A model generated the notes under the pieces. It was given only the letters and a program-made list of their open reading frames with translations, was not told the DNA's origin and did no database searches. A stretch of DNA of 64,000 nucleotides from a virus (taxonomy: Duplodnaviria > Caudoviricetes). The stretch's first letter is position 1; every line of letters starts with the position of its first letter. The stretch covers positions 207 through 64,206 of the IMG/VR virus record IMGVR_UViG_3300033074_001459, one strand, 5' to 3'. Both the position numbers and the translations under genes were made by a program. Positions 1 to 64,000 of the stretch are shown one piece after another.

Positions 1-622
1 CGGGCTTGGTGGTTTGGCGTACGGGGCTTATAAGACGTACAAGGCAATCAAGGGTGCGACCGAGGCAGGAAAAGCAGGCGCAGACGCTTTCGCCAGAGCG
101 GCTACACAAGCCGGGCAGGCTCCGGTTCGTTCTGGTGTGCGCGTAGGTGAAGGCGTGGTGGAAGGGGCGGCTCGCCCCGTGCGCACGCCTAAACCCACCC
201 CTCCGGCTACCTCTCCTTCTGCCCCCGCCGCTCTTGGGTCTGGTCGCACAGCTCCAGGCGCTGCGCCTGGTAATCCCCAGAGTCAGGCTCTGGCCCGGGC
301 CCCGGTAGAGGCGGTGTTCATAGAGGACGCCCCTGCTGCCGCTGTGGCGTCGGGCGCTCGTCAGGGTCTGCCCGCCCCCGCTCGTAAAGCCTTGCCTTCT
401 CCCCGAGGAGGTGAAAGGGTAGGCGAAGGTACGGTGCAGGGAGCCGCTCGCCCGGTTCGTAAACAGAAAGCCATATCCAAGGACGCCGAATCCTGGAAGC
501 AAATTACGGAACCCTTGCCTAACAAGGGCTCTGAAAAGACAGGAACTCGTCTGCCCAAAGGCACCCGAAAGGAACTCAAGAAAGTATCCAGGTTCATCGG
601 GGAAGGCAAAAAGAACAAGTAA
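1..622 (+). CDS. C-terminal part of an Ala/Pro/Gly/Lys-rich putative internal virion protein (open at left edge)
   Basis: Frame is open from base 2 (GGG CTT GGT GGT TTG GCG TAC). It has an internal ~20-aa repeat (GVRVGEGVVEGAARPVR / GERVGEGTVQGAARPVR) and lies directly before the ejection-protein genes. Confidence 0.55.
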   Translation, partial: GLGGLAYGAYKTYKAIKGATEAGKAGADAFARAATQAGQAPVRSGVRVGEGVVEGAARPVRTPKPTPPATSPSAPAALGSGRTAPGAAPGNPQSQALARAPVEAVFIEDAPAAAVASGARQGLPAPARKALPSPRGGERVGEGTVQGAARPVRKQKAISKDAESWKQITEPLPNKGSEKTGTRLPKGTRKELKKVSRFIGEGKKNK

Positions 623-631
623 GGAGTATCT

Positions 632-3076
632 ATGCCTCAGACTCAAGGACCCGTAGTAATACAAAATCCCCGGCAGCAGAACTACTTTGGTGCCGCACTG
701 GGCCAGGGTCTGGGGCAGGCTGCCGGTGCAGTCCTCTCAGGGGTGGCCGGAGCTGCCGGTAAATTCCTGGGGAACCTCATTCACGAGGATCCCCAGGAGG
801 CTCTAATTAAGGCCAACACTGATGTAACCCGGTCGGCTAACCTGCAGAACGCCCTGGCCGCTTACCAGAACTGGTTGGCGGCTGGTGGCGAGGACCGGGT
901 AAACAGCCCAGAGAGCCGTTCTCAGTTTGCGCGGTCCTATCACCTGGATGATGAAGAGGCTGCTGCGTTTGAATCGTTGGCTGCAAGCACCGATACCAAG
1001 TCGGGAATCCTGCAAAAGGCTAACTCGAATGCCGCCACTTCCTCTGAGTTGTCTGACTACGAGCAGAAGCAGGAGGGGCTAGCACCATTTACAATCGGCG
1101 GTGGACTGTCTGCTTCGGTTCCTCCGCCTGAGATGACTGCTCAGGGAGGTACTTCCGCCCAAAATGGTAAGGCAAGCACAGGGGTAGCACCTGCTGCCGC
1201 TGCTTCCCTCGTGCAGCCCACGGTACCTACTGCCTCCAATACTTCCCCTGAGAAACTGGCGGAGATTCAAGCCAAAGCTGAGAGCCCTTTGACCCCTCCT
1301 GCTCCTTCGGCTCAGGCTGAGGCTCAGCAGAAGGAGTTGGCGGCTGGTACTACGGTAGCCCCGGCTAAGGAGCTTCCCCCTATCGCGCGTAAAGCAGACG
1401 CTCTCGTGGAGCCTCCGGCCCCCAAGCCTGCGCCTATCTCCCCGCAGGAGGCACAGAAGCGCAGGGCTTTGGCTAATCTGGCATTCACCCGGCTTCAGGG
1501 TACTATGGCCCAGTTGGGGCAAATTCGACTGGCCCACGAGAAGGGTACCGTTGACCCCAAAATGACCAACGCCGCTGTGGCTATGACTCAGGCTATGGAG
1601 TCTGACATCAACTCGATGGTGGAGCAGGGTTTGGCCCTTCAGGGGTTACCCCCTAATCGGGATGTCAACTTCGCGAAAGCCTCGTATCAGCTCGCTGCGT
1701 ACAAAGCATCTCACGACCCAGTTATGATGGAGCGCCTGAAGGCGGCGGGGTGGGATACCGACCAGATTATGAGCGAAGGCCAAAAGTGGGTAGACACTGC
1801 TTCCAAGATGAGTCCAGCCGCTTTGACTATGATTACGCCAATGGCCGACCTGTTCAAGTTTGAGCCCGGTAACCAGAGCACCATTAACGCATCTATCGCC
1901 AAGAACCACCTGGAGTTCAACAAGCAGGTGCACGCCGACGAGGTAAAACAGGCGAACGAGATGATGCAGCTACGGCGCAACGAGGACGCCCGTCAGGATA
2001 AGATACTAGCCACCAAGCTGGGACTCGATATGGAAAACGTCCGAGGGCTTCGGTTGTCCAATGACCTGAAGGAGCAATTGATGGGGCCTATGGCCGAGGA
2101 GGGACGCCTCAAGGTATCGCAGCTCCGCCAGCAAATTCAGCAACAGGCTAAGGAGTTCGGAGTTACTCTAGAGGGGAAAGAGCTGAACAATCTGGCTTCG
2201 TACGCGGTGCTGGTGGACCACGACTACGACGTATTTCTGAAGATGCAATCCCGCCAGGATACGGCAGACGCAGCAGCCGAAGCGAAGGCTTACGACCGTA
2301 TTACCAAAATCGAAAAAATCCGCGCCGACTACATCAACCAGACTAAGAAGGGCAACTTAGGGGCTTTGATTGATTCGGTCTCCAAGATTTCCCCAGCCGA
2401 GGTTGAGCGGAGAGCTAAGAAAAACCCGACCGCTTTTCAGGAGGCGCTGTCCCTGGTGGCTGAAGGTACTCCCACAGAAGCTGACAAGGTGCAAGCAGCC
2501 ATTGCAGTGGAGAGCCACGAATACGCCGAGTATCTGAGGCAACTCCACGATTACGACAAGGCCATCGAGAAGCAGAACGCGCTTATCACTCGGATTGTGG
2601 CCAAGCAAGACAAAGGCGTGGCAGCAGCCTTCACAGAGTGGCAGAAGGCGATTCGTGACCCTGCTAACGCTGGGCAGGTTGCTGCGCAAAAACGCAACCT
2701 GGATTTCCAGTTGCAATCTTATGCCCAGGGAGTGTACGACAAGCAGCGCACCCGGATTATCGACGCCGTGAAGGGTATGGATACCATCACCGCTAAGCAG
2801 GCTCTGCTGAACAGCCCTGACAAGCTGGATGTGATTCTCGGTAACTTTGCGGTTACGGACGGCAAAGTGAAAGTCACTTCAGGGGGCTTAAGCGACGAGG
2901 AGAAGGCTGCGCTATTCATTATGGCGAGGACGCCGGGTGGTGTTATGTCCCCAGACCAGTTCTCCAAGATGCAGCTAGGACCCCAGACCTTGGGACAAAG
3001 GTTTGGCAAAAATACACAAGAGGCATATAATGCCTATAGGAAATTCCAACAGGTGGTAGGCGCGAATGCAACTTGA
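632..3076 (+). CDS. Putative internal virion (DNA ejection) protein, 814 aa
   Basis: AAGGAG RBS; N-terminal GxxLGQGLGQ glycine-rich segment followed by long helical Ala/Gln/Lys-rich region; sits just before the giant SLT-bearing protein as in podoviruses. Confidence 0.6.
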   Translation: MPQTQGPVVIQNPRQQNYFGAALGQGLGQAAGAVLSGVAGAAGKFLGNLIHEDPQEALIKANTDVTRSANLQNALAAYQNWLAAGGEDRVNSPESRSQFARSYHLDDEEAAAFESLAASTDTKSGILQKANSNAATSSELSDYEQKQEGLAPFTIGGGLSASVPPPEMTAQGGTSAQNGKASTGVAPAAAASLVQPTVPTASNTSPEKLAEIQAKAESPLTPPAPSAQAEAQQKELAAGTTVAPAKELPPIARKADALVEPPAPKPAPISPQEAQKRRALANLAFTRLQGTMAQLGQIRLAHEKGTVDPKMTNAAVAMTQAMESDINSMVEQGLALQGLPPNRDVNFAKASYQLAAYKASHDPVMMERLKAAGWDTDQIMSEGQKWVDTASKMSPAALTMITPMADLFKFEPGNQSTINASIAKNHLEFNKQVHADEVKQANEMMQLRRNEDARQDKILATKLGLDMENVRGLRLSNDLKEQLMGPMAEEGRLKVSQLRQQIQQQAKEFGVTLEGKELNNLASYAVLVDHDYDVFLKMQSRQDTADAAAEAKAYDRITKIEKIRADYINQTKKGNLGALIDSVSKISPAEVERRAKKNPTAFQEALSLVAEGTPTEADKVQAAIAVESHEYAEYLRQLHDYDKAIEKQNALITRIVAKQDKGVAAAFTEWQKAIRDPANAGQVAAQKRNLDFQLQSYAQGVYDKQRTRIIDAVKGMDTITAKQALLNSPDKLDVILGNFAVTDGKVKVTSGGLSDEEKAALFIMARTPGGVMSPDQFSKMQLGPQTLGQRFGKNTQEAYNAYRKFQQVVGANAT

Positions 3077-6000
3077 CCCCCAGGCCGCAGAACTATTGAT
3101 GATGCCTGAGAAGAAGGAGGAGCCCCCCGCTCCTCCTTCCTCTATGCCAGTTCAGGAGGACGCGGTGCCTGATGACGCTGCCGCCTTGCTGGATGTTCCA
3201 GCTCAGCCTGTTCCCTCGAACAACAAAGGTACCGTGGTTATGGACGAATGGACCAAGGCCACGGTGGCTGACTTGCTCAAACCCAAGCAAGAGCAGGTGG
3301 CCAAGTACCCCCAGGCTACGCCATACGACGTAGCGAGAGTTGCCACCGAGTCCGGCATAGGGCTACCCAACGAGCCCGGTCCCCGGGAGCAGCCCACCCT
3401 GCTGCCAGGACGAAAAGACCAGGTTAGCTACGTGCGTCAGTCTGTGTACGGCGGTGCTGACGTGGCCGGGCTGAAGGATGCGCCTTTAGGCGGAGCCTAC
3501 CTCCTACGAAAGTACGCCAACGAGAACGGTCTGGAAGTACTATTCACCAGCGGCGCTCGCCAGAATGGTGGTGACAGCTACCACGATTTCGCCGAGGCTG
3601 TAGACGTGCGTATTATGAAGCGCGGAAAGTCTGGGCAGCTTTACGCTATGAGCCCAGAGGAGGAAGTGCAGTGGGGGGTCAAGCTGGGCAAGAAGGCCGG
3701 ATGGGCTTCGATGCTCAACGAGATTGGTTTTGACCCCGGTGGGCACAAGACCGGCGACCACTTGCACTTCGCCTGGGGCGTGGAGCGCAACCTGAAAGGC
3801 GACCCTAGTCACCACCTTCTGAATGAGCGATACCCGGAAGATGCCAACTATCTGAAGATGAACCCCAGCGCCAAGCTGGCCCCGGCTGGTGACAAGAACC
3901 GCAGCCGTATACCGGCTATGGCCGAAGTCATCGCTAAGGCCGAGGGGCTCGACCCGGACATCTTCGTCAGAATGGTGCAAGCAGAGTCTAACTTCGACCC
4001 GGCAGCAGTCTCCTCAGTGGGGGCTACCGGTCTGGTTCAGATGATGCCAGACACGGTCAAGGAAGTAGCCGCTCAGCTAGGGGTATCCCCCGAGGAGTAT
4101 TACGCTAGCCCCCACATGCAGCTCAAGTTCGGGGCTCAGTATCTCAAGACCCAGCTCAAAGCCAACGGCGGAAACTACGCCAGGGCGCTGGCTGCCTATA
4201 ACGCAGGTCCCGGTGCTCTGGACGAGTTCAAGAAGGGCAAAGAGATTTACGCCGAGACTCGGAACTACGTCAAGAATATCCTTGGCGATGTTCCTGATTC
4301 GGGGATAGCCAGCGAGCAGGATGCGATTGCAGCCATTGTGAATGGTACCGGCCGCACCCTGGACCCGGACCACGAGAAGAAAGCCGTCCAGCACCTGAGC
4401 AACGGAGTCAAATCAGAGTCCGAGGGGTTCCTCTCTCGACTCTGGGAGTACGGAGAGAATGCGCTCAGTAAGATTCCGGGTATGCAAGGGGCCGCCCTTG
4501 CTTCAGAAGCATCTCGTAAGGGCTCTTTGGAAGCAGTCATCGAAGACCCATCGTCCAGATATCGCAAGCAGATAGCCGATGTATCGGATTTTGCCGGTCT
4601 GGGAATGGGGCTTGACCATTTCCTTCCCTGGTTCCAAGAGAAGCTAGAAACCCGAGAGTCTCAAAAGGCCGAGGTGGCTGACCACAATCTGTTCGACCAG
4701 GTATTCGGAGAGAACGGAGCCGTCCAGCGCAACATCCCGTCCTTGATTGGGATGTACGTAGGTGGCGGAGTAATACACAAAGCCCTCAAAGGGCTGCCTA
4801 TATTCTCGGCTGCAGGCAAGGGCACGGCAAGCGCACTGGATACCCTGGCCTCCAAGTCTGCCAACCCTATGATTACCAACCTGCGTGCTATGACCGCAGG
4901 AGGGGCTGGTAGTCAGACGGCTAAGTTCACAGCCGATTTGCTGGAAAGCTCTGCAGTAGGGGCTACAATGATGGGAGTCAGCGGAGCTGTAGACTGGCTC
5001 ACCACCGAAGGGAATGACCCCATCTCAGACCCTGCGGGTTTGGCCAAGGCAGTGGTGGCCCATAGCGCCATAGGCGGAGGGTTGGGCATATTCTTGGGCA
5101 CGTCCTTGCCTATGTTGGGGGCTACCCTTCTCAACACCGCCGGTAATCTGGCTGGTAAGTCGCCTATGGCCAACAACCTGATAGGGGCTATAAGCGAATT
5201 CTACCAAGGTGCTAGCACAATGCAGCGGGCGTCTATGCGTACCATTGCAGGGGCCGGACTGGGCGGAGCCCTTGGAGCCGCTTCTGATATGCTGGGAATA
5301 ACGTCCACCGTATTTGGAGAGGACTCAGGCAACTTGGGTCTTACGGCAGGTACAGGAATAGGCGGAGCTGCTGGGCTCGGCGTTGTCCCAGTCTTGTCCA
5401 AGGTTATGAATTGGAGCGGCCTGTCCAAAAAGCTGGCCGATTCTCCTATGGGCAAAGCTGCCGCAGAGTACGCCGGTAAGGTTGTAGACAATCTGAACAC
5501 GGCGCAACTCCGGGCTATGACCAAAGACATTCTGGATTCGACTGACCAGGCTATGGACCTGAGTTACCGTGACCGTACGTTCCGTATGGCCAACGGCGCA
5601 GACCTGATGCTGACCAAGTCCTTGGAGTCTCTCAAGGGCAACATCACGGAATCGGCCAAGAAAGCTACCATAGCTCTGTCCGAGAAGCAGAAGCTGGATA
5701 CCGAATTCCAGACTATGGTGCAGCAGATGGAGGCCGGTGAGAAGTCTATGCCCCAGGCTGTAGACTTCCTGAACTCCAAGCAGCAGTTGGAAGCGGAGTT
5801 CGCCGAACTACAGAAGCAGGGTGCGCAACTGGCTGAACAGGTGAAGAAGGGGCAAGCACCCGGTGCGGCTCCTATCCCCGGCCTGTCTCCAGAAACCCAG
5901 CAAAGCCTGGGAGGTGCGGCTACGCAGGCGCAGCAGATGTCCGCAGCCCAGGTCAGTGGCACGTTGATTCAGGCCAAAATCGCCGAGGTTCAGAATCGTA

Positions 6001-9000
6001 TTGAGGGTATGAACGACATCCTCAAAAAGGATAAGGACCTGAATGCGCAGGTTATGCGCCTGACCAACAACCGGAATGCTATGACCCAGAGAAAGGCTGC
6101 TTACGAAGCAAAGTCCCTGGAACTCACCAAGCTGGCCGAAGACTCCAAAGCTGTGCTAGAGGGATTTCAGGATACCGAGAAAACCCTAAGCAACCTTCAG
6201 TCCAAATTCCAGGACATTATGAAGAAGGCGCAATCTCCCGAGGATTTCAGGGCAGACTTTGGGGATGTAATCGAGCTGCCCAAAGTATCAGAAACTGTGG
6301 ATAGCACCCTGCTAGACCCGGTAAAGATGCGGGAAGCGCATAAGGATGTTCTGGCCGATTTCGTGAATCAGGTGATGCACAAGTCGGTATTCCAGGGGTC
6401 TACGCCTGTTCCGGCCGAGCTGATTAACGACCTGTCCGGTCAGTATATGACTATGCGGGCCAAGGGCGGCAAGCTGCGCGAGAATGCCAAGACCGTATTT
6501 GGTGACCTGAAAGAACGAGTCAGCAGCCTGAAAAAGGAGCTGAACGTGAAGAGCAGTGATTCCGGCGCTTTGATAAAAGCGTACAGGGATTCACTGAGCA
6601 CCGAGAAGGTCAAAGGCGTCTTCAGTGCTGACAAGAAGTTGCTGGAGAAGAAGGCCCAAACCCTGCCATTCGACAAGTCCAAGGTACACCAGGGCGGCAA
6701 GTGGATGGCTATTGATAGCACGGTGCTATACAAGGATTGGTACAACAAAGCCATAGACCATGAGATGGGTCAGCTAGAATGGCACCAGCACAATACAGCC
6801 AGGGCTATCGAAAGAGGTATTGATGTAGGGGACCTGGACCCCACCACCCCTATTCCAGAGCCCCAACCTGTAACCCGGGAGCAGGCCATCGTCAGCCTCA
6901 ACAAGCGCATATCCGATTCGGCCAAGACCTGGAGAGAACAGCTTATGTGGGGTGACTATACCCCGTTGGAGAACGGCAAGGCTGACTTGATTGAGAAGCT
7001 GGGTTACGCCCAGGCTCATATGGATTTGGGAGAGTCTCACCTGATTCTGAACGTCGGTGAGGATATGAACCGTAAGGTTCTGTCTCAAGAAGTCACGAAG
7101 ATGTACAAGCAACAGAAGATGCAGGAGCTGAAAGACCTGCTCTCTGAAATCGAGGCTACCGAGAAGTTGGTATCCGGGCCGTTAGCCAATCCCATAATTC
7201 CTGATTTGAAGAAGGCCAGTGACACGGGCAAGCCGTACTCCACGGCTGTGTCCGGTCCATACGCTATGGGGGCCGAACCCCGAGAGATGCTGAACCCGGA
7301 GAAAACCGTGCAGTACCTCTCCAAGCGCATTCAGCAGTTGGAAGAGGTAGTCAAGGGACAACCCTTCACCGATGCCGAGAAGTACCAACTGTATCTGAAA
7401 AACGGAGGCAACCTGAGTATGTCTCCGGCGGCTGTACAGGAGTTCGTAAAGAACGGCGGCGACCTGTCCAAAGCATCTCCCGAGGTTCGGGCGTTCATCG
7501 ACTACAACACCCTGCACCACATTGAAGAAATCAAGCGAGTTCGATGGCTGGACCGAAATGTTATCGGACAGGCAGCAGGAGGCAGTGAGCGCATCGTTTC
7601 CGCCAGTCGCGAACTCCGAGCAGCAGGTATCCCCGAGCTGTCTGACCCTACGGTACAACCCATCATCAAGTTCGTTGAGGAGACTTTGTCCCAGATCGAC
7701 TCGGCCAAGATTATGGACTACAACCAGTTCGTGTCCGATATGATTCGGTCGGATTCTTTTCATATGCGCGACCTGCAGGGTATCGCTTCCAAGGGCTGGC
7801 AAGACCTGATTGAGGGCCGCAACCGAGCTGTTCACGTGGTGATGGAGGAGATGATTGTTCCTGCCTTCAACAATGAGTTCTCCAGGTTCAAGGAAGCCCT
7901 GGGCAAAGAAATGACTCCTGTAGAGGAGGCCGCATTCTTTCGGGAGATGGCCGACTCCGTAGAAGACCTGGGCGAAATGAAGGCGTTCAAGGAGAAGTAC
8001 AAGGACAAGGCTGAGGGGCTCATCAAGCTGCACTACGGCGTGCAGAGCGTGTTCGAAATGATTCGTGCCAACAGCCCGGAGCTATACGATTGGGCGCGTG
8101 CCAACTACTGGCCTCACCGGTGGAAGAAGCTGGCCGAGCACAACTCCCTGGCCAAGGCCCTGGGCAAGGTGGGCATCTCGGCCGAGATGGCTTCAGAGCA
8201 CGCGCGTGAGCACCCTACCTTGAAGTACGCGGACACTCAGCGCGAAGAATTCCGTAATATGCTAAAGAAGAAGCGTATTACGGAAGAGGAACTCCTCGGG
8301 GAGTTTGATGACGACCGCGCCAAGCTGTTGGAGTATGGACGAGAGCCTGCACAACAAGCACAGTGGGACCGACTCACCGTCAAGGAAAAGGAAAAGTTGC
8401 GCAAGGTGGCCGACAAGAAGGCTATGTTGCTGCTGGCTGATGACCCGGTATTAGACCCCCGGGAGCTGTACCGTATGCAGTTCTCCAGCGTTTGGAGAGC
8501 TGACGCGGTTCGCCGACTGCTGCGTACCTGGAATAATACGCACGTCCCGGCCATTCTGAAAGACGGCTCCAGCAAGATGTACCGTCTGATGGAGATTGGG
8601 GAGGGTAAGGGCAACTACCAGGTAGGCGAGATGGTTAACGGCAAGGTGGGCAAGCTCCGTCCCTACCACAACCTGGGTGAGATGGAGAGCTTCAAAAACG
8701 TGAAGTTCCGGCACCCGGACTATGCTGAACCTGTGAACGCCAAGGATATTTGGATTCACCCGGAGCTGTGGGGCTACCTCAACAATTTTGTGGGTGGGGA
8801 TACCCGGCCCTACACCGGGGCTATGGGTACGCTTGCACGGGGTTGGGAACTGGGTATGAACGTGGTTCGTAATTCGGTTCTGATTGGTCCGTTCTTCTCC
8901 CACATGCATCAGATGATTAGCGGTTCGATGGGTGAGTTCTGGCGCACCCCGATGCGGGCTGCCAACCTGATGGGTGCGGGTAAAGCCATCCGTGTGCGAG

Positions 9001-10613
9001 GATTGGAAGGGTCGGCTTCTCTGGCCGAGGCCGTACGTTCTGGTCTGAACGTCAAGATTATGGAACACGGGACTCAAGCCATCGCCCACAGCTTGGTGCA
9101 AGACTACGGCCTGGACACGGCCAACAAAATCTACGGGGTCGAGAACCTTGGATTCCTGAAATTCTTGCAGGCTATGGACCCAACCGACCCGATGAACAAG
9201 GAAGCTCGCAAGCAGTTGGGCACGGTGGGTGGATTCGTAGCCGACACCGTAGGCACCCTGACCAAAGCAGACTACGTGATGAACCGCGAAATGCTGTTCA
9301 AGCCTATCGAGCAGGGGCAGTTGGCAGGGTTCTGGTTCCGTACTATGGAGTACCTGAGAGAGCACCAAGCCGAGCTGATGGAGCTTCCTCCAGAGCGTCG
9401 TATGGCGGTAGCTCAGCAGTGGGCGGCCGATATGACCAACCGGTATATGGGTACGCTCCCTGGAGCCCTGGTCAACAACCCCATACGGCAGGTCATCAAC
9501 AAATCGGTTATGACCCCGTCCTGGTGGATGTCCAAGGCGTACACCATTGCTGATGGTATCGACAGCGCGGTGTTCATCGCTGCGCACAAGGCGTCTGGCG
9601 GTCGTATCAAGCGTTCCCTGGCTCAGGCAATCGGGCGAGAGGCGTTCTCGATGTATCCACCAGAAGTCCGTATGGCTGCTCGTACCAGAATGGCTACCGG
9701 TATCGCAGCCGGGCTGATCGGGTCCTTCGCCAGCGTTATTGCAGCACAGTACATCATAGACCGCACGATGCCTTGGGAAGGCAGCCCACCAGACAAGTGG
9801 CTGCACGTCCGGTTCGGTGGAAACTACTACACCGGCCCGGTCCAGGGCTTCACTCGTGACCTGTTCAAGGACATTTTGCATATCTACGGCAACTATGCTG
9901 ACGGCAAAGGAGTTATGGAGAACGTATTCGACACCCTGGGCCGGGCAGTGTCGCGCACCCTGGCTCCCCCGGTCAAGGGTGTAGCCGCCATCCTCGGTGC
10001 CAACCTCCCGGGTATGACGCAGAGGGATGGAGGATTCTCGGAGCGGGCTCTCGGTTACCTGGACGAGTACTCCTCTCAGCTCTCGTCGGCCCCGGAACTG
10101 GCCGGGTTGGACAGCAACGCAACCTTCTCAGACCTGGCTGCCAAGGTATTCTACCCGTTTCTGTCTGAGGACAGGAAGCGGGAAATCTCGGCCAAGACTC
10201 TAACCAGTGAGCAATACCTGGCTCGTATAGGTGGATTCTTCGATACCAAAGATGAAGGCGAGTTTATGCGTGCGCGAGGAGAAATCCACGACCGTAAACG
10301 GGCTATTGAAGCAGAAGACGTAAGGAGGCTATCCCCTTATCTGAACAAGATACGGCTGTACTATAACTCTGGCGATACCGCCAAAATGACCGACGCTATG
10401 AAGTCCTTGATGAATGCTTATTCACAGGGTACTCCTGTCACTGACCGGGCTTTGAAAGCCCTATATCCCAATGGCTACAGAATGAGCCAGCAGAAGCTAT
10501 CTTCCTTGATCCGACGTGCTATCAATCCAGACTCCGCTGCCTTCCAAGGAGCAGGCCCGGAGACTGTATTGGGTATGGTTAACCTAACTGGCGAATTGGA
10601 TGACGACGAATGA
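3066..10613 (+). CDS. Giant internal virion/ejection protein with M15-type Zn peptidase and lytic transglycosylase (SLT) domains, 2515 aa
   Basis: SYHDFAEAVD (H-x6-D) plus DHLH (H-x-H) is an LAS/M15 motif set. VQAESNF, GATGLVQMMPDT, ALAAYNAGPG and ETRNYV are SLT motifs. The rest is helical. Confidence 0.8.
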   Translation: MQLDPQAAELLMMPEKKEEPPAPPSSMPVQEDAVPDDAAALLDVPAQPVPSNNKGTVVMDEWTKATVADLLKPKQEQVAKYPQATPYDVARVATESGIGLPNEPGPREQPTLLPGRKDQVSYVRQSVYGGADVAGLKDAPLGGAYLLRKYANENGLEVLFTSGARQNGGDSYHDFAEAVDVRIMKRGKSGQLYAMSPEEEVQWGVKLGKKAGWASMLNEIGFDPGGHKTGDHLHFAWGVERNLKGDPSHHLLNERYPEDANYLKMNPSAKLAPAGDKNRSRIPAMAEVIAKAEGLDPDIFVRMVQAESNFDPAAVSSVGATGLVQMMPDTVKEVAAQLGVSPEEYYASPHMQLKFGAQYLKTQLKANGGNYARALAAYNAGPGALDEFKKGKEIYAETRNYVKNILGDVPDSGIASEQDAIAAIVNGTGRTLDPDHEKKAVQHLSNGVKSESEGFLSRLWEYGENALSKIPGMQGAALASEASRKGSLEAVIEDPSSRYRKQIADVSDFAGLGMGLDHFLPWFQEKLETRESQKAEVADHNLFDQVFGENGAVQRNIPSLIGMYVGGGVIHKALKGLPIFSAAGKGTASALDTLASKSANPMITNLRAMTAGGAGSQTAKFTADLLESSAVGATMMGVSGAVDWLTTEGNDPISDPAGLAKAVVAHSAIGGGLGIFLGTSLPMLGATLLNTAGNLAGKSPMANNLIGAISEFYQGASTMQRASMRTIAGAGLGGALGAASDMLGITSTVFGEDSGNLGLTAGTGIGGAAGLGVVPVLSKVMNWSGLSKKLADSPMGKAAAEYAGKVVDNLNTAQLRAMTKDILDSTDQAMDLSYRDRTFRMANGADLMLTKSLESLKGNITESAKKATIALSEKQKLDTEFQTMVQQMEAGEKSMPQAVDFLNSKQQLEAEFAELQKQGAQLAEQVKKGQAPGAAPIPGLSPETQQSLGGAATQAQQMSAAQVSGTLIQAKIAEVQNRIEGMNDILKKDKDLNAQVMRLTNNRNAMTQRKAAYEAKSLELTKLAEDSKAVLEGFQDTEKTLSNLQSKFQDIMKKAQSPEDFRADFGDVIELPKVSETVDSTLLDPVKMREAHKDVLADFVNQVMHKSVFQGSTPVPAELINDLSGQYMTMRAKGGKLRENAKTVFGDLKERVSSLKKELNVKSSDSGALIKAYRDSLSTEKVKGVFSADKKLLEKKAQTLPFDKSKVHQGGKWMAIDSTVLYKDWYNKAIDHEMGQLEWHQHNTARAIERGIDVGDLDPTTPIPEPQPVTREQAIVSLNKRISDSAKTWREQLMWGDYTPLENGKADLIEKLGYAQAHMDLGESHLILNVGEDMNRKVLSQEVTKMYKQQKMQELKDLLSEIEATEKLVSGPLANPIIPDLKKASDTGKPYSTAVSGPYAMGAEPREMLNPEKTVQYLSKRIQQLEEVVKGQPFTDAEKYQLYLKNGGNLSMSPAAVQEFVKNGGDLSKASPEVRAFIDYNTLHHIEEIKRVRWLDRNVIGQAAGGSERIVSASRELRAAGIPELSDPTVQPIIKFVEETLSQIDSAKIMDYNQFVSDMIRSDSFHMRDLQGIASKGWQDLIEGRNRAVHVVMEEMIVPAFNNEFSRFKEALGKEMTPVEEAAFFREMADSVEDLGEMKAFKEKYKDKAEGLIKLHYGVQSVFEMIRANSPELYDWARANYWPHRWKKLAEHNSLAKALGKVGISAEMASEHAREHPTLKYADTQREEFRNMLKKKRITEEELLGEFDDDRAKLLEYGREPAQQAQWDRLTVKEKEKLRKVADKKAMLLLADDPVLDPRELYRMQFSSVWRADAVRRLLRTWNNTHVPAILKDGSSKMYRLMEIGEGKGNYQVGEMVNGKVGKLRPYHNLGEMESFKNVKFRHPDYAEPVNAKDIWIHPELWGYLNNFVGGDTRPYTGAMGTLARGWELGMNVVRNSVLIGPFFSHMHQMISGSMGEFWRTPMRAANLMGAGKAIRVRGLEGSASLAEAVRSGLNVKIMEHGTQAIAHSLVQDYGLDTANKIYGVENLGFLKFLQAMDPTDPMNKEARKQLGTVGGFVADTVGTLTKADYVMNREMLFKPIEQGQLAGFWFRTMEYLREHQAELMELPPERRMAVAQQWAADMTNRYMGTLPGALVNNPIRQVINKSVMTPSWWMSKAYTIADGIDSAVFIAAHKASGGRIKRSLAQAIGREAFSMYPPEVRMAARTRMATGIAAGLIGSFASVIAAQYIIDRTMPWEGSPPDKWLHVRFGGNYYTGPVQGFTRDLFKDILHIYGNYADGKGVMENVFDTLGRAVSRTLAPPVKGVAAILGANLPGMTQRDGGFSERALGYLDEYSSQLSSAPELAGLDSNATFSDLAAKVFYPFLSEDRKREISAKTLTSEQYLARIGGFFDTKDEGEFMRARGEIHDRKRAIEAEDVRRLSPYLNKIRLYYNSGDTAKMTDAMKSLMNAYSQGTPVTDRALKALYPNGYRMSQQKLSSLIRRAINPDSAAFQGAGPETVLGMVNLTGELDDDE

Positions 10614-11821
10614 GAGCGGATCAAATCAAGCACAGGTTTCTTTTTGTGACGGCCACGGCGGCCGCGCAGGACACCCTGCAAATGTTCTCCTGGAGGCTTC
10701 TTCAGGAGGGGCACGAGATAGGAGTTATGGGACCCAATGGTATGAACCTACCAGAACAGGTGCAGTTCTTTACCAGGATACCTGATGCAATGGAATATGC
10801 CCCGGAGGTAATCATCCCGCTGGATGAGCCCAGCATAAGGGCATCGGTGAACATCTTCGGCAAGAAGCCCAAGTTCGTAAATAAGGATCCACTGGCCTAC
10901 CAGATTGCAAGCACTCGTTCTTTTGGACTAAGCCTGATGGCGAAAGCTGGTCTGCAGACGGTCCCATACTACGTGCTGAACAACCAGAACGATATGCTTC
11001 GGTTCCGGGCCAAGCAGGCAGAGTCTGAAGTACCCTGGGAACTGTTCCCAGACCATCCTGATATGCTGCACCCGGCCCCAGATGGTGACCTTGGAATCCA
11101 AATGGTACAGGGTCAAACCGTATCAGTAGGCTTCCTTATCAGCGGCAAGCACCTGTGCAAGCCCTCCTTTGTATACTCCCCTCTGCTGGGACTGCTGGAG
11201 AAGGGGGGCATCCGGGACTTCCGGGGTATGGTGGTATGCCCTGTAAGCGGAGGAGTCCTGGAATCAGTGGGTACTAAAATCCGCCACGCTATCTCGGCTA
11301 TGGGGGCTGTAGGTTTCGTGTTCGTGGACCTGTTGTTCCAGGATGACGCCACCAAGCCGCTGGTTTCCCGAATCAGTTTGATACCCCCAAAGGGATTCTT
11401 TGCTGCACTGCTGCTCTCAGACCTGATTCAGCAATCTGTAGGCCAGGCTTTGTACAGCGTAGCCAAGGGAATCAGCTTCAACTGGAAGTTAAAGACGGGG
11501 TGCCTATCCTGGGCTCGGTTGATAACCGACTGCTCCTCCAGAACGGAGTTCCCAGAGGAGCAGGGATTTTACCAAACATCTTCCACAGCAGAAGAATATG
11601 AGGTAGGATTCCACGTAAGCACTGAGACAGATGTACCAGACGTGTTATGGGAGCTTCGCCCTTCGGCCGAGGTAAAGCTAAGGACGGAGGAGCTAGGCGC
11701 TCGGTTGTTGTCAGACCTGGCAGGGTTGGGGATTGTCCCGTGCAGAGGTACTCAGCCCGTGGAACCCGCCCCAGAAGAGGTTCAAGAAGAGGAGGCAGAA
11801 TATGAGTATGCAGAGGGGTAG
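10610..11821 (+). CDS. Divergent PurD-like ATP-grasp fold protein
   Basis: RLLQEGHEI, TRSFGLSLMAKAGLQTVP and GAVGFVFVDLLFQ resemble phage phosphoribosylamine-glycine-ligase-like proteins; canonical catalytic residues are not obvious; ATGA overlap with the upstream gene. Confidence 0.45.
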   Translation: MRADQIKHRFLFVTATAAAQDTLQMFSWRLLQEGHEIGVMGPNGMNLPEQVQFFTRIPDAMEYAPEVIIPLDEPSIRASVNIFGKKPKFVNKDPLAYQIASTRSFGLSLMAKAGLQTVPYYVLNNQNDMLRFRAKQAESEVPWELFPDHPDMLHPAPDGDLGIQMVQGQTVSVGFLISGKHLCKPSFVYSPLLGLLEKGGIRDFRGMVVCPVSGGVLESVGTKIRHAISAMGAVGFVFVDLLFQDDATKPLVSRISLIPPKGFFAALLLSDLIQQSVGQALYSVAKGISFNWKLKTGCLSWARLITDCSSRTEFPEEQGFYQTSSTAEEYEVGFHVSTETDVPDVLWELRPSAEVKLRTEELGARLLSDLAGLGIVPCRGTQPVEPAPEEVQEEEAEYEYAEG

Positions 11822-12200
11822 CACCCCAACACCGGTTATCCCCGGTACCTGGACCGGGGCTACTACGTGGACCCCCGCCTCTTCGGCGGCACCTTTCCCG
11901 GTCTACACTGCTGCCGCTCCTGTTGCGGTTACGGCCGGGTCTGTAACCTGCTCCAACGTGGCTACGGGTGCAAGTGCTATTGTGGCTGCCGCATCCACCA
12001 CCCGGAGAAAGCTACTGCTTCACAACTCCGGGTCTGTAACCGTCTACCTCAACAACGGAGCTGCTGCGGATAATACTAAATTTCCTCTTCCAGCAGGTTC
12101 GGGAATTGAATTCACATCCGAAGAGGGAACCGCCCAACTTGAATGGCGAGCATATTCAGCCTCCGCAGGGGTGCTGGGTATTATCGTAGTGGAGGGTTAA
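11802..12200 (+). CDS. Small beta-rich virion structural protein
   Basis: GAGGAGG RBS before ATG 11802; RRKLLLHNSGSVTVYL and FPLPAG pattern typical of small phage structural proteins. Confidence 0.55.
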   Translation: MSMQRGSTPTPVIPGTWTGATTWTPASSAAPFPVYTAAAPVAVTAGSVTCSNVATGASAIVAAASTTRRKLLLHNSGSVTVYLNNGAAADNTKFPLPAGSGIEFTSEEGTAQLEWRAYSASAGVLGIIVVEG

Positions 12201-12204
12201 GCCG

Positions 12205-13149
12205 ATGCCAAAGATATTCGGAGGCGGCGGCACCACCGACGCCGGGGACCTCACCACGGGAACACTGGACGCCGCGCGTTTGCCGGGTGTCCTGGCCAAC
12301 GTCGACACGCAGGCGGAGCTGCTGAGCGCTGCTGCCGCTGCTGCGGCGTCGCACACTCACGCCGCCTCAGACATTGCAAGCGGGTCCCTGGCCGCTGCCA
12401 GACTCGCTGACGGCACCGCGACTGCCGGGTATGTGCCAATGAGCGACGGCGACGGGACCAGCACCTGGGGGGCGGTGAGCGACTCGACCAAGTTGCCGCT
12501 ATCAGGGGGCGCGATGACCGGGGCGCTGCAGTGGAGTGGCACCCAAACCAGCGCCGGGAACTCCATCGTCAACCTGTTCCGAGACTCTACCGGCGACCTC
12601 AATATCAACGTGGACACCGGGGATGTGGTGGATTTCCTGGTTTCGGGGACGTCGCAGGCGACGATTGGCAGTGGTGGACTAATTTTCCCAGCAAACAATA
12701 GTCCAGGCGCAAGCGCCTATGCAGTTTTTCGAGAATCTGGCGGAGCTACCATTTTGCAGGGCGCTGCCGGTGGTGGATACTCAGTGATGTCATCAAATGG
12801 GGGCGCTACTCCTCGGCATCTTGTTTGCGGCGCTTCTACTGGTTTTTGCGACGGCGGGATTATCTCGTCGCCGGCAGGCGTATCGCTCGCCGCTGCCGGA
12901 ACTCGAACCGTTGTGACAGGCGCCAAAAGCGGCACCGTGACCCTGATTAACGCTACCGATTACAAAAGGGCTACGTTTTCCGTCGAAGCCGGGACTCCGG
13001 TAAAAATTGAGGGAGATGCTTCGTTTGTGGCGGGCTCACCGGGCGCTTCACAAATTGGTCTGGAGCTTTCCTCGGCTACGCTTCGCGTAAATAATGGCTA
13101 CGCAGGCGCTAAATTGATAGCGATTCACGCAATTCTCAATAACGTTTAA
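12205..13149 (+). CDS. Tail fibre/spike-like protein
   Basis: Gly/Ala/Ser/Thr-rich; DLTTGTLDAARLP repeat; LPLSGGAMTGAL motif common in fibres. Confidence 0.55.
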   Translation: MPKIFGGGGTTDAGDLTTGTLDAARLPGVLANVDTQAELLSAAAAAAASHTHAASDIASGSLAAARLADGTATAGYVPMSDGDGTSTWGAVSDSTKLPLSGGAMTGALQWSGTQTSAGNSIVNLFRDSTGDLNINVDTGDVVDFLVSGTSQATIGSGGLIFPANNSPGASAYAVFRESGGATILQGAAGGGYSVMSSNGGATPRHLVCGASTGFCDGGIISSPAGVSLAAAGTRTVVTGAKSGTVTLINATDYKRATFSVEAGTPVKIEGDASFVAGSPGASQIGLELSSATLRVNNGYAGAKLIAIHAILNNV

Positions 13150-13159
13150 GGAGCAAATC

Positions 13160-13660
13160 ATGGCATACCTCAAAAATTTCCAGTCCCAACAATTCGCAGC
13201 GGAATTCCCTGGCGCTTATCACCGGGTAACCGTGCATGAAAAGCAGGCGCACTACGGAGTTATTGTGTTGCACGTTGACGTGTTTGCATCAAAACAGGCC
13301 GCATCACCTCCGCCTCCAACCCGTGAGATCGCTCGGGACGCCGAGGGCAACCTGATTCTCCTGGAGGACCGCACCGATTACGTTTGGGTGGATGTGCCGA
13401 GTACTCAGCGTAGTCAGGGTAATCCTATCGGATCGTATCAGGTGCAGGTGTGGAATCGCCAACCATTGGAGCGCAAAGCCGGAGATGGCGGCCCTGAGTT
13501 CGTGGTGGATGCGGCCGCTTTTAACGCACTAACCGGCAAGGGCGCACCCATCGCAGCGCCGCAGGGAACGCCTGACAAGGAAAAATTCGCGCCCAAGGCC
13601 CAGGCCTACAGGCTTCTCAAATCGTTGCCGTCACTGGCTGACGCGGTTGACGATAAATGA
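13160..13660 (+). CDS. Hypothetical protein, possibly tail-fibre associated
   Basis: AAGGAG RBS; follows a fibre gene; YHRVTV...VDVFASKQAA pattern. Confidence 0.5.
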   Translation: MAYLKNFQSQQFAAEFPGAYHRVTVHEKQAHYGVIVLHVDVFASKQAASPPPPTREIARDAEGNLILLEDRTDYVWVDVPSTQRSQGNPIGSYQVQVWNRQPLERKAGDGGPEFVVDAAAFNALTGKGAPIAAPQGTPDKEKFAPKAQAYRLLKSLPSLADAVDDK

Positions 13661-13740
13661 ATCGCCTCTGGGCCGCTATCACGTGGGCTGTCTGCGTGGC
13701 TTTCTGGGCCATGCCAAAAATGATTGGGGGTAGGCGATAA
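13657..13740 (+). CDS. 27-aa hydrophobic micro-ORF (MNRLWAAITWAVCVAFWAMPKMIGGRR)
   Basis: ATGA overlap with upstream stop and TAATG overlap with next ORF; not in the ORF track. Confidence 0.3.
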   Translation: MNRLWAAITWAVCVAFWAMPKMIGGRR

Positions 13741-13832
13741 TGGCGCCCAGGTGGCTTATCACGGAGTCGCATGTGTTGGTGCAACTGCCCAACGGAGAAT
13801 GGCTGATTTACGCAACGAGGAGTGGGGGGTAG
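13740..13832 (+). CDS. 30-aa micro-ORF (MAPRWLITESHVLVQLPNGEWLIYATRSGG)
   Basis: Coupled to the previous ORF; same GGGGGTAGGCGAT RBS context as the next gene. Confidence 0.3.
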   Translation: MAPRWLITESHVLVQLPNGEWLIYATRSGG

Positions 13833-13835
13833 GCG

Positions 13836-14162
13836 ATGACTGTATCCGAATTACAAAAGGCTATAGCAACTCTTACGGCAGCCGCAGGGGCCGCAACTAC
13901 CCTGGGGGCGGGATTTTTCGGGTGGCTGCGCGGCCGGGCGGAGACGGCCACGGCCGAGGCCAAGGCACAGACTGAACAACTGGCCACCCTGACGAAGGCC
14001 TTCGAAGCGCAGGCCAAAACGAGCCAGATACTGATGGATCGCAGCCAGCACCAAAGCGAGAAAATCAGCTCGCTGACTGAGGCGATTGCGGATGATGGAA
14101 AAATCGACTCCGGCGAGATTATGGCATTGGTGGCCGCTGCAGTCCAGGAGTTGTCGGCATGA
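13836..14162 (+). CDS. Membrane-anchored coiled-coil protein (holin-like candidate)
   Basis: N-terminal hydrophobic helix ending GFFGWLRGR, then heptad-rich region. Confidence 0.45.
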   Translation: MTVSELQKAIATLTAAAGAATTLGAGFFGWLRGRAETATAEAKAQTEQLATLTKAFEAQAKTSQILMDRSQHQSEKISSLTEAIADDGKIDSGEIMALVAAAVQELSA

Positions 14163-14350
14163 GCAATATTTTTCGCGTTGAAGACCTAACAGTCTATTCC
14201 CTGGCCGACGAGGATCGGGTGGATATTGTCTGTCTACCTCCCGAAGGATCGATGAATAGTAGATGCGAGCGAGCCCGAAAAATTTGCTTGACTAAAGCTG
14301 AGGCTCTGGACCTAGCGGATAAATTGCGCTGGGCGGCAGAGCGGCTGTGA
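14159..14350 (+). CDS. Hypothetical protein, 63 aa
   Basis: AGGAG RBS and ATGA overlap; LTKAEALDLADKL pattern. Confidence 0.45.
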   Translation: MSNIFRVEDLTVYSLADEDRVDIVCLPPEGSMNSRCERARKICLTKAEALDLADKLRWAAERL

Positions 14351-14438
14351 TTGGCGCCCTGTGGGTGGCCTACCGGGCCCAGTGTGTGGCCTGTGTGAGC
14401 CCTGCAGAGAATTTGGCGCAGATAGGGAGGTAATAAAA

Positions 14439-14810
14439 ATGGAGGCTATGGGTAACCAGGCGGTAAGTTGGATTCTGCAATTAAAAGAAATTATTGCTTT
14501 AGTGGCACTCCTTCTCGGCTGGTGGCACCTCCAGAGCAAGCATATTCCATTTTTGCTTATGCGGGAACAGGAAAAAGCTCGTCAGGAGGCCGACAGGTTT
14601 CAGCAGGTTCTGAAATCCCTTGAGGATAGGCACCAGAGTAATCACGCAGCTATTGAGAGGCTCCTAGAGAAACTCAACGATACGTTAGCAGACGGTCTCC
14701 AGCACCTTAAGGATGTCCTGGTGGAACACTATCGTTCAACGGACGGTAGAAACCTTCCGGCTACTGTGGAAAAAGCGCAGAATGCGATGATGAAGAGGGA
14801 GCGAGCCTAA
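14439..14810 (+). CDS. Single-TM coiled-coil protein (BhlA/XhlA-like holin candidate)
   Basis: GGGAGG RBS before ATG 14439; TM segment IIALVALLLGWW followed by coiled coil. Confidence 0.45.
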   Translation: MEAMGNQAVSWILQLKEIIALVALLLGWWHLQSKHIPFLLMREQEKARQEADRFQQVLKSLEDRHQSNHAAIERLLEKLNDTLADGLQHLKDVLVEHYRSTDGRNLPATVEKAQNAMMKRERA

Positions 14811-15487
14811 TGCCTGGTAATTCTTTTTTAGGGAACATAGTTTCTAGGGTGCCTTTAGGCAGCAACGGACAAGTTCTTACTGTGGACGAATCCACTATGA
14901 ATGGCGTTGTGTTCAAAGACCCTGCAGTCACTCCGGCTACAACCAATGCCAGCGACCTCACATCAGGAACTTTGAATGCGGCCCGATTGCCGGGAGTATT
15001 GGCAAATGTTTCTACTCAACCTCAGCTCCTTGCTGCTGCAGGGGCGGCAGTTCCTACCAAATACGCCAGGCTATCCCGCGTAACTTCAAATCAATCCAGC
15101 ATTTCAGGGTCTTGGGCTCAGGACTATCTCCAGTACAACGAAATCACAGAGGACAATGATGGGATTATAGATTCTATCAGCGGGGATGATATTACCATTG
15201 CAGAGCCCGGAACCTACCTGATACTGCAAACCCTATATTCCAATAACAACCTGGCAGGGTATATCAACGTCTCGGTGAATGGAGTGGGCGTTAGCACTTC
15301 CGACCCAATTATCCTGGCTTCCACTACCGCAATAGCCTATTTCCGGTATATGTGGGTAATCAGAACCACCGCCGCAAACCAGGTACTGAAAATGGGTTTC
15401 TTTTCCTTGGCCACATCTCAGATGGATTACACCGACTCTAATCGTCCAGGTAATGTGAACTTCCTCGAAATTTTGAAATTGGGGTAA
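14810..15487 (+). CDS. Tail fibre-like protein with C-terminal beta-sandwich
   Basis: LGSNGQVLTVD motif; DLTSGTLNAARLPGVLANV module shared with 12205..13149; ITIAEPGTYLI motif. Confidence 0.55.
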   Translation: MPGNSFLGNIVSRVPLGSNGQVLTVDESTMNGVVFKDPAVTPATTNASDLTSGTLNAARLPGVLANVSTQPQLLAAAGAAVPTKYARLSRVTSNQSSISGSWAQDYLQYNEITEDNDGIIDSISGDDITIAEPGTYLILQTLYSNNNLAGYINVSVNGVGVSTSDPIILASTTAIAYFRYMWVIRTTAANQVLKMGFFSLATSQMDYTDSNRPGNVNFLEILKLG

Positions 15488-15491
15488 TACC

Positions 15492-15791
15492 ATGCACTAC
15501 GACAGAGAAAAACTTGGGGCTTACCTGGCTTCCAAATACCCGGATAAGTACGGGCCCTTCTCTCCAGAGATCCAGCTCCTGGCTGTAGAAGGCCCTAACG
15601 GAGAGGTCCTGGCAGAGATTGTTAAATGGATGGAGGGCTCCCCATTCCCAGACCCTGCCGAAGTGGATGCTATGCAACCCTCACAAAAGGATACTATCGA
15701 CACTTGTGAGCAGGCTATCAAGGACGCCACCACTATAGCCGGGCTGAGGTCCGCCCTCCTTCGGCTGGTTAAGGTGCTCAAAGGCCAATGA
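15492..15791 (+). CDS. XkdW-like small protein
   Basis: YLASKYP...IVKWMEGSPFPDPAEV resembles the XkdW family that follows fibre genes. Confidence 0.4.
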   Translation: MHYDREKLGAYLASKYPDKYGPFSPEIQLLAVEGPNGEVLAEIVKWMEGSPFPDPAEVDAMQPSQKDTIDTCEQAIKDATTIAGLRSALLRLVKVLKGQ

Positions 15792-15997
15792 CAGCAGAGC
15801 AAATAACTCTCACCCATCTGAGCAACCTGTCCTACCGTTCCAGCAACGGATGGACCGTGTCAGGCGTTCCTGCCACCAATGGACAGGTATGGTACACTGT
15901 CGAGGACCCAGAAGGTAAGAAGGTTCCGTTCAAATTCACTCTCCTCACCCGAGCAAAAAACTGGATACGCGCCAATTCAAGGAGGCCCGATGAGTAA
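15788..15997 (+). CDS. Hypothetical protein, 69 aa
   Basis: ATGA-coupled ORF with protein-like composition. Confidence 0.5.
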   Translation: MTAEQITLTHLSNLSYRSSNGWTVSGVPATNGQVWYTVEDPEGKKVPFKFTLLTRAKNWIRANSRRPDE

Positions 15998-16283
15998 GTA
16001 CGTTCATTTTCTTCGTCTGATTTTCTTCACCGCCATGCTGTACATCCTGGTGGCTGAGGTGGTGGAGTTCCCCGGTGAGAAAAAAGGAGAGGCCAAGAAA
16101 GACTTCATCCTTCGCAGTTTCAACGAGGGCATCGACGCCAAGTTCCCCAACACCCCCTGGATCGACTTCATCCAGGCGTGGGTGTCCAAGGCTCTGGGAG
16201 CCCTGATTGACTGGATGGTAGCCAAGGCCAAGGCCGAAGGCGGGCTAGACAAAATCAAGGCTGAAGTCCTGAGTTTTTTCTAG
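15990..16283 (+). CDS. Holin-like protein, 97 aa
   Basis: AAGGAGG RBS before ATG 15990; N-terminal TM helix; GEKKGEAKKDFI pattern of LL-H-like holins; ends on T TTT TTC TAG. Confidence 0.5.
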   Translation: MSKYVHFLRLIFFTAMLYILVAEVVEFPGEKKGEAKKDFILRSFNEGIDAKFPNTPWIDFIQAWVSKALGALIDWMVAKAKAEGGLDKIKAEVLSFF

Positions 16284-16597
16284 AGGGGGCGGGCTATGAC
16301 TGGATTACAGAACCCCTTATCGCCAGGGCCATTAAGCCTCTGGTGCAGGCGATCCAAGATCGCTCGCCCCTCGATCTCCAACGCTATGCCGACAGATTTT
16401 CCTCGTTTACCCAGCTCTCAGGATTACTGGAGAGAATCGACGGAAGAGGTACCGACGAGCGGATCCGAACCCAGGTTCAAGATTACGCGGATCGCATCAG
16501 TGGAGGCGTCGTTATCGAAGCCCCAGACTGGGGAGGAAGTCTCCCTGATGCTTACTTCCATATTGCGGAAAAGTTACGAAAAGATGCTGGACTATAG
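16277..16597 (+). CDS. Start-less reading frame (…DWITEPLIARAIKPL…KDAGL), probable -1 frameshift extension or frame-broken gene
   Basis: Protein-like helical sequence with genome-like codon usage; no start codon with an RBS in this frame; see findings. Confidence 0.5.
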   Translation, partial: FLEGAGYDWITEPLIARAIKPLVQAIQDRSPLDLQRYADRFSSFTQLSGLLERIDGRGTDERIRTQVQDYADRISGGVVIEAPDWGGSLPDAYFHIAEKLRKDAGL

Positions 16598-16639
16598 TAC
16601 ATTACTGCTATTGTCCAAAGATGACACGTAGGAGGTGAC

Positions 16640-17086
16640 ATGCCCAAAGACACTCTGCCGATAGGCAACTTCGTAGACAGCATTATGATTGGGGCCGACA
16701 ATACCGCACTGGTTGCGGACAGCACCAACGACTACAAGGCCAAGTTCCGCGCTATGACTATCTCTGACATCACCAACTTGCAGAGCAGCCTGAACGCGGT
16801 GGGCGGAGTTTACAACGGGCACGTCACCGGAGTAGGCGGTACGGGGGATGCCATCACCGGTACCATTTCCCCGGCCCGTACTTTGGCCGCAGGTGACCGG
16901 GTATCCCTCAAAGCGGGTGCCGACAATAGCGGTGCTACCACCCTGGCTTTGACTGGTGCTACACCGGCAACGGCTATCGCCATCCAGAAGAAAGGTGCGG
17001 CCTGCTCTGGAGGCGAGATTGACCAAAACGGTATGTATATGCTGGTCTACGATGGTACCGTTTGGCAGTTGGTTTGTGGTGACTGA
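16640..17086 (+). CDS. Tail/baseplate structural protein
   Basis: AGGAGG RBS; NSGATTLAL...GEIDQNGMYMLVYDGTVW motif common in phage tail proteins. Confidence 0.6.
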   Translation: MPKDTLPIGNFVDSIMIGADNTALVADSTNDYKAKFRAMTISDITNLQSSLNAVGGVYNGHVTGVGGTGDAITGTISPARTLAAGDRVSLKAGADNSGATTLALTGATPATAIAIQKKGAACSGGEIDQNGMYMLVYDGTVWQLVCGD

Positions 17087-17724
17087 TGTTTGAACCGAAA
17101 TCCATCCTCAGTCACAAGAAGGTCCTGTCCATTTCGTACCAGTCGCAGATGGACAGCGACACCGCTCAGTGGGGTCGTATGTGCGGCTCCTCCTCTTCGG
17201 CGATGCTCTGTGAATACCTGAAGGCCGGGTGCCTGAAGAACCACAGGGGGCGCCGAAGCGGGGAGCAAGTGGACGACTTCTATCTGCGCAAACTGAACGA
17301 ACTGTTCGGGGACACCACGGACGCCAACGCCCACATCAAGATGCACCGCTGGTTGGGGTGCTATACCAAGTTTCGTCAGGATAAGACCCGCGAGACTTTG
17401 GAGTGGTACCTCGCCCACGACCTGCCTATTATGGTGGGCTGGCTGCACCACGGTTCCTACTATGCGCCCAACGCAGCCAAGAGCCACTGGTCCCTGGTCG
17501 TTGGGTACGACCCCGACGGCGACTGCTTTGTATTTCACGACCCGGCAGGCACCGCCAATATCCCGGGTGGTGGGTACATCAACAACCAGGGCAAGTACCG
17601 CAAGTACCCCTGGGAGCAGTGGCAGCGTCGATGGATGGCCGACACGCAGGGCAACTTTATGCCGGGCACCGGGTGGGCCATCGTTCCAGAAACGGACAAG
17701 AAGACCGGTCTGTACATCGGGTGA
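17086..17724 (+). CDS. C39-family cysteine peptidase, probable endolysin
   Basis: YQSQ...MCGSSSSAM (Cys), SHWSLVVGYD (His) and HDP (Asp) catalytic triad pattern. Confidence 0.75.
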   Translation: MFEPKSILSHKKVLSISYQSQMDSDTAQWGRMCGSSSSAMLCEYLKAGCLKNHRGRRSGEQVDDFYLRKLNELFGDTTDANAHIKMHRWLGCYTKFRQDKTRETLEWYLAHDLPIMVGWLHHGSYYAPNAAKSHWSLVVGYDPDGDCFVFHDPAGTANIPGGGYINNQGKYRKYPWEQWQRRWMADTQGNFMPGTGWAIVPETDKKTGLYIG

Positions 17725-17873
17725 AAAATATGAAGGACGCATAGCTTCCAACTACTGCGCCCTTGTTTTTCTCTTCCTCGTACCCGTGGTAATAATAGCG
17801 GGTACGAGGAAGATTTTGCAATACACTGGATGCAATTGGTAATAATGTACTAGAGTAGTAGCAGGAGGTCGGA

Positions 17874-19625
17874 ATGTGGCGAACACGCAACGCGCAAAAT
17901 AGGGAAACCCGGCACACTTCCATTCCTGCTGACTCCGCCGGTTCTGCAGATGGCGGCGGGGTGTACTTTATCAACCGCATCCTGGATGACGAACTGAATT
18001 CAGGCGGAGCGCCTCCAGGCAGTCCAGCATCCGGTGACAGGTATATAGTACCTTCAGATGGTTCTGGGGCTTGGTCCAGCCTGGCTGGTAGATTGGTATC
18101 CTGGAATGGCGCTTCCTGGGCTACCCTTGGTTCCAGCGGTACAGACTACACGGTGGGGTCGCTGGCTCACGTTTACAATGAGAATCACCACACTGTGTTT
18201 GAGCGAGTCACCGCATCCCAGAGCAATGGGTTGGGTACAGCAGGGTCCACCTACCAGTTCTGGATTCCCGATTGGGTTAGGGACGCTCTGCATTCATTGC
18301 TGGTAGAGGTTATTCAGGACAAGGACCTGACGACTGCTCCGGCTACCCCGTTGACTAACTATCCTCGGTATATTGTAGGGGCCGGAGCCACAGGTGTGTG
18401 GTCAGGCAAGGATGGTAAAATCGCCCTGGGTGTGGTTCACGAGACTACAGGTACAAACGCCTGGATATTCCGCGACCCTGTGGAGGGTATGCTAACCTGG
18501 ATAGCTGACGAGAACAAGTTCTATCACTACACCTCTGGCGGGGCTTGGGCTCCTCTAGGCGGCAACCTGGCTTTGAACGACCTGTCTGATGTTGTGGCCC
18601 CTAGTCCGTCCTTGGGTGACGTAGTGTACTTCGATGGTACGAACTGGGTTAACCAGCCCGCATCTACTCCAGGGGCTCACGACCTGGATTCCCACTCCGA
18701 TGTGACTATCACAGCTCCCACTGACAGACAGGTCGTGCTCTATGATAACGGCACCTCGGAGTTCATCAACGACGACCTGAACATCGCTGACCTGGGCGAC
18801 GTAAACCTGACCGGGCTGGCTAACGGATACACATTCGTGTGGAACTCCGGCACCAGCAAGTGGGACGTGGCAGCCGGGCCTGCGGCAGCCCCGCACCAAT
18901 TCCTTTCAGCCAGCCACAGCAACACGGTTGTGACGGGCTCTCAGACCACCGGTGACGTGGCCTACTACAACGGTACCAACTGGACCAATCGACCCAACTC
19001 GCTGGCCAACTTGCTGACTGTGAGCATCACCGGTCCTGCATCTGGTCAGATTCTGACCTACAACGGCAGCAACTGGGTAAACGGGTCCGTCAGCGGAACC
19101 ATCAACCTGGACGACCTGGCAAACGTCAACACCACGGGTAAGCTCAATCACGACATCATCTGGTGGGACTCGGGCACCGGTAAATGGGTAGACCGCACCC
19201 TGGTTCTCGGGGACATCAGCAACGTCAGCACAGCAGGCGCGGTTAACGGGCAGGCCCTGGTATTCAACGGGTCTACCTGGGCTCCGGGTAGCCCGACCGC
19301 AACCGTCACGGCCGAATGGGGCTACTTCTATTCCACTGGGGGCGGGTTTGTGGCCGGGTCTGGGAGCACCGTCACCTTACAGACAGCGTATACCCCGAAC
19401 AGATTCGTTGTCCCGTCTACAGGCAAGTGGGCTATGATTGTTCATACAAGTGCTGCAGCCCCTGATATTGTCCTGGCCACCAGTGCTGGGTGGTTCTCTG
19501 CTGCCGCCACCTTCGGAGCTTGCCTGCTTGCACCGTTATCTGCCGGACAGTACTTCTATTTTAATGCAGGCCCTAGCCCAGTAGGGACACAGTACTCTGT
19601 AATAATATTCAAAGTAGGCAACTAA
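17874..19625 (+). CDS. Tail fibre with two DUF2793-like domains and L(N/D)DL(S/A)DV...WxN repeats
   Basis: PPGSPASGDRYIVP..GAW and YIVGAGATGVWSGKDGKIA segments; about six GDVVYFDGTNWVN-type repeats. Confidence 0.75.
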   Translation: MWRTRNAQNRETRHTSIPADSAGSADGGGVYFINRILDDELNSGGAPPGSPASGDRYIVPSDGSGAWSSLAGRLVSWNGASWATLGSSGTDYTVGSLAHVYNENHHTVFERVTASQSNGLGTAGSTYQFWIPDWVRDALHSLLVEVIQDKDLTTAPATPLTNYPRYIVGAGATGVWSGKDGKIALGVVHETTGTNAWIFRDPVEGMLTWIADENKFYHYTSGGAWAPLGGNLALNDLSDVVAPSPSLGDVVYFDGTNWVNQPASTPGAHDLDSHSDVTITAPTDRQVVLYDNGTSEFINDDLNIADLGDVNLTGLANGYTFVWNSGTSKWDVAAGPAAAPHQFLSASHSNTVVTGSQTTGDVAYYNGTNWTNRPNSLANLLTVSITGPASGQILTYNGSNWVNGSVSGTINLDDLANVNTTGKLNHDIIWWDSGTGKWVDRTLVLGDISNVSTAGAVNGQALVFNGSTWAPGSPTATVTAEWGYFYSTGGGFVAGSGSTVTLQTAYTPNRFVVPSTGKWAMIVHTSAAAPDIVLATSAGWFSAAATFGACLLAPLSAGQYFYFNAGPSPVGTQYSVIIFKVGN

Positions 19626-19634
19626 GGAGGCCCC

Positions 19635-20003
19635 ATGTCCACGTTTGACAAGTCCACCAGAATGAACCTACCGGCAGAGAAGATGCTGCCGGAGGTAGGG
19701 CGCACCGGGTACCTCTCCAGCTCGCCCACCAAGGTTTGGGAGTCTGATAGCAATCTGCCAGCCCATGTGCGGTTGCTCATCATCAACACGGGAGCTGCCA
19801 CCAAATTCAATGTGTATGTGGTGGATGACGGCGAGAGCCCGGTGGCTCTGGACCTGGTAGGCTACCAAGTGGATCTGGACACGAACGAGACTATGGCGTA
19901 CCCGGACAACGACCTGTGGATTCCAGCCAATGCCGAGGTATGGGTGTCTTCTGTGGCGTCCGATCAGGTGCTTGCATACCTGATGGCACACAAGTACGTC
20001 TAG
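19635..20003 (+). CDS. Small beta-rich structural protein
   Basis: AAGGAGG RBS; last gene of the plus-strand arm. Confidence 0.5.
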   Translation: MSTFDKSTRMNLPAEKMLPEVGRTGYLSSSPTKVWESDSNLPAHVRLLIINTGAATKFNVYVVDDGESPVALDLVGYQVDLDTNETMAYPDNDLWIPANAEVWVSSVASDQVLAYLMAHKYV

Positions 20004-20164
20004 CTCTGCAGAACCGCTTCTAGCCTTTTTCGGATTACGGAGTCAGCCAGAGGAAACCAGACTGGGGCCACAGCGGCGTAATAGGTAGAGTGTATCCAGT
20101 AGTATTCAGTCCGAATAGCACTGTACATTTTTTGCGTGAGCGTTTTACTGCTGGTTACTGTCAC
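20000..20164 (-). CDS. Hypothetical protein, 54 aa (MTVTSSKTLTQKMY…AVLQS)
   Basis: GTG start just after the upstream stop; TAG stop overlaps the opposite-strand stop within CTAG; not in the ORF track. Confidence 0.35.
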   Translation of the reverse strand: MTVTSSKTLTQKMYSAIRTEYYWIHSTYYAAVAPVWFPLADSVIRKRLEAVLQS

Positions 20165-20165
20165 G

Positions 20166-20324
20166 CTACCCCCGCTTCCGTATCACGTCGATAAGCGCGT
20201 CCAGGAACGCACTGACCGACAGGTCCCTGGACTCGGCTTCCCCTCTCAGCCATTCGGAATTCTCCTCCTTAAGGGAGAAGCTGCATCGGACCACCGTCTG
20301 GTCCACTCGACGTGCTCTAGCCAT
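20166..20324 (-). CDS. Ribbon-helix-helix DNA-binding protein
   Basis: AAGGAG RBS, TAATG overlap; VVRCSFSLKEENSEWLRGEAESRDLSVSAFLDALI fits a CopG/Arc-like pattern. Confidence 0.55.
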   Translation of the reverse strand: MARARRVDQTVVRCSFSLKEENSEWLRGEAESRDLSVSAFLDALIDVIRKRG

Positions 20325-20848
20325 TATAGGGTCACTCCTTTTAATCGACGTATGGGCTTGGGTATCAGGTACCAAAATAATAACTGCACCGTAATAATAT
20401 CGCCACGGCCATCATACCTCTTTGAAGTGCTCAGGTCTATCACTTGGGCATCGTCTACGTAAGCCCCCCATCCGCCCTTACCCTTGGGCATAAGCGCGTC
20501 CAATACTTGCTTGGCCAGATTGTCCACGTCCGGCCTGGAGATGCGTTCTTTACCCTCCCAGTGGGCTGTCGGGGTGGAGAAGTAATTGTAAATCTGACAG
20601 CTCACCGGGCCGCCCCAGGGGAAGTCTGCTGCTATACCCAGCTCGCCTACCTTCCGGGTGAACGCCCGAAGAATCTCTTCCTGGTGTCTTCGGTCTTTAT
20701 CGTTCTTGCGCATATACAGCTTGCCGGTTTTGGATACCCCCGGGCTGGCCCGCTTCCAGGACACGGGCCGCTTCCACATCGAGAACACCACGTTATGCGC
20801 CAGCGGGGCACTGACATCCGGTAACCATATTCGCAAAGGACTGTCCAC
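20324..20848 (-). CDS. rusA: RusA-family Holliday junction resolvase
   Basis: RPDVDNLAKQVLDAL and YVDDAQVIDL motifs. Confidence 0.85.
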   Translation of the reverse strand: MDSPLRIWLPDVSAPLAHNVVFSMWKRPVSWKRASPGVSKTGKLYMRKNDKDRRHQEEILRAFTRKVGELGIAADFPWGGPVSCQIYNYFSTPTAHWEGKERISRPDVDNLAKQVLDALMPKGKGGWGAYVDDAQVIDLSTSKRYDGRGDIITVQLLFWYLIPKPIRRLKGVTL

Positions 20849-22577
20849 CTTTCTTCACGACCTGCAGTACAGAGTCGTCCGCCTGCAATCCGTCCGACCT
20901 GGGCAGGGTAACCAGGATAGTCTCAGCCGAGGAGGCTGCAGCCATATTCCGTAATACATCCAGGTACCTGCGCATACCAGTAATATCTAACACTCCGACC
21001 GGGTCGTCAATAAGTAATACGGACAGCTTGCATTTTGCCTGCTGCAGTAGAGTATCCCGGAGCGCCAACAGGATGGCGAACGTAGCCCTCCAGGCTTCCC
21101 CCTCGGAGTAGGTGCTGATGTCCCTGGGGGCCTTGCCCTCCTGGGTGACCGTGATTTCGAACTTCTCTCGACCCGCTGAGTCTGTGCTGGGGTAAGCTAT
21201 GGTCAGCATATCCCCGGCAATGGTACGCAGATACCTATCAGTACAGGCTTCCAGCGCCCCTCGGATACGGTCGAACAGCAGGTTGCGGACCTCACTGGAT
21301 AGTATCGTCACCAGCTTGCCTGACACCTGAATCTCGGTAGCCAGGTCCAACTGCTTCTGCACCACCGCGTGGATTTCGCCTTTCTCTTCGGCTATGGCTT
21401 CGACAATCTCGTCCCGTCGTCGTTCCAAATCCCGGGAACCCTGCGTGGTTTCCGACTTCTTTCGGTGCAAGTACGCCAGCTCATAGTTCAGCTCGGCGAT
21501 GTCCGACTTACGCTTTTCAGCCTGCTCCCTCCAGGTGCGCAGAGCGGTGATGCGCTTCTCGATGTTGTCGTAGTCTCGGTCCAGCACGGCCTTCTCCTGA
21601 CGCAGGGCTTCCAACTCCTGGGCTCGGGCCTCATTCTCCTTCTTGATGTACTGCAGGGTGTTGTAGTCCACCACGCTGCAGCAGTACCTGCATCGCTCGC
21701 CTTCCCCTATCCTGGCAGGTAGGGGCTGGTTGTTGGCGATTTGCTCCTGGTTCACCCGGATGCGCTTGTTCAGGTCGATACGCCGTTCTTCCAGGAACTC
21801 GGCGGTATCCTTGGGTTCCTTAAGGTTCGCGCAGACGATGTCGTGGAGTTTCCGCTGCAGTCGGGTAATCTCCTCATTCAATTTGGTCAGCCCCTCGGAT
21901 TCTTGCACCCTGATGGATGCCAGGTCTGCCACGATTTGGGCCAGCTTCTGCTCCTGGGCCTGGATGTTGCGCTTACGCAGCTCTATCTCGTGAGTCAACC
22001 TGCTATAGGCGTGCTCGGCTGTACTCTTGTTGGTCTTGAGGATGGCAGCCGCCCTCTGGAATACCTGGTCATCTACAAGGTCCCCGAGTACGGCAGCCCT
22101 GGCAGCAGGCTGCAGCTTCAGAAACTGGACAGAGCCCGAAGTGCTGGCCAGGTACATCGCGTTCGCAAACAGGGAGAAGGTGATGCCTAAATACTCACAG
22201 ATGCGCCGGTCTACCTCCTTGACATCTCCCACGATTCTACCGTGTTCTGGCGTCTCCAGCACCACGCTGCTGCCCTTGGCGGTGTAAGTACGGGTGATGG
22301 TCACCTGCTTCCCGAAGCGCACCATAACCTCCATCCTTTCGCCCGGGACACACTGCTCACTGACCAACTCCGAAGCCTTTACCTTGCCTGCAGTCTGGCC
22401 AAACAAGGCGTAGCAGATAGCGTGCAGTATGGTGGTCTTACCCGATGCGTTGCTGTCCGCCTCCTGCGGGTTGTCCTGATTGCTGCCGAGCAGGAACGTA
22501 AGCCCGTTCGGGAACTTGAACGAATGCTTGCCGTAGTAAGCCCCGAAGTTCTCCAGCTCAACTTTGTCCAGTCTCAT
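20793..22577 (-). CDS. SbcC/Rad50/T4 gp46-like ABC ATPase
   Basis: LENFGAY, SNASGKTTI (Walker A), central coiled coil with CRYC zinc hook, YSEGE signature, VLLIDDP Walker B. Confidence 0.85.
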   Translation of the reverse strand: MRLDKVELENFGAYYGKHSFKFPNGLTFLLGSNQDNPQEADSNASGKTTILHAICYALFGQTAGKVKASELVSEQCVPGERMEVMVRFGKQVTITRTYTAKGSSVVLETPEHGRIVGDVKEVDRRICEYLGITFSLFANAMYLASTSGSVQFLKLQPAARAAVLGDLVDDQVFQRAAAILKTNKSTAEHAYSRLTHEIELRKRNIQAQEQKLAQIVADLASIRVQESEGLTKLNEEITRLQRKLHDIVCANLKEPKDTAEFLEERRIDLNKRIRVNQEQIANNQPLPARIGEGERCRYCCSVVDYNTLQYIKKENEARAQELEALRQEKAVLDRDYDNIEKRITALRTWREQAEKRKSDIAELNYELAYLHRKKSETTQGSRDLERRRDEIVEAIAEEKGEIHAVVQKQLDLATEIQVSGKLVTILSSEVRNLLFDRIRGALEACTDRYLRTIAGDMLTIAYPSTDSAGREKFEITVTQEGKAPRDISTYSEGEAWRATFAILLALRDTLLQQAKCKLSVLLIDDPVGVLDITGMRRYLDVLRNMAAASSAETILVTLPRSDGLQADDSVLQVVKKGGQSFANMVTGCQCPAGA

Positions 22578-22975
22578 TTGGAAGCCTCGATCAACAGGGT
22601 TTTGAAGTGGTGGCGGTTGACCGCGTCTACTTTTTTAATAGCCTTGCTGATGGCATTGTCCAGGCGTATCACGGTCTGGAATTCTGGGAGCACCTGCAGC
22701 AGGTATTTGGTCCGAAGCTCCAGCGAGTTCTTCATAGTGGAGAACAAGCGCAGCATCCTGGGAGAGGCAGTGGCAATCAGGTTGCGAGCAGCCTCCACCG
22801 CTTCTTCGGTCACACCTTCTCGATAGGCTCTCTTGGTGGAAAACTCCCCGCAAGCGTCGGTATCTTCATACACCTCTGGTCGAAAGAATTCCAGGCCGTC
22901 TGGCCCGTTATACACCACAGGCGGATAACGGTAGCACAATCTGAACTTCAAATGGATGCAGTCTTTACATGTCAT
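22574..22975 (-). CDS. Hypothetical Cys-rich phage protein
   Basis: CKDC...CYRYPP...DACGEF motif. Confidence 0.6.
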   Translation of the reverse strand: MTCKDCIHLKFRLCYRYPPVVYNGPDGLEFFRPEVYEDTDACGEFSTKRAYREGVTEEAVEAARNLIATASPRMLRLFSTMKNSLELRTKYLLQVLPEFQTVIRLDNAISKAIKKVDAVNRHHFKTLLIEASK

Positions 22976-23118
22976 CGTTGCTTTCTTCTCCTTTTTCGTA
23001 CGTAGACTCCGAACACACCGGCTTTGGAGTACACTCCCACCGACCTAGTTAGCCAGTGCAGGCCGCAGTTGTCGCAGTTTTGCGAGCGTAACTTTTTAGA
23101 ACAAGTCGGGCAGGTCAC
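22972..23118 (-). CDS. 48-aa zinc-ribbon protein (MTCPTCSKKLRSQNCDNCG…)
   Basis: GTGA and ATGA overlaps on both sides; two CxxC motifs; not in the ORF track. Confidence 0.5.
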   Translation of the reverse strand: MTCPTCSKKLRSQNCDNCGLHWLTRSVGVYSKAGVFGVYVRKRRRKQR

Positions 23119-23333
23119 CACAGCTTGTAATACCTATGACCGGATGCGCATCGATAGGTGGTCATAATACTTACCTCGTTCAGTCGCTCGGTGCAGGGAA
23201 GCCCGCACGTCTTGCATAGCACCCCTGATTCGAAGGGCTCCCACCTTTCCAGATGCTCCAGAGATTCTTCCTGGCTGCGTCCTTTGCGTGTGTACACGTA
23301 ATGCACCCCACGTTTCCCTCCGTAGTTAGACAT
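23115..23333 (-). CDS. Hypothetical Zn-finger protein
   Basis: CKTCG and CASGH motifs; GGAGG RBS. Confidence 0.55.
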   Translation of the reverse strand: MSNYGGKRGVHYVYTRKGRSQEESLEHLERWEPFESGVLCKTCGLPCTERLNEVSIMTTYRCASGHRYYKLW

Positions 23334-23496
23334 CTTGCATAGCCCTCCACTTCTCGACTAGCTCTTGCTCGTACAGGTTCAGCTTCTCCAACTGCGATTG
23401 CAGCTCAGCCCTGCTTTCCCTTACGTAATACAACTTTCTCTGGAGCAGGACGGCCTCGAACTCTTTTTCGCGCTCCTCTTCCACTTCATCGGTCAC
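23326..23496 (-). CDS. 56-aa coiled-coil protein (MTDEVEEEREKEF…)
   Basis: GTGA overlap with the nuclease stop; not in the ORF track. Confidence 0.5.
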   Translation of the reverse strand: MTDEVEEEREKEFEAVLLQRKLYYVRESRAELQSQLEKLNLYEQELVEKWRAMQDV

Positions 23497-24542
23497 TTGC
23501 CGTACACCTCATTCCTGGCTCTCTTGATGGCGTGTTCGCCCAGTTCTATGTACATCGGGTCGGTAATCTTCTTGTTGTCCAGCAGGGCCCGGAATACAGC
23601 AATTGGGTCGGAGCTGTTCACCTTCTCCAGTCTGCGGTGCCCCTCGTCGATTCGTCGCTGTCCCCACCAATCTATCTGCACCCGGTCCTTACCTAGCCAG
23701 GACTTCAGCGCAGGCACCAGCTCTATGTGAGCCTGGATGCGCAGGCATTCGTGGGGCCCCGGCTCAGGCGGCAGCTTGTCATCAGGACCTAGCTTCACGG
23801 TTCTGTATTGCAGATACTTGCCGGACAGCTTGACGTTGTCCACTTTGACCTGCCCGGAGTTGGTGTCCACCACCCATACCCCCTGGTCGTGAGCGTCCCC
23901 AAACCCGTGGGGGATAGGAGAACCCCCATACATAGTCCTGTCCCCCAGGTGTTGGGTCAGGTGGTAGTCCCCGAGGAACACGAAGTTATACCGGTGAGGT
24001 TGCAGGTCGCTTAGGTAAACCTTCTGTGGCACCCTGTAGCAATTGCTGGGGCTCACCTGCCCCTCGTTTAGACCGACATGCCCCACCAGTATCTTCACCT
24101 GGACCGGGTCGATGGCAGCCCGCTGAGCTGACGTTGCAGCCACTTGCTTGAAGGTATCCCCCAGATACCAGGGCAGGAAGTAGAGCGTGCAATTGCCCTC
24201 TGTCATAGAGGATGGGCGGGTGACGACATCAGCCACGCCCTGGAACAGGTTCAACAGTGTATCGTGGGGGGCTGACTTCAACCCTATCTCGTGATTGCCT
24301 CGCAGCAGGACCCACGGCACACCCCTCTGCTTACTCAGGGATAGCTCGTTGTATACCAGGTTCAGAACCTCGGCATTCACCCCGTGCTTCTCGTCCCACA
24401 GATCCCCTGCAAGCACCACCTTGGAGCAGCCCTGGTGCAAAGCCTGCAAAGAAATCTCGCGTAATAGCATTCCGTAATACTTAGTCTTCCAAGCAGGCTT
24501 GTTCTTGCAGTGTACGTCACACGTGAATAGGTATCTCGGCAC
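23493..24542 (-). CDS. SbcD/Mre11/T4 gp47-like metallophosphoesterase nuclease
   Basis: DVH, GDLWD, GNHE, GHV and GDYH motifs. Confidence 0.85.
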   Translation of the reverse strand: MPRYLFTCDVHCKNKPAWKTKYYGMLLREISLQALHQGCSKVVLAGDLWDEKHGVNAEVLNLVYNELSLSKQRGVPWVLLRGNHEIGLKSAPHDTLLNLFQGVADVVTRPSSMTEGNCTLYFLPWYLGDTFKQVAATSAQRAAIDPVQVKILVGHVGLNEGQVSPSNCYRVPQKVYLSDLQPHRYNFVFLGDYHLTQHLGDRTMYGGSPIPHGFGDAHDQGVWVVDTNSGQVKVDNVKLSGKYLQYRTVKLGPDDKLPPEPGPHECLRIQAHIELVPALKSWLGKDRVQIDWWGQRRIDEGHRRLEKVNSSDPIAVFRALLDNKKITDPMYIELGEHAIKRARNEVYGK

Positions 24543-25341
24543 TTCTTAAAACCTCTCTGGCAGCCTGGGGTGTAAGGTCCCCGGGCTCGGGCTGGTCGGT
24601 AATAACGACCACGTTCTTTACCGGACCCTTAAGTATTACTATAGCATCCTTGGCACCCTTGACGCCTGGTACATCTGGGTCATACCAGACCACCAAATTT
24701 TTGATGCGGTCGCCGTGCTCCCAGAACCAGTCCTGCATAGCATCGGTTATCTTGGTGCCCAAGGTGGCAACAGCCCATCGCTCCAGCGCAGGGGTTATCA
24801 CATCGAAGATGCCCTCCACCAGGATGACAGTCTCCAGGTTCATTTGTTCTCGGCGCAGGAACCAGTGCTCCGCCCTGGTGGTGCCTTTGGGTTCCACTCT
24901 CCAGCCCTTGCAATCGGGGTCTACGTGCCTCGACATCCAGGCGTCGGTGGGTTGCTGGTCTATACGGAACAGAGGGGCCCGTATACGCTCCCGAGTCTCG
25001 TCATAGGTGAAATCTTTGACCTGTTCGGGGGTGCATTTTCGATAGTCTTCCAGGTGCCAGCGTGCAGACCAGTAGTCCTGGTACGGATATACTATGGAAG
25101 GCTGTCTCTCCTTGGGCTTGGGCAGCTCCACCGGCAGCCCTGCCTTCACGGAGCTGCGGAACATCCTGGCCATACCCCTGGCACCGAACCCGGGCTGCCC
25201 TGGGCAGGAGAAGCACCGTCCGGCCTGCCGGTCGTCGTTCCACCACAGGTTGTTGTGCAAGCACTTGGGGCATTGCATCTTGTATTCGGTCCCGTTTCGC
25301 CCACGGTACCTGCTTATCCAGCGCGACGGAGTGAACCTCAT
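24517..25341 (-). CDS. DNA primase (Zn-binding plus TOPRIM domains)
   Basis: CPKC...CFSC; ILVEGIFD; WYDPD (DxD). Confidence 0.85.
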   Translation of the reverse strand: MRFTPSRWISRYRGRNGTEYKMQCPKCLHNNLWWNDDRQAGRCFSCPGQPGFGARGMARMFRSSVKAGLPVELPKPKERQPSIVYPYQDYWSARWHLEDYRKCTPEQVKDFTYDETRERIRAPLFRIDQQPTDAWMSRHVDPDCKGWRVEPKGTTRAEHWFLRREQMNLETVILVEGIFDVITPALERWAVATLGTKITDAMQDWFWEHGDRIKNLVVWYDPDVPGVKGAKDAIVILKGPVKNVVVITDQPEPGDLTPQAAREVLRSAEIPIHV

Positions 25342-25616
25342 ACCGCCGCTTCGATGTCCAGCCCACGGAACTCTGGCAGTTCGCCCACCTCGAAGTAAGG
25401 CAGGTCGTACAGGATACTCTTGGTCAGAGCTTCAATGTCTGGCAGGTAGTCTTCGGGGAATACCCAGGATGCAGTAGCCTTGCGGAACCCGAACTCAGGG
25501 GGCCGCCTGTGCTCGTAGGGTACTATGGCCTTGACCGCAGCAATCAGCTTGGGATTGTAAGGGAATCGACACTCTATCAGTCCGTTCTTGATGCATACGT
25601 AGGTAGCGTACTTCAC
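25338..25616 (-). CDS. Stand-alone HARP-like domain protein
   Basis: FPYNPKLIAAVKAI...WVFP pattern. Confidence 0.5.
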   Translation of the reverse strand: MKYATYVCIKNGLIECRFPYNPKLIAAVKAIVPYEHRRPPEFGFRKATASWVFPEDYLPDIEALTKSILYDLPYFEVGELPEFRGLDIEAAV

Positions 25617-27115
25617 TTCTTCTCCTCCTTTCCGGCAGCGACGGCGCGAATCACCTTCTTGGCCAGGGCCTGAACCTCGGGGTCTTCTTCTGAAGTAGGC
25701 TCGGGCTTGGGTTTCTGGATGCGCTTCTTCTTGCTCTCGGGGCTGTTGGGGTCTTGGCGTGGGCCTGCATCCAGGTAGTAGGGTTCGGCCTCATCCTCGA
25801 TGAAGGTTTGGGTGCGGTTGTCTCGCACGTAACTGGTCACGAACTTGTTCCTCAGCCTCCTGGTCTTGGCCCAGAAGATGCTCATACGCCCCAGCAACCG
25901 CTGCGCTTTGGTACCAAACAGCATAGGGATAACAGCAGCGTGATGGGATTTGGTGAACGCCTCCGAGAGATTGTCGATGTCCGGGACCTCAATGTATTTG
26001 GCTGTTCGGTTGAGCTGAGTCGGGAAGATGCCTAACTTTTCGAACTCCTCGCACAGCCCGGCGAACTCCTTGGTCACTTCGTCCAGTCCGAACCGATGCT
26101 CTCTGTACGACCGGCGGGCAGTGAACGTGTCGATGTAGTCCCCCATAACTGCGTCGAATAGCCCGGCACTCTTCTCGTGTACCCCCCTGGCCAAGTCGTA
26201 GGGGCGTAGCATCTTCTCGAACTGGAGCATATCCCTGCGGAAGTCAGCCACCGTTTTGCTACCTCGTGGCCACTTCCTTATCACCAACTGTCTGTGGATG
26301 TTCGGGTACCGTTTCCTGACCTGCATCAGTTTGTACTGTGTCTGGTTGTCAGGGTTTACCAGGTCATCCGTAGAACAGCCTGCCAGGTTCGCCCAGATTT
26401 TGGCAATGAACTCTTCGAACGTATTGTCGCACTGGGCGATGTAGACCCGGAACCCCTGCCGGATCATATTGCAGGCCAGAGTCACCAGCATCATAGTTTT
26501 CCCATCCTCTGGCAAAGCGGCGGGCATAATCAGCTCCCCTCGGCGGCCCCCGCCACCCAACCAGAAGTCGGTACGGGGCCAGCCCAGGGGGATGGGGTTA
26601 CCCAGGTATGTCTTCAGCGTCTGCTCGGGCTGGGTAATCCAGCGGTCGTCCAGGGGCATAGCCCACTGCCCGGCCTCGTTGCGAGAGATGGCGGTCAATA
26701 CATCCAACCTGGACTGCACCCAGCTACAAATCTCCGGGTAGGTGTGCGGGTCCATCTCTGCTATTCGTTCGGCCAGGGTAGCCCGCTCAGCCTCCAGCAC
26801 GCAGCCCAGCACCACCTGCCGGTCAAGACCGTCTAGTTCCTCTTCGTAGATACGGTCCACGACCTTCAACAAAACGCGGCCCTTATCAGGAGAACTACGT
26901 AATACTTGTTTGGTGTCTAGCCAGCTCTTCATTTGAGATTGAGTGGGAACAGTCTCAAACCGCTGCCAGGAGTCTTGAATCAGTTGATGGATGAACTCGA
27001 CCACCTGATTCTTGAACTGGAAGTTTGTCTCCTGGAAGATGGGTTCCAGGCTAGGGTACTCGTCGGGGTTCTGGACAATGTAAGATAGTAGGCTGATCTC
27101 CGGCGCAGCAGACAT
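25613..27115 (-). CDS. DnaB/T4 gp41-like replicative helicase
   Basis: GGGRRGELI, PEDGKT (Walker A), MGDYID, FPTQLNR motifs. Confidence 0.8.
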   Translation of the reverse strand: MSAAPEISLLSYIVQNPDEYPSLEPIFQETNFQFKNQVVEFIHQLIQDSWQRFETVPTQSQMKSWLDTKQVLRSSPDKGRVLLKVVDRIYEEELDGLDRQVVLGCVLEAERATLAERIAEMDPHTYPEICSWVQSRLDVLTAISRNEAGQWAMPLDDRWITQPEQTLKTYLGNPIPLGWPRTDFWLGGGGRRGELIMPAALPEDGKTMMLVTLACNMIRQGFRVYIAQCDNTFEEFIAKIWANLAGCSTDDLVNPDNQTQYKLMQVRKRYPNIHRQLVIRKWPRGSKTVADFRRDMLQFEKMLRPYDLARGVHEKSAGLFDAVMGDYIDTFTARRSYREHRFGLDEVTKEFAGLCEEFEKLGIFPTQLNRTAKYIEVPDIDNLSEAFTKSHHAAVIPMLFGTKAQRLLGRMSIFWAKTRRLRNKFVTSYVRDNRTQTFIEDEAEPYYLDAGPRQDPNSPESKKKRIQKPKPEPTSEEDPEVQALAKKVIRAVAAGKEEKK

Positions 27116-28243
27116 TTACTTCTGATTCCATCGGTCTTCTTGGCAGGACTCGTCGAACAACTCCTGGTAAAAGCACTGCCCTCCCTGTTCCCGCAGTAAT
27201 TCATGCACAGCGGTATTCTCGGGCTTGACAATTTCCTTGTACCAGTCCATCCGATAGCGGCTCTCGCCGTTCCATACCAAGTAGTTGCCACGAGTCTCCA
27301 TATAACCGTGGTGGGCCATAAAATCGAAGCAGGCTATCTCGTTCAGCCACCCGCTGCGGTAGTGATAGGGGACGTAGAAGGAGCGTCCGCCTACCTCGTC
27401 CCGGAGCTTCTCCAGGGAGAATTTGCTGCAGTCTATCCAGCGTCTTCCTTTGGTTTCCTCCGCCACCAGATATACACCGTTTTCTTTGGCAGCAGTGGCA
27501 GACACGATAGACATTTCGATTCGGGTGCTGATGTAGTGGCGCAGAGCCCTACCACCGGGGACTTTGTCGGTAGGCGGACCATACGAACTGCCGCCTGTCT
27601 GGTCACGGTGCTGCTGTAAGAACACCAGGTATACATTCGAGTTGGTGAGGCGCTTAAGCGCATCGGTAGAACGAAAGTACTGGGCGAGTTTGCCGGGCGT
27701 TCCCATAGGTAGCCCGCTGTGCCGGATGTCGTTCTCAGACTCCTTCTTAGGTGCAAGCATAGCCAGAGTGTCTAGCCCTATGACAATCGGGACATCCACG
27801 TCTGTGATACCCGAGTCCAGGAACTTGTCCAGGCTGAGCAGCCACTCCTCAATATTGAGCGGACGGGTATACATAAACCGAGTTTCGTCCAGGTCCACCT
27901 TCAGCATTCGGGCCACCGGTTCGTTCCAGGAATCCTCCGGGTTAGCCAGCCAGAAGAATCCTCCCTGTTCTTGGGCCTGTGCTCCCAGGTGGTACAGGAA
28001 GGAGGATTTCAGCGCGCCCTCTCCCCCGTGAATCAGGCAAGCCCTGCCGCCCGGCAGCCCGCCACCAGTAGGCTTGTCCAAAAAAGTCAGCCCCGTGCGT
28101 AAACGATTGGTAATACTTGGGACCTGCAGATCCTCCTTGGTGGCTTTGCTGATTGCAGCCCGGACTTTCTTCCAGTAATCCCGAGCTGAGGAACCTTCGG
28201 GCAGTGCGATGCCCTTCGATTTTGGCTTGGTTGGTCTACCCAT
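27116..28243 (-). CDS. RecA/UvsX-like recombinase
   Basis: TGLTFLD..TGGGLPGGR, IVIGLDTLA, LQQHRD, VPGGRALRHYISTRIEM motifs; start placed at ATG 28243 after GAAAGG. Confidence 0.85.
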   Translation of the reverse strand: MGRPTKPKSKGIALPEGSSARDYWKKVRAAISKATKEDLQVPSITNRLRTGLTFLDKPTGGGLPGGRACLIHGGEGALKSSFLYHLGAQAQEQGGFFWLANPEDSWNEPVARMLKVDLDETRFMYTRPLNIEEWLLSLDKFLDSGITDVDVPIVIGLDTLAMLAPKKESENDIRHSGLPMGTPGKLAQYFRSTDALKRLTNSNVYLVFLQQHRDQTGGSSYGPPTDKVPGGRALRHYISTRIEMSIVSATAAKENGVYLVAEETKGRRWIDCSKFSLEKLRDEVGGRSFYVPYHYRSGWLNEIACFDFMAHHGYMETRGNYLVWNGESRYRMDWYKEIVKPENTAVHELLREQGGQCFYQELFDESCQEDRWNQK

Positions 28244-28322
28244 ATACATCCTTTCGCTAGAGACAAAGGGGCCCCGGCAGGCTACCACTACTCAGGTAGG
28301 CCACCGAGGCCGGTTAGTGTTA

Positions 28323-29219
28323 CTATACCTGACCGCGCTTCAACGAGTCCAGGTCATAGTCGTGGAACTGGATGAGAGCCTTTATAGCCCAGCACTGTTT
28401 GAGCATACTCAGGCCCCTGTCGTAGCCTACCTTGTAGTTCTTGGAGAAGGGTCCCTGCTCCTGAGATGCGCCAAACCCAATTACATTTGGCATTTTGGAT
28501 GCAATCTCCAACTCCTTGGAGTTCAGCTCGCCGCGCTCGGCCGGAGTGAGGGACTGCCCGTTCTGCTTCTTCTCCCACGTAAACCAGCGACCCTTGCGGC
28601 TGCTGAGGTTCTCCTCCTCTTCCAGGACGTGGGCGTGAATCAGCTTGATGAGTGAAAGGTCCGCATTCCCTTCGTAGTTTTTGGCGTTCAGTGCCAATAC
28701 GGCTCCCATCATAGCCCGGTCATCAGGGACGTAGACTTTTTTGCTCTCGCCCTTGTCGTTGGTCTGGTCGGCTTCGCTTGCACCCACCAGGATGGGATAC
28801 AGGAACTTGCGGCACTCGTTGGAGGACATCTCGTCCACGCAATTGAGCAGGTCCCGGTCGATCATATCGTCGTCGCTGTACTCTTTGGAGATGTCGTGGA
28901 CAACGTCACAAACCGGACAAGGAGCGGCCAGCTTACCGCTGTCGGTGTACCCCTTGTAAGACTCGGTGCAGAGGATTCGGAAGTAGGACTCCTCTCGCTC
29001 CTTCATAGTCATACTCCAGCGAGAGCCGGTGGCTTCCTTCTGCACCTCGTGGACGGTGTAAATGTGGAACCCTTGAGGGCACTTCTCATCGTTGGCCAGG
29101 AACCGGATACGGTATCGACCGGCAGCGAATTTGTTGCGGTTGGCCCAGGGCCACCGGCTCACTTTCTTACCAAGCGGTTTCTGTTCGTCGATCTTTTTGA
29201 ATAGGTCTGCTACGTTCAT
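28323..29219 (-). CDS. Single-stranded DNA-binding protein (T4 gp32-like)
   Basis: YRIRFL, H...C...CPVC zinc motif; position within the replication/recombination cluster. Confidence 0.6.
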   Translation of the reverse strand: MNVADLFKKIDEQKPLGKKVSRWPWANRNKFAAGRYRIRFLANDEKCPQGFHIYTVHEVQKEATGSRWSMTMKEREESYFRILCTESYKGYTDSGKLAAPCPVCDVVHDISKEYSDDDMIDRDLLNCVDEMSSNECRKFLYPILVGASEADQTNDKGESKKVYVPDDRAMMGAVLALNAKNYEGNADLSLIKLIHAHVLEEEENLSSRKGRWFTWEKKQNGQSLTPAERGELNSKELEIASKMPNVIGFGASQEQGPFSKNYKVGYDRGLSMLKQCWAIKALIQFHDYDLDSLKRGQV

Positions 29220-29686
29220 TCTTCATTCTCCGTTACTTCGATTGCATCTATCTCTTTGTTCCTCAGTCCTTGAGAGCCGGGCATCATTGTGACCTTCAAC
29301 TCAAGGGCCTTGAGGTATCGTTTTATGTCCAGTTGCTTGTATTTCAAGTCGAGCATAACCCTTCTCAGGTGCTTGACCTTAGAGTGTTGGTTGTAGACAA
29401 TCCCCGCAAACTCCACAGAGTATACCCGCTCGGTCTGGGGATTGACTTGCTCGGTGATGTATTTCACTACAGCACCTTTCAATTCCTCATACTCGGCCTT
29501 AGCCAATTCGTACTGTTTTTCTAGCTTCGTCAGCTTCCGCGAGTATTTGCCGTAAGCCCACGCCGTATACCGGACGTGATCTTCCAGGTTCTCCTGCTCC
29601 ACAGCCAGGAACTTCAAAGTAGGGTCAGACTCCTGGGCGAACCTCTGCTCGATGAACCTCAGTGCATCCTTCGAATTCATAGCCAA
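29216..29686 (-). CDS. UvsY-like recombination mediator candidate
   Basis: About 150-aa helical/coiled-coil protein between polymerase and SSB ending LKALELKVTMM; call rests on pattern and context. Confidence 0.45.
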   Translation of the reverse strand: MAMNSKDALRFIEQRFAQESDPTLKFLAVEQENLEDHVRYTAWAYGKYSRKLTKLEKQYELAKAEYEELKGAVVKYITEQVNPQTERVYSVEFAGIVYNQHSKVKHLRRVMLDLKYKQLDIKRYLKALELKVTMMPGSQGLRNKEIDAIEVTENEE

Positions 29687-32520
29687 GACATCCCCGGAAT
29701 TTTCTTCGGTGTCGGGAAGTGAATCTCAGCCATAGCACCCAGGTGCGGTCCGGCTTTCATCTCCACCGCCAGCAGCACAGGTTCGTCAGTGTTGAATCGG
29801 ATACCCCATTTGGTCAACAGGTTTACGTCGGTGGCCACTCGCCGGACAACGTGATACCACTGTTCCAGGTAATCCTCTTGGACATATCCCCAGATGGAGT
29901 CGTGCATAGTGTTGTTGGTCACCACCCACGGCAGATTCTGGTCGATGATAAGCCGGGTCAGTTCTATAGCCGAGACGTCGGTAATGTCTTTAGCCGTAGA
30001 CTGGGTAAGAAAGTTCTCCAACTTGCGAGCGATATGGGCATCTTCTTCCGGCATTCCGATAGCCGCCTGCAGCTCACTAAGCGGTAGATGCTTATGTCTA
30101 TCGTGGTCATACTCGTAGTTCCCCTTGAAAGCGAATTTGCAGATGCGTCCAGAGGTACTTACAATCGGCTCCCCTTCGAAGCATTTGCGTCTGGCCTCTG
30201 CATTATATGCCTGAATCTCTGGAACGGATTCCCAGAACCGCTTCATAAATTCTTCGGCAATGTCTAGAGGAACGTTGTCTCGCTGGTGCACACCGTAAGC
30301 AGTGGCTTCATACATAGCACCTAGCAGCAATGGCTTGCACTGCTGGCGTTCTTCTTTGGTTACGTCACCAGCTTGATACCAGGTCTTGCCCTGCGTCCGC
30401 ATAAAGTTGCGCCACTCCACCTTGTACAGATCGGCATCAGGGTTGTCCGGCTCCTTGTCCCGCAGCTTGAACACATTGATCCAGGATTTGCAGTTGCTGT
30501 TGTATGCAAGCACCCTGGGCTCAATAGACGCCTGGTCTTCTTCCCAGCATACCCACCCCTCGGGGGCCGGGAAGCTGCGCCTGAAGGCTGGCTTCTTGTC
30601 GATGTTGGTGCCGCAGGGATTGGTGCTGGACACGCGGCCAGAATCTACCCCTCCTTCCAGTAGTACATCCGTACCAGATGCATCAGTGATCTTGCTCATC
30701 TTGAACATAGGGTGAGCCCGCATTTGCCCCATTTCGTAGAGGCCGTCCCGAGGAGCAGCAGGCACAGCATACTGAATGAACGGGTCGATGAAGGAGCTGA
30801 TTTGTTTCTGGTATCTCCTCCACTCCAAGATGGCATTGAAGAAATGGTGCCGTCCGTTGGGCTCCTCTCCCGGCCCCGGGTTGGCTTGTCTAAGCAGTTC
30901 TCTTGCGTCAATCTTGGGGCGCTTGGTCTGGTCGGTTACCTTGACGGTCTGGATACCCAGATACTCGACAAGGTCCCCCATTTGGGTGGGAGACGTCGGA
31001 TTGAACTCCTCTGGCAGGATAGGGTCACCGCCGGTGACCTTGGGCTCCCCCTTGCGAGGCCCGGTCTTGTAATACTGAGGCTCACCATCCGGTCCGAGAA
31101 CCGGGGTAATCGGCTTCCGGGGGTTGGGAGTCTGTCGTAACTGCTCAACCAGAGGGTGCTTCTGCAGCCAGGCGTAAACGTAGTCTGACTTCTTGCCCAT
31201 AACCTCGCGATACAGGCGCAGGTAGTCCATATCCAGAATCAGCCCGATGCGCTCGCAGTAACAGAGGAACTCGGTGAAAGCCTGGGTCCTCTTCCAGGGC
31301 CATCCGTTGTACTCATCCTTCAGGTGGCAGGGGTTGTCAGGATGTGCGTAGTGTTCCCACCACAGCCGGGCCTGCCAGTACAGGTCCCACGCCTGGTACT
31401 CGTTACGGAAATCCCTGGGAAGGTGGCGGTAGTCGTAATCCGTGAGCCCATCCTCCAGGGGAATGGTACGCTCTGCCTTAATCCTGTTCAAGATGTCGTC
31501 AACCTTGTACTTCCAGGGGCTTGCACCCAACAGGCTGACGGCTTGTTCCTCCAGTCCGTTGCCTGCTTTCTCCTGGTCCATAAGCCACCGGATTTGACCG
31601 GTGTCATATAGAGCTGCAATCTTATCAGCGCCTGCATAGCAGTTATACAGAGCGTGGAAGTAGGCTATCTGCAAATCAATTTTGACGTAGGTACCGATGA
31701 CTGTGGTATTACGGAGCAGACTGGAGAACAGCTTGAACCGCTGAGTAAGGTCCCAGTCCAGGCAATCGAACACCACCACCTTGTAGGTTTCAGATTTGGG
31801 ATCCCAGTGGGCGGCCCCAGTGCAGAGTATCTTGGTACTGTCGTGGGTGATGTTGCGGCCCGGCTGCACGCCGAACTCAGTGTCCCAGGCTATGACTGCA
31901 GTCTGGAACGCCAGCTTATCACAATACTCAATCGCGGCAGCGGGCGTGGATACGACCTCATACTCCAGCTTAGGAGGAGACCAACCCTTCGTAAAAACAG
32001 AGTGGATCTGCGAAAACGCCCGTTTGTAGTCCTCACGTAAGTCTCTCCCGTTCCGGTTATCCGGTGCGAAGGAAGAGTGATTTGCCGGGTGATCCGCCAC
32101 GACGACGGGTATACCATACGGACCCTCCTGTATGCCTGCTTTGGCCAGCGTTCCTATGGGTAGCCTGGAGCCCAGCACAGCCCTGGCTGCATCCACACCG
32201 AGGCACAGGATGGCTCTGGGTTGCGCCTTCTTGATGCGCGGTAGCAGGAAGTTCTCGGCGCAGATTTGCTTGCTGGCATCGGTGGGCTTGTCGTGGGCGC
32301 AAGACACCACCGAATCCAGCGTGTAGGATATTCCCACCGACTTGAGCATATCCTCCACCCACTGGTGGGGAGCCCCCATCATAACGGACCTCTCGTGGGT
32401 TCCGATTCGGTTGGTCACCACATACAGGTCAGTCCAGGGTTTGCAATCGTTGCCCCTAGGTTGGCAAAACGGATACTCCGACTTCTCGTACAGTCCGCAG
32501 GTCTTGCAGCAATCGTTCAT
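29677..32520 (-). CDS. polA: Family A DNA polymerase with N-terminal UDG-like (Fe-S) domain and 3'-5' exonuclease
   Basis: CKTCGL...C...C, PRAILCLG, HPA (UDG-like); AWDTE (ExoI); EEDQASIEPRVLA (motif A); RQQCKPLLLGAMY (motif B); MHDS (motif C); start ATG 32520 overlaps the upstream TGA. Confidence 0.9.
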   Translation of the reverse strand: MNDCCKTCGLYEKSEYPFCQPRGNDCKPWTDLYVVTNRIGTHERSVMMGAPHQWVEDMLKSVGISYTLDSVVSCAHDKPTDASKQICAENFLLPRIKKAQPRAILCLGVDAARAVLGSRLPIGTLAKAGIQEGPYGIPVVVADHPANHSSFAPDNRNGRDLREDYKRAFSQIHSVFTKGWSPPKLEYEVVSTPAAAIEYCDKLAFQTAVIAWDTEFGVQPGRNITHDSTKILCTGAAHWDPKSETYKVVVFDCLDWDLTQRFKLFSSLLRNTTVIGTYVKIDLQIAYFHALYNCYAGADKIAALYDTGQIRWLMDQEKAGNGLEEQAVSLLGASPWKYKVDDILNRIKAERTIPLEDGLTDYDYRHLPRDFRNEYQAWDLYWQARLWWEHYAHPDNPCHLKDEYNGWPWKRTQAFTEFLCYCERIGLILDMDYLRLYREVMGKKSDYVYAWLQKHPLVEQLRQTPNPRKPITPVLGPDGEPQYYKTGPRKGEPKVTGGDPILPEEFNPTSPTQMGDLVEYLGIQTVKVTDQTKRPKIDARELLRQANPGPGEEPNGRHHFFNAILEWRRYQKQISSFIDPFIQYAVPAAPRDGLYEMGQMRAHPMFKMSKITDASGTDVLLEGGVDSGRVSSTNPCGTNIDKKPAFRRSFPAPEGWVCWEEDQASIEPRVLAYNSNCKSWINVFKLRDKEPDNPDADLYKVEWRNFMRTQGKTWYQAGDVTKEERQQCKPLLLGAMYEATAYGVHQRDNVPLDIAEEFMKRFWESVPEIQAYNAEARRKCFEGEPIVSTSGRICKFAFKGNYEYDHDRHKHLPLSELQAAIGMPEEDAHIARKLENFLTQSTAKDITDVSAIELTRLIIDQNLPWVVTNNTMHDSIWGYVQEDYLEQWYHVVRRVATDVNLLTKWGIRFNTDEPVLLAVEMKAGPHLGAMAEIHFPTPKKIPGMSWL

Positions 32521-32738
32521 ACCCTCTCTCCACATCCGACGCAACAACCGAATTCTGTCAGCCAATGTTCGCATCCGTGCTCGCGTAGAAATCCCTTCTT
32601 CTTGATTCTGCGAACGTGGGCGAACGCGGCGCTCGCGTTAATCCCAAAATGCTTGGCGAGATCACGATACGAAGGAGACTTCGGCAGTGAGTTTATGTAA
32701 TCCAGGATTGCTTGCTGCCTGGCCGTCAATTTTGTCAT
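32517..32738 (-). CDS. LexA-type winged-helix DNA-binding protein without peptidase domain
   Basis: LTARQQAILDYI...PSYRDLAKHFGI...AHVRRIKKKGFL matches the LexA N-terminal domain; short Cys-rich tail. Confidence 0.65.
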   Translation of the reverse strand: MTKLTARQQAILDYINSLPKSPSYRDLAKHFGINASAAFAHVRRIKKKGFLREHGCEHWLTEFGCCVGCGERV

Positions 32739-32769
32739 ATCCCGTTTTCTTACAATTCTCATCGTTCAC

Positions 32770-32988
32770 CTAAAAAATCGATTTTTGGGTCAGATCCTCG
32801 GCCTGTCTTACCAGGTAGCAAACAGCGTCAAAGTCCAGAGAATCGTCGCTATTCCACAGTTTCACCAGCCGTCGCAGCAGCTTGAATGCCTCCTGTCTCT
32901 CCCTCAGTAAGGCGTTCACCTGGGTGCTCAGGTTTTGGCTATCCTTCTTCAATCGACGCACAGTTGCAGAAATCTCAGGCGCTTTCAT
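32770..32988 (-). CDS. Hypothetical coiled-coil protein
   Basis: GGAG RBS before ATG 32988. Confidence 0.55.
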   Translation of the reverse strand: MKAPEISATVRRLKKDSQNLSTQVNALLRERQEAFKLLRRLVKLWNSDDSLDFDAVCYLVRQAEDLTQKSIF

Positions 32989-33214
32989 TCTCGTTCTCCG
33001 ATTCACGTAATACTCTGCACAGTCCGTTCATTCGTTTGTCCAAGGCATCTACGTTTTGCGCCACTGGGGCAAGGCAAGCGGACAACGCCCTGAGCATAGG
33101 GGTGTCTGGAAGTTCTTGGATTTGGTGGTCAATGTTGCGCAAGCACTGCTTCAGTTGCGCTATCAGGTGCCGTAGGTTCCCCTCTACTTCGTCGGCCAGC
33201 GGATTGATGTTCAT
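32975..33214 (-). CDS. Hypothetical coiled-coil protein
   Basis: AAAGGG RBS immediately after the ncRNA cassette. Confidence 0.55.
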   Translation of the reverse strand: MNINPLADEVEGNLRHLIAQLKQCLRNIDHQIQELPDTPMLRALSACLAPVAQNVDALDKRMNGLCRVLRESENENESA

Positions 33215-33234
33215 ATACGATACACCCTTTTCAA

Positions 33235-33258
33235 AAGTGCCGGTCTTTCCCGGCTGTC
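33235..33258 (-). repeat. 24-bp direct repeat copy 2 (GACAGCCGGGAAAGACCGGCACTT), hairpin
   Basis: Identical to 33440-33463; stem GCCGG/CCGGC with loop GAAAGA. Confidence 0.95.
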
Positions 33259-33262
33259 TGCT

Positions 33263-33352
33263 TGGTGGGACCCTCTCGATTTGAACGAGATCCAGAAGTG
33301 CTGTCCCGAGCCCGTAACTGCCCAGGTCCCTCTGGTTTTTCCTCTAGGTCCC
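33263..33352 (-). ncRNA. tRNA-like RNA B (90 nt, encoded CCA, no D-stem)
   Basis: Acceptor GGGACCT/GGGTCCC-A-CCA; T-arm TCTCG-TTCAAAT-CGAGA; long central arm CCAGAGG/CTTCTGG plus CCTGGGC/GCTCGGG. Confidence 0.8.
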
Positions 33353-33355
33353 GTA

Positions 33356-33435
33356 TGGTGGAGCTTGGCGGGATTCGAACCCGCATTGTGTCCGCCGGTT
33401 TGTCTTCCGTAACCTTCAGAGCCGGCCCAAGCCCC
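33356..33435 (-). ncRNA. tRNA-like RNA A (80 nt, encoded CCA, G3.U70, no D-arm)
   Basis: 8-bp acceptor GGGGCTTG/CAAGCTCC-A-CCA; T-arm GCGGG-TTCGAAT-CCCGC; central helix GCCGG/CCGGC. Confidence 0.8.
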
Positions 33436-33439
33436 GTGT

Positions 33440-33463
33440 AAGTGCCGGTCTTTCCCGGCTGTC
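33440..33463 (-). repeat. 24-bp direct repeat copy 1 (GACAGCCGGGAAAGACCGGCACTT), hairpin
   Basis: Identical to 33235-33258. Confidence 0.95.
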
Positions 33464-33698
33464 AGATACACGTTGGCCTGTTTAGCTGAGCGTCGTTTAC
33501 AGGCTCCAGGGCTATGCTCTCCGGGGGACAAGCCCGGCATACTCAGCAGACCCTACTGCCCGGGTATATCAGCCGAGCAATCGTTTGCGCAGGGACAGTC
33601 TCCACCGCTTGAAGTTGATGAACCCGATTTCAGCACCGGCGGCAGCCAGCCACTGAAACCGGAGCCACCACTCCAGTTCCTCCAGGTATTCAGCCGAA

Positions 33699-34403
33699 TT
33701 AGGGCTGAAAGAATTTGGCGGTCACCTTGGTCCCTGCGTCAATCTTGTAGAGTTCGCAGAACCGAGTGACAGATTCGTCAGACAGCCCTACGCTCTGAAG
33801 CCAGGCAACGAACTTAGGTCCGTCTACCGAGTTAGCCAGACCTCGGCACTTGGTAAGGATCAGCTTGACCCGGTTCACGTCGTGCCCGATGTAACCGGCG
33901 ACAGCTTCAGGGTTGTGGATGTCGATCTCCACTTCCTCTTGCTGTGCTTGCACCTCTACGGTTTCCAGGTTCTTGATGGAGTCGAGAATCTCATCCATCC
34001 TTACCTGAAGGTACTCGAAGATGCTGCGGACAGTCTCCTGGAGGCTATCAATGCGATTCGATAAGCTGTTGTGATTATCGGACAAATGCTCGACAAGACT
34101 GTCGATTCGTGCAGATACTCCTGCCATATCCCCCTGGCCGAAAGTCGGGCCCTGCACTTCGTCGGTAGACGGGTCATCCAGTCCTCCTAATCCGTCGATG
34201 TCATCCAGACCACCGAGGCCCATATCCTCAGCAGCGGGCTTAGTCTCCTTCTTGTCTTTCTTGCCCTTCTTGCTGGTGCCGTTGCTGGCTTCGTTGAGAT
34301 ACTGGTCCAGTTCATTCAGGGCTGCAGGGTCGAGGTTACCCGCCCCCTCCAGGGTGTCCATTGCGTTACCGGCGGGTTTCTGAGTCTTAGGCGCTCGTGG
34401 CAT
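33699..34403 (-). CDS. Hypothetical acidic protein, 234 aa, ending CCC TAA
   Basis: GAAAGGA RBS before ATG 34403; DDIDGLGGLDD low-complexity segment plus coiled coil. Confidence 0.65.
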   Translation of the reverse strand: MPRAPKTQKPAGNAMDTLEGAGNLDPAALNELDQYLNEASNGTSKKGKKDKKETKPAAEDMGLGGLDDIDGLGGLDDPSTDEVQGPTFGQGDMAGVSARIDSLVEHLSDNHNSLSNRIDSLQETVRSIFEYLQVRMDEILDSIKNLETVEVQAQQEEVEIDIHNPEAVAGYIGHDVNRVKLILTKCRGLANSVDGPKFVAWLQSVGLSDESVTRFCELYKIDAGTKVTAKFFQP

Positions 34404-34544
34404 TGTCGATTCCTTTCTTATTTGAAAACAATTCAAGGCGGCTCATATTTAAGTTGCCCCGATTAGCTGGGAGGAAGTTCAGGATACCTGACTTCGGTGA
34501 TACTGAGAATAGGCTGGTAATACTACTAGCTTGATAGGGATAAT

Positions 34545-34628
34545 GGAAGATGGCTGAGCCCAAATTTTTTAGCGTAGCCCCTTGCGCGAAGCGTGTAGAA
34601 AAATTTGGATCTGGCTCAGCCATCTTCC
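34545..34628. repeat. 84-bp imperfect inverted repeat
   Basis: GGAAGATGGCTGAGCC (34545-34560) and GGCTCAGCCATCTTCC (34613-34628) are perfectly complementary; inner CCAAATTTTT/AAAAATTTGG. Confidence 0.9.
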
Positions 34629-34837
34629 CAGTAGGTTGGTTCCTCCTTAGTAATACTTTGTGATACTGGTATTAAAATACTAGAAAATTTGACAGGTTTT
34701 GGATGACATCTTGGAGAAGTCCCCCGCTAAAAACTTCGCTGCTCCTCAGCAAGGGTTCGTCGCGGACGCGAATTTTGAGCGGCTCCGGTCCGTCGCTTCG
34801 CAACGGACGGGACATCTTGAAGAACTCTTGGGGGTCT

Positions 34838-35038
34838 TTAGGGGGAGACTCTGCCTTGCTCCAGCTCTTCGGTGAGCTCCTTCAGATAGTCGGCTATAGC
34901 TCCCAGGTTGACGGCTATCAAGGCTACACTGACCGTTCTTGTTTCGTCCCATCCCCTGCACATTTCCAGGCGGTTAGCGGTTGACGTAGCCAAGTTTACT
35001 TCTTTTGATTCGGTCTTGGTGGATTTTTTTCTAGCCAT
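34838..35038 (-). CDS. Hypothetical protein, 66 aa
   Basis: AGGGAG RBS; overlaps upstream stop. Confidence 0.55.
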   Translation of the reverse strand: MARKKSTKTESKEVNLATSTANRLEMCRGWDETRTVSVALIAVNLGAIADYLKELTEELEQGRVSP

Positions 35039-35369
35039 TTTTTCTCCCTTGTTTGGTATTACTTACAGAGTCTTCGGTGTTACACAGGACCTTCATACCG
35101 GCTTCGGTCAGGGAATACACGCCATAGACAATCCCTTTGCGGTCAGTCTTGTGGGTTATGTAAGGTTCCAGTCTCACCAAGCCAAGAGGCTTAAGCGTTT
35201 CCAGGATTTCCACCCAGGACTTGTTTCCGTAGGTGCTCATCATCCCGTCTTTGAATGCTTCGGGATTGCTGGTTTCCTGGGCGGTATTGATGAAGGCGTA
35301 GTGGTAGACGAAGTCCAGTAGCCATCGAATAGGGACATTGTTCAGGTGTGTTGGGTAAGGACGACTCAT
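35031..35369 (-). CDS. Winged-helix-like DNA-binding protein
   Basis: LKPLGLVRLE...VYSLTEAGMKVL wing pattern. Confidence 0.5.
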   Translation of the reverse strand: MSRPYPTHLNNVPIRWLLDFVYHYAFINTAQETSNPEAFKDGMMSTYGNKSWVEILETLKPLGLVRLEPYITHKTDRKGIVYGVYSLTEAGMKVLCNTEDSVSNTKQGRKNG

Positions 35370-35372
35370 TGC

Positions 35373-37043
35373 TCAGCTCCTTGTGATGATAGTAGATAGT
35401 CGCTTCTTCTCCTGTAGCCAGGATAGTATGCGAGTCTCAATGCTGTTGGGGTGATAGATTTTGTAGGCTGTTACCGGCTTGGTTTGCCCTAACCGGTGCA
35501 AGCGGTTGTTGCTTTGCTCCCACCTGACACTGCTGGGGTGATAATCCCAGTAAGCCATCACACTGGCAGCTTGCAGGTTGACGCCTTCCCCCCATACACA
35601 GGGGTTGGCTACGATGACATCCACCAGCCCGGCTTTGAGGCCCGACTTGGCGTCATTGCGGTCTGTCTTGCTGACGCCTCCGTGTGCTTTGGCTACGGTT
35701 AGCCAGGGGAACTCCTTCTGGATCTTGCTGTGTATGTAGTCGATGGTCTTAGGCCAGTTGCTCCAGACTATAGCCTTCTGACTGCCCATCCCCTCGATAA
35801 TGTCCAGCAAGGTTTCCAGCTTCGGGGTGTCCGCCACTCGGGTTTCATCCAGCAGCACAGGGTGGGAAGCCAGTTGCATCAGGCGAAGGTATACGGTTAG
35901 GAAGTTTGTCTCATTCAGTTCAGTCTCGCCGAACTGAGTGAGCACCTCGCACTCCTTCTCCTTCTCCATCTTCCGATAGAGGGCTTCCTGAATCGGGTGC
36001 ATAGGCACCGGCTTGTTGATCCAGGTGAGCGGTGGAAGCTCGCTGCATATCTGCTCCTTGGTGCGACCCAAGGCAAACCCCCTGCGAAGGAAATTCAACG
36101 TTTCCAGTCGCTTGGTGTCCCATCCTTGTCCACCTCTCTGCCCATAATAGCTTTGCCAGGCGTCAGAGCTGAGCTTAGACCCTGTGCCTACCGCAACCAT
36201 AGAGCTTCTGGCGTCGGGCTTCATCCTCCTGACAATCTTGTATAGCCCGTAATACTGAGATGGGTCCCTCACCTCGGTCCCTGTCAGCAGCCACACTCGA
36301 CCGGCCTTTAGGGCCAGGGCGTGCGCAGCCTGGTGTTGCTGGCTGTGGATTGAGGAGCACCGGTGCGCCTCGTCCAGAACCAGGACCGTTTCCTGTCCGC
36401 AGTTCTCATTCACGTAGCTATCGAAGTCCTGCCTCCAGAATCTGGAGTAAGGGACGAGCATCAGCTTTCCTCGTTTATCTAGTTGTCGTCTGTCCGTCAA
36501 CATCAGGATGTCCTTGTCGGCCATACCCAGGTGCTGGATGGCGGCTTCCCGCCATTCGTGGCTTACGTCGTCGTTAGGGGTGAGCACCAGCATTCTGGTG
36601 TAATACCAGCACAGGTGCTTAGCATACAGGGCCGATAGGGTCTTGCCTGCCCCCATAGTATCCCCCAGCAGTAGGTCCCCTGCCATCATCCTTCTTACGG
36701 CCTGTAGCTGGTATCCTCGGAGCTTCGTTCCTGTCTCGGTGACCTTGGGTAGGTCCCCTATAGCCAGGCTTTCCAGGCGCTTGGTATAGAGCTGAAACCC
36801 TTTGACCGCATTGGTTAGGCAAGGAGGGAATCCCCATTGCGCCGCCAGTTGCTCCACCGGCTTCCAGTATATCTCGCTGATCCACCAGCACTGCCTTTGC
36901 ATATACCTGCCGTATGTGGAGAGGAACTCGCCGAACAGCCCTTCGGGCGTGGTCAGGTGGAACCCCATAGTTTCAGCGTGATACACGAGCTGCACTGTCT
37001 CTGGTAAGGAGTTGCCGGGCTTGGGCTTGAGGATCCTAGGCAT
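35373..37043 (-). CDS. SNF2-family (SF2) helicase/ATPase
   Basis: GDTMGAGKT, VLDEAHR, LLTGT, GEGVNLQAAS, QSNNRLHRLGQ motifs. Confidence 0.85.
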   Translation of the reverse strand: MPRILKPKPGNSLPETVQLVYHAETMGFHLTTPEGLFGEFLSTYGRYMQRQCWWISEIYWKPVEQLAAQWGFPPCLTNAVKGFQLYTKRLESLAIGDLPKVTETGTKLRGYQLQAVRRMMAGDLLLGDTMGAGKTLSALYAKHLCWYYTRMLVLTPNDDVSHEWREAAIQHLGMADKDILMLTDRRQLDKRGKLMLVPYSRFWRQDFDSYVNENCGQETVLVLDEAHRCSSIHSQQHQAAHALALKAGRVWLLTGTEVRDPSQYYGLYKIVRRMKPDARSSMVAVGTGSKLSSDAWQSYYGQRGGQGWDTKRLETLNFLRRGFALGRTKEQICSELPPLTWINKPVPMHPIQEALYRKMEKEKECEVLTQFGETELNETNFLTVYLRLMQLASHPVLLDETRVADTPKLETLLDIIEGMGSQKAIVWSNWPKTIDYIHSKIQKEFPWLTVAKAHGGVSKTDRNDAKSGLKAGLVDVIVANPCVWGEGVNLQAASVMAYWDYHPSSVRWEQSNNRLHRLGQTKPVTAYKIYHPNSIETRILSWLQEKKRLSTIITRS

Positions 37044-37368
37044 TCTTCACCAGCTTCTCGACGACAGCTTCCCCGGCTTTGGCCTGCAGGAACTCCAGTG
37101 CCTTGACTCCAGCCCGGAGAATCTCGTAACCAGTGGCACCGTATCTCTCCATCAGTGCGGTAATCTCAGGCGACTGCCGGACGTTGATTTGTCGGTTCTT
37201 TCGCTGCTCTCTGGCTTTGGCTACGCAGGTCTGACAGTATTCCGACCTGCGGCTATGCAGCACCTGACACTTGGCGCAGGGCTTGAGCTGCCCCAGGTCC
37301 GTTGGGACCGACCGAGGGACAACCGCAGGGGACAGGGGTTTTTTAATCAGCTTCTTGACGACAGACAT
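37036..37368 (-). CDS. Hypothetical Zn-finger/RHH-like protein
   Basis: CAKC...CQTC; GAGGAG RBS before ATG 37368. Confidence 0.55.
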   Translation of the reverse strand: MSVVKKLIKKPLSPAVVPRSVPTDLGQLKPCAKCQVLHSRRSEYCQTCVAKAREQRKNRQINVRQSPEITALMERYGATGYEILRAGVKALEFLQAKAGEAVVEKLVKNA

Positions 37369-37771
37369 TCTTTCTTCTCCTCTTCGATTCACGGTTGCAG
37401 GTGCGGCATTGCCGCTCCCCCCGTGCAAGCAGTACGGTATTAGCTGCAGAGTATTCGTGACCATTTCTGCAATGTGTTTTTTCTCGGTTGTGGTTGCGGC
37501 CCCGTTGGGTATTGACCTTCGGGGTTACCGCCTCCAGGTGGTCAGGGTTACAGCATTTAGGGTTTCGGCATAGGTGATCTATATGGTAGCCCGGTGGTAT
37601 CCTACCCTTCCGCAGCGTATATCCCAGTCGATGTGTTGCGTATCTTGCACCCAGCAGGTAGCAGTATCCGTAACCCTTGACCAGGGGGCCCTGCCATTCC
37701 CAGCAGGGGGTCCCCTGGAACAGGTTACCTTCCTTGCACCTGCTATGTAGTAAAGATTCCAGGTCTATCAC
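37343..37771 (-). CDS. HNH endonuclease
   Basis: CWEWQG, GYG, THR, IDHLCRNPKCCNPDHL, N..R; C-terminal THCRNGH...CRTC. Confidence 0.9.
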   Translation of the reverse strand: MIDLESLLHSRCKEGNLFQGTPCWEWQGPLVKGYGYCYLLGARYATHRLGYTLRKGRIPPGYHIDHLCRNPKCCNPDHLEAVTPKVNTQRGRNHNREKTHCRNGHEYSAANTVLLARGERQCRTCNRESKRRRKNVCRQEAD

Positions 37772-37947
37772 TTGAGCCAGGCTCTCATTCCGATCCCGAT
37801 CTCGGACCGCAGGAACAGAGCTGGCCGCAGGTATCCCGGGTTACCACACAGATACTTGCCGCTGGCTGAGTCGTAACCCAGCACTGTCCAGTAGTGGGAT
37901 ACTCCTGGTATCCCGTTGGGATTGATGAAGAACTTGCGTCCAATCAT
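37768..37947 (-). CDS. Hypothetical protein, 59 aa (MIGRKFFINPNG…)
   Basis: Overlapping stop/start junctions on both sides; not in the ORF track. Confidence 0.5.
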   Translation of the reverse strand: MIGRKFFINPNGIPGVSHYWTVLGYDSASGKYLCGNPGYLRPALFLRSEIGIGMRAWLK

Positions 37948-38222
37948 TTGAGGAACTTCCTGCAGTAGTGGCAGGGCTGAACTTTGTATCCCAGTCTGTC
38001 CTGGACGTGGTAAACCAGCCCCGTTAATGTTTGGAAGGTAGGGGAATCCTCGTCAGGGTTGGAAGGGTCTTCCCCCCTCCCGAACCGCAGCTCCTGGCGC
38101 TTCTTGTCCTTGTTGATGAACACAGCGCCCCAGGCGTCAATGAGTGATCCGTTGGGTGATTCCTCGTAGAGGGTTCCAAAATGTTGCCACCCCCCTTTGC
38201 GTTCCCACCAAGGCTTAGTCAT
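37944..38222 (-). CDS. Hypothetical protein (MTKPWWERKG…)
   Basis: Start ATG 38222 just after the upstream stop. Confidence 0.55.
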   Translation of the reverse strand: MTKPWWERKGGWQHFGTLYEESPNGSLIDAWGAVFINKDKKRQELRFGRGEDPSNPDEDSPTFQTLTGLVYHVQDRLGYKVQPCHYCRKFLK

Positions 38223-38227
38223 TGCGA

Positions 38228-38524
38228 TCACCCACAGTTCGGGTGGCAGTAGCCAGAACGCTTCTGGGCTGCTGTGTAAAGGCGTTCCCCGCACTCTATG
38301 CACTCATCTGTATACTCGTATCGCGCAATGGTGGCGAACGCGTAGGGTATTCCTTCGTCGTTTCGGAACCGCCCCACAATCTGGCCGACCGTTTCCTCAG
38401 AGGTTTCCCCTGATGCTTTGGTCACCGTAACCGCCTGCCCCTCCTTCATCAGTTCGGCCGGGCCGACTAGGCCCCAGTCCCCTGAGTTGAGCTTTTTCCA
38501 TCGGACGTTAGCTTGCTTGGTCAT
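38228..38524 (-). CDS. Hypothetical phage protein with C-terminal Zn motif
   Basis: AAGGAAGG RBS; CIECG...CHPNC. Confidence 0.6.
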   Translation of the reverse strand: MTKQANVRWKKLNSGDWGLVGPAELMKEGQAVTVTKASGETSEETVGQIVGRFRNDEGIPYAFATIARYEYTDECIECGERLYTAAQKRSGYCHPNCG

Positions 38525-38668
38525 AACACGCCTTCCTTACTTTTGCTTGCACTGTGCAAGTCTATAGTAACAACATCAGTTGTGGCAGCACCAGGAACAA
38601 ACATCCTAGTGCAAACCCGATTGCAATCTGTCTCATTTCCATTCTCTTGTGTCCTAGGTATATCTGTT

Positions 38669-38959
38669 TCACGGCATCCATACCCCGCCATTCTCGGCAC
38701 CTTCCTCGGCAGCAGCTTGCCATTCCCTGGCTTCTCGCTTCAGCTTCTGGACCAGGGGACGGTGATTCCACAAGGTTAGTGCTTGCACTGGTCCTAGTGC
38801 CATCGGTCCCGCTGACTGGCAGGTTTGGCAGGTAGCCGCCCATAGTTTCTCCCCTGTGGCTTTGGTAAGGGTGAGCAGGGCCACCGAAGTCCCCTCGCAG
38901 TATAAGCAGGGTTCAGGCTTATCCAACCCAGCCGCCGTTTGTTGTTGCTCGTCGTTCAT
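38669..38959 (-). CDS. Lar-family restriction alleviation-like protein
   Basis: EPCLYCEG...ATCQTCQSAGP...ALTLWNHR matches the Lar pattern. Confidence 0.6.
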   Translation of the reverse strand: MNDEQQQTAAGLDKPEPCLYCEGTSVALLTLTKATGEKLWAATCQTCQSAGPMALGPVQALTLWNHRPLVQKLKREAREWQAAAEEGAENGGVWMP

Positions 38960-39156
38960 ACTTGTTCCCCTATTCTCAAAAACTCTTTGACGAACCTGAC
39001 GATAGGCAGGAACCGGCTGTCTTCCACTCCCCACACCTGGACGTGTTGCACGTCCTTGCTTACCACTACAGCAGGCTCCTCGAACCTGGATTCCAAAGCC
39101 TTTTCCAGGGCTTCGACCTCGTCTTCGAATGTCGCGTTTATCCATACTTCGATCAT
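38956..39156 (-). CDS. Hypothetical protein, 66 aa
   Basis: ATGA-coupled on both sides. Confidence 0.55.
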   Translation of the reverse strand: MIEVWINATFEDEVEALEKALESRFEEPAVVVSKDVQHVQVWGVEDSRFLPIVRFVKEFLRIGEQV

Positions 39157-39698
39157 TTGACCCTACTCATCCAGGCCACTGTGGACCTGTCGTAAATTTC
39201 CTCATATTCCAGCCGACCAGCCAGGATTCTCTCTACGAGTTCGAGCATATCCCGCCAGGAGTATTGTGGCATCTTCCGGGGGTTGGCGGGGTAGTTCCAC
39301 AGCAGTTCCCCTCCGACACATACCTGCATAGCTGCTGCCGTTACCGTATCCTCCAATTCCTTCAGGGTATGCTGGACGTTCACTACGTTGGACAGGGCTA
39401 CAATGTGGTATCTACCTTCGGCGGACCAGTCGGTAACCAGCTCCGGGTTCTGTCCGCCAAAGCGGTCAGGCCGCAGGTCGTAACCGGTTCAGGCAAAGCC
39501 TTCGGCTTCCAGGTATTCCTTGGCTTCTCCGAAGCCGCACCCGAAGTCCAGAACCCTGGTAGGTGCGTTCTCGTCTCCCCGCACCCATCGGGTAGTGGGG
39601 CAGAAGACGCTCTTGACCTTCTGGTATACCAGGCCAGGATGCCCCTGGCGGTGGGGTCCGAACCTGCGCCTGGCTGTAGCTGCTCTTAGGTCTGTCAT
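39153..39698 (-). pseudogene. Class I SAM-dependent methyltransferase interrupted by one in-frame TGA (39489-39491)
   Basis: VLDFGCGFG (motif I), then GFA*TGYD (motif II) and IVALSNVVNVQ continue in the same frame to TGA at 39153. Confidence 0.7.
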
Positions 39699-40097
39699 TT
39701 AAGCCTCCTCTGCTTCTTCGTATGACCTGTAAAGTCCACGCTCTACAAGGTCCAGGTCAGGCCCCTCTGAGGGGCCCCATTCCTCTTGAGGGACCGGCCC
39801 CCAACCCGGAATGTCGGGGGAAGGGGGTTGGTAGATAAGAGCCTGCCAGGAGGTTAGCTCCAGGGGGCAGGCTACCCGCTCGAAGACGGACAGCTTCCAG
39901 TCTTCCAGCAAGGTGCTCAGCAGTGCGTTATCCAGGACGCCTGCCAGACTTAGGGCGCTGGCCAGGAACTTCTCCCCCCTAACCTCCTGGCAAATAGCGT
40001 TCAGGTTGTCGTTGTGCAGAGCCCGCTTCCTGCTGTCACGCAGTGCAAGCACAGCCAAGGCCAGCTTCTCGTGAGCTTCACTTGGTGCTATCATCAC
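39699..40097 (-). CDS. Hypothetical protein
   Basis: Long ORF with genome-like codon usage in the early cluster. Confidence 0.55.
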   Translation of the reverse strand: MMIAPSEAHEKLALAVLALRDSRKRALHNDNLNAICQEVRGEKFLASALSLAGVLDNALLSTLLEDWKLSVFERVACPLELTSWQALIYQPPSPDIPGWGPVPQEEWGPSEGPDLDLVERGLYRSYEEAEEA

Positions 40098-40100
40098 GAT

Positions 40101-40322
40101 TTACTCCAGTTCCGCGCCTGGAAACCAGGCTTGAATCAGTTTTGCTGCGTGTTCCCCGGCGTTTCCGTCGTCGAGGATGGTCGCCAAAGGAGCTGGGCCA
40201 TACGGTTCCCAAATTTCGGCCTTCCCTGCCTCGTCCGCGAAGCGGACCTCAAAAATCATTGAATCATTTTGTGCGCTTTCGCGCACAATGATTTGTGTGA
40301 TGATTCCGCCAGCATTAAGCAT
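40101..40322 (-). CDS. Hypothetical protein
   Basis: Overlaps upstream stop; start uncertain. Confidence 0.5.
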   Translation of the reverse strand: MLNAGGIITQIIVRESAQNDSMIFEVRFADEAGKAEIWEPYGPAPLATILDDGNAGEHAAKLIQAWFPGAELE

Positions 40323-40596
40323 TGACCCATACCCCCTTCACTTGAATCGGTTGGGCGTTGGCGAACACGAAGACGCCTTCGCCTGCGGGGCTCGTCCCCT
40401 GGTGCATATCCCCTTCCCATCCGAGAATCTCGGCCAGGGCTTTGGCAGCTTTGGCGTGATTCTCGACCGGGTCGAGTTTACTGTCCCAATCGGTGAATTT
40501 GTGACCGGCGTCGCAAGACGCCTTGACCCTGGCAGAACGCCAGTCGGTAGGGGGGAAGTATTTGGTGGTGATGGCTTGGTGAACTACTCGGCGCAT
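40315..40596 (-). CDS. Conserved-type phage hypothetical protein
   Basis: AITTKYFPPT...RVKASC...WD...NHAKAAKAL...LGW pattern seen in many phages; GGAGG RBS. Confidence 0.6.
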   Translation of the reverse strand: MRRVVHQAITTKYFPPTDWRSARVKASCDAGHKFTDWDSKLDPVENHAKAAKALAEILGWEGDMHQGTSPAGEGVFVFANAQPIQVKGVWVNA

Positions 40597-40737
40597 AGTT
40601 TCCTCCGTTAGGTAATACTTACGTTTCTAAGGCACGCCCCAGGACCGTAAGGAGGTTGGCTTTCCTCTACACCGCCCCCCGAAGGGGGCAGGTGTTTCGA
40701 CCGGTAGCCAGCCGGTCTCATCAGGAGGATGAGAGAA

Positions 40738-40965
40738 TCATTCGTAGCGGGTAACGTAGGCGGTAACCCTGTTGTCACCGATGAGCGCATACTTTCTGGT
40801 TTCCGCTCCAGGGGATACGATCTCTATGAACTGGTGTCGGTTGTATTCGCTACGCACTTGCTGAAGGGCAAAGGCAAGGGCGCTCTCGCGGGTGGGACTG
40901 GTGGTTCTCACGGTTACCAGCTTACCGTCAGCCGGTCGGCCGGTAGGGACTTGAACTTCGAACAT
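40738..40965 (-). CDS. Hypothetical protein, 75 aa
   Basis: AGGGAGG RBS. Confidence 0.55.
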   Translation of the reverse strand: MFEVQVPTGRPADGKLVTVRTTSPTRESALAFALQQVRSEYNRHQFIEIVSPGAETRKYALIGDNRVTAYVTRYE

Positions 40966-41028
40966 CGGTGCCTCCCTAAAGTTGGTGTGCGTTGTTATGG
41001 CAGGCGCACCCCTGCCCGTCGGGGGTGG

Positions 41029-42195
41029 CTAGTTAGCGAAGGCCATCAGCTTACCGGCCTGCTGGCAGGTGCTGACCTGATCATCCTGGTTACCCAGGAT
41101 GCGGGCGTTCGCAGTGATTGCCGCAACCAGGTTCCACAGAACTGTTGGGTCCTGCGAGATAATGCCCGTGGACCGGTCGCCTCGTTCGATAGTAGCTACC
41201 GCCTCCTTGGCGATCTTCTGAGACAGGTCGGTCTTGCTGGTGACGAACTTAGCCGCGTCCTCTGCGGTCTTGCCTACCAGGAACTGAGTTGCCGCTTGGA
41301 TGACGGCTGCGTTCTTCTTGGTTTGCCCGTTGCAGAAGCGGGTCACAAACCGGTTGAACTCTAGCTGAATCTTGTTCCAAGGATTCCCTTTGTGGATAAT
41401 GCGCACCTCACGCACATCCTCACACCCCCACATATTGAGGTTAGCACAGACACTGTGAACCAGACCTGAGCAGAACCAGACAGATGCCTTGCCTACCTCA
41501 CTGTTGCTGAGCATCAGGAAGGGCGAGAACTCCCCTTCCACACCAGGGACTTCGAATTTCTCAGGCCCCGGCCCGTTATAGGTGGGCAGGTTGATCCGGT
41601 TCACGTTCTGCGGAACCATCAGGGAGAACATATCACTATCCCCCGCATACAACCCACCCGGCCCGTCATAAGCGGGTGGGTTGACGAACCCCTGTTCCAA
41701 CAGGGGCAGGAGCAGGCGGCGGGCAAGGTCCACATCCCAGATCCTGGAGTAAGCCTCGGTCATCAGCGCCCGGATGACAGGTTTCCCGTCCACCATACTG
41801 AGCAGGACGTTCGCGTCTTTGCTTTCGGACGGGGCGCGTCCTTCCAGCCCTAGGTTTAGGCCGTCGGCCACCCACTGGGCGGCCTGTTGCGTTGACTGGA
41901 ACTGCTCGAACGACTGCCTCAGCATTCGGGAAGAAAGTCCCGCAGCTTGGCACAGTTGCGTGAATGCCCAGTGAGTGAGCGCGGCTTCGCCTCGTTCAGT
42001 AGCCAGGCTGACCGCGCCGTCCTTGGCCACGGCCCGCAGCCCGCTGAAGGGGCGGCTCACTTCCTTGCTAGTAGCCTTTCGCTGTGCCAGGAACTGGCAC
42101 AAGTCGGGAACGCTAGCGAACCGTTCGTCCTTGGGGCGCTGCGCCCACTGGCGGTGGGCATCTTGCAACAGGGTTCCGTTGGTGGGGAAAGACAT
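41029..42195 (-). CDS. DUF932-family protein
   Basis: QWAQRPKDERFAS, LTHWAFTQLC, YSRIWD, LYAGDSDMF, NSEVG, VCAN motifs; AAGGAGG RBS before ATG 42195. Confidence 0.7.
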   Translation of the reverse strand: MSFPTNGTLLQDAHRQWAQRPKDERFASVPDLCQFLAQRKATSKEVSRPFSGLRAVAKDGAVSLATERGEAALTHWAFTQLCQAAGLSSRMLRQSFEQFQSTQQAAQWVADGLNLGLEGRAPSESKDANVLLSMVDGKPVIRALMTEAYSRIWDVDLARRLLLPLLEQGFVNPPAYDGPGGLYAGDSDMFSLMVPQNVNRINLPTYNGPGPEKFEVPGVEGEFSPFLMLSNSEVGKASVWFCSGLVHSVCANLNMWGCEDVREVRIIHKGNPWNKIQLEFNRFVTRFCNGQTKKNAAVIQAATQFLVGKTAEDAAKFVTSKTDLSQKIAKEAVATIERGDRSTGIISQDPTVLWNLVAAITANARILGNQDDQVSTCQQAGKLMAFAN

Positions 42196-42201
42196 ATCAT
42201 A

Positions 42202-42238
42202 CCTCCTTGTGCCCCGCCCCTTGTCGGGCTGACGGGCT
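42202..42238 (-). repeat. Conserved ~37-bp gene-leader element, copy 1
   Basis: AGCCCGTCAGCCCGACAAGGGGCGGGGCACAAGGAGG; near-identical to 43391-43426. Confidence 0.85.
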
Positions 42239-42283
42239 ATGGCTACCTGCCTAGTATGCACCCCTGGCAGGGAGGGGAGTGAG

Positions 42284-42329
42284 GGACGGATATACTAGCA
42301 CCGTGCTAGCAGCACTAGTATATCCGTCC
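42284..42329. repeat. Perfect 15-bp inverted repeat with 16-nt spacer
   Basis: GGACGGATATACTAG (42284-42298) and CTAGTATATCCGTCC (42315-42329). Confidence 0.9.
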
Positions 42330-42335
42330 TAGTTG

Positions 42336-43025
42336 CTAGTCGTGAAGGCGAACCGGCATCAGGATGACCCGCAGGTCATCATCAATGCCTTCCTCCCCTC
42401 GGATGAGGAGAGCCAGGCTTACGCCAGGAATTCCGTTCGAGGCTCGCTGCACCCCGACCCTGATGCAGGATCCCCTGAAGGCTTTAGCAGCCTTCAGAAG
42501 ATAGTTGGGGTCGATTCCGATGGGGGTTTCTGGGGGATACCCCTCGCGTCCATAGATTAGGACCCGCAGGTCCCGCAGGGTAACGTCCAGGTCTAAGCCT
42601 GCGTTCTCCCGCTTGAGGAGAATGTTTTTCCCTTTGGGAACAATTCTGTAGGCTGCAGGCTTGAAGGCTTTGCTGGCATCCTTCTTTACCATCCCCCGCT
42701 TGCAGGCCAAAGCGTGAGCCTTGGCCAGCATATCGCAGACCAGGACCAGGGCTTCTCTGTCAAGGTGGATTTCATATTCCACCGACTCGGGGTTTACGTC
42801 AACCCGCCGCCATTCGGGGAAGGTCACCGGCTCCTCGGTTTCGGCACACAAGGTGCCGGATTTGAATTCCAGGTGGTCTGGCCCTTTGGCGACGGCCATT
42901 ATACGGCCGTCGGTGGCCACTAAATGGCCCTGGTTCGCCACGACCCTGTTCAGGGCCGGGCTCACCCGTTCGCGCGAAGTGTGAGCGAAGGGTTTTAAGA
43001 CTTTGATGGCTTCAATGATATTCAT
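42336..43025 (-). CDS. DNA polymerase III beta-clamp-like protein (partial)
   Basis: LVATDGRIM, FPEWRRV, IGIDPNYL and ILMPVRL motifs; 229 aa, shorter than DnaN. Confidence 0.6.
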   Translation of the reverse strand: MNIIEAIKVLKPFAHTSRERVSPALNRVVANQGHLVATDGRIMAVAKGPDHLEFKSGTLCAETEEPVTFPEWRRVDVNPESVEYEIHLDREALVLVCDMLAKAHALACKRGMVKKDASKAFKPAAYRIVPKGKNILLKRENAGLDLDVTLRDLRVLIYGREGYPPETPIGIDPNYLLKAAKAFRGSCIRVGVQRASNGIPGVSLALLIRGEEGIDDDLRVILMPVRLHD

Positions 43026-43136
43026 AGTGTCTCCTTAAATTTTTTGAGGGGGTTCTCGTGCCGATTAGGTATTACTTGCAGGATACACGGCACGACCCAT
43101 ACCCTGCAGGGGCCGAAGCCCCTCGGTTGCCACTGG

Positions 43137-43385
43137 TCAGGGGAGGATTCTGTAATACCAGCCCCTTCTGAGTTCGAACTCCGCAGGGTTATCAGTAGAC
43201 TCCCAAGTATCTGGCAGGCCGTGCCTGAACCCTTCCGGGCCAGAAACCAGGGCTTTGTATCCCTGGCGTTCCACGATAGCAGCCTGCGACAGGGCTTCCT
43301 CCCTGGTGGGGTAGTTGACCAGGACCAACTGCCAGCGGAACCGGTCGGTCCCACCCATTCGGTAGGCCACCTGATAGGTGGTCAT
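43137..43385 (-). CDS. Hypothetical protein, first gene of the leftward early cluster
   Basis: AGGAGG RBS; YPTREEA SPOR-like pattern. Confidence 0.55.
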   Translation of the reverse strand: MTTYQVAYRMGGTDRFRWQLVLVNYPTREEALSQAAIVERQGYKALVSGPEGFRHGLPDTWESTDNPAEFELRRGWYYRILP

Positions 43386-43390
43386 ACTAA

Positions 43391-43426
43391 CCTCCTAATG
43401 CCCCGCCCCTTATGGGCTGCCGGGCT
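43391..43426 (-). repeat. Conserved ~37-bp gene-leader element, copy 2
   Basis: AGCCCGGCAGCCCATAAGGGGCGGGGCATTAGGAGG. Confidence 0.85.
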
Positions 43427-44252
43427 GGGTTCCTGGCGAGGGAACTCCATTCAGTATTATCTAGGCCCTGCTTACACACCGCTGGCTATGTGCGCTGCGC
43501 TATCAAGCTAGCAGTGTGCAAGCACTTAACAAATACTGAATGCAACTCCCTCACCTGGGTCTAGTTGCACGGTTACACCCTGCTACCCGCTGTTCCAGGG
43601 GGAGGGATGAAACACACCTGCCCGCTACTCTTATATCAGAGGAGTAGCATTTTTAAGGACGTTCCTGCTCAAGACACCTGCTAGACACCTCGGGGGGTGC
43701 AAGCATATTAAGGTGCTCTAGTATGCATATGCATACAGGAACGGGTCGGGCTTTTTCCGACCCCCTTCCTCGGGGCCGGGTGTAACCTGGTTCGGATGAT
43801 ACATTTGGCTGAAGGGGGCATTAATTACTCAACCCTCAACCCAGTGGCAGGATTTTTAAGCCAGCCCGCGTTCATTGCCGTTAACCCCTCCCCCTGGGGG
43901 AGGAGTGACCCCAGCAACAACACCCCCTTTACTAGGGGCTAATGCGGTTACCCTTACCTTCAGCCCCTCCCCTCACCAGGGGAGGACACCGAACACATAA
44001 AGCCTACTAGGTCAGACACACCCTTCTTCACTACGCAGAACCGGGTCTTGCTAATCCTTTGGCAACCTCGCACGTGAGGCACCTCATAGCACATCTAGGA
44101 CCCGCTGCCCGTTACTCCGGGAGTTATGACCGTTCGACCTATTATTCACTTGTCAAAGACGTGGGGGCTGCAAGCCCTGGTGCGCAAGGTTCAAAAATTA
44201 GGGGGGATAGCGCACCCGTATCGTGGGTTACCTTTATCGTTCCCACAACCAG

Positions 44253-44281
44253 ATACTACCACAGGGCAAGCACCCGTGCAA
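44253..44281 (-). promoter_or_regulatory. Sigma70-like leftward promoter candidate
   Basis: TTGCAC-N17-TAGTAT with TG extended -10 on the minus strand. Confidence 0.4.
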
Positions 44282-44604
44282 GCACCTATTTATTAAGGTT
44301 CCTTAACAATTTAACCCGGGTGCTTTGACCCATCTGCTAGCAGGGTGCAAGCATACCAAGTATCTTTATACCGGTGCAAGCACCTTGAGAATCTTGACGT
44401 CGAGCTATCCCCCCGCAGGGGGTAAGCCCCCCTTGCCGTTCATTCCCCCTCTAGTCCATCAAGAGGGGTGGGGGTGGGAGCACTTCCCTGGACCACCGGA
44501 ACGCTGATTTTCGGCGGGCGCTTCTGGGCGGGGGAACCCGCAGGGGGCCCTCTCCTCCTTCCTCCCAGCACCCCTCCCCCTTGAGTATAGGAATATCCCC
44601 AAGG

Positions 44605-44663
44605 GTGACTTAAGTATTACCTGGAATATACGAATAGTCCAAAAAGTGACTTAAGTATTACCT
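44605..44663 (+). repeat. 18-bp direct repeat GTGACTTAAGTATTACCT x2 (41-bp period)
   Basis: Copies at 44605-44622 and 44646-44663. Confidence 0.9.
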
Positions 44664-44907
44664 AAAGGCGTAGTATTAATAGGGGAGTAGCTTACGCCCC
44701 ACAAATATGTCATACTGTGTAGATGACACCGATGACTCCACGTTCATCCAAAACTAAATCCACCGGGATGCATTCCGGGATGCATTACGTAATGTCGGAA
44801 AGGATTCCCTTGCTCCGGTTACTTACCGAATGGCCCTGGATGTTTTACCACCTTGCTTTGGGAGTGACCGCCCACTTGCAGCGGAGTCTCCAGAGAAAGG
44901 GTACGAA

Positions 44908-46766
44908 ATGACCCAGATACGCACCAGCAAGAGCCGTCAGCCCATCGTAAAGAATACCGCCAGGTACGTGGAGAACAACCCGATGAAATCTAAGTTTTAC
45001 GTGACACCCGTGACTATGCTGCATAGGTGTAGTACTCTCCTAGTACAATGCGTTCCGCCGACGAACATCAAAGGACCTCTTTTTTCAATACACCAGTGGA
45101 TGTAGTGAACAATGGTACCATTTAACTTGCTCCGTATTATGGTGGGGCTGGCGCGGCCAAGATGACCCTGTTGGCTCTGTCCACCCTTGGCTCTGTCCAC
45201 CCACTTCCTAAGACCAAGCCCCAGCTACTTCACCACAGAGGACATACTCCACATATACTGCCTGCTGAGTCTGAAAGAGGCGCTGAAAGGAGGGTTGTTG
45301 TGACCCAGGTGACTTTGCATTATTATAGAGGGGATGTGCACAGAACTCACGTTATCAGACTGGTGCATAATTGCTTCCTGATGCTGAGAGGGCGGCTGAG
45401 ATGAACCTGTTAAAAATCAGGCTGTACGATAAGGTCCCCGATTGGCCCGTTTACTTCTTTTCACCCAATCGGGTGACCCACAGGTGCTGTGTGCGCATGA
45501 CCTACAGGTGCTGTGTGCGCAGAGCGTTCCAGAAATCCTCCACGAGTATACTCGTACTTAGGGGAGGCGCACGATGACCCTGGTAAATGTGCATCTGTTC
45601 TATGGGTACCCGCCCACAGACTTGCAGCACCACATCGAAGTTTCGTATTCCATTGACATCGTGGACGTACCCGAGGACCTGATTCATAGGTATTACCCGT
45701 TCAGACTGAAACGACTCCTACGGGGAGGTAGACGATGACCCGGCTGAAGATGACCAACCACTATTCCCCCGTGGGGGAATCCCTATACTTTGACGGGCAT
45801 GAGTGGATAGACTTCAGCACACCCCTCAAGAGTCGGGTTCATCGCCTATGCATCATCCGCCTACAACGGAGATTTAAGGAGTTTCCAGTATGACCCCGAA
45901 ATCCCTTCCGACTTCCTACGAAGTGCGGCACACCTACCGCTGCCGACTACATGCCCACCCCGCCGTAAGTTTCCCTTTCCAGGACGCTCCTGCACCTTTT
46001 CTGCATTCCTCGGCGGTAATCCGACTGCAGATAGCCCTGGAGAAGAGGTATTCTTATGACCCCAATAGTCTGTTATGGCAGTAAGTCTACCCGGGAGATG
46101 CTATTCCGGGATGATTGGATCTTCCTGTACAGTCTCTGGGCTGGGTTTCGACACCCCGAGCAACCTACTCAGGTTGCTCACAGTGCCGTATCTCTCCTTG
46201 GTTACGCCTTATTTCGTAGACAGAGGAGGCTCCAGTGACCCTAGGAGATTTAACCAAATCACGTTTCAGGCACGGTACAAATTTCGATGATTCACCTTCG
46301 TATTTCGCACCGTGACCACCCATTGTACGAATCACGTTAGGAGTGTTTACCAAATGACCTCGATACTGACACCCAACCTTACCTACTATGCCCGTAACAT
46401 CCGGCGGCCACCTCATCTATTCGATACGGAATGGTCAACTGTGCGTTCTTATAGCGTTAACAGGTTGTTCGCCAAGTTGCAGGTGGTGTGGGTGGTGTGG
46501 TGACTTCTTTCAAAACCGCCAAGCATCGACCTTCGCTCATAGCCCTATCCGTTGCTATTAAGGAGACTGCCCCTATGATTCCCGTACACTCCACCAGTCT
46601 CAGTTTGGCCAATCGAGTATGGTGGCATCGCCTAAATGTGTTTTCGAACCACCCGGCTCCGGGATCCCCTGTTCCAGATGTCCGCTACTCGATTATGGTT
46701 AGCTTGTGCACCAATATGGGTGGTGCACTTTCTTACAATTTCATTATGCGAGGATACCGTCGATGA
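44908..46766 (+). other. Chain of about 10 translationally coupled micro-ORFs (26-80 aa)
   Basis: Starts at 44908, 45162, 45401, 45574, 45735, 45890, 46056, 46235, 46312/46354 and 46575; most have GGAG(G)-like RBS and (A/G)TGA stop-start overlaps. Confidence 0.5.
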
Positions 46767-46931
46767 CCCCTTTGGAGCTGACATAACATCCGGTCGTCAC
46801 AGCCTACTGCCGAGGTTGGACAGAGGCCGGTTTATTTGCATAACCTTACTCCTCGATTAGTAATTTCATCCGGTTGCCTACTTCACAAGTACGAGCTAAC
46901 CTACAAACACCCAACCGAAAGGAAGACCCAA

Positions 46932-47342
46932 ATGTACAGACACGGTGACCTATTGATCGTAAGCGCCCCCATCCCCCAGGATGCAGTCGTAACTCCGACA
47001 GACATCCTCGCGTACGGTGAAGCTACCGGCCATCATCACAAGCTGGTTCCATTCAGCCTGGATGAGAAATACCTGGTTTCGGAAGCCCGCCCCTCCGGCG
47101 GTTACGACGCCGAGTTCATCTCAGGTGCGGAGCTGCTCAAGCGTCAGCCTGTAGACTACATCGGAGGCAAGAAGGGGCCGGTCCTGTTCGAGAAGGACGG
47201 GGAGCTGTGGTTCCGATGCGAGAGCACTGTAGCCCTTACTCACCAGGAGCACAGCACCATCCTGCTACCTCCCGGCGACTACCGTAGCATCATTCAGCGG
47301 GAATACCAGCCCAAGGCCGTTCCCAGACGGGTGATTGACTGA
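46932..47342 (+). CDS. YRHGD/GEATGHHH small beta-fold protein, partner of DUF6745
   Basis: MYRHGDLLI, LAYGEATGHHH, LTHQEHSTI, YRSIIQREY motifs; GAAAGGA RBS. Confidence 0.7.
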   Translation: MYRHGDLLIVSAPIPQDAVVTPTDILAYGEATGHHHKLVPFSLDEKYLVSEARPSGGYDAEFISGAELLKRQPVDYIGGKKGPVLFEKDGELWFRCESTVALTHQEHSTILLPPGDYRSIIQREYQPKAVPRRVID

Positions 47343-47343
47343 A

Positions 47344-48384
47344 ATGACCAAAGCACAAAAAGACGCAATCGCGCAGCAGATTCGCGACAAGTGGACGCAG
47401 TTCGCTCTGGGAGGGGACGTTTCCATCGCCCCTTCCATTGTGGATTCCGTTCAGTGGGTGTATAGCCTGGACAAATTGCAGGCACCTCCGGTGTTTGTAG
47501 CGGGCAGCCCGTACGGCGCTCAGGTGGTGGCCAACTATTTGACCTCCCCCGACGCTGTGCGGTCGTTGGCAGCTTCTGACCCGTTCATCGCTGGGGTGAT
47601 TGCCGACACCGACCTGCAGTTGGAGAACCACGGAATCAAGCTGTCCCCCGTCCAGGGCCTCAAATCCCGAGTGGATAGCCTGGCCTTCTTGGACTCCGTT
47701 ACCAAACACCCCTTTACCAGTGAGAACGGTGCCCTGACGTACTTCGATTTCAACTACACAGGGATCGGGTACGACACTTCGTGGACCTCGTTCTACGAGT
47801 ACTTGTGCGAGATTAAGGAGTCGGTTAACCCCGATGACGACTGCTACAAACAGGTGGTAAGCTACTTGAAGTCAGGGGTGTGGGACAGCATCTTCTTCCT
47901 GGAAGCCGCTGTCGTATGCCGCAGACCTGCCGAGTCTCACTTTGACGACAACACCCGGCTACACAACCTTCGTGGTCCCGCAGTAGCCTGGTCTGACGGG
48001 TACGAGAACTACTTCATTCACAACATGTCTATCAACTCGGAATGGATCAAGAAGCCGGAAACCCTGTCTCTGGATGTGATCCTCAAGGAGCAGAACGTCG
48101 AACTCCGCCGAGCTATGGTCGAGATTGTTGGGATGAAGAGGTTCCTGTCCGAAGGCAGGGCTGTGGTCGTAGACTCCTGGGTGGACGGTGGAAAACAGTC
48201 GGGCGACTTGGTTCGCCTGGAGGTTGAAGACGACGAACCCGTTCAGGTTTACATCTACAGGGACCCCAGCACTGGCAAAGAGGGGCCATTGCGGGTGCCA
48301 CCTGACATCACTTCTGCGAAAGATGCTGTAGCCTGGACCTACAACATTCCTCCAGAAGAGTACAACCCTCTGGTGGAGGCTTGA
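47344..48384 (+). CDS. DUF6745-like protein
   Basis: LHNLRGPAVAWSDG, EQNVELRRAMVEIVG, DPSTGKE..LRVPPDI..AKDAVAWTY motifs. Confidence 0.65.
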   Translation: MTKAQKDAIAQQIRDKWTQFALGGDVSIAPSIVDSVQWVYSLDKLQAPPVFVAGSPYGAQVVANYLTSPDAVRSLAASDPFIAGVIADTDLQLENHGIKLSPVQGLKSRVDSLAFLDSVTKHPFTSENGALTYFDFNYTGIGYDTSWTSFYEYLCEIKESVNPDDDCYKQVVSYLKSGVWDSIFFLEAAVVCRRPAESHFDDNTRLHNLRGPAVAWSDGYENYFIHNMSINSEWIKKPETLSLDVILKEQNVELRRAMVEIVGMKRFLSEGRAVVVDSWVDGGKQSGDLVRLEVEDDEPVQVYIYRDPSTGKEGPLRVPPDITSAKDAVAWTYNIPPEEYNPLVEA

Positions 48385-48863
48385 TGGCAACAACTCACAA
48401 AGAGATGTACACCTTGGTTGATGAAAAGACCGAGATGCCTGTCGAATCGGCAGTCGTAGACGGCAAAATGGTGCTCAAGCTGGGGGACTTCCGAGTCAGT
48501 CAGCACGACATCGTCAACCTTTGCGGGTCACTCCTGCGAACCATTATCCTTCACGCCAGTGAGATGCCTGAGTTCAGGAGTATCCCTCCTTCTCGTGCGG
48601 TACACCCTATGGCGGCTGTAGACGAAATGCAGAACAGAATGGAGCAGCTCAAATCAGAGATCGTACGCAATGCGCTGTCCACCGTCATCAACAAGGACTT
48701 CGTACCAGAGGCGGTGCTTGCAGTACATTTCGACGTTTGCGCCGAGCAGCCGAAGCTCATTTCCAGTAACGGAAATCCGATGGGAATGAAGATAACCCAC
48801 GTAGTTCCGTCTTTTGTAGCGTTCCCGGCAACTCCTGAAGAGGGAGTCAGGGCAATCAGGTAG
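48384..48863 (+). CDS. Hypothetical protein
   Basis: GGAGG RBS; TGATG overlap with the upstream gene. Confidence 0.6.
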   Translation: MATTHKEMYTLVDEKTEMPVESAVVDGKMVLKLGDFRVSQHDIVNLCGSLLRTIILHASEMPEFRSIPPSRAVHPMAAVDEMQNRMEQLKSEIVRNALSTVINKDFVPEAVLAVHFDVCAEQPKLISSNGNPMGMKITHVVPSFVAFPATPEEGVRAIR

Positions 48864-48891
48864 AACCAGTCTGTATACACCCTTCCTTAGT

Positions 48892-48924
48892 GCCTCTGCG
48901 GCCCCCTCCGCAGGGGCTTTTTTT
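48892..48924 (+). terminator. Rho-independent terminator
   Basis: GCCTCTGCGG-loop-CCGCAGGGGC followed by TTTTTTT. Confidence 0.85.
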
Positions 48925-48932
48925 ATTACCTA

Positions 48933-49550
48933 TTGCCTGATTGGTACGCATATACTATTCTGCAAAGGATGAGTAGCCGTTCCGTAAACAGCAACCTGCG
49001 CTGGGTTTTTGACGAATTTATGCAAAACCCGGACCCGTACGACCTGCGTCCGACCATAGCATCTCTGGAAACTCTGGCCGTAGAGTTGCGCGATGCGGTC
49101 GAAACCAACAACGCGCAGAAGCGTCACGAGTTCTACCAGAAGGTATCGGTCGCCTCAGCCAAGGCCGTATCCAGGCGTCACGAAATCGAATCTCTCGGCC
49201 TGGACCGGGACCAGCTTACCAACTTCGTTATGGACTTGGCCGAGGAGCTGTATGAAGCGGTACGCCGTTCGTATGAAGCTACGTTTGGAACCTCATTGAC
49301 TATCACCCCAGACCAGGCAAAAGTTATGGCCACCATTGTGGAGGCCAAGGGTAAGATGGTCGAGCGGTACAAGAAGATGGCTGAGAACACTACCGTGGCC
49401 CTGGATTACGATGACCAGTTGCTTGCACTCATCATTCAATTCCTGTCTCAGGTGGTCATCCCGAATGTATCGGATATGCGAGAGAGAGCTGCAATAGCCA
49501 CGGCAGCCAAGGCATTCTTGCCCACCCGAAGCCTGACGGCCCCTAAATGA
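48933..49550 (+). CDS. Terminase small subunit candidate
   Basis: Helical protein immediately upstream of and overlapping TerL; start uncertain (48933 or 48969). Confidence 0.5.
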   Translation: MPDWYAYTILQRMSSRSVNSNLRWVFDEFMQNPDPYDLRPTIASLETLAVELRDAVETNNAQKRHEFYQKVSVASAKAVSRRHEIESLGLDRDQLTNFVMDLAEELYEAVRRSYEATFGTSLTITPDQAKVMATIVEAKGKMVERYKKMAENTTVALDYDDQLLALIIQFLSQVVIPNVSDMRERAAIATAAKAFLPTRSLTAPK

Positions 49551-51643
49551 AGGACCGCATAGTCTTACAGAACGGCCGGTTGCCCAGCAAGAGGGACATC
49601 CTCTTTGCCAAGATAGGGGAGCTTCTCGACGCCAACAACAATATGGCTTCAGCTCTGGACGGAAAGTTCCAGCCCAACCCCAACCAGCAGAAGCTGTTCG
49701 ATATGATTGAGCACTCCGAAGTGCCTATGGACAAGTGGATTCACATGCTCCTGTTCGGCCCCCGTGGGTGTCTGAGCGAAGATACTGTTGTCCCTTTTGT
49801 CATTCGGGATGAAGAGGGAGGAATTGTCAATAAAAAGGGCGGGACTATTTCCCGCTTGTATGAAAGATTCCATCGCATCCGGGTTGGCGGTAAAGGCAAG
49901 AACCGAATCGTACCTTTGGGTTACACTTTTCATCTGCCTTCTGTGGATGAGGCTACAGGTATCATATCGACTAACCGCATATTAGACGTCATCGACAACG
50001 GAGTTAGGCAGACGTACACTTTAACCACAGACAGCGGACGTACAATCGAAGCCACAAGCAATCATCCGTTCCTCATCCCATCGGGTCGGTACGTTCCTCT
50101 TGGCGATTTGAAGCCAGGGGATGGCGTTATGGTGCACGCCAATGTGAGGAAAGAACCATATTGCGCCACCGAGGAGAAAGTGGTGAACATAACACCCTCT
50201 AAGGTAACGAGGGTGTACGATATTACGATGGAAGCCCCGCATCACAACTTTCCTGCCAATGGGTTTTTTGTCCACAACTCAGGGAAGAGTATAGGTGCTT
50301 ACGCGTATACCATAAACTGCTTGACGAAGTACCCTGGTTCAAGGGCGCTCGGTGTGCGTACCACCAGTACGGACATCAAAGACAGCATCTACGGCGATTG
50401 CGTGAAGTTCTTGAACCGGTACGGTATACCCTACACCCCTAACGTATCGGATACCACGCTGACTCTGGCCAACGGCTCGGTGTTCCGAATGCGGTCTGAC
50501 AAGGCCCTAACCGATTCTCACTCTGACAAGAGCCACGCCCTGGGCTCTACGTCCTACAACATCGTGATTTTCGAAGAGGCCGACTCCATTTCCCAGGAGC
50601 TGGCTATCTCGATGGCCGGTTCTATGCGCCACCCCGGGAAGTTTCGCAAGGTCATCTTCTACCTGTGCAACCCGCCTTCCAAGCGCCACTGGCTGTGGAA
50701 GATGTTCCACGAAGGTAATGACCCGTACAACGACGCTTCCTCCAGGCGACGGGCTCTGTACTGTGCGGCTGAAGATAACGTGCAGCACGTAGGCACCGGG
50801 TATGTGGAAGCAATGCGAGAGGACTTTGGTATGAATCCTAATCTGGCCAAGCGACTGGGCTACGGCTTGCCCGGAGCCGACGTGAAGGGCACCCCCTACT
50901 TCGCGCAGGATTTCGTCAAAGGCATCCACGTCAGCGAAGTACCGCTGGTCTGGAACCCGGCGTACCCCCTTCAGCGGGGCTGGGACTTCGGATTCGAGGG
51001 TATGGCTATGGTAGTCCTCCAGGCCGACCCGGACCTGAATCAGATTCGCGTGTTCCGGGCCATTCTGGAGCAGCAGAGCTTGATCGACCCGTTCTGCGAT
51101 AAGTGGCTACCCATCCTGGAGAAGGATTTCCCCGGGGCGGTTTGGGAGGATTACGGTGATCCGGCCGGTAGGCAACAGACCCACAGGAGCGCCAAGACTG
51201 ACTTCGATGTGCTCAAGGAACGAGGCTTACGGCCCAAGTACTCCGTATCGGGGGTGGCTTGGGGGCTGTCGGTCATCTCCAACCTTCTACGCACCTTCCA
51301 CAAGGGTCGCCCGAAGCTCATCATCTCCCCAGAAGCCGAGTTGTTGGTGGAAGCCTTCGAGGGAGGCTACTGCAATATGAAGGGGGTTACCGACACGGAG
51401 CCCCGACCCAAGAAGGATGGTGTATACGACCACATCTTCGACGCCTTCAGGTACATCGTGGTATGCTTGCGCCAGCCCAGCATCGAGTATGTACGCGGGG
51501 CTCGGGCCGGGTACGTCAGTATGGCCGAAGGCGATGACCTCTTTGCAAAAGACCTGACTAGGAGTAATGTACTGAGAACCCAAAGTAGAGGTATCCAGGT
51601 GCCACCGCGCCGAGGATTTGGAGGTAGCCTTCTAAATGGATAG
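49547..51643 (+). CDS. terL: Terminase large subunit (intein-containing)
   Basis: GPRG|SGKS Walker A after splicing; IVIFEEAD Walker B; YLCNPP; RGWDFG; DPAG; DHIFDAFRY nuclease motifs. Confidence 0.9.
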   Translation: MKDRIVLQNGRLPSKRDILFAKIGELLDANNNMASALDGKFQPNPNQQKLFDMIEHSEVPMDKWIHMLLFGPRGCLSEDTVVPFVIRDEEGGIVNKKGGTISRLYERFHRIRVGGKGKNRIVPLGYTFHLPSVDEATGIISTNRILDVIDNGVRQTYTLTTDSGRTIEATSNHPFLIPSGRYVPLGDLKPGDGVMVHANVRKEPYCATEEKVVNITPSKVTRVYDITMEAPHHNFPANGFFVHNSGKSIGAYAYTINCLTKYPGSRALGVRTTSTDIKDSIYGDCVKFLNRYGIPYTPNVSDTTLTLANGSVFRMRSDKALTDSHSDKSHALGSTSYNIVIFEEADSISQELAISMAGSMRHPGKFRKVIFYLCNPPSKRHWLWKMFHEGNDPYNDASSRRRALYCAAEDNVQHVGTGYVEAMREDFGMNPNLAKRLGYGLPGADVKGTPYFAQDFVKGIHVSEVPLVWNPAYPLQRGWDFGFEGMAMVVLQADPDLNQIRVFRAILEQQSLIDPFCDKWLPILEKDFPGAVWEDYGDPAGRQQTHRSAKTDFDVLKERGLRPKYSVSGVAWGLSVISNLLRTFHKGRPKLIISPEAELLVEAFEGGYCNMKGVTDTEPRPKKDGVYDHIFDAFRYIVVCLRQPSIEYVRGARAGYVSMAEGDDLFAKDLTRSNVLRTQSRGIQVPPRRGFGGSLLNG
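49769..50278 (+). mobile_element. Mini-intein, 170 aa, no homing endonuclease
   Basis: Starts CLSEDT; has IEATSNHPFL (block B), VYDITME (block F) and ends FVHN followed by Ser. Confidence 0.9.
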
Positions 51644-53783
51644 ATTTGGCACGCTGGCGTACGGTTACGACGGAAAGAATCCTCTGGTCAACCGCAAGGA
51701 ACTGGAGGAACACGGGGTATATGAGGACGACTCCGCTATTCAGGCCCCCTCCACCACCGGTCACGAAGACAAAAACGAAGATGTCTATACCCAGGCTTTG
51801 CTGGAAGCGTTCAAAAAGGTGTGGGACATCGAAGATTTGCGGTACACCCCCATCAAGAACCGTATGCTTGCAGCGTGGCATCTGTACCACATGACCTACG
51901 AGAAGAACATCGACGCCGACCAGAGCGATAAACGGTACCCGGCGGCTATGATGCTGGTCGAGCGTATCGCTTCTCAGTTTATGAGGATGATTGATTCCAC
52001 CCCGAACTGGTTCCAGCCGGTGGCTCTCATCCCTCAGCAACAGGTGCTATACAACCTTGTGAAGCGGTTTGTCCGATGTATTACCGACAAGCGCGACAGC
52101 TACAACCACGAGTTCTGGGCGATGATTGAGGAGGGGTTCAAATCCGGCATCATCGGGGGGCAGATGATTGCCCAGATTGTACCGATGGAGGACGAGCAGA
52201 AGATATTGGCTCAGCCGTCCGAACAGGACAACGAATGGTTCGATATGCTCTCCTTGCTAGACACCTTCGTCGATAACCCCGATGCCGACAAGAAAGGGGA
52301 GCGCCCCTTCATTCCAAACCCCTCCATCCCCAGGCTCTCGCTTACCACCTTGCCTGCTGAGAACTTCCTGATGGATTCCACCGGCCACAACCGGTATAGA
52401 ATGTGGACTCAACTGGTACCAGTTGCCACCGTGTTTGACCAAGCTGCTGCCAAAGGTTTCGACGAAGAAGCCCTACGCCGGGCCAAGCAGAAACGCGCTG
52501 GTGGCATCTCTGACTCCAACAAGTACACGTTGTACACCCGGGAAGGCATGGGTGTTGATACCAACCCACCGGAAGGTATGATGCGCTTGCACTTCTTTGA
52601 AGGCACCCTTCCAGACCCGGTACGTGGGGCGGTGCTGTTCACCAAGAAGATTATGGTGATGGCCAACGGGTGCGAAATCATCTTGAAGCCTACCCCAATT
52701 CCGTTCTGGGATGGTGGGTTCTCCACGATTCACGGGAAGTTCATCTCCCCTCCTCACAGCGTGTACGGTAAGGGTATCCTCAGCGAGAACGCCGATAACC
52801 TGGACGTGAAGAACGATGTCATCAACCGCCTGCTGGATTGGGTACGCGCGGTGCTGAATCCGGGGTATGAAGAAGACCAGGACAAACTGGACGAGGAGGA
52901 ACTCCGCTCCCCCAGGGGGATGTTCCCCGGCCGAATCATCCGTACTCGGGATACCAACGGGCAGCCTGTATACCGGGCAATCAGCCCCGGCGAAATCCCT
53001 CAGTCCTTCTGGAACGTGTTCCAAGTGCTAGACGCCTATTCCCAGACATCGGATGGAACAAATGGGATGCTTGCAGGAGGCACCCGCACCCGAGGCCGTA
53101 TTACTGCCGACGAATTCAACACCCGTCAAGCCGATTCTAGCACCCTGTTCTGGGGAATTTTCCAGGGATTGGAGCGATGGCTGGCCGAGCTACTCCGCAT
53201 TTACTTCCTGCGCACGTTGCAGTACACCCCTGACCGGGTATGGTCGGACTGGGTGAAGATAGAGGCCAAGGCTCTGATACCTAAAGGCATCGAACCCAAT
53301 CTGGCAGCACAGTGGCAGCAGATGTTTGACACGGTCGCATCGTGGGATTCCGAAACCCGGTACCGCCTGCTGGGCGGGTACTTCAGCTTCTCGGTCAAGG
53401 TGTTCTCGGCCCTGGCTGAGCGACAGGCCGAAATCGAGAAAATCACCTTTATGCTACGTCAGCTTGCACAGGTGCAAGGCGCATTCCAGTCTCTGCAGCT
53501 CCCCAAGATTATGCTCAAGATGGTGGAAGCCTTCGGATGGGACCCCGAAGAGGTCCTGAATCCGGCGGTTATCCCCATTCCTGACACGGATTTGCTACCC
53601 CCCAGCCCCACTGACCCCAAAGGTGGAGTACCTGAGCAAGAAGATGAAGGGCTGGATTTGTCAGGTGGGGCTATGCAAGCACTGATGTCGGGTATGGGTC
53701 AGCTAGCACCCAATCAAACAGCCCCTATTCCAGGCGGGCCGAGGCAACCTAGTGTTAATCCTCCGCATCCTGTGGTAGAGTAG
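51636..53783 (+). CDS. Portal protein (podovirus/P22-like)
   Basis: Follows TerL; 715 aa; PHSVYGKG, PGRIIR, ITADEFNTRQ motifs; Pro/Gln-rich tail. Confidence 0.8.
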   Translation: MDRFGTLAYGYDGKNPLVNRKELEEHGVYEDDSAIQAPSTTGHEDKNEDVYTQALLEAFKKVWDIEDLRYTPIKNRMLAAWHLYHMTYEKNIDADQSDKRYPAAMMLVERIASQFMRMIDSTPNWFQPVALIPQQQVLYNLVKRFVRCITDKRDSYNHEFWAMIEEGFKSGIIGGQMIAQIVPMEDEQKILAQPSEQDNEWFDMLSLLDTFVDNPDADKKGERPFIPNPSIPRLSLTTLPAENFLMDSTGHNRYRMWTQLVPVATVFDQAAAKGFDEEALRRAKQKRAGGISDSNKYTLYTREGMGVDTNPPEGMMRLHFFEGTLPDPVRGAVLFTKKIMVMANGCEIILKPTPIPFWDGGFSTIHGKFISPPHSVYGKGILSENADNLDVKNDVINRLLDWVRAVLNPGYEEDQDKLDEEELRSPRGMFPGRIIRTRDTNGQPVYRAISPGEIPQSFWNVFQVLDAYSQTSDGTNGMLAGGTRTRGRITADEFNTRQADSSTLFWGIFQGLERWLAELLRIYFLRTLQYTPDRVWSDWVKIEAKALIPKGIEPNLAAQWQQMFDTVASWDSETRYRLLGGYFSFSVKVFSALAERQAEIEKITFMLRQLAQVQGAFQSLQLPKIMLKMVEAFGWDPEEVLNPAVIPIPDTDLLPPSPTDPKGGVPEQEDEGLDLSGGAMQALMSGMGQLAPNQTAPIPGGPRQPSVNPPHPVVE

Positions 53784-53800
53784 CGCAGGAGGAATGTACT

Positions 53801-54007
53801 ATGGCAGATGAATTCTCCGTATTCCCGCTGAAATACGAGATTGCCTCGAAAGGACCCAGTCCCCACGAGGCAAAATTCCCGAAACCTGGTTCTCCTAACC
53901 GAGGCCCCGGGTATTTGGGAAGGGAGATGAGCTTGGAGGACTATCGGTGCTCGGAGTCTCATTCCCCCAGGTACGCTGAAATCCTGACAAAAGAAGTCAG
54001 AAAGTAG
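53801..54007 (+). CDS. Hypothetical protein, 68 aa
   Basis: AGGAGG RBS. Confidence 0.55.
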   Translation: MADEFSVFPLKYEIASKGPSPHEAKFPKPGSPNRGPGYLGREMSLEDYRCSESHSPRYAEILTKEVRK

Positions 54008-54017
54008 GAGGTGACAC

Positions 54018-54194
54018 ATGCCCGAGTGGAAGCAGAAGTTCACCAACCCGGCTAAAACCGGTGAGGACCAAGGAACCACGTTCATCCATACCAAGGTCGA
54101 AGACGCAATGTCGGAGATCCCCAAGGCTAAGCTCAACAATGAGCACGTGACTCGCGGCGAGAATAAGTTCTCGCAGTACCCCAAGGCTATCTAA
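54018..54194 (+). CDS. Hypothetical protein, 58 aa (MPEWKQKFTNP…)
   Basis: AGGAGG RBS; not in the ORF track. Confidence 0.55.
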   Translation: MPEWKQKFTNPAKTGEDQGTTFIHTKVEDAMSEIPKAKLNNEHVTRGENKFSQYPKAI

Positions 54195-54195
54195 C

Positions 54196-54459
54196 GTGCT
54201 GGATTGGACCGGTGAGCCCGCCTCAGTTGCCGAGCAAATCCTTTTGGATACACTCACCAAGCAACGAGAGCGACTCATTGACAAGCTGGCCGATGCAGAG
54301 CCTTGTTTTGACTCTCTCCTCGCCCTGCGTGCTGAGGCCATTTGCATACGACAGATGACCAAGGACGCGCACACTGAAATTAACAGGCACTATCGCCCGC
54401 CTAACGGTGAAAGGATCGGACACAATGGCATTCGCACCAGGCCCATTCGGGAGCAGTAG
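54196..54459 (+). CDS. Hypothetical helical protein
   Basis: GTG start right after the upstream stop; typical small gene between portal and scaffold. Confidence 0.5.
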   Translation: MLDWTGEPASVAEQILLDTLTKQRERLIDKLADAEPCFDSLLALRAEAICIRQMTKDAHTEINRHYRPPNGERIGHNGIRTRPIREQ

Positions 54460-55219
54460 CAGCCCGGAACCCGGGTCGTCGCAAGCCGGGGAAGAAGTAG
54501 CTAAGCTGCAAAAGCAACTGGAGGAGGTGAACAGCAAGTTTGAAGCACAACGCAACTTGCTGCTTCAGTCTACCAACAATCATTCGCAGGAAATCAGTTT
54601 GCTGAGGAAACAACTCAGTGAAGCGGTTTCTCGCAATACGGGTAGACCGGAGCCCGCAGCCCCATCTGGTAATTCAGACAACTGGATGGAGTTTTTAGGC
54701 GTGAATCCTCAACAGTCGCAACCGCAGCAGCAACCTCAACAGCCTCTTACTGCCGAAGAAGTTCGCAGAATTTACCAGGAAGAGGAGGCCCGCAAGCAGC
54801 AAGCGCACGCCCAGGAGCACCAGAAAGTGGAGCAACTGAATGCTCGGTTTGCTGTAGAGCACCCCGAACTGGCCAAAGACCCGAATGCGGTTACCCTGAT
54901 TCGAAACCAGTTTCTGGCCCTGTCTCAGGTACGTCCCGACTTGACCGCCGAGCAGCGATACCAATTCGCTATCGACAACGTAGTCAAGGACGTATTACCT
55001 AACCTGAAGATCCAGCAGCCTGTTAAGGAACAGCCCAAACCCAAAGCCACCAACAACCCCTATATGCCCAACATCTTCGCAGCCCCTCCAGGCCGTGGAA
55101 ACGTCCAGGAAATTATGGGTATGGTGGATACCCGGAGCGAGAACGAAAAGTTCGCTGACCGGGAAAAGCAAATGCGTGAATGGCAGAAGTCGCGTAATAC
55201 TTCGCTGTTCGGCATTTGA
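54425..55219 (+). CDS. Capsid scaffolding protein
   Basis: Coiled-coil, Gln/Pro-rich protein directly before the MCP; GAAAGGA RBS before ATG 54425. Confidence 0.7.
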   Translation: MAFAPGPFGSSSSPEPGSSQAGEEVAKLQKQLEEVNSKFEAQRNLLLQSTNNHSQEISLLRKQLSEAVSRNTGRPEPAAPSGNSDNWMEFLGVNPQQSQPQQQPQQPLTAEEVRRIYQEEEARKQQAHAQEHQKVEQLNARFAVEHPELAKDPNAVTLIRNQFLALSQVRPDLTAEQRYQFAIDNVVKDVLPNLKIQQPVKEQPKPKATNNPYMPNIFAAPPGRGNVQEIMGMVDTRSENEKFADREKQMREWQKSRNTSLFGI

Positions 55220-55245
55220 CTTAAGTCATTCGTACTGGATATAGT
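55216..55245 (+). promoter_or_regulatory. Sigma70-like promoter for the capsid gene with overlapping palindromes
   Basis: TTGACT-N18-TATAGT; TGACTTAAGTCA palindrome at 55217-55228; TTCGTACT/AGTACGAA at 55229-55250. Confidence 0.55.
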
Positions 55246-55362
55246 ACGAATATACTCCTCGCTAAGTATTACGGAACGGACCCCGCTGGCTTTATGACCA
55301 GCCCCAGGAGAGTAACGCGAGGTCAAAGTCAACTTTGATATTACTCTCTTTTGGAGGTCGCA

Positions 55363-56322
55363 ATGATTCGCAAAACGAATGTAGCGCCAACCACTGCTCA
55401 GGTAGGAGGTTGGTATACACTCAAGCTGAGCGACACTGTGCGTGTAGCAGCTCAGCCCAATATGGTGTTCTCACAACTGTGCCGCCCGGAACCTCGCTTC
55501 GGGCCCCACATGGGCGACACCCTTCAGTTCAACAAAATCGGTGACATGAACAACACCGGTGTGGAAATGACCGAGGATGGAGACGTCCCCGAAGGGGAAT
55601 ACACCCAGACTTACGGCACCTGCACCGTGAAAGAGTACCGAAACAGCATTCGCCTCAGTCACTGGGCCAGCATCTTCAGCGAATTGTCGGTGGTGGATGC
55701 CGCCATCATCTCGTTGACCAATGAGGCCCGCAAGACTCTGGACAAGATTGCTGCGGCTCCCTTCCTGACCTGCGACTTGGTGTACACCCCTACCGGTACC
55801 GCCAGTGCCAAAACCTACACCTTGTCCACCACCGGAACTGCTGGTGCTACGGCCACCCGCGAGTTCTCCTACTGGGATCACCAGAACATCATCGACTTGA
55901 TGCGCGGCACGTATCGTATGCCTGGGTTTATGGGCGACGATTACCTGTGCGTAGGTACCACCAAGTTCCTGCGCAACCTGCGTACCGACACCGACCTGAA
56001 CACCATTCGCCGCTACGTGGACAGCTCCAACAAAGCCATCCTGGCCGGTGAAGTCGGTGACGTGGAGGGGACCCGGTTCGTCCGCGAAACCAATGCAATG
56101 AACAACTCCATCGGTTCCGGTGGAGTTACCGGTCAGGCGGTGTACATCGCTGGCGACCCGGTCGTGATGCTGGAGGTTTACCCGTTCGAGATTCAGGCCG
56201 CAGTGGCTGATATGTACGGGCGATTCCGCACCCTGTCTTGGGTGTGGTTCGGCGGTTACGCACGCACCTGGAGTTGGCCCACCGATTCTCAGGCCCGCCT
56301 TATCCGCGTGGATTCGCTGTAA
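55363..56322 (+). CDS. Major capsid protein (N4-gp56-like)
   Basis: VFSQLC...GDTLQFNKIGD, VKEYRNSI, GEVGDVEGTRFVRE motifs; GGAGG RBS before ATG 55363. Confidence 0.85.
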   Translation: MIRKTNVAPTTAQVGGWYTLKLSDTVRVAAQPNMVFSQLCRPEPRFGPHMGDTLQFNKIGDMNNTGVEMTEDGDVPEGEYTQTYGTCTVKEYRNSIRLSHWASIFSELSVVDAAIISLTNEARKTLDKIAAAPFLTCDLVYTPTGTASAKTYTLSTTGTAGATATREFSYWDHQNIIDLMRGTYRMPGFMGDDYLCVGTTKFLRNLRTDTDLNTIRRYVDSSNKAILAGEVGDVEGTRFVRETNAMNNSIGSGGVTGQAVYIAGDPVVMLEVYPFEIQAAVADMYGRFRTLSWVWFGGYARTWSWPTDSQARLIRVDSL

Positions 56323-56346
56323 TAGCAGGAAGGAGGAGCAACAACA

Positions 56347-56826
56347 ATGGAAGGATTAAATCCCCTAGGCGGTAGATTCCAAACTCTGCACTCGTTCTGC
56401 ATTCAGAGCGCGACTGTGGATATGAAGGGGTCCACCGGAGATCAACTGACCTTCGTCGTACTCCACGATAAGATCGAGCTGATGTTGTTCGGATTCGAGG
56501 TTATGGCCGCCGGTGGCGCTATGACCGTGGCCGGACAACTACGCCTTGACAAGATTCCGTTGAACAACGGTACCCGAGTCAATGGCGTAAACGCCAACGC
56601 GACTGTTACCTGGGCGGGAGCCACTGCAAGCATCTACAGCAAGGTCACCAGTGACCTGAACCTGTATGCCACCGCTGTATCCCCCTCTCCAGTGGCCGGG
56701 CCCGAATCCCGACCCACCGCAGTACGTGGTGACGTGCTTATCGTCAACCTCATCACTCAGGGCACGGGTGCAGGTGCTCAAACGGCTCGTCCGTTTATCC
56801 TGTACCGCGAACGTCCGTTGACCTAA
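56347..56826 (+). CDS. Capsid decoration/minor head protein candidate
   Basis: Beta-rich protein directly after the MCP; AGGAGG RBS. Confidence 0.5.
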   Translation: MEGLNPLGGRFQTLHSFCIQSATVDMKGSTGDQLTFVVLHDKIELMLFGFEVMAAGGAMTVAGQLRLDKIPLNNGTRVNGVNANATVTWAGATASIYSKVTSDLNLYATAVSPSPVAGPESRPTAVRGDVLIVNLITQGTGAGAQTARPFILYRERPLT

Positions 56827-56834
56827 AGGAGCCT

Positions 56835-57437
56835 ATGCAAGCAGCAGTCCTAGTTGCACCCAAGTCCTTCAATCCGCGCGGTAATTACGTGATGTACGCG
56901 GGAGAGTACCGGGCCTCCGTCTTTGTCCAGGATGGGCATATGTTCGGCGAGAACGGGGACGACCTGGTATATACGTACAATACCGACCCGGACAAGGCGC
57001 GGCACCGTAACGTGCTTTATTGGATGAATTACAATGGGTACGCGATAAATGCCGAACTCCGCTCTGAGGTGCTCAAGATGCGGCGCAAAGCCGAGCTTGA
57101 GCAACGCATTGCGGAGGAAATGGAGCGACTGGATCAGGCTCACAAGAGGGAGCTGGAGGAATTGGAGAAGGAGCTGCAGGAGGCCCGGCGACGGGACCGC
57201 CAACGCAACCTCGGACCCATTCCTCCAAACCCCTCAGATCGGGTCATCCCGGAATTGGAGCTGTCGGAAACCGAGGAGCAGATTCTGTCTTCTCTGGGGC
57301 AGGATTACGCTATGCCTCCCCTTTCCGACGACGAGGATTTCCAGGACCCCGACTACGAAGCGGCGACCGCTCACGAGCTGCCGCCGTCTGCGCCTGCTCC
57401 GGCTACAGTGCGCCGAGGTAAAGCCGTTCGGCGCTAA
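56835..57437 (+). CDS. Hypothetical head-associated protein
   Basis: AAGGAG RBS; coiled coil plus acidic tail. Confidence 0.55.
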   Translation: MQAAVLVAPKSFNPRGNYVMYAGEYRASVFVQDGHMFGENGDDLVYTYNTDPDKARHRNVLYWMNYNGYAINAELRSEVLKMRRKAELEQRIAEEMERLDQAHKRELEELEKELQEARRRDRQRNLGPIPPNPSDRVIPELELSETEEQILSSLGQDYAMPPLSDDEDFQDPDYEAATAHELPPSAPAPATVRRGKAVRR

Positions 57438-57445
57438 GGAGGGGT

Positions 57446-58390
57446 ATGTCGTTAGAACCAAACACTCTGGCTGAAATCAAGGCACAGATTCAAAGCAGGT
57501 TCCCCAGATGGAGCACCGACTTTGAAGCTCTGCTCGACACCAATATGGAGTCCTGGCTCTACGAGCTTAGTGATTACCCGTATTGGTTCCTGACGATTCA
57601 GCCCGGGGATTTGCTCTCGACAACCTCCGCCCCCATTAACCTGGCCGGTCTTCCTAACCGAGGACCGGCCGGGTCGCAATGGGTGGATTCCGGGTTCCTG
57701 CGTACGGTGGCCGGGCAAGCTGCTTACGATTTCTACCACCCCCTGGATATGGAAGCGTTTCAAGCGGCCCCAGCCACTGCAGCCTGGTTTCAGCCGTGCA
57801 AGATTCAGCTCGTGGACTACGTTCAGGAATTCGACAGCAACAAGAACTTCGTGCAGTTCTTGCAGGTAGCCGATATGGTGGACGCGCTGGGGTACAACCC
57901 CTACCGCCAATCTAACCGGCCCGTTCAGTGTGTCTGGCGAAAGACCGAGACTAAGAGCACTCTTATCTTTCAGCCCACCCCCGACAAGGCGTACCTGTAC
58001 GCTGTGCAATTTGTACTATCCAACCCGCCTCTATACTCCAATGGCGGTCAGACGTACAACCGGTGGTTCACGTTCTGCCCCGAGGCGGTGGTGCTGTACG
58101 GTTTGATGAAAGCCGCCGAGTTTTTTATGGAGACAGCTCTCCAAGAGAAGTATGAGCAAGAGTTGTACGGATCCCCTCCCAAGGGAGCCAATCTGAAAGC
58201 AGTCCCCAAACTAGGGGTGCTAGGCAGGCTAAAGAAAGAAACTGCCCGCCAAAAAGAGAAGATGTACAAGAAGCTGCGGTGGTGGGAATCCCAGGCCCAG
58301 GCCACAGGTCAAAACGGGTTGCGCTACCCCGGCCCCCAAAGCAGGCTCCGGTTCGTCTTGCCTCAGTACAGGACCGGCCTTAACTGGTGA
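57446..58390 (+). CDS. Head-tail adaptor / tail tubular protein A-like
   Basis: LIFQPTPDKAY and PEAVVLYG..KAAEF motifs; position. Confidence 0.55.
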   Translation: MSLEPNTLAEIKAQIQSRFPRWSTDFEALLDTNMESWLYELSDYPYWFLTIQPGDLLSTTSAPINLAGLPNRGPAGSQWVDSGFLRTVAGQAAYDFYHPLDMEAFQAAPATAAWFQPCKIQLVDYVQEFDSNKNFVQFLQVADMVDALGYNPYRQSNRPVQCVWRKTETKSTLIFQPTPDKAYLYAVQFVLSNPPLYSNGGQTYNRWFTFCPEAVVLYGLMKAAEFFMETALQEKYEQELYGSPPKGANLKAVPKLGVLGRLKKETARQKEKMYKKLRWWESQAQATGQNGLRYPGPQSRLRFVLPQYRTGLNW

Positions 58391-59940
58391 ACCCGACCAG
58401 CCAGTTAAAGTCCCTCCCTATTTCCGATGTAGGGTTGGGGCTATACACTGACGTAAACCCTCTGCAAATCCCGTTAGGAGGTTGCGAGAGTTGTTCGAAC
58501 ATGGTTTGGGTAAATGGCTATCTGCGAGCGCGGCCTGGCGTAGCTACCGCTTTCACTCCGGCACCGAACGCCAACTCCGTAACTCACTTGAACTTCTACT
58601 CGGACCTGAGTGGGAATGTGCAACTTATGAGATTGTCCCTGAGCGGGACCACACTTTCTTTGCACAGACACAACGGGAGCTGGAATCTTGTATCCGGCGC
58701 AATCTCCGGCGGTTCCTCCGCTATCCAACCAACTTCTTGTAACTTCAAGGGTTCGTTCTGGTTCACCACCGGTGATGGGGAGCTGATGCACTATGACGGT
58801 ACCACCTTGAGTTCCGTCGATTCCCTTCAGTCCGACGCCATCCTTAAGGTGTTCGACAAGCCTCGTATCGTAGTGGCGGGGGATTCTCGACTGTTCATCG
58901 CCGATTGCCACGACGCTTCAGACGGCACCGGTACCCGGGTCCCTTATCGAATTGCCTGGTCTGACTTCCTGGACGGTACGGTTTGGAAGGGCGGAGTAGG
59001 CGCAGGCTCCAGCGGTTTTGTGGATTTGCCTAAGAACAATGAGCCCATTACCGGTTTGTATTACTCGAACTCTGGAATCTTGGTGTTCAAACCCAATCGC
59101 ATTTACCTGGGGTATGCAGCGGGCCCTCCGAAAAACTACGACTTCCGCGAGGTTGTGTCTGGTATAGGCTGCGTATCTCACGCCACCATCAAGCAGTACC
59201 GAGAAGGAATCATCCTGTGGCTGGGTGACGACAACATCTACGCAGGGGGCATCAACCGGCAACCGCAGGCCATCGGCGACCGCATTCGTCCTAGACTCCG
59301 GGAAGCTCTATTGCTATCCTCCATCGACAAAGCCAGGGCTGTTATCGACCGGCAGAATCATCTGTACCATCTCTTTTTGCCTGACGGGTCGGCCGACCAC
59401 AGCGGCGAGAACCTCCGAATCTTTACCGTGAACCTGAAGAACGGGAGCTGGTGGGAAGGTTCGTTCTCTGCTGAGGGGCTGAACATCACGGATGGGTTGG
59501 AGTACCGAGATGCCCCTTGGAGCAACCGGTTGCTATTGGCCACCATCGACGGCCGAATCCTGGAGTATTCCTTCAGCAATACGTCGGATGCGGGCGTACC
59601 ATTCAGTGCATCCTGGGTGAGTGGTACGATGTCGGTGAAATCGTTCGTAAACTCCATCGACCAGGCATCTTTACAGATGCTGCGGATAGTCAGCCCCAAC
59701 GAAGCTGCGGCCAAAGCAATGACGTTGCAAGCATTCATAGGGCAAGGACTGGACCGATTTGTCTCTAGCACCTTCGGGGTTCAGACCATAGACGGTGCAA
59801 GCAATATCTATACCAGTGCCCGCCCCAAAGCAGGCGAAACTATGAAGATTTCTCTGGCTACTGCTGATAGCTCCTCGATGCCCAAAATAGCCTCTATGAG
59901 TCTCGGAGTTATTCCGGTGACTCTGAATGTGAAGAGATAA
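58387..59940 (+). CDS. Tail nozzle / tubular protein B-like (beta-propeller)
   Basis: RIAWSD, IGCVSHATI, IGDRIR motifs typical of P22 gp10/T7 gp12-like proteins. Confidence 0.65.
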   Translation: MNPTSQLKSLPISDVGLGLYTDVNPLQIPLGGCESCSNMVWVNGYLRARPGVATAFTPAPNANSVTHLNFYSDLSGNVQLMRLSLSGTTLSLHRHNGSWNLVSGAISGGSSAIQPTSCNFKGSFWFTTGDGELMHYDGTTLSSVDSLQSDAILKVFDKPRIVVAGDSRLFIADCHDASDGTGTRVPYRIAWSDFLDGTVWKGGVGAGSSGFVDLPKNNEPITGLYYSNSGILVFKPNRIYLGYAAGPPKNYDFREVVSGIGCVSHATIKQYREGIILWLGDDNIYAGGINRQPQAIGDRIRPRLREALLLSSIDKARAVIDRQNHLYHLFLPDGSADHSGENLRIFTVNLKNGSWWEGSFSAEGLNITDGLEYRDAPWSNRLLLATIDGRILEYSFSNTSDAGVPFSASWVSGTMSVKSFVNSIDQASLQMLRIVSPNEAAAKAMTLQAFIGQGLDRFVSSTFGVQTIDGASNIYTSARPKAGETMKISLATADSSSMPKIASMSLGVIPVTLNVKR

Positions 59941-60377
59941 TGGATTCGCTTACATCTCTGGCCAACAAGGAAGTCAATTATCAGGCACAGGTCTGGAACC
60001 TGGAGTCGCGCCAGCCTAGCCCTATTGTGATGTACGCCGGCGTGGTGAACGACATTACCACCGACTGGGTTTTGCTGTACCACGTCCCTGAAGGTACCTT
60101 CATCGAGCTGCAGGAGATTCGACTATTCAATGGGGACATAGCCTCTCACGACTTTAGATTGGCTATCGTCAGCCCTGACCAGACTGCCCCCACAGGCAAC
60201 AGTGCCAACCAGCTCGGCATATACTACGAGGCCACAGTGGCCAGCACGAAGTCAGCCAAAGAGGACGCCAAGCTGGGGCTATGGCCGAACTGGTCTATAT
60301 ACGGCTGGTCTGATGCCGCAGCCGGAGAGTACTTCAACGCCCTTCTCAGTGGGCTGGTTGTGAGTTACCTGTCGTGA
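59940..60377 (+). CDS. Small beta-rich virion protein
   Basis: TAATG overlap; LYHVPEGT...IRLFNGD pattern. Confidence 0.55.
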   Translation: MDSLTSLANKEVNYQAQVWNLESRQPSPIVMYAGVVNDITTDWVLLYHVPEGTFIELQEIRLFNGDIASHDFRLAIVSPDQTAPTGNSANQLGIYYEATVASTKSAKEDAKLGLWPNWSIYGWSDAAAGEYFNALLSGLVVSYLS

Positions 60378-60850
60378 TTGCCAGGCAAGCTCAAATAGAA
60401 GACTGGAACGGGCTGAAAGCCTGTTGGCACTCGCTGAAGGATTCTCGCCACGCCTGGAAGATTCACGGTGACGAGGCGGTTCTTCGGTCCTACTTCTCTC
60501 TGTCGCTGGTTCACCCGGTGTTCGGCGTGCTGGTGCTAGTGGATGATAGCACCGGTGAAGTACACGGATTTGCAGTGCTCCAGGAATGCGTGAATTCGTC
60601 TATGGATACTTCCGGTCAGGGTATGGTGAATGAGCCTCATTCATTCATTCGCGCTCTGTACGTAAAATCAGGGACTGCCCCTGAGCATTCTGCTATGCTA
60701 GAATCCGAGATGAAGAATTGGGCCATCCGTAGGAACCACCTGTACCTGTGCGGAAACTGCCGAGCAGACTTCCCAGATCGCTTCGCAAAATTGTACGGGT
60801 ATGAAGTATCCCACGTGGTGGTAAAGAAGTCCCTGAAGGAGGTGAGGTAA
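60374..60850 (+). CDS. GNAT-fold acetyltransferase-like protein
   Basis: ARQAQIED, GEVHGF, FIRALYV, LYGYE patterns; T7 gp13-like position. Confidence 0.6.
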   Translation: MIARQAQIEDWNGLKACWHSLKDSRHAWKIHGDEAVLRSYFSLSLVHPVFGVLVLVDDSTGEVHGFAVLQECVNSSMDTSGQGMVNEPHSFIRALYVKSGTAPEHSAMLESEMKNWAIRRNHLYLCGNCRADFPDRFAKLYGYEVSHVVVKKSLKEVR

Positions 60851-60851
60851 G

Positions 60852-61832
60852 ATGGGATTTGGCGGCGGTGGTGGCGGCGGAGAGATTACCCAGTACAATC
60901 CGCAACCCAATGATCCTCACCCTGAACTGACTGGGCGGCTGGTTAACTCCTCTATCGACTCCTTGCGGGTGTTCCGCCCCTTCGGTGTTCACGGGGCAGG
61001 GTACCAGATGGCCAACCTTAGCCCTATGGGACAAATCTACACCCCTGGGCCTAACCAGTCACTGTACGGGAACCCGTACACGACGACCGGACACCAACCA
61101 TACTTCGGCGCATCCCCTCAGTATCCGACTCAAATCGGTATGGGCGGAGGCTCTGGTGGAGGTGCAGGCGCAGGCGGTGCAAGCAACAACACAGGATCTG
61201 GAGACAAACTCAGTGGATATGTACCACCAGCTACAGGGGCACTTCCGGCCGGAAGGGCTTACACCCAAGGAGGGGACCTTCTGGGTATGCTCAACGCCGC
61301 GCTGGCTACTCAGATTATCAATCCAAATCCTGGCGGGAATCCTGGATCTGGTGCTGGCCCTGGTGGTGGTGCTGGCTATCCCGGTTTGCCTCCTTGGGCT
61401 AATCCTCCGCAGCCTGATCCACAAGTAGGGGCTACCACCCCACCTCCTGCGGCAGCCTCGCCACCGGCATCTCCCAGTGTGTTCGAGGCTCCAACCCCTC
61501 CGGCGTATGACCCGGCAGTAGGTGGTCTAGGTATGGCTGACCCCTGGGCTGGTACTACCAACGCGCAGGGCGTAGCCGGAGGTACCAACTGGAATCCTGA
61601 CGGCACCTACAACGCGCAGGGGGCCTACTCGCCTATTGCCACCTGGGTGGACGCGAATGGGCAGCCGGTGGCCAATAATCCACAGGCGGTGCAAGCATAT
61701 ACCGCTCAAGACCCTTGGGTGTATACCCCGGGCGGCCCTATGCCTGAACCTCCTCAGAACAACCCGTATGCCCCTCCTGGCGGGTATGCAGGACAGACTC
61801 AGCAACAGCCTCAGCAAGGGGGTGCTAAGTAA
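60852..61832 (+). CDS. Gly/Pro-rich putative ejection protein
   Basis: MGFGGGGGG start; low complexity; AGGAGG RBS. Confidence 0.55.
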   Translation: MGFGGGGGGGEITQYNPQPNDPHPELTGRLVNSSIDSLRVFRPFGVHGAGYQMANLSPMGQIYTPGPNQSLYGNPYTTTGHQPYFGASPQYPTQIGMGGGSGGGAGAGGASNNTGSGDKLSGYVPPATGALPAGRAYTQGGDLLGMLNAALATQIINPNPGGNPGSGAGPGGGAGYPGLPPWANPPQPDPQVGATTPPPAAASPPASPSVFEAPTPPAYDPAVGGLGMADPWAGTTNAQGVAGGTNWNPDGTYNAQGAYSPIATWVDANGQPVANNPQAVQAYTAQDPWVYTPGGPMPEPPQNNPYAPPGGYAGQTQQQPQQGGAK

Positions 61833-62611
61833 TGGGAATGCAACAGGGAGGCAGTCAGCCCCAACAACCACAGCAGGGACAGCAGCAACAGCAGCCTCCG
61901 GCTCAGGGGGTTACTCCTACTGGAGCGCCTTTCGCCAACGTAGGCAGCGGGAACAATTTCGGTTTTGGTACGAGTCCGGCAGTCAATCAGGTAGGTGAGC
62001 AGGTACCCGACGCACCTCCGGGGGCTACCCTGCCAGGCCCTATCCCAGGGGCTCCGCAAGCTACCCGGAATGCCTTTATGCCTGCCGTGTTCACGGCACC
62101 GTATTACAATGCAGCAGCTACCGCCGGGAATTTGGGTACGATGCAGACTGCCGGTGTAGCGCCTTATGCTGCCAACTTTATGCAGCAGCAATTCTCGCCG
62201 ACTCTGAACCCTATGGAGCAGAGCTTTATGCAGGCAGGTTTGTCCAATGCCTCCAGAGCCCTGGAGCAGGGGATGCTGCGGCAGGAGTCTCAATTCGAGG
62301 ATACCCCGTTTCACTCTGCTCTCCCCCGGGCGCAGGGTGACGTTATGAGTCAGGTGGCTGATTCTCTGATTGGTCAGGGCTCTCAGTTGGGATTGCAGAG
62401 GATGCAGATGGCAAACCAGCTGGCACCCTTCCCGTTTAACTACGGGTTGCAAGCAGCGCAGGTTGGGCCTAATATGTCGGAGAGGTATTTCAATCTGCTG
62501 AACAACGCATACCAGCAGTACACCACGTTGCCCCTGGCTACGTATTCTCAGATTCCGATACCCAGTCCGGTAGTACAAACGAACTCAGGCGGCGGAGGGA
62601 GTAAGCTATAA
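61832..62611 (+). CDS. Gln-rich putative ejection protein
   Basis: TAATG overlap; ends GGGGSKL as is typical of pilot/ejection proteins. Confidence 0.55.
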   Translation: MGMQQGGSQPQQPQQGQQQQQPPAQGVTPTGAPFANVGSGNNFGFGTSPAVNQVGEQVPDAPPGATLPGPIPGAPQATRNAFMPAVFTAPYYNAAATAGNLGTMQTAGVAPYAANFMQQQFSPTLNPMEQSFMQAGLSNASRALEQGMLRQESQFEDTPFHSALPRAQGDVMSQVADSLIGQGSQLGLQRMQMANQLAPFPFNYGLQAAQVGPNMSERYFNLLNNAYQQYTTLPLATYSQIPIPSPVVQTNSGGGGSKL

Positions 62612-63120
62612 TGGCCAGACAGCAGGAAGCTACCGTAGTACAGGGCGGTGGGGGCAACAAAGGCGGAGGCATTTTAGGCAAAGCCCTGAAGGCGTTTCTG
62701 CCTATGGCCGCAGGTGCCGTGGGCGGGCCCTACGCAGGAGCTGCCGCCAAAGCTGCTACCGGGTTTCTGACCGGTGACCCTTCTCAGATGGCCGAAGGCG
62801 GGGCCGACGTCGTCAAGCAGATGGGCGGAGAAGAGACTCCCGAGGAAGCCAAGAAGGGCGATAACGAAGAACCGGTGATGGAGGATGGGGAGATTCTCGG
62901 GACAACTGCGGCTCAGCCGCCTGCCCCACAAGCCCCCGCTCAGCCGGAGCTTCCCTACACCCCTGAGCAGTTGCAAGAGCAGGAGTTGGCATTCCGGTTC
63001 ATCGACCAGAACCTGCCAAACCTGCCGGTATTCTTGTCCCAGAACCCTGAGATGTTCCCGGCATTTCGCGGGTTCCTGGACCAGGCAGAGACTCGATACA
63101 GAGGAGGACCCCAACAGTGA
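62611..63120 (+). CDS. Putative ejection protein
   Basis: GGILG...AAGAVGGPYAGAAA glycine-zipper segment. Confidence 0.55.
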   Translation: MARQQEATVVQGGGGNKGGGILGKALKAFLPMAAGAVGGPYAGAAAKAATGFLTGDPSQMAEGGADVVKQMGGEETPEEAKKGDNEEPVMEDGEILGTTAAQPPAPQAPAQPELPYTPEQLQEQELAFRFIDQNLPNLPVFLSQNPEMFPAFRGFLDQAETRYRGGPQQ

Positions 63121-63128
63121 AGAAGCCT

Positions 63129-63227
63129 ATGAGTGACAGCAAGGTGAACGCCAAGCACGCCAGCTTAGGTACCATCAAGACCAACAAGCTGGCCGGTATG
63201 CCCCTGCCCAAGAAGAAGGGTAAGTAA
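63129..63227 (+). CDS. 32-aa basic micro-protein (MSDSKVNAKHASLG…PKKKGK)
   Basis: Short ORF between two virion genes; not in the ORF track. Confidence 0.4.
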   Translation: MSDSKVNAKHASLGTIKTNKLAGMPLPKKKGK

Positions 63228-63259
63228 TACGGCCACAAGGAAGAGGAGGTGCAAGCAAC

Positions 63260-64000
63260 ATGCCACAGACCGACGAACTGAGAGAAGAGGAGTACACTCG
63301 TGCGTCTTACCCCGACTACACGAGTGCTGCGGACGATGCTGAGGCGTTGCTGGCACGTTATGCAGATTTAGACCGAGGGTACAAAGGTGAGCATCTATCC
63401 CCAGAGACTCAAGCGCAAGCCGAAGAACTCCGCAGACTGCAAGCAGATGCAGAAGCAGAGGGAGAGACCGTCGAGCACGAGGCTGCAGAGACCCCGCAGC
63501 AAGAGGCCAGTGAAGAGGACGGGTACGAGGAAGAGGGAGAGGTCATCCCCGACGATGATATGGAAGGACCTGTCATCCCCGATGGAGAGCGCCTAGACTC
63601 CCCTCAGTCTTTGGTGGCTGAGCGAGCCGCCGCTGTAGGTACCGGTTTGGAAGAAGCTGCCAAGGGTGCAAGCGAGCTGACGGAAACCCAGAAGCTGGAT
63701 GCATACATCAAGAAGTCGGTGGAAGACTGGGCGAAAAGTACCGGTAGGGATTACGAGGGGCTGTTTGCCAAATCGACTCCGAAACAGACTGGGCCTGCCG
63801 CTTCCCCCAGACCCGCTCCGCGCACCGGTGCCCCCGCTGCAGAGACTCGGGTGCAGACCAATGGTGGACAGCGTCGGCAGGATCTGGAGCGAGAGGCGTC
63901 TGGGTACCGAAATCAAGGTGGAGGAGCCCCAGCTCGTCCGAATCCTCCTGTCAAACCTGCAGAGAAGCCTAAAGTTGGCCGGTTTGACGACGGAGTACCC
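63260..64000 (+). CDS. Acidic N-terminal part of a putative internal virion protein (open at right edge)
   Basis: GAGGAGG RBS; ATG 63260 (MPQTDELREEEY…) with no stop before the window end. Confidence 0.65.
   Translation, partial: MPQTDELREEEYTRASYPDYTSAADDAEALLARYADLDRGYKGEHLSPETQAQAEELRRLQADAEAEGETVEHEAAETPQQEASEEDGYEEEGEVIPDDDMEGPVIPDGERLDSPQSLVAERAAAVGTGLEEAAKGASELTETQKLDAYIKKSVEDWAKSTGRDYEGLFAKSTPKQTGPAASPRPAPRTGAPAAETRVQTNGGQRRQDLEREASGYRNQGGGAPARPNPPVKPAEKPKVGRFDDGVP

Follow-up and report, generated by a model that had tools for sequence, protein, structure and literature searches.

An anticodon-less tRNA-like RNA with an alanine-type acceptor in a variable small-RNA slot of a podovirus-like phage

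Introduction

What kind of RNA gene has the two ends of an alanine tRNA, or of a tmRNA, and neither an anticodon arm nor a message between them? The question is raised by an 80-nt element, here called RNA A, that is encoded with its CCA on the minus strand at 33356-33435 of the window (the whole stretch of DNA analyzed, 64,000 nt, corresponding to almost all of a 64,206 bp IMG/VR virus record that is complete according to CheckV). An earlier note had likened it to the tRNA-like domain (TLD) of a tmRNA without the mRNA part, and had proposed that it could be charged with alanine and compete for SmpB and EF-Tu or else donate its alanine. Here we follow this up by sequence comparison, searches with RNA family models including cmscan, and folding.

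The phage, which comes from wastewater and is uncultured, is podovirus-like, with a terminase, a portal-like protein, a major head protein and a 2515-aa ORF corresponding to an internal virion protein with a transglycosylase domain. Its minus-strand replication module includes an SNF2 helicase, a PolA fused to UDG, and RecA-like, DnaB-like and SbcC-like proteins; the PolA has an identity of only 21-24% to its counterparts in cultured phages. RNA A lies in a 484-nt minus-strand gap between a gene of 234/245 aa (33699-34436) and one of 79 aa (32975-33214), in the same orientation as the neighboring genes, and shares this gap with a second tRNA-like RNA (RNA B) and two copies of a short hairpin. 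A G3.U70 pair, together with A73, is sufficient for alanyl-tRNA synthetase (AlaRS), and minihelices carrying G3.U70 are established substrates of the enzyme through the work of Schimmel and co-workers.

Results and Discussion

The 80 letters quoted in the earlier note, which gave no strand, are the exact reverse complement of window positions 33356-33435, and RNA A is read from 33435 to 33356. The 8-bp acceptor with G3.U70, followed by A73 and CCA, can be taken directly from the sequence as had been claimed. Its 5' strand GGGGCUUG (RNA positions 1-8, 33428-33435, with G3 at 33433) pairs with the 3' strand CAAGCUCC (positions 69-76, 33360-33367) through G1-C76, G2-C75, G3.U74, G4-C73, C5-G72, U6-A71, U7-A70 and G8-C69 in the numbering of RNA A, with pair probabilities of 0.995-0.998, and the 3' end is completed by A77, the equivalent of A73, and C78-C79-A80 (33356-33359). 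In tRNA numbering the alanine identity set is complete (G1-C72, G2-C71, G3.U70, G4-C69, A73, CCA), and what the sequence would offer to AlaRS is thus G3.U70 within an acceptor helix, A73 and a free CCA end. The T-arm, GCGGG-UUCGAAU-CCCGC at 33368-33384 (stem G52-G56/C64-C68, loop UUCGAAU), is likewise present and aligns with that of the tmRNA model RF00023 with a posterior probability of about 1. An internal hairpin at 33394-33426, in which GCCGG (10-14) pairs with CCGGC (38-42) with a probability of 0.94 around a 23-nt loop containing GGUUACGG, occupies the place of tmRNA helix 2 or of the tRNA D-arm, and in the stable fold a single nucleotide separates it from the acceptor 5' strand. Between this hairpin and the T-arm lies a 9-nt linker, GGACACAAU (33385-33393). 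The linker opens with the GGAC (43-46) that had been listed among the tmRNA-like features; the tetranucleotide is there, but five nucleotides (ACAAU) keep it from the T-arm, whereas in tmRNA the two adjoin.

The minimum free energy (MFE) fold holds the acceptor, T-arm and GCCGG/CCGGC helices with pair probabilities of 0.94-0.998, and the tRNA-like 8/5 fold suggested before is at most 1.5 kcal/mol from the optimum; the fold energy alone is unremarkable (z -1.56). RNA A has no anticodon arm, and no stop-terminated frame is found inside it, in agreement with the earlier statement that a tag reading frame is lacking.

Infernal aligns both ends of RNA A to RF00023 with 26 bits (E 6e-8 in 3 kb and 3e-10 over the whole 64-kb record), values that establish that the resemblance to tmRNA ends is not due to chance. 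The resemblance is confined to the ends, which lie 30 nt apart, and the score is below the 47-bit cut-off; in a 251-nt search the score is 17.5 bits, against the gathering threshold of 47. Scores with the models for tRNA (RF00005, 19.9 bits, cut-off 29) and tRNA-Sec (RF01852, 21.1 bits, cut-off 47) are below threshold as well, and ARAGORN, run on the whole window, reports 0 tRNA genes and no tmRNA, leaving RNA A uncalled. The mRNA-like domain of tmRNA (resume codon, tag frame, stop) and its pseudoknots are not present in RNA A, and neither is a cloverleaf with D-arm and anticodon arm. With tRNA-Ala RNA A shares the first four acceptor pairs, the discriminator and CCA, and with alanine minihelices the equivalent of the acceptor/T-arm stack; it differs in having no recognizable D-arm, no anticodon arm and a stack of 13 rather than 12 bp. 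That 13-bp (8/5) stack of acceptor and T-stem is all that is shared with bacterial tRNA-Sec, whose long variable arm, 6-bp D-stem and UCA anticodon are missing. Phage tRNA clusters can also contain non-canonical tRNA-like RNAs, such as species 1 and species 2 of T4, and RNA A is like these odd RNAs in occupying a tRNA slot, in being co-oriented and in having tRNA-like ends around a non-tRNA interior. No sequence relationship to RNA A was detected, either for RNAs of the T4 species 1/2 type or for odd RNAs associated with the leader hairpin described below.

Three pattern scans for homologues in IMG/VR and JGI metagenomes found none. An acceptor-anchored pattern had no match in IMG/VR, the 27-nt 3' half of RNA A had no match in JGI metagenomes, and a pattern joining the leader hairpin to GGGGC...CTCCACCA retrieved only a canonical tRNA-Ala from metagenomes. 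With no homologue found, neither the structure of RNA A, its G3.U70 included, nor its function draws support from covariation or conservation. Further tRNA-like copies were also sought within the window, where GGTTCGAATCC, with one mismatch allowed, matches at 16461 and 52135; both sites are coding and not tRNA-like, and were rejected.

The closest precedent is the 'TLD only' (CDS-less) tmRNA of mycobacteriophage DS6A published by Hudson, Lau and Williams in 2014 (PMC4131195), the gene for which is at 28478-28560 of JN698994 (the fetched stretch ends in CUCCACUA); inhibition of tmRNA by a TLD-like molecule is described as well (PMC4131195). Scanning IMG/VR with a degenerate pattern gave 42 sequences for which ARAGORN makes no tRNA call; that of RNA A is included, and many of the 42 are clear TLD-only RNAs of 72-99 nt. 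Against RF00023 the DS6A RNA scores 43.2 bits and four of these unannotated IMG/VR mini-tmRNAs (L126, L134, L145 and L152, the last at 580-660) 61-62.3 bits, placing RNA A some 35 bits under typical TLD-only RNAs. In an alignment of 15 IMG/VR sequences with that of DS6A the acceptor 5' strand is followed in all 16 by a D-loop analogue, GA..GG(U/A)UU(C/A)GAC, and helix 2 runs directly into GGAC and then the T-arm. RNA A does contain CCGGC-GGAC, with the additional ACAAU noted above before the T-arm. Where the conserved D-loop analogue would be expected RNA A has GGGCCGGCUCUGAA, which is helix-paired in the MFE fold, and the analogue is absent or unrecognizable. Established structural work has identified this element of the TLD as the main contact to SmpB, and its absence makes competition for SmpB the weakest part of the earlier reading.

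The description of RNA A as a tmRNA tRNA-like domain without its mRNA part therefore holds in general plan, and has the DS6A RNA as precedent, but fails on the score (26 bits vs 43-62) and on the missing D-loop analogue. Like the DS6A type, RNA A is phage-borne, about 80 nt long and alanine-like in its GGGG... acceptor, G3.U70 and A73 (CCA is encoded in RNA A and in the IMG/VR mini-tmRNAs), with a tRNA-type T-arm, one closing helix in place of the mRNA/pseudoknot domain, no anticodon arm and no tag frame. Unlike that type, it has no recognizable GA..GGaUUCGAC, five nucleotides between GGAC and the T-arm, an acceptor of 8 bp and a 3' linker of 9 nt. From these sequence features we place RNA A outside the phage TLD-only mini-tmRNAs proper, as a divergent variant of their kind. 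Anticodon-less tRNA mimics of alanine type are already known in phages through the single publication on DS6A, and RNA A is a further variant.

RNA B (33263-33352, minus strand) begins 3 nt after RNA A and has a similarly non-canonical tRNA-like form, GGGACCU...GGGUCCC-ACCA, with a 7-bp acceptor, G3-C70, A73 and the T-arm UCUCG-UUCAAAU-CGAGA. Its interior consists of a 10-nt single-stranded stretch and a long interrupted helix, with no D-arm; the fold has a z of -2.94, no Rfam family matches, and an RNA B pattern has no match in IMG/VR. The apical loops of RNA A and RNA B have the heptamer GUUACGG in common; it is present 10 times in the window (7.8 expected), where no special complementary partner site for it was found.

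Both RNAs are framed by a perfect 24-nt direct repeat (33463-33440 and 33258-33235) in which (U)GACA precedes GCCGG-GAAAGA-CCGGC, forming what we call the leader hairpin. Copy 1, UGACA-GCCGG-GAAAGA-CCGGC-AC(UU) (33440-33464, minus strand), ends 4 nt (ACAC) before G1 of RNA A; copy 2 (33235-33258, minus strand) follows RNA B by 4 nt and is about 25 nt from the ATG of the 79-aa gene. Upstream of the whole cassette is a non-coding region of 234 nt (33465-33698, minus strand) that is conserved in relatives and could represent either another RNA or a long 3' UTR. Two metatranscriptome contigs, X19 and X20, extend over it, and one of the two, of 192 nt, falls wholly inside.

While PolA peptide patterns returned no close relative from IMG/VR, a protein search with the upstream protein identified three, L358, L357 and L359. 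The last ~115 nt before the cassette, the stretch compared, are nearly identical in L357 and L358, which are relatives at 94-97% identity. The slot is empty in L358 (97% identity), where just one hairpin stands between the same upstream non-coding region and the 79-aa gene. L357 (94% identity, a 64-kb phage) has instead a different, strongly structured insert of ~220 nt (z -2.93) and then one hairpin; L359 (55% identity) shares part of this insert and keeps the exact hairpin. Copy 2, retained in all three, is the resident element before the 79-aa gene. The cargo of L357 and L359 (~200 nt, at 3926-4146 and about 1400-1600, respectively) has no Rfam match; within it are a T-arm-like element and a degenerate version of the hairpin, CCUGG-UGAAGA-CCAGG. 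More distant phages, whose PolA is 60% identical, have tRNA-Arg(UCU) and tRNA-Ile(UAU) in the same slot. A tRNA-like candidate in a further locus (L246) was dropped, with a z of -0.66 and no Rfam match.

The slot varies among near-identical phages as well. A wastewater contig joins 33234 to 33440, with exactly 205 nt missing (one repeat, RNA A and RNA B) and 24 letters at the junction that fit both sides; compared with a near-identical phage, RNA A thus belongs to an indel of 205 nt. In the sludge metatranscriptome contig X19 the hairpin leads directly into a B-like start (GGGACCUAGAGGA...), with no RNA A. Most likely, hairpin copy 1 was acquired together with the A-B cassette, or else a deletion between the two copies gave rise to the empty form. 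RNA A is accessory, and dispensable even within its own phage lineage, as it is absent from the closest relatives (an empty slot in L358, other cargo in L357, a B-like RNA alone in X19). The RNA-library contigs X19 and X20 stop at the hairpin and leave RNA A uncovered, and so are uninformative as to its expression.

The hairpin itself is widespread. More than 120 IMG/VR contigs (a lower bound) contain its 21-nt core, ACAGCCGGGAAAGACCGGCAC; for the full 23-mer, UGACAGCCGGGAAAGACCGGCAC, GTDB species genomes of many phyla yield 108 sites, distributed over 106 stretches (exact 23-nt sites are found at 3001-3033 of L001 and in L003-L122 and L248-L353). Apart from a conserved UG directly before the core, the flanks of different sites are unrelated. 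The hairpin is co-oriented with its neighbors and at 11 of 232 sites ends 1-6 nt before tRNAs called by ARAGORN, which are of many specificities; it also lies within 11 nt upstream of other non-canonical tRNA-like RNAs (L028, L089, L291 and L009/L122), and elsewhere is found within tRNA arrays and ahead of ribosome-binding sites or terminators. Successive RNA genes of L072 are preceded by exact or variant copies. A cultured carrier is Stenotrophomonas phage Pokken (MN062186, 17953-17985), where the hairpin stands ahead of the tRNA cluster. Where the stem deviates, pairing can be kept: of 24 sites of the non-canonical form NGACA-N5-GAAAGA-N5 in the loci that were fetched, 11 pair 5/5, and their stems are of six kinds (chance ~0.7%); such compensatory changes amount to covariation in support of a hairpin. 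When the motif was examined as a possible recombination hot spot, homology breakpoints fell across the hairpin in 81 pairs, as compared with 59 and 61 over neighboring steps of similar size, a tally that was made from pair patterns. In multicopy genomes the motif is located 30-50 nt downstream of a HEARO/IscB guide RNA and upstream of the ORF that follows, with HEARO (RF02033) scoring above threshold in eight loci with the motif.

In the stretches scanned Rfam assigns the hairpin to no family, and its sequence is not printed in the literature searched. Three identities that might be proposed for it were rejected. A sigma-70 promoter with TGACA as the -35 element is not found by a consensus scan, and the 1-6 nt between the hairpin and position 1 of the tRNA leave no room for a -10 element and start site. 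An N4-type hairpin promoter, raised by a match to Pokken, is at odds with a window that has no giant virion RNA polymerase and with the presence of the motif in bacterial IscB loci. A GAAAGA hairpin as the end of the IscB guide RNA was set aside as the sequence in question is a Cas14a sgRNA linker.

Several other RNAs were noted behind the motif. One in L291 (about 2440-2514) is TLD-like, with GGUUUUGAC as D-loop analogue, a T-arm and ACCA; its acceptor begins G1-C72, C2-G71, G3-C70, making it a mini-tmRNA look-alike without alanine identity. Just after the motif in L058, L025, L052, L095 and L103 is an RNA family in which a long conserved stem (ACAACAGG...CUCUUUCCGUUGU), formed by pairing of the 5' and 3' ends, encloses variable inserts; one of these has a T-arm of tRNA type, and the architecture recalls Y RNA/YrlA. 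More remodeled tRNA-like RNAs follow the motif in L017, L009/L096/L122, L028 and L089: the anticodon arm of the L017 RNA seems to be missing while a normal D-arm is kept, in some of this set the anticodon arm is replaced by a 4-bp stem and an SD-like loop (CAGGAGGUAU), and others have an architecture like that of RNA A. In L303 (3750-7800) a HEARO RNA and the hairpin directly adjoin an array of ~30 tRNA genes.

How, then, might RNA A function? It would be transcribed with the minus-strand replication operon, cut by RNase P at G1 and trimmed at its 3' end to CCA, and host AlaRS would then charge it with alanine, a step that the behavior of G3.U70 minihelices renders likely. As it has no anticodon it cannot decode. 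Its most likely role would be that of a competitor or decoy, during infection, for the proteins that handle Ala-tRNA or tmRNA, namely AlaRS, EF-Tu and possibly SmpB with the rescue pathway. For SmpB we infer such titration with low confidence, given that the element contacting SmpB is missing and that the phage encodes no SmpB; no other obvious partner protein was found encoded in the phage either. Donation of alanine, which had also been suggested, was considered with a phage transferase as recipient and rejected, since a Pfam search of 30 ORFs yields no Fem/GNAT-type or other aminoacyl-tRNA-using domain.

We therefore favor, tentatively, a reading in which RNA A is a real accessory phage gene encoding an anticodon-less tRNA mimic of alanine identity, a divergent analogue of the tmRNA tRNA-like domain and of the TLD-only mini-tmRNAs, and a probable competitor or decoy. 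In its favor are the match to tmRNA ends, the intact pairs of acceptor, T-arm and hairpin, and the combination of G3.U70, A73 and CCA, as well as a slot that holds tRNAs in the phages with 60% PolA identity, a leader hairpin that elsewhere precedes tRNAs, the DS6A precedent and the many TLD-only RNAs of IMG/VR. It is weakened by scores below all family cut-offs, by a D-loop analogue that is absent or unrecognizable, by the lack of a homologue, by absence from the closest relatives and by the lack of an obvious phage-encoded partner.

A rival reading is that of a neutral or decaying passenger, the remodeled remnant of a tRNA-Ala or mini-tmRNA gene that was brought to the leader hairpin by recombination and is functionless in this phage. 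That RNA A is a singleton, missing from near-identical phages, under every family threshold and located in a hypervariable slot is all in keeping with such an origin. Random decay normally strikes helices, identity nucleotides and CCA first, yet RNA A retains perfect pairing in all three helices as well as its identity nucleotides and CCA, and the neighboring RNA B has the same minimal architecture. A passenger thus strikes us as a serious but doubtful alternative.

A different possibility is that RNA A and RNA B are processing punctuation only, handles for RNase P and 3' processing that separate the 234-aa gene from the replication genes by cleavage of the long minus-strand transcript, with the downstream mRNA starting at a protective hairpin and aminoacylation irrelevant. 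Both RNAs retain exactly what RNase P needs, an acceptor/T-arm stack and RCCA, and are otherwise unrelated hairpins; the G3-C70 pair of RNA B means that alanine identity is not common to the two; and copy 2 of the hairpin is suitably placed between RNA B and the next start codon. Against this, the relative with the empty slot expresses the same operon without either RNA, and the complete AlaRS identity set of RNA A would have to be coincidence or inheritance. We consider punctuation unlikely.

It is more unlikely still that RNA A is a true TLD-only RNA of DS6A type that binds SmpB and blocks trans-translation. Such an RNA would adopt a TLD-like fold, with GGCUCUGAA as D-loop analogue and GGUU/AACC as helix 2, and MAFFT indeed places CGGCUCUGAAGG under the UGGUUUCGACGG of the family with 7 of 12 positions identical (by hand count); GGAC is present, and cmscan prefers tmRNA to tRNA (26 vs 19.9 bits). 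This fold is, however, less stable than the optimum by 7 kcal/mol, with a helix pair probability of 0.04, and would contain 8 extra nucleotides between helix 2 and the T-arm in addition to the extra acceptor pair, and 26 bits compares poorly with the 43-62 of members. Finally, the 3' end of ssrA, the tmRNA gene, is a common phage attachment site and the 3' half of RNA A is tmRNA-like, but an origin as a fragment of host ssrA duplicated by prophage integration is so improbable as to be effectively refuted by the anatomy of RNA A, in which both acceptor strands are present and pair, with no integrase nearby, a replication module on all sides, a record that is a complete 64-kb phage genome, and a flanking repeat that is the leader hairpin and not tmRNA sequence.

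Beyond these readings lies a broader one, which we regard as speculative and unlikely as it stands: RNA A and RNA B may be cargo of a hairpin-delimited small-RNA cassette system, in which UGACA-stem-GAAAGA-stem-AC would be a portable leader/junction module, read by a universal host factor, that marks tRNA genes and tRNA mimics and allows their recombinational exchange among unrelated phages. RNA A would then not be a mini-tmRNA but would represent a new class of minihelix effector, charged with alanine and independent of SmpB.

Concluding Remarks

Should RNA A prove to be charged and active, alanine-accepting tRNA mimics devoid of the SmpB-binding core of tmRNA would be among the RNAs that phages deploy, and this would point to a second route against ribosome rescue or to a different target for Ala-minihelices. 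RNA A is also a natural test of how minimal a tmRNA tRNA-like domain can be for AlaRS, EF-Tu and SmpB. Its context may outweigh the RNA itself, with a slot that is empty or filled by other structured RNAs in near-identical phages and by ordinary tRNAs in more distant relatives. The hypervariable RNA slot and the widespread 23-nt hairpin are more unusual than RNA A, and the exact sequence of the hairpin recurs in phages and across many bacterial phyla, which points to a general 'syntax', as yet undescribed, of the small-RNA genes carried by mobile elements.
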